6,147 nt of DNA from an uncultured archaeon. GTDB taxonomy: Archaea > Iainarchaeota > Iainarchaeia > Iainarchaeales > 0-14-0-20-30-16. How positions within the stretch are numbered: position 1 is the stretch's first letter; the number at the start of each line of letters is the position of its first letter. The translations under genes and the position numbers were made by a program. The DNA lies in assembly GCA_964565725.1 (NCBI GenBank), contig CAZMGA010000027.1, forward strand, positions 1-6,147, given 5' to 3'. Shown one piece after another: positions 1-6,147 of the stretch. Under the pieces are notes generated by a model. It saw only the letters and a program-made list of their open reading frames with translations. It did not search any database and had not been told where the DNA came from.

Positions 1-278
1 AATAAAAAATCTACTTTTTTAAAGAATCCAACATGTATTACTGGTCTAACTAATTCTAATCTTCCAAAGTGTCCCATACATCTATCAACAGTTTGACCAC
101 AAGTTTTACATCTTCTACCTCTATCTGCTACACCTAAATGAGGGTCCATTAATCCTCCTTCTATAGGAAATCCATCCTTATCATATAATTCAGGAGTTTT
201 AATTTCTATTACAGATAATTTTCTAATTTGTTCAGGTGATAAAACACCTAATTTCAATGATCCAATTCTCTTTAACAT
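1..278 (-). CDS. rpoA1: DNA-directed RNA polymerase subunit A' (largest subunit, N-terminal part); 5' fragment of 92 codons, gene continues beyond the left edge of the window
   Basis: This gene is not in the supplied ORF track because it is edge-truncated. Reverse-complement translation from the ATG at 278..276 gives MLKRIGSLKLGVLSPEQIRKLSVIEIKTPELYDKDGFPIEGGLMDPHLGVADRGRRCKTCGQTVDRCMGHFGRLELVRPVIHVGFFKKVDFL, with no stop down to nt 1. It carries the C-x2-C-x6-C-x2-H zinc motif (nt 69..110) followed by GHFG..EL..PV.H, typical of the N-terminus of archaeal A' and eukaryotic Rpb1. It starts 9 nt after the rpoB1 stop, matching the canonical archaeal order H-B-A'. The sequence AGGGAT lies 3 nt upstream of the ATG. 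Confidence 0.9.
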   Translation of the reverse strand, partial: MLKRIGSLKLGVLSPEQIRKLSVIEIKTPELYDKDGFPIEGGLMDPHLGVADRGRRCKTCGQTVDRCMGHFGRLELVRPVIHVGFFKKVDFL

Positions 279-287
279 ATAATCCCT

Positions 288-2099
288 CTAAGCATAATCC
301 TTAATACTAATCTTTGGATAAATTGCAATTGATTTTAATTCATCTAAAAACAATTTAAAAGAATAAGGCATCGATATTTGAACAATATTTGTACCGCTAC
401 AACTCGGACAATATAATTTTCCTTGTACTTTATCATCTATAGCTAATATTCCACATTCAGAACATATTGGTAAAACAATTTTATCTGAATCTTCAACTAA
501 CTTTTCATTTAATAACATTGCAGCACCATAACCAACTAAACAATCGGATTCCATTTCTCCAAACTTCAATCCACCTTCTTTTTCTTTTCCTTCTGTTGGT
601 TGTCTTGTCATTAATTGTACGGGACCACGAGCTCTTGCTTGAATTTTATTCATTACTATATGGTATAATCTTCTATATGCTACCATACCAGTATAAATTT
701 CTCCTTTAATATATGCTCCAGTTCTACCATCATAAAATGTTTCATAACCATCAGGTCTAAAACCATAATTTTCTAAAACTTTTTTAATATCATCTAAAGG
801 TTCATTTGAAAAAGCAGTACCCGATACTTGAGAACCTTTTAATGCAGCTGCTTTTCCTCCAATTAATTCTAATAGATCTCCTATAGTCATTCTAGAAGAA
901 ATAGATACAGGATTTAATAATAAATCAGGAATAATTCCATTAGCACTTACAGGCATATCTAATTCATTTGCTAAAAATCCTACAACACCTTTTTGTCCAT
1001 GTTTAGAAGAAAATTTATCTCCCATTTCTGGAATTCTTTGTGTTCTAACTTTTACCTTTAACATTTTTTCATTTCCAGAACTAGAAATAAATACTCTATC
1101 AATATAACCTTGCATATTTTTCTTAACAAACATAGATTTATCATCATATTTTTCTTCCATTAATCCTAAAGTTGGAACATTATCCATAAATCTAGGAGGT
1201 GCTAATTTAGAAATTAAAACAGTATCTTTATCTACAAAAGTTTCTATTTCAGGCAATGTATCCATACCAATATTTTTATATGCTGAATCCCCTAAAAATC
1301 CACCATTTTCTTCAGTAGGTATTGCAAAAAATTCTTTTTGCCCACTAGGATAAGTAACTTCTTTATCAGTATAAGTTCTATAATAACTCATTCTACCTAA
1401 TCCTCTTTCTACTGCACCTTTATTTATTACAATTGCATCTTGAGTATTAAAACCAAAATAAGGTATAATTGCAACTACAAAATTTTGTATAATTGGTCTA
1501 TCATCTAAACCCAAAATATCTGAAAAATTTGTTTTTACTAATTGTTTTTGAGGATAATATAAATTATAATATTCAGTTTCTGTTCTTAAATTATGATTTG
1601 GACCTACAAAACCTACACCTTGTTTATACATTTTTGAACCGTGTAATGCTTTTGTAGCCATGTTATGTTCTACAAAAGGAGTTAAAGATGTAACCATACT
1701 GTAAATAGTTGCGGGTTCTAATTCCATATGTGTATGTTCTTTGCCCAATACTTTTTCTGATGTAGCTATAAATAAATTATCTTCTTCATCAGCATCAATA
1801 TATTCTATAATTCCTTTTTTTATTAAATCATCATATTTTATTTTTTTTGATTTTAATTGAGATATATGTTCATCAGTTAATAATACTTTTCCATCTTTAA
1901 CAGTTAAAACAGGTCTTTGTAATCTACCAGCACCAGTATTTATGTATACTTCGTGTGTATCTTCTTTATAATAAATATTAATTAAACTATCTATTTTTCC
2001 ATGTCTTCTTAAATCCTTTATACTATTTATTAATTGAGAAGAATTCTCATGAAATCCAACTAATTTACCATCTAAATATACTTTTACTTTCTTCATCAT
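288..2099 (-). CDS. rpoB1: DNA-directed RNA polymerase subunit B' (C-terminal portion of the split second-largest subunit)
   Basis: The ORF-track entry is 288..2108. It shows hallmark second-largest-subunit motifs: GDKFSSKHGQKGVVG, NPVSISSRMTIG, ARARGPVQLMTRQPTEGKEKEGGLKFGEMESDCLVGYGAA, and a C-terminal zinc ribbon CSECG-x14-CPSC. The stop is TAG at 288..290. I place the start at the ATG at 2099 (MMKKVKVYLDGKL) because AAGTGAT lies 4 nt upstream, mirroring the AGGTGAT of rpoB2. The GTG at 2108 (a 4-nt GTGA overlap with the rpoB2 stop) and the ATG at 2096 remain possible starts. Confidence 0.94.
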   Translation of the reverse strand: MMKKVKVYLDGKLVGFHENSSQLINSIKDLRRHGKIDSLINIYYKEDTHEVYINTGAGRLQRPVLTVKDGKVLLTDEHISQLKSKKIKYDDLIKKGIIEYIDADEEDNLFIATSEKVLGKEHTHMELEPATIYSMVTSLTPFVEHNMATKALHGSKMYKQGVGFVGPNHNLRTETEYYNLYYPQKQLVKTNFSDILGLDDRPIIQNFVVAIIPYFGFNTQDAIVINKGAVERGLGRMSYYRTYTDKEVTYPSGQKEFFAIPTEENGGFLGDSAYKNIGMDTLPEIETFVDKDTVLISKLAPPRFMDNVPTLGLMEEKYDDKSMFVKKNMQGYIDRVFISSSGNEKMLKVKVRTQRIPEMGDKFSSKHGQKGVVGFLANELDMPVSANGIIPDLLLNPVSISSRMTIGDLLELIGGKAAALKGSQVSGTAFSNEPLDDIKKVLENYGFRPDGYETFYDGRTGAYIKGEIYTGMVAYRRLYHIVMNKIQARARGPVQLMTRQPTEGKEKEGGLKFGEMESDCLVGYGAAMLLNEKLVEDSDKIVLPICSECGILAIDDKVQGKLYCPSCSGTNIVQISMPYSFKLFLDELKSIAIYPKISIKDYA

Positions 2100-2104
2100 T
2101 CTAA

Positions 2105-3568
2105 TCACTTCTCATAAACATTTAATTTACGTAATAAAGGTTCTAAATCTTCATTTTCGTAATCAGTAGTAATTTTTGCCATAATAGACATGTTTTTAAT
2201 TAATCCACAATTTGGACCATCTGGAGTTTCTACAGGACATACTCTACCCCAACTAGTTCCGTGTACACTTCTTGCTTCATAACTTTCTCTACTATTATCT
2301 AAAGTAGATTTTAATTTTCTCATTTCAATAATTGAATTTAACCAATTATATCTTGTAAAAAAAGTACTCACACCAGTTAATTTACCAGCCCAAGTTCCAG
2401 TAGCCATTCCAAACATAATTCTATCAGAAATAACATCTGGTCTTATTATTGTATTTATTTTTAATCTTCTTCTTCTTACTAAATTTCTATCTATTTGTAA
2501 TTTAATATCATTTATAAAATAATTAAAAGCTTGCATAAATTGTCTTTCTAATAATTTTCCAGATAATTCTATTCTTTTATTTGGATAACTATCTCTATCA
2601 TCTATAGTTCTTAACCCATAAGCTAATTCTATTGCTCTTTGAGCCATACCTATTAAATAATGTGCTTTTAATGTTCTTTTATCTTCAGTTTGACCTATAT
2701 GAGGTAATAAAAAATTATCAATTATTTCATAAGTTCTTTTTAATCTATAAGATTGAATTTGTCCAGGAGCAACATATTTTCCTATTTGATCTAATGCTTC
2801 TTCTTCATTTTCAATACTTATTCTACTAAAATTTAATAAAACATCATTTTTTATTTCAGGAACATCTTCAAAAGCATTTAGATAATCTTCCTTAGTTTTA
2901 AATCCCAAACCTCTTAATAAAACAAAGAATTTTAATTTTTTAGGACTTGAAGGAAAATTTATTTCTAAAATACCGTTTGAATTTCTAATTAATTTTACTT
3001 TTCCTTTAAATGCACCTTTTGTAGATAATACTTCTGCAATTGTTTTATTTCCATCTTCAGAAACCATAATTTTATCAGATGCTAAAACTTCTTGACTTAC
3101 CAAAACTTTTTCTACACCATTAATTATAAAATAGCCACCTAAATCTTTTGGATCTTCTCCATGAACAATTAGTTCATCTTCTTTAAAACCATTTAAATTA
3201 CATAATTTTGATTTTACCATTACTGGTAATTCTCCAATAGATGTTCTTTTAGTATCTTGTAAAACTCCTTTTCTATATAATTCAATATCAGCAAATAAAG
3301 GAGCACTATATGTTTTATCTCTTAAACGAGCCTCCATAGGCATAAAATCAGTTCTTCTTGAACCATCTTCTTCTACAATTTGAGGAGGTAAAATATTTAT
3401 ATTTTTTAATCTTATTTCTACATCTTCAACTCTAGATTTTATTATTGAATTTTCTTCAATAATTTTTGGTACTTTATCATATATAAATTGATTATAGGAG
3501 TCTACATTTTGTTGAATAACAGAGTTATTCTCATAATAGGCCCTAATTAAATCCCAACCAGATTGCAT
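2105..3568 (-). CDS. rpoB2: DNA-directed RNA polymerase subunit B'' (N-terminal portion of the split second-largest subunit)
   Basis: This is a 487-aa ORF. Its N-terminus (WDLIRAYYENNSVIQQNVDSYNQFI) and internal motifs (PMEARLRDKTYSAPLF, GEDPKDLGGYFIINGVEKVLVSQE, IDDRDSYPNKRIELSG, RVCPVETPDGPNCGLIKN) are characteristic of the Rpb2/RpoB N-terminal half. It ends at TGA (2105..2107) in a different frame from rpoB1, so the B''/B' split is genuine and not a frameshift. AGGTGAT (3572..3578, minus strand) sits 3 nt upstream of the ATG. Confidence 0.95.
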   Translation of the reverse strand: MQSGWDLIRAYYENNSVIQQNVDSYNQFIYDKVPKIIEENSIIKSRVEDVEIRLKNINILPPQIVEEDGSRRTDFMPMEARLRDKTYSAPLFADIELYRKGVLQDTKRTSIGELPVMVKSKLCNLNGFKEDELIVHGEDPKDLGGYFIINGVEKVLVSQEVLASDKIMVSEDGNKTIAEVLSTKGAFKGKVKLIRNSNGILEINFPSSPKKLKFFVLLRGLGFKTKEDYLNAFEDVPEIKNDVLLNFSRISIENEEEALDQIGKYVAPGQIQSYRLKRTYEIIDNFLLPHIGQTEDKRTLKAHYLIGMAQRAIELAYGLRTIDDRDSYPNKRIELSGKLLERQFMQAFNYFINDIKLQIDRNLVRRRRLKINTIIRPDVISDRIMFGMATGTWAGKLTGVSTFFTRYNWLNSIIEMRKLKSTLDNSRESYEARSVHGTSWGRVCPVETPDGPNCGLIKNMSIMAKITTDYENEDLEPLLRKLNVYEK

Positions 3569-3571
3569 TAA

Positions 3572-3578
3572 ATCACCT
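3572..3578 (-). promoter_or_regulatory. Shine-Dalgarno sequence of rpoB2 (AGGTGAT)
   Basis: The minus strand reads TAA-TTTAGGTGATTTA-ATG in the 13-nt rpoH-rpoB2 spacer. The motif is complementary to the ..AUCACCU.. 16S 3' tail. It indicates translational initiation inside the operon. Confidence 0.6.
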
Positions 3579-3581
3579 AAA

Positions 3582-3815
3582 TTATACCACTACCCTATAA
3601 TAATTTATAGGATCTTTAAAAATAGATTCTCTTTCTATCTTTACTACATCACCTAATTTTGGTTTCAAATTAGTAATTGCGGGATCACTAATCTTTATTT
3701 TAGGTAATTCGTTTATAGTTATTTCATATTTTTTTAATAATTCTTTTACTTCGTCTTCACTTAAAATTAGATGTTTAGGTACGAAAAAATGTTTAGTAAT
3801 ATCAAAATTTGCCAA
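3582..3815 (-). CDS. rpoH: DNA-directed RNA polymerase subunit H (Rpb5 C-terminal domain homologue)
   Basis: This 77-aa ORF contains HFFVPKHLILSEDEVKELLKKYEITINELPKIKISDPAI...GDVVKIER.S......YYRVVV, the typical RpoH/Rpb5 pattern. It sits immediately upstream (13 nt) of rpoB2, as in archaeal RNAP operons. The start codon is TTG (3815..3813) and there is no in-frame ATG anywhere in the ORF. GGAGGG lies 6 nt upstream of the start. Confidence 0.9.
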   Translation of the reverse strand: MANFDITKHFFVPKHLILSEDEVKELLKKYEITINELPKIKISDPAITNLKPKLGDVVKIERESIFKDPINYYRVVV

Positions 3816-3821
3816 GGAAAA

Positions 3822-3827
3822 CCCTCC
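3822..3827 (-). promoter_or_regulatory. Shine-Dalgarno sequence of rpoH (GGAGGG)
   Basis: The minus strand reads ATTGGAGGGTTTTCC-TTG. The GGAGG core is complementary to the conserved archaeal 16S rRNA 3' end. It lies 6 nt before the TTG start. Confidence 0.6.
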
Positions 3828-3876
3828 AATAGTATATACAGCATGGAAATAGTTAAATATATCATTAAGAGAAATA

Positions 3877-3884
3877 TATATAAA
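3877..3884 (-). promoter_or_regulatory. Candidate archaeal TATA box (TTTATATA) for the rpoH-rpoB-rpoA operon
   Basis: The minus strand reads TAGTAAGC-TTTATATA-TATTTC, an exact match to the methanogen-type box A consensus TTTATATA. A transcription start about 25 nt downstream would fall near nt 3850. That leaves a leader of roughly 35 nt containing the GGAGGG SD. This is a sequence match only, and AT-rich DNA produces many such matches. Confidence 0.4.
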
Positions 3885-3892
3885 GCTTACTA

Positions 3893-3915
3893 CTATTATA
3901 CACTATCTATTATAA
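3893..3915 (+). promoter_or_regulatory. Candidate TATA-like elements for the GGDEF gene, formed by a direct repeat of CTATTATA
   Basis: CTATTATA occurs at 3893..3900 and again at 3907..3914 on the plus strand. With the usual archaeal TATA centre near -26/-27, the distal copy predicts a short leader starting near the GGAG. The proximal copy predicts an essentially leaderless mRNA starting at the ATG (3937). I cannot discriminate between these from sequence alone. Confidence 0.3.
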
Positions 3916-3936
3916 TACCAATGGAGATATATATTT

Positions 3937-4980
3937 ATGAAAAGAATTTTACCTGGAGACTTATTTTTAATATTATCTAAATTAATTAGATTGCAAAATA
4001 CTAACTATGTTAATGTTTTTGACTACATTAAAAATATTAAGGAATATATCCCTAAAATAGAAAACATAAGTTATTTTGCAAAACAAAACAATTTTTTAGA
4101 GTATGATGTTTTAGGTAAAATAGAAAATATAAATAAAAATTTATTAAATTTATCTTACGATCAAATAAAATATATATATTTATCAAAAAAAAAGGCATAT
4201 GTTTTTAATAATGAAATTGAAAATACAGAATATTATAAAATACATTTAGATAAAAAAAATAATTTAGAACAAATATATGTGCCTATATTTATTGAAAAAA
4301 AAGATATCCCTAAAAATAAAATTATAAAAATTGGAGTTTTTATTTTCGAAGGTAAAGATTTAAAATTAAAATCAAATATTTTAAAAATTAAAAATATTAT
4401 TTTAACAATTATTTTCTTTGCATCTGTTTTTAGCAGTATTTCTCAAATGTTATACAAAAGATATGATAAATTAACATCTATGATTGCTAGAAATGAATTT
4501 GAATTTGAAATTAATAATGTTTTATTATCTAAACCAAAACAGATTAGTATTTTAATGTTAGATATAGATCATTTTAAAAAAATAAATGATACTTATGGCC
4601 ATAAAGTAGGAGATAAAATATTAAGTGATTTTTCAAAAATTATTTTAAAAAATATTAGATCCACAAATAGGGCTAAAAATATTAGAGATATTCCCTTACG
4701 TTGGGGAGGAGAAGAATTTGTAATTATTTTATGTAATACTAATTTAGAAAACAGTTTAAAAATTGCAGAAAGAATTAAAAAAAATGTAGAAAAAAATAAT
4801 TTTATTATTAATAAAAAAATTATAAAAATTACAACAAGTATTGGGGTTATAAATTCAAAACAATTATTGAAAAAAAAATATTCTAAAAAATATATTTTAA
4901 ATTTAATTTCACTAGCAGATCAACAATTATACTTTGCAAAAAATTCTGGAAGAAATAAAATATGTGTTTACAATGAATAA
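3937..4980 (+). CDS. Membrane-anchored GGDEF-domain protein (putative diguanylate cyclase) with an unassigned N-terminal region
   Basis: This is a 347-aa ORF. The C-terminal approx. 150 aa (about nt 4522..4974) carry the full GGDEF signature: ILMLDIDHFKKINDTYGHKVGDKIL, the RWGGEEF active site (nt 4699..4719), a TTSIGV strand, and ADQQLYFAKNSGRNKICVY. A hydrophobic helix, NIILTIIFFASVFSSISQMLY, spans about aa 153-173 (nt 4393..4455). The 170 codons upstream of the first internal Met are stop-free in very AT-rich DNA, which supports the long N-terminal extension as coding. GGAG lies at 3923..3926, upstream of the ATG at 3937. Confidence 0.85.
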   Translation: MKRILPGDLFLILSKLIRLQNTNYVNVFDYIKNIKEYIPKIENISYFAKQNNFLEYDVLGKIENINKNLLNLSYDQIKYIYLSKKKAYVFNNEIENTEYYKIHLDKKNNLEQIYVPIFIEKKDIPKNKIIKIGVFIFEGKDLKLKSNILKIKNIILTIIFFASVFSSISQMLYKRYDKLTSMIARNEFEFEINNVLLSKPKQISILMLDIDHFKKINDTYGHKVGDKILSDFSKIILKNIRSTNRAKNIRDIPLRWGGEEFVIILCNTNLENSLKIAERIKKNVEKNNFIINKKIIKITTSIGVINSKQLLKKKYSKKYILNLISLADQQLYFAKNSGRNKICVYNE

Positions 4981-4984
4981 TGAT

Positions 4985-6097
4985 TTATATTTTTAACATA
5001 TATTCTTCAATTTTGTTTTTTGCTTCTTCTCTAGCTTTTTGATGTTTTATTAAAAATTCATTTATTTTATTTATAGCTATTTGTTTTAATTCTCCACTCA
5101 ACAATTTACCTGATTTATAATCATCATAAATTTGTTTTAATTTATCATCATCATATTCTAAAAATCTTAAATATTGATAACTAATATCTATATCTGGATT
5201 ACCACCTTTTTTTCTATGTTCTTCAATAGTTGGTTGTCCCCCAGAAAATGCATATTTATTTATTTTATTTTTTACTTCTTTCTCACTATCTGTTGAAAAT
5301 ATAGCAGTATTTTCTAAACTTGAAGACATTTTAGAATCATCATTACCTTGTAAGCCTGGTAAAAATATTCCTTGAATACTTGAAGGCTTATAATATCCTA
5401 ATTTTTCTACCACATCTCTAGTAATTCTAAAATGAGGATCTTGGTCTACAGCATGAGGTATTAAACAAGGTATTTTTTTCTTTTTTAAAACACAAGGTAA
5501 AAAACAAGGTACAGTTTGCATAGAAGTATAAAAAATTGACCCTATATTATTTTCATTAGTAAAACCAAATGAACTTTTTACAGTTGAAAAAGTAATTTTT
5601 TTTGCTACTTTTATTGCTTCAGGATACATTAATCCAGAATGTTTTGTATCTAAAATAAAATGTGTTTTTTTAGGATCAAATCCTAAAGCTATAACATCCA
5701 ACATATTATCATAAGCTAATTTTGTTGTTTCTTCTAAAGTCAAATCTTTTTTAAATAAAAATTTTTCATCATCTGTAAATTGGAAATATAATTCAACATC
5801 AAATTTATCTTGCAACCATTTTGTAAAAATCCAAATGATTAAATGACCCAAATGAATTTTTCCGGAAGGCCCTCTACCAGTATATAAAAAAAACTTATTT
5901 CCTTTTTCATATTCATCTAAAATGAATTTTAAATCTCTATGAGCAAAAAATATATTTCGTTTTAAATAAGGATGAATTTCACCAGTTATTTTTTCTATTC
6001 TCTTTAATAAATCATTATCTATAACTGATAATCCAAATTCTTTAATTATCTTTTCATATTCTAAATTGCCTTTTACTTCGTAAGGATTTATTATCAT
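4985..6097 (-). CDS. trpS: Tryptophanyl-tRNA synthetase, archaeal/eukaryotic type (class I)
   Basis: This 370-aa ORF reads as nearly collinear with eukaryotic/archaeal TrpRS from memory. Matching segments are YEKIIKEFG, FFAHRD, YTGRGPSGKIHLGHL (HIGH motif HLGH at nt 5843..5854), TKWLQDKF.V, QFTDDEKFLFK.LTLEE, CLIPHAVDQDPHFRITRDV, the KMSKS-equivalent KMSSS, YAFSGGQPTIEEHRKKGGNPDIDISYQYL and YKSGKLLSGELK. GTGAT (6101..6105, minus strand) lies 3 nt upstream of the ATG. Confidence 0.93.
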   Translation of the reverse strand: MIINPYEVKGNLEYEKIIKEFGLSVIDNDLLKRIEKITGEIHPYLKRNIFFAHRDLKFILDEYEKGNKFFLYTGRGPSGKIHLGHLIIWIFTKWLQDKFDVELYFQFTDDEKFLFKKDLTLEETTKLAYDNMLDVIALGFDPKKTHFILDTKHSGLMYPEAIKVAKKITFSTVKSSFGFTNENNIGSIFYTSMQTVPCFLPCVLKKKKIPCLIPHAVDQDPHFRITRDVVEKLGYYKPSSIQGIFLPGLQGNDDSKMSSSLENTAIFSTDSEKEVKNKINKYAFSGGQPTIEEHRKKGGNPDIDISYQYLRFLEYDDDKLKQIYDDYKSGKLLSGELKQIAINKINEFLIKHQKAREEAKNKIEEYMLKI

Positions 6098-6100
6098 ATT

Positions 6101-6105
6101 ATCAC
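6101..6105 (-). promoter_or_regulatory. Shine-Dalgarno-like motif of trpS (GTGAT)
   Basis: The minus strand reads TTATAGTGATAAT-ATG. The motif and its 3-4 nt spacing match those seen before rpoB2 and the proposed rpoB1 start. Confidence 0.45.
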
Positions 6106-6147
6106 TATAACTATTAACTATTAAATCTTTTTAAATCTATGTAACTA

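Follow-up and report, generated by a model that had tools for sequence, protein, structure and literature searches.

Does an archaeon carry a diguanylate cyclase gene of its own, and what might such a gene do there? Reviews describe GGDEF, EAL and PilZ proteins as almost exclusively bacterial, and state that GGDEF ORFs from archaeal MAGs 'need to be confirmed in archaeal contigs' (PMC10249747, PMC5847659, PMC10086821, bioRxiv 10.1101/2021.11.05.467447). The second messenger itself, c-di-GMP, has never been detected in any archaeon, and only Sulfolobus and Haloferax were tested (PMC10249747, PMC8646023). The stretch analysed here (the window) is a contig of 6,147 nt from a host with the NCBI lineage Archaea; Nanobdellati; Ca. 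Iainarchaeota. A preliminary description of the window had reported a GGDEF gene between archaeal RNA polymerase genes and trpS. The features of the locus are as follows.

1..278, minus strand: N-terminus of rpoA', running off the window (translation MLKRIGSLKLGVLSPEQIRK...CKTCGQTVDRCMGHFG)
288..2108, minus strand: rpoB', with Rpb2 domains 4-7
2105..3568, minus strand: rpoB'', with Rpb2 domains 1-3, used as taxonomic yardstick
3582..3815, minus strand: rpoH (Rpb5-like), first gene of the RNA polymerase operon (PF01191, E=1.4e-24; NF007129)
3816..3936, no strand: divergent spacer of 121 nt between rpoH and the GGDEF gene (alignment of 7 orthologous loci)
3937..4980, plus strand: putative sensor diguanylate cyclase gene (predicted GAF-like N-domain and GGDEF), 347 aa (ORF, PF00990, TIGR00254, orthologues)
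4985..6097, minus strand: trpS, archaeal/eukaryote-type TrpRS, the convergent neighbour (NF008927, PF00579)

Both flanks proved to be archaeal, as had been described. RpoH scored 94 bits against a cutoff of 83 (NF007129) and TrpRS 511 bits against 478 (NF008927), RpoB is split into B'' and B', and the RpoA' N-terminus has its counterpart in a full A' at the matching position on orthologous contig L004. Named relatives of the window's RpoB'' belong to 'Candidatus Diapherotrites archaeon' (53-57% identity). With archaea-specific informational genes on both sides of the GGDEF gene, the window is archaeal chromosome. The spacings reported previously were also exact, with 4 nt between the end of the GGDEF gene (4980) and the trpS stop codon (4985-4987), and 121 nt between the GGDEF gene and rpoH.

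A bacterial GGDEF gene mis-joined to archaeal DNA, by contamination or chimeric assembly, is precisely the suspicion raised over GGDEF and HD-GYP ORFs from archaeal MAGs (PMC5847659; bioRxiv 10.1101/2021.11.05.467447), and the window is a short contig of 6.1 kb. Synteny, which the preliminary description had proposed to compare, speaks against this explanation, since at least 11 contigs, assembled independently and differing in sample and assembler, share the order rpoH/GGDEF/trpS and its junctions; two of them come from MAGs listed at NCBI as 'Candidatus Diapherotrites' (phylum Iainarchaeota). Wherever an orthologous contig extends far enough on the rpoH side, rpoH adjoins the GGDEF gene, and a 37-kb orthologous contig carries rpoH-B''-B'-A'-A''-L30e-S12-S7-EF2. 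Archaeal genes lie within 4 and 121 nt on the two sides, the spacer sequence is conserved, and in each of five genomes the GGDEF gene has a GC3 close to that of its host genes (0.095 against 0.074-0.128 in the window). The gene is also at least as AT-rich and K/N/I-biased as its neighbours, as previously noted, with a GC content of 17.7% compared to 24-28%, and a K+N+I content of 41.5% compared to 21-33%. In one NCBI MAG the GGDEF gene is broken between the ends of two contigs and carries the annotation 'hypothetical protein, partial', and an exact-match search of JGI metagenomes for the GGDEF/trpS junction returned no match. Contamination or chimeric assembly, already argued against in the preliminary description, is effectively refuted by the recurring junctions, and a genuine GGDEF gene on an unambiguously archaeal contig is confirmed.

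The gene product divides into the following parts.

3937..4461, plus strand: N-terminal domain, aa 1-175, with a predicted GAF-like sensor fold and without a Pfam match (AlphaFold, Foldseek)
4462..4977, plus strand: GGDEF catalytic domain, aa 176-347 (Pfam aa 176-341, Foldseek, phmmer)
4561..4614, plus strand: putative substrate/metal-binding segment from D209 through K214 and N217 to D226 (residue-by-residue PleD alignment)
4678..4689, plus strand: position of the allosteric I-site, reading N-I-R-D (degenerate; alignments to PleD and orthologues)
4699..4719, plus strand: A-site motif R255-W-G-G-E-E-F261 (direct reading; aligns with PleD R366-Y-GGEEF372)
4936..4956, plus strand: putative phosphate-binding A-K335-N-S-G-R339-N (aligns with PleD K442 and R446)

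The reading frame starts with ATG and encodes 347 aa without internal stops. The GGDEF hallmarks previously seen in its C-terminal half were borne out by the proposed profile search against PF00990, which gave a full-length match (E=1.2e-35; 123 bits, cutoff 23.8) covering aa 176-341 and profile positions 3-161 of 161, and by TIGR00254 (E=7.6e-40; 136 bits, cutoff 37.4); phmmer matched the domain to PleD at E=1.7e-22. The predicted GGDEF domain superposes in Foldseek on the solved domains of DosC, PleD, WspR and the V. cholerae GGEEF protein (target-normalised TM 0.71-0.83, rmsd 1.9-4.4), and the whole-protein model has a pLDDT of 79 overall, with most 10-residue blocks of the GGDEF domain at 75-93, consistent with a palm-type GGDEF fold. 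RWGGEEF was located exactly where it had been reported, at nt 4699..4719 (aa 255-261), with GGEEF as G257-G-E-E-F261 at nt 4705-4719. The HMMER alignment to PleD chains pairs D209, K214, N217 and D226, which lie in LMLDIDHFKKINDTYGHKVGD (aa 206-226), with D327, K332, N335 and D344, while R255 corresponds to R366, and K335 and R339, in ADQQLYFAKNSGRNKICVY (aa 327-345), to K442 and R446. By this alignment the metal- and GTP-binding residues are all kept, and every catalytic residue known from PleD is intact. D209, K214, N217, D226, RWGGEE, K335, G338 and N340 do not vary among the 14 family members; GGEEF is present in 13 of them (P0137 has GGEEM), and position 339 is R in 12 and K in 2. RWGGEEF was also considered as a family signature and was ruled out, because RW occurs in 71 of the 112 top bacterial-type matches.

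The N-domain found no match by sequence in Pfam, NCBIfam or a PDB profile search. Among the N-domains of 13 members, none had a significant Pfam family (GAF_2 reached E=0.084 in one), and the whole window protein had no GAF-family profile match in Pfam at E<=0.01. In a GAF fold, helices at both termini flank an antiparallel sheet of six strands. The AlphaFold model of aa 1-180 (pLDDT 85.2, pTM 0.84) has the predicted topology a-a-b-b-a-b-b-b-b-b-long helix, the last helix (aa 150-176) forming the linker, and its best PDB matches in Foldseek were GAF/PHY domains (4bwi at 7e-4, then 4g3k, 8jrc and 5w10). The whole protein matched best to enzymes of sensor-helix-GGDEF type: the phytochrome-DGC 5llx and Dcsbis 4zmu, a GAF-GGDEF protein. 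The model thus predicts a divergent GAF-like sensor domain, an assignment made at modest TM scores (0.40-0.51) and with no counterpart at the sequence level. A membrane anchor was considered for the hydrophobic stretch at aa 154-172, which has a KD of 2.05 in the window protein compared to 1.2-1.56 in the orthologues. The orthologues have Arg and Asp there and a membrane helix is therefore unlikely; the stretch forms the terminal sensor-domain helix in the model, the anchor was ruled out, and the N-terminal 175 aa are predicted to be soluble. The earlier suggestion of expressing a soluble domain from about aa 180 implied that the first 180 or so residues are removable; these are instead predicted to form a soluble GAF-like sensor with its linker helix.

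Product-inhibited diguanylate cyclases (DGCs) carry RxxD five residues upstream of GG(D/E)EF. The window protein has N248-I-R-D251 at this position, just downstream of a 7-residue insertion relative to PleD, whereas the RxxD I-site of PleD and WspR is functional. The motif is also lost in P0002, P0003, P0130, P0133, P0134, P0136 and P0137, and is kept in P0004-P0007, P0131, P0135 and 106 of the 112 top bacterial-type matches. Since the I-site is degenerate in the window orthologue, the product probably exerts no classical feedback inhibition, or an altered one.

The age of the gene in this lineage was evaluated from its orthologues and from the corresponding site in relatives. Six full-length orthologues (P0002-P0006, P0130) are 43-49% identical to the window protein in genomes where RpoB'' is 81-86% identical, placing the window protein on a long branch. 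For the closest orthologue pairs dN/dS was 0.12-0.21, indicative of purifying selection; values for distant pairs were discarded because dS was saturated, and biased at a GC3 of about 0.1. Saturation of dS affects most orthologue pairs. In a neighbor-joining (NJ) tree of 87 GGDEF domains, the 7 orthologues formed one clade in 57 of 60 bootstraps, and the donor clade that this phylogeny had been expected to identify did not emerge, as no bacterial sister was supported. The closest bacterial-type matches span SAR324, Thermodesulfobacteriota, Aquificota, Campylobacterota and Nitrospirota, at 34-50% identity over the domain. In a sister lineage (contig L019, RpoB'' 69% identical), trpS and rpoH are separated by 215 nt with the GGDEF gene absent and no remnant of it detected by tblastn, so that this arrangement is an empty site. 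An unannotated 340-aa protein beside trpS on the same contig was compared as a possible diverged GGDEF protein and is unrelated. The two closer RpoB'' relatives examined, at 69% and 63% identity, both lack the gene at the locus.

These results support the view that the GGDEF gene is a stable, conserved resident of a DPANN clade and not a recent transfer; the preliminary description had likewise argued against very recent transfer, and monophyly of the orthologues, ameliorated GC3 in every genome and purifying selection in the closest pairs agree with it. Its proposal of a horizontally acquired, domesticated gene stands as regards domestication and archaeal residence, but a bacterial donor was not found. 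Acquisition from bacteria is what we infer from the overall distribution of GGDEF domains, because the donor is missing and the N-domain/GGDEF combination, wherever its context was readable, lies only on archaeal contigs. It had also been cautioned that close homologues in the same lineage might prove already described; homologues do exist, yet they were previously undescribed.

The history that best fits these observations would be one insertion between trpS and rpoH, in the common ancestor of a clade at genus or family level, followed by vertical inheritance, with the gene expressed from a conserved TATA-like promoter of its own in the spacer. The spacer contains three AT-rich, TATA-like boxes that are conserved, at about 3853-3862, 3874-3885 and 3908-3917, and then a GGAG (3923-3926) that precedes the ATG of the GGDEF gene by 11 nt; on the minus strand, rpoH has its GGAGG at 3822-3827. 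In the alignment of 7 orthologous loci, invariant columns cluster in the three boxes, although synonymous sites between the genomes are saturated, and the boxes may be the promoter of the GGDEF gene. Alternatively, the combination of N-domain and GGDEF could be ancestral and DPANN-wide instead of horizontally acquired, with an early presence in Iainarchaeota and Micrarchaeota and later loss from most lineages. The N-domain was always fused to GGDEF, forming 9 clusters (50% identity) among 1.84 billion proteins, and wherever context was readable the fusion was found only on archaeal contigs, from Iainarchaeota and Micrarchaeota-like lineages. Three further such contigs are all archaeal, L020 carrying FEN1 (closest to Micrarchaeota), deoxyhypusine synthase, GGGP synthase and archaeal TIM, L021 the PolD small subunit and L016 archaeal TIM, and the lack of a bacterial sister in the NJ tree also fits an ancestral origin. 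However, a family of only 9 clusters is narrow, it was monophyletic on the GGDEF domain in none of 60 bootstraps, its genomic position differs from phylum to phylum, and GGDEF is overwhelmingly bacterial (PMC10249747). The two relatives that lack the gene at the locus (69% and 63% RpoB'' identity) are also closer to the window than most Diapherotrites relatives, which are only 53-57% identical. We therefore regard ancestry across DPANN as improbable.

The whole is best explained, and with better than even probability, by a DPANN diguanylate cyclase that is cytoplasmic and ligand-regulated, acquired once and inherited vertically. Enzyme activity, dimer mechanism, ligand control and promoter function are what we infer from sequence and predicted structure. 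The divergent GAF-like N-domain would sense a small molecule or a protein, and its long C-terminal helix (aa 150-176) would pair with that of a second subunit, setting two GGDEF domains, each with one GTP-Mg, in antiparallel register, so that 2 GTP are joined to give c-di-GMP. The Asp that specifies guanine is present as D226, where Hypr enzymes have Ser/Thr; c-di-GMP, rather than cGAMP, is therefore the expected product. The preliminary description had seen no EAL, HD-GYP or PilZ partner in the window, and neither these nor a c-di-GMP riboswitch was detected in the window or in about 200 kb of related loci (gene tables; Rfam). In the Rfam search of the window and 8 loci (85.5 kb), no RNA family reached its gathering score, c-di-GMP riboswitches included. 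A cyclase without a visible pathway could serve another role.

Staphylococcal GdpS acts by protein-protein contacts, and the archaeal protein might likewise have ceased to signal through c-di-GMP, retaining a structural or regulatory role through such contacts or making another nucleotide (cGAMP, pppGpG or similar). The unseen pathway partners, the lost I-site and the fast sequence evolution would all suit this explanation, to which we give a minor but appreciable weight. Against it, all GTP-binding and catalytic residues are invariant in 14 members that are otherwise 24-47% identical, which is hard to explain without catalysis, and D226 specifies guanine where Hypr enzymes have Ser/Thr (Hallberg et al. 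2016, as cited in PMC10249747). Similarity to GdpS itself was below the cutoff (88.7 bits compared to 400), which reflects shared domain membership only. Nucleotide cyclases are also common in anti-virus defence systems, and the gene content between rpoH and trpS varies among relatives, but participation of the GGDEF gene in a cyclic-nucleotide defence system is very improbable, given that neither its protein nor its occasional neighbours matched PADLOC, that the neighbourhood is a stable housekeeping one, and that no effector-type gene is consistently linked. In the window and on contigs L001, L002 and L012, no co-oriented gene lies between the GGDEF gene and the next flanking gene, which is trpS, or in L012 a 156-aa membrane protein.

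Comparative genomics of this locus supplies the confirmation that the reviews call for, with an intact cyclase gene lying between the RNA polymerase operon and trpS, conserved, ameliorated and by all indications under purifying selection across a clade. Archaeal use of c-di-GMP thereby becomes a testable question, with a defined protein and defined genomes to mine for receptors. The locus is of special interest in DPANN archaea, given their small genomes and presumed dependence on other organisms (PMC9938205). A more speculative extension of the diguanylate cyclase reading, which we hold only tentatively and think rather doubtful, is that a sensor DGC family is maintained in Iainarchaeota and Micrarchaeota and makes c-di-GMP in vivo, with receptors unrelated to PilZ, EAL or HD-GYP. 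If true, c-di-GMP signalling would thereby be known from Archaea for the first time, and it might control attachment to a host cell or exchange with one. Two conserved neighbours of the GGDEF gene are receptor candidates: a helical protein of 279-284 aa in Iainarchaeota (contigs L004, L006 and L007) and a two-TM protein of 208-220 aa at the P0133 and P0134 loci (L015 and L016).

Among known systems, the predicted architecture, in which a long helix joins a GAF/PHY-type sensor at the N-terminus to the GGDEF domain at the C-terminus, is that of Pseudomonas aeruginosa Dcsbis/PA2771 (PDB 4zmu), which is also similar in size (about 340 aa), and of the Idiomarina phytochrome-DGC (5llx), and the whole-model Foldseek alignments to both span the two domains. 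In contrast to these proteins, the window N-domain lacks Pfam GAF similarity and matches the fold at TM 0.40-0.51, the host is archaeal, and the I-site is lost. PleD, WspR and DosC (from Caulobacter, Pseudomonas and E. coli) share 33-38% identity over the domain, together with the catalytic, metal-, guanine- and phosphate-binding residues and GGEEF, but their input domains are REC or globin where that of the window protein is predicted to be GAF-like. The Hypr cGAMP synthases (Geobacter GacA, PDB 6d9m, which is among the Foldseek matches, and Bdellovibrio Bd0367) have the same fold and GGDEF chemistry, and differ in a Ser/Thr at the selectivity position, where the window protein has Asp (D226, PleD D344). 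Earlier archaeal GGDEF ORFs are Methanocella arvoryzae RCIX2274 (CAJ37382; REC-PAS-PocR-GGDEF-HD-GYP) and a protein with REC and an inactivated GGDEF in 'Ca. Micrarchaeum acidiphilum' (PMC5847659). These share with the window a GGDEF domain in an archaeal genome, one of them also in DPANN, yet they are single ORFs of questioned authenticity, with a bacterial-type multidomain arrangement or an inactivated motif, whereas the window gene (set apart from CAJ37382 by description) has an intact motif and orthologues that are syntenic across many genomes.

The reading frame at 3937-4980 was borne out as a GGDEF protein by profile search, matching Pfam GGDEF with E=1.2e-35 over aa 176-341, with the entire profile covered, and TIGR00254 with E=7.6e-40. 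Both of its flanks are archaeal, as the preliminary description had claimed, and the genes of the window are as follows.

Genes of the window
278 to 1, minus strand: 5' end of rpoA', running off the window
288-2108, minus strand: rpoB', matching Rpb2 domains 4-7
2105-3568, minus strand: rpoB'', matching Rpb2 domains 1-3
3582-3815, minus strand: rpoH, matching RpoH
3937-4980, plus strand: GGDEF gene, 347 aa
4985-6097, minus strand: trpS, convergent with the GGDEF gene, matching the archaeal/eukaryote-type TrpRS equivalog above the NCBI cutoff

The positions quoted in that description were all exact (RWGGEEF at 4699-4719, a gap of 4 nt to the trpS stop, and a 121-nt spacer to rpoH), and it was correct that the gene is AT-rich and biased toward K, N and I, with a GC content of 17.7% versus 24-28% in the neighbours, a GC3 of 0.095 versus 0.074-0.128, and 41.5% K+N+I in the protein versus 21-33%. 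Extreme GC3, of about 0.07-0.13, is seen genome-wide. The rpoB'' and rpoB' genes overlap by 4 nt (2105-2108), and the longest reading frames of rpoH and rpoB' begin with TTG and GTG, respectively; since rpoB' orthologues start at the equivalent of an internal MKK, translation of rpoB' probably begins slightly later, a few codons further downstream than 2108.

In the literature, the only archaeal GGDEF to have gained acceptance belongs to a single multidomain ORF from Methanocella arvoryzae, and bacterial-type proteins derived from MAGs, including the REC-inactive-GGDEF protein of Micrarchaeum, may be contamination (PMC5847659; bioRxiv 10.1101/2021.11.05.467447); archaeal GGDEF proteins "need to be confirmed in archaeal contigs" (PMC10086821). 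Among 5.8 billion proteins, we found five clusters of full-length relatives (P0002-P0006), with 44-48% identity and 95-98% coverage. The next match, P0007 (only 55% of the query covered, E=1e-30), can nevertheless be aligned over its full length as a more remote relative; ordinary GGDEF-domain matches at E of about 1e-27 came after it. On every contig of the five clusters (loci L001, L002/L003, L004/L005, L006 and L007/L008), rpoH is divergent from the GGDEF gene, and trpS is convergent on its other side where the contig is long enough. The 37-kb contig of L004 carries the complete archaeal block rpoH-B''-B'-A'-A''-L30e-S12-S7-EF2. When GTDB genomes and JGI metagenomes were scanned with the family-specific N-terminal half, two named 'Candidatus Diapherotrites archaeon' MAGs, AlinenLipids_bin-4341 and CG08_land_8_20_14_0_20_30_16, were detected along with four further contigs, all four of them syntenic. 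The NCBI lineage of the MAG organisms is Archaea; Nanobdellati; Candidatus Iainarchaeota, and the named relatives of the window's RpoB'' are Diapherotrites, at 53-57% identity. Given this recurrent synteny on independent archaeal contigs, two Diapherotrites MAGs included, and the Diapherotrites names of MAGs and RpoB'' relatives, contamination or chimerism is excluded for practical purposes, as had been argued from the window. In the CG08 MAG, the orthologue is broken over two contig ends (L013 58-759 and L014 10001-10150; PEXK01000022 and PEXK01000039), and its two pieces are annotated 'hypothetical protein, partial' (PIU22421.1, PIU22230.1), a possible reason for its having been overlooked.

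In AlinenLipids_bin-4341, the gene after GGDEF is not trpS but one for a 156-aa protein that ends in a hydrophobic anchor (L012 10389-10859, minus strand), so that the segment from rpoH to the next housekeeping gene differs among relatives. The EF-2 downstream of the RNA polymerase/S12/S7 block on the 37-kb contig (L004 1-671, running off the locus; 1264 aa) carries intein-splicing and LAGLIDADG domains, and is thus an intein-containing EF-2. At one conserved position beside the locus, trpS occurs in two very different versions.

Copies of trpS
Window 4985-6097 (minus strand), L001 5403-6518, L002 5119-6231, L006 3890-4696: type one
L004 11985-13103, L019 6480-7592: type two

The three complete copies of type one are 76-89% identical, and the partial copy in L006 is 77% identical to that of the window. 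The type two copies, in L004 and in the GGDEF-less outgroup L019, are 72% identical to each other, and the types share only 39-43% (47% for the partial L006 copy versus L004). By comparison, the GGDEF-bearing genomes share 81-86% identity in RpoB'' with one another and 69% with L019, and the split looks like an in-situ replacement of this aminoacyl-tRNA synthetase gene.

The GGDEF gene appears to be a long-standing resident. Its GC3 equals that of its housekeeping neighbours in five of five genomes, despite a spread of 0.09-0.20 among genomes. The protein evolves fast, with orthologues 43-49% identical versus 81-86% for RpoB'' and 65-78% for RpoH; dN/dS was 0.12 and 0.21 in the closest orthologue pairs, to which the measure was restricted, more distant pairs being saturated. 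We placed the family and the 80 most similar database proteins, a sample biased by similarity, in a neighbour-joining tree (87 GGDEF domains), where the seven syntenic proteins formed one clade in 57 of 60 bootstraps. These observations uphold the earlier view that the transfer was not very recent; the donor clade that the preliminary description had proposed to look for did not emerge, since no bacterial sister group was supported in this similarity-biased tree. In the sister lineage L019, trpS and rpoH are direct neighbours in the same orientation, 215 nt apart, with no GGDEF gene and no remnant of one, and in a relative with RpoB'' at 63% the upstream neighbour is different. Most simply, the gene was inserted once between these two genes, in an ancestor of a genus- or family-level clade, and has passed down vertically since then; a loss in L019 is conceivable. 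In the rpoH-GGDEF spacer, the Shine-Dalgarno sequence of rpoH and three TATA-like, AT-rich boxes are preserved in all seven lineages, which suggests that both genes are driven by conserved archaeal promoters.

The family extends beyond this locus. An exhaustive HMMER search of 1.84 billion cluster representatives with an N-domain profile returned only nine proteins, eight of them fusions to a GGDEF domain with RWGGEE(F/M) and the ninth, P0132 (91 aa), a fragment. P0136 lies on a 144-kb NCBI contig amid FEN1, whose named relatives are Candidatus Micrarchaeota, deoxyhypusine synthase, GGGP synthase and archaeal-type TIM; P0134 adjoins archaeal-type TIM, and P0137 adjoins the PolD small subunit and UPF0147. 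Leaving aside P0133 and P0007, whose gene context is uninformative as to host, the architecture, where this can be judged, is restricted to DPANN archaea, with two or more phyla represented. The GGDEF domains of the wider family do not resolve as one clade in the 87-domain tree. Archaeal-type triose-phosphate isomerase is divergently paired with the GGDEF gene in the lineages of P0134 (L016 9001-9654, minus strand) and the Micrarchaeota-like P0136 (L020 8781-9431, minus strand), a second, independent conserved neighbourhood.

No EAL, HD-GYP or PilZ gene was present in any gene table, for the window (as already noted) or the related loci, no c-di-GMP riboswitch or other Rfam family was found in 85.5 kb, and defence-system models gave no match. 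Two conserved neighbours are leads for c-di-GMP receptors, by position alone.

Conserved neighbours of the GGDEF gene
L004 11154-11993 (plus), L007 1758-2612 (plus), L006 ~3103-3867 (plus), L025 1129-1911: helical protein, 279-284 aa
L016 11445-12071 (plus), L015 1376-2038 (plus): protein of 208-220 aa, directly downstream of P0134 and P0133, respectively

In the lineages of P0002, P0003 and P0004 and in L025, the space from the GGDEF gene to trpS is occupied by the apparently all-helical protein, which the window lacks; it is 25-49% identical between lineages, matches nothing in Pfam, NCBIfam or PADLOC, and is a candidate partner because it is co-oriented with the GGDEF gene. The other protein, 47% identical between its copies, carries the conserved motif YDDIFSDFD(P/Q)SPY at its N-terminal end and is predicted to have two hydrophobic (TM) helices; neither copy matches any family. 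Separately, a few kb upstream of rpoH (4190-5693), the contig of P0150 (RpoB'' 63% identical) carries a PycTM-domain gene and then one for an Apyc1-like metallo-beta-lactamase; these are domains of the cyclic-nucleotide defence/anti-defence type, here in a DPANN archaeon.

When the window protein was aligned to the bacterial enzyme PleD, every functional residue was matched.

Residues of the window protein and PleD equivalents
D209: D327, metal
K214: K332
N217, D226: N335, D344, guanine recognition
R255: R366
G257-F261: GGEEF 368-372, active-site motif
K335, R339: K442, R446, phosphates

Across 14 family members, whose identity is otherwise 24-47%, none of these positions varies, save that R339 is Lys in two members and the motif-final Phe is Met in P0137. 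Hypr GGDEFs, which make cGAMP, have Ser/Thr where the window protein has D226; the Asp would confer GTP specificity, and argues for c-di-GMP as the product. The allosteric RxxD product-inhibition motif (I-site) reads NIRD in the window protein and is likewise missing from P0002, P0003 and P0130, but P0004-P0006 and 106 of 112 bacterial-type matches retain it; this sub-lineage has probably given up product inhibition.

Full-text searches returned no paper on GGDEF families of Iainarchaeota or Micrarchaeota, or on archaeal diguanylate cyclases. For the window protein, the domain, its residues, their conservation, selection and archaeal residence are directly supported; enzyme activity, a dimer mechanism and ligand control are what we infer. 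We moderately favour a ligand-regulated diguanylate cyclase making c-di-GMP inside an archaeon. The GGDEF observation is confirmed and its initial interpretation supported. What is new is evidence that archaeal genomes stably retain such a GGDEF gene under selection, joined to a sensor domain that has to date turned up only on archaeal contigs, and the locus makes the long-standing question of archaeal c-di-GMP directly testable.

The N-terminal 175 residues, on which the preliminary description offered no interpretation, have no sequence match in Pfam, NCBIfam or PDB. Their confident AlphaFold model (pLDDT 85, pTM 0.84) combines a pair of helices with a mixed sheet and, at the C-terminal end, a long helix continuing into the GGDEF domain, and its best PDB structure matches are GAF/PHY domains (Cph2, NLH1, NifA, Lcd1), with marginal E-values and TM 0.40-0.51; the domain is thus predicted to be GAF-like. 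Residues 154-172 are hydrophobic in the window protein, a property not kept in orthologues, and we therefore read the protein as probably soluble and this helix as a putative dimerising linker, which is typical of regulated DGCs. Over its entire length, the model of the complete protein can be aligned with enzymes of the sensor-helix-GGDEF layout, among them phytochrome-DGC and Dcsbis (GAF-GGDEF). As an enzyme, the window protein is an unremarkable example of a well-known kind, and the surprise lies in its phyletic distribution rather than in its mechanism.
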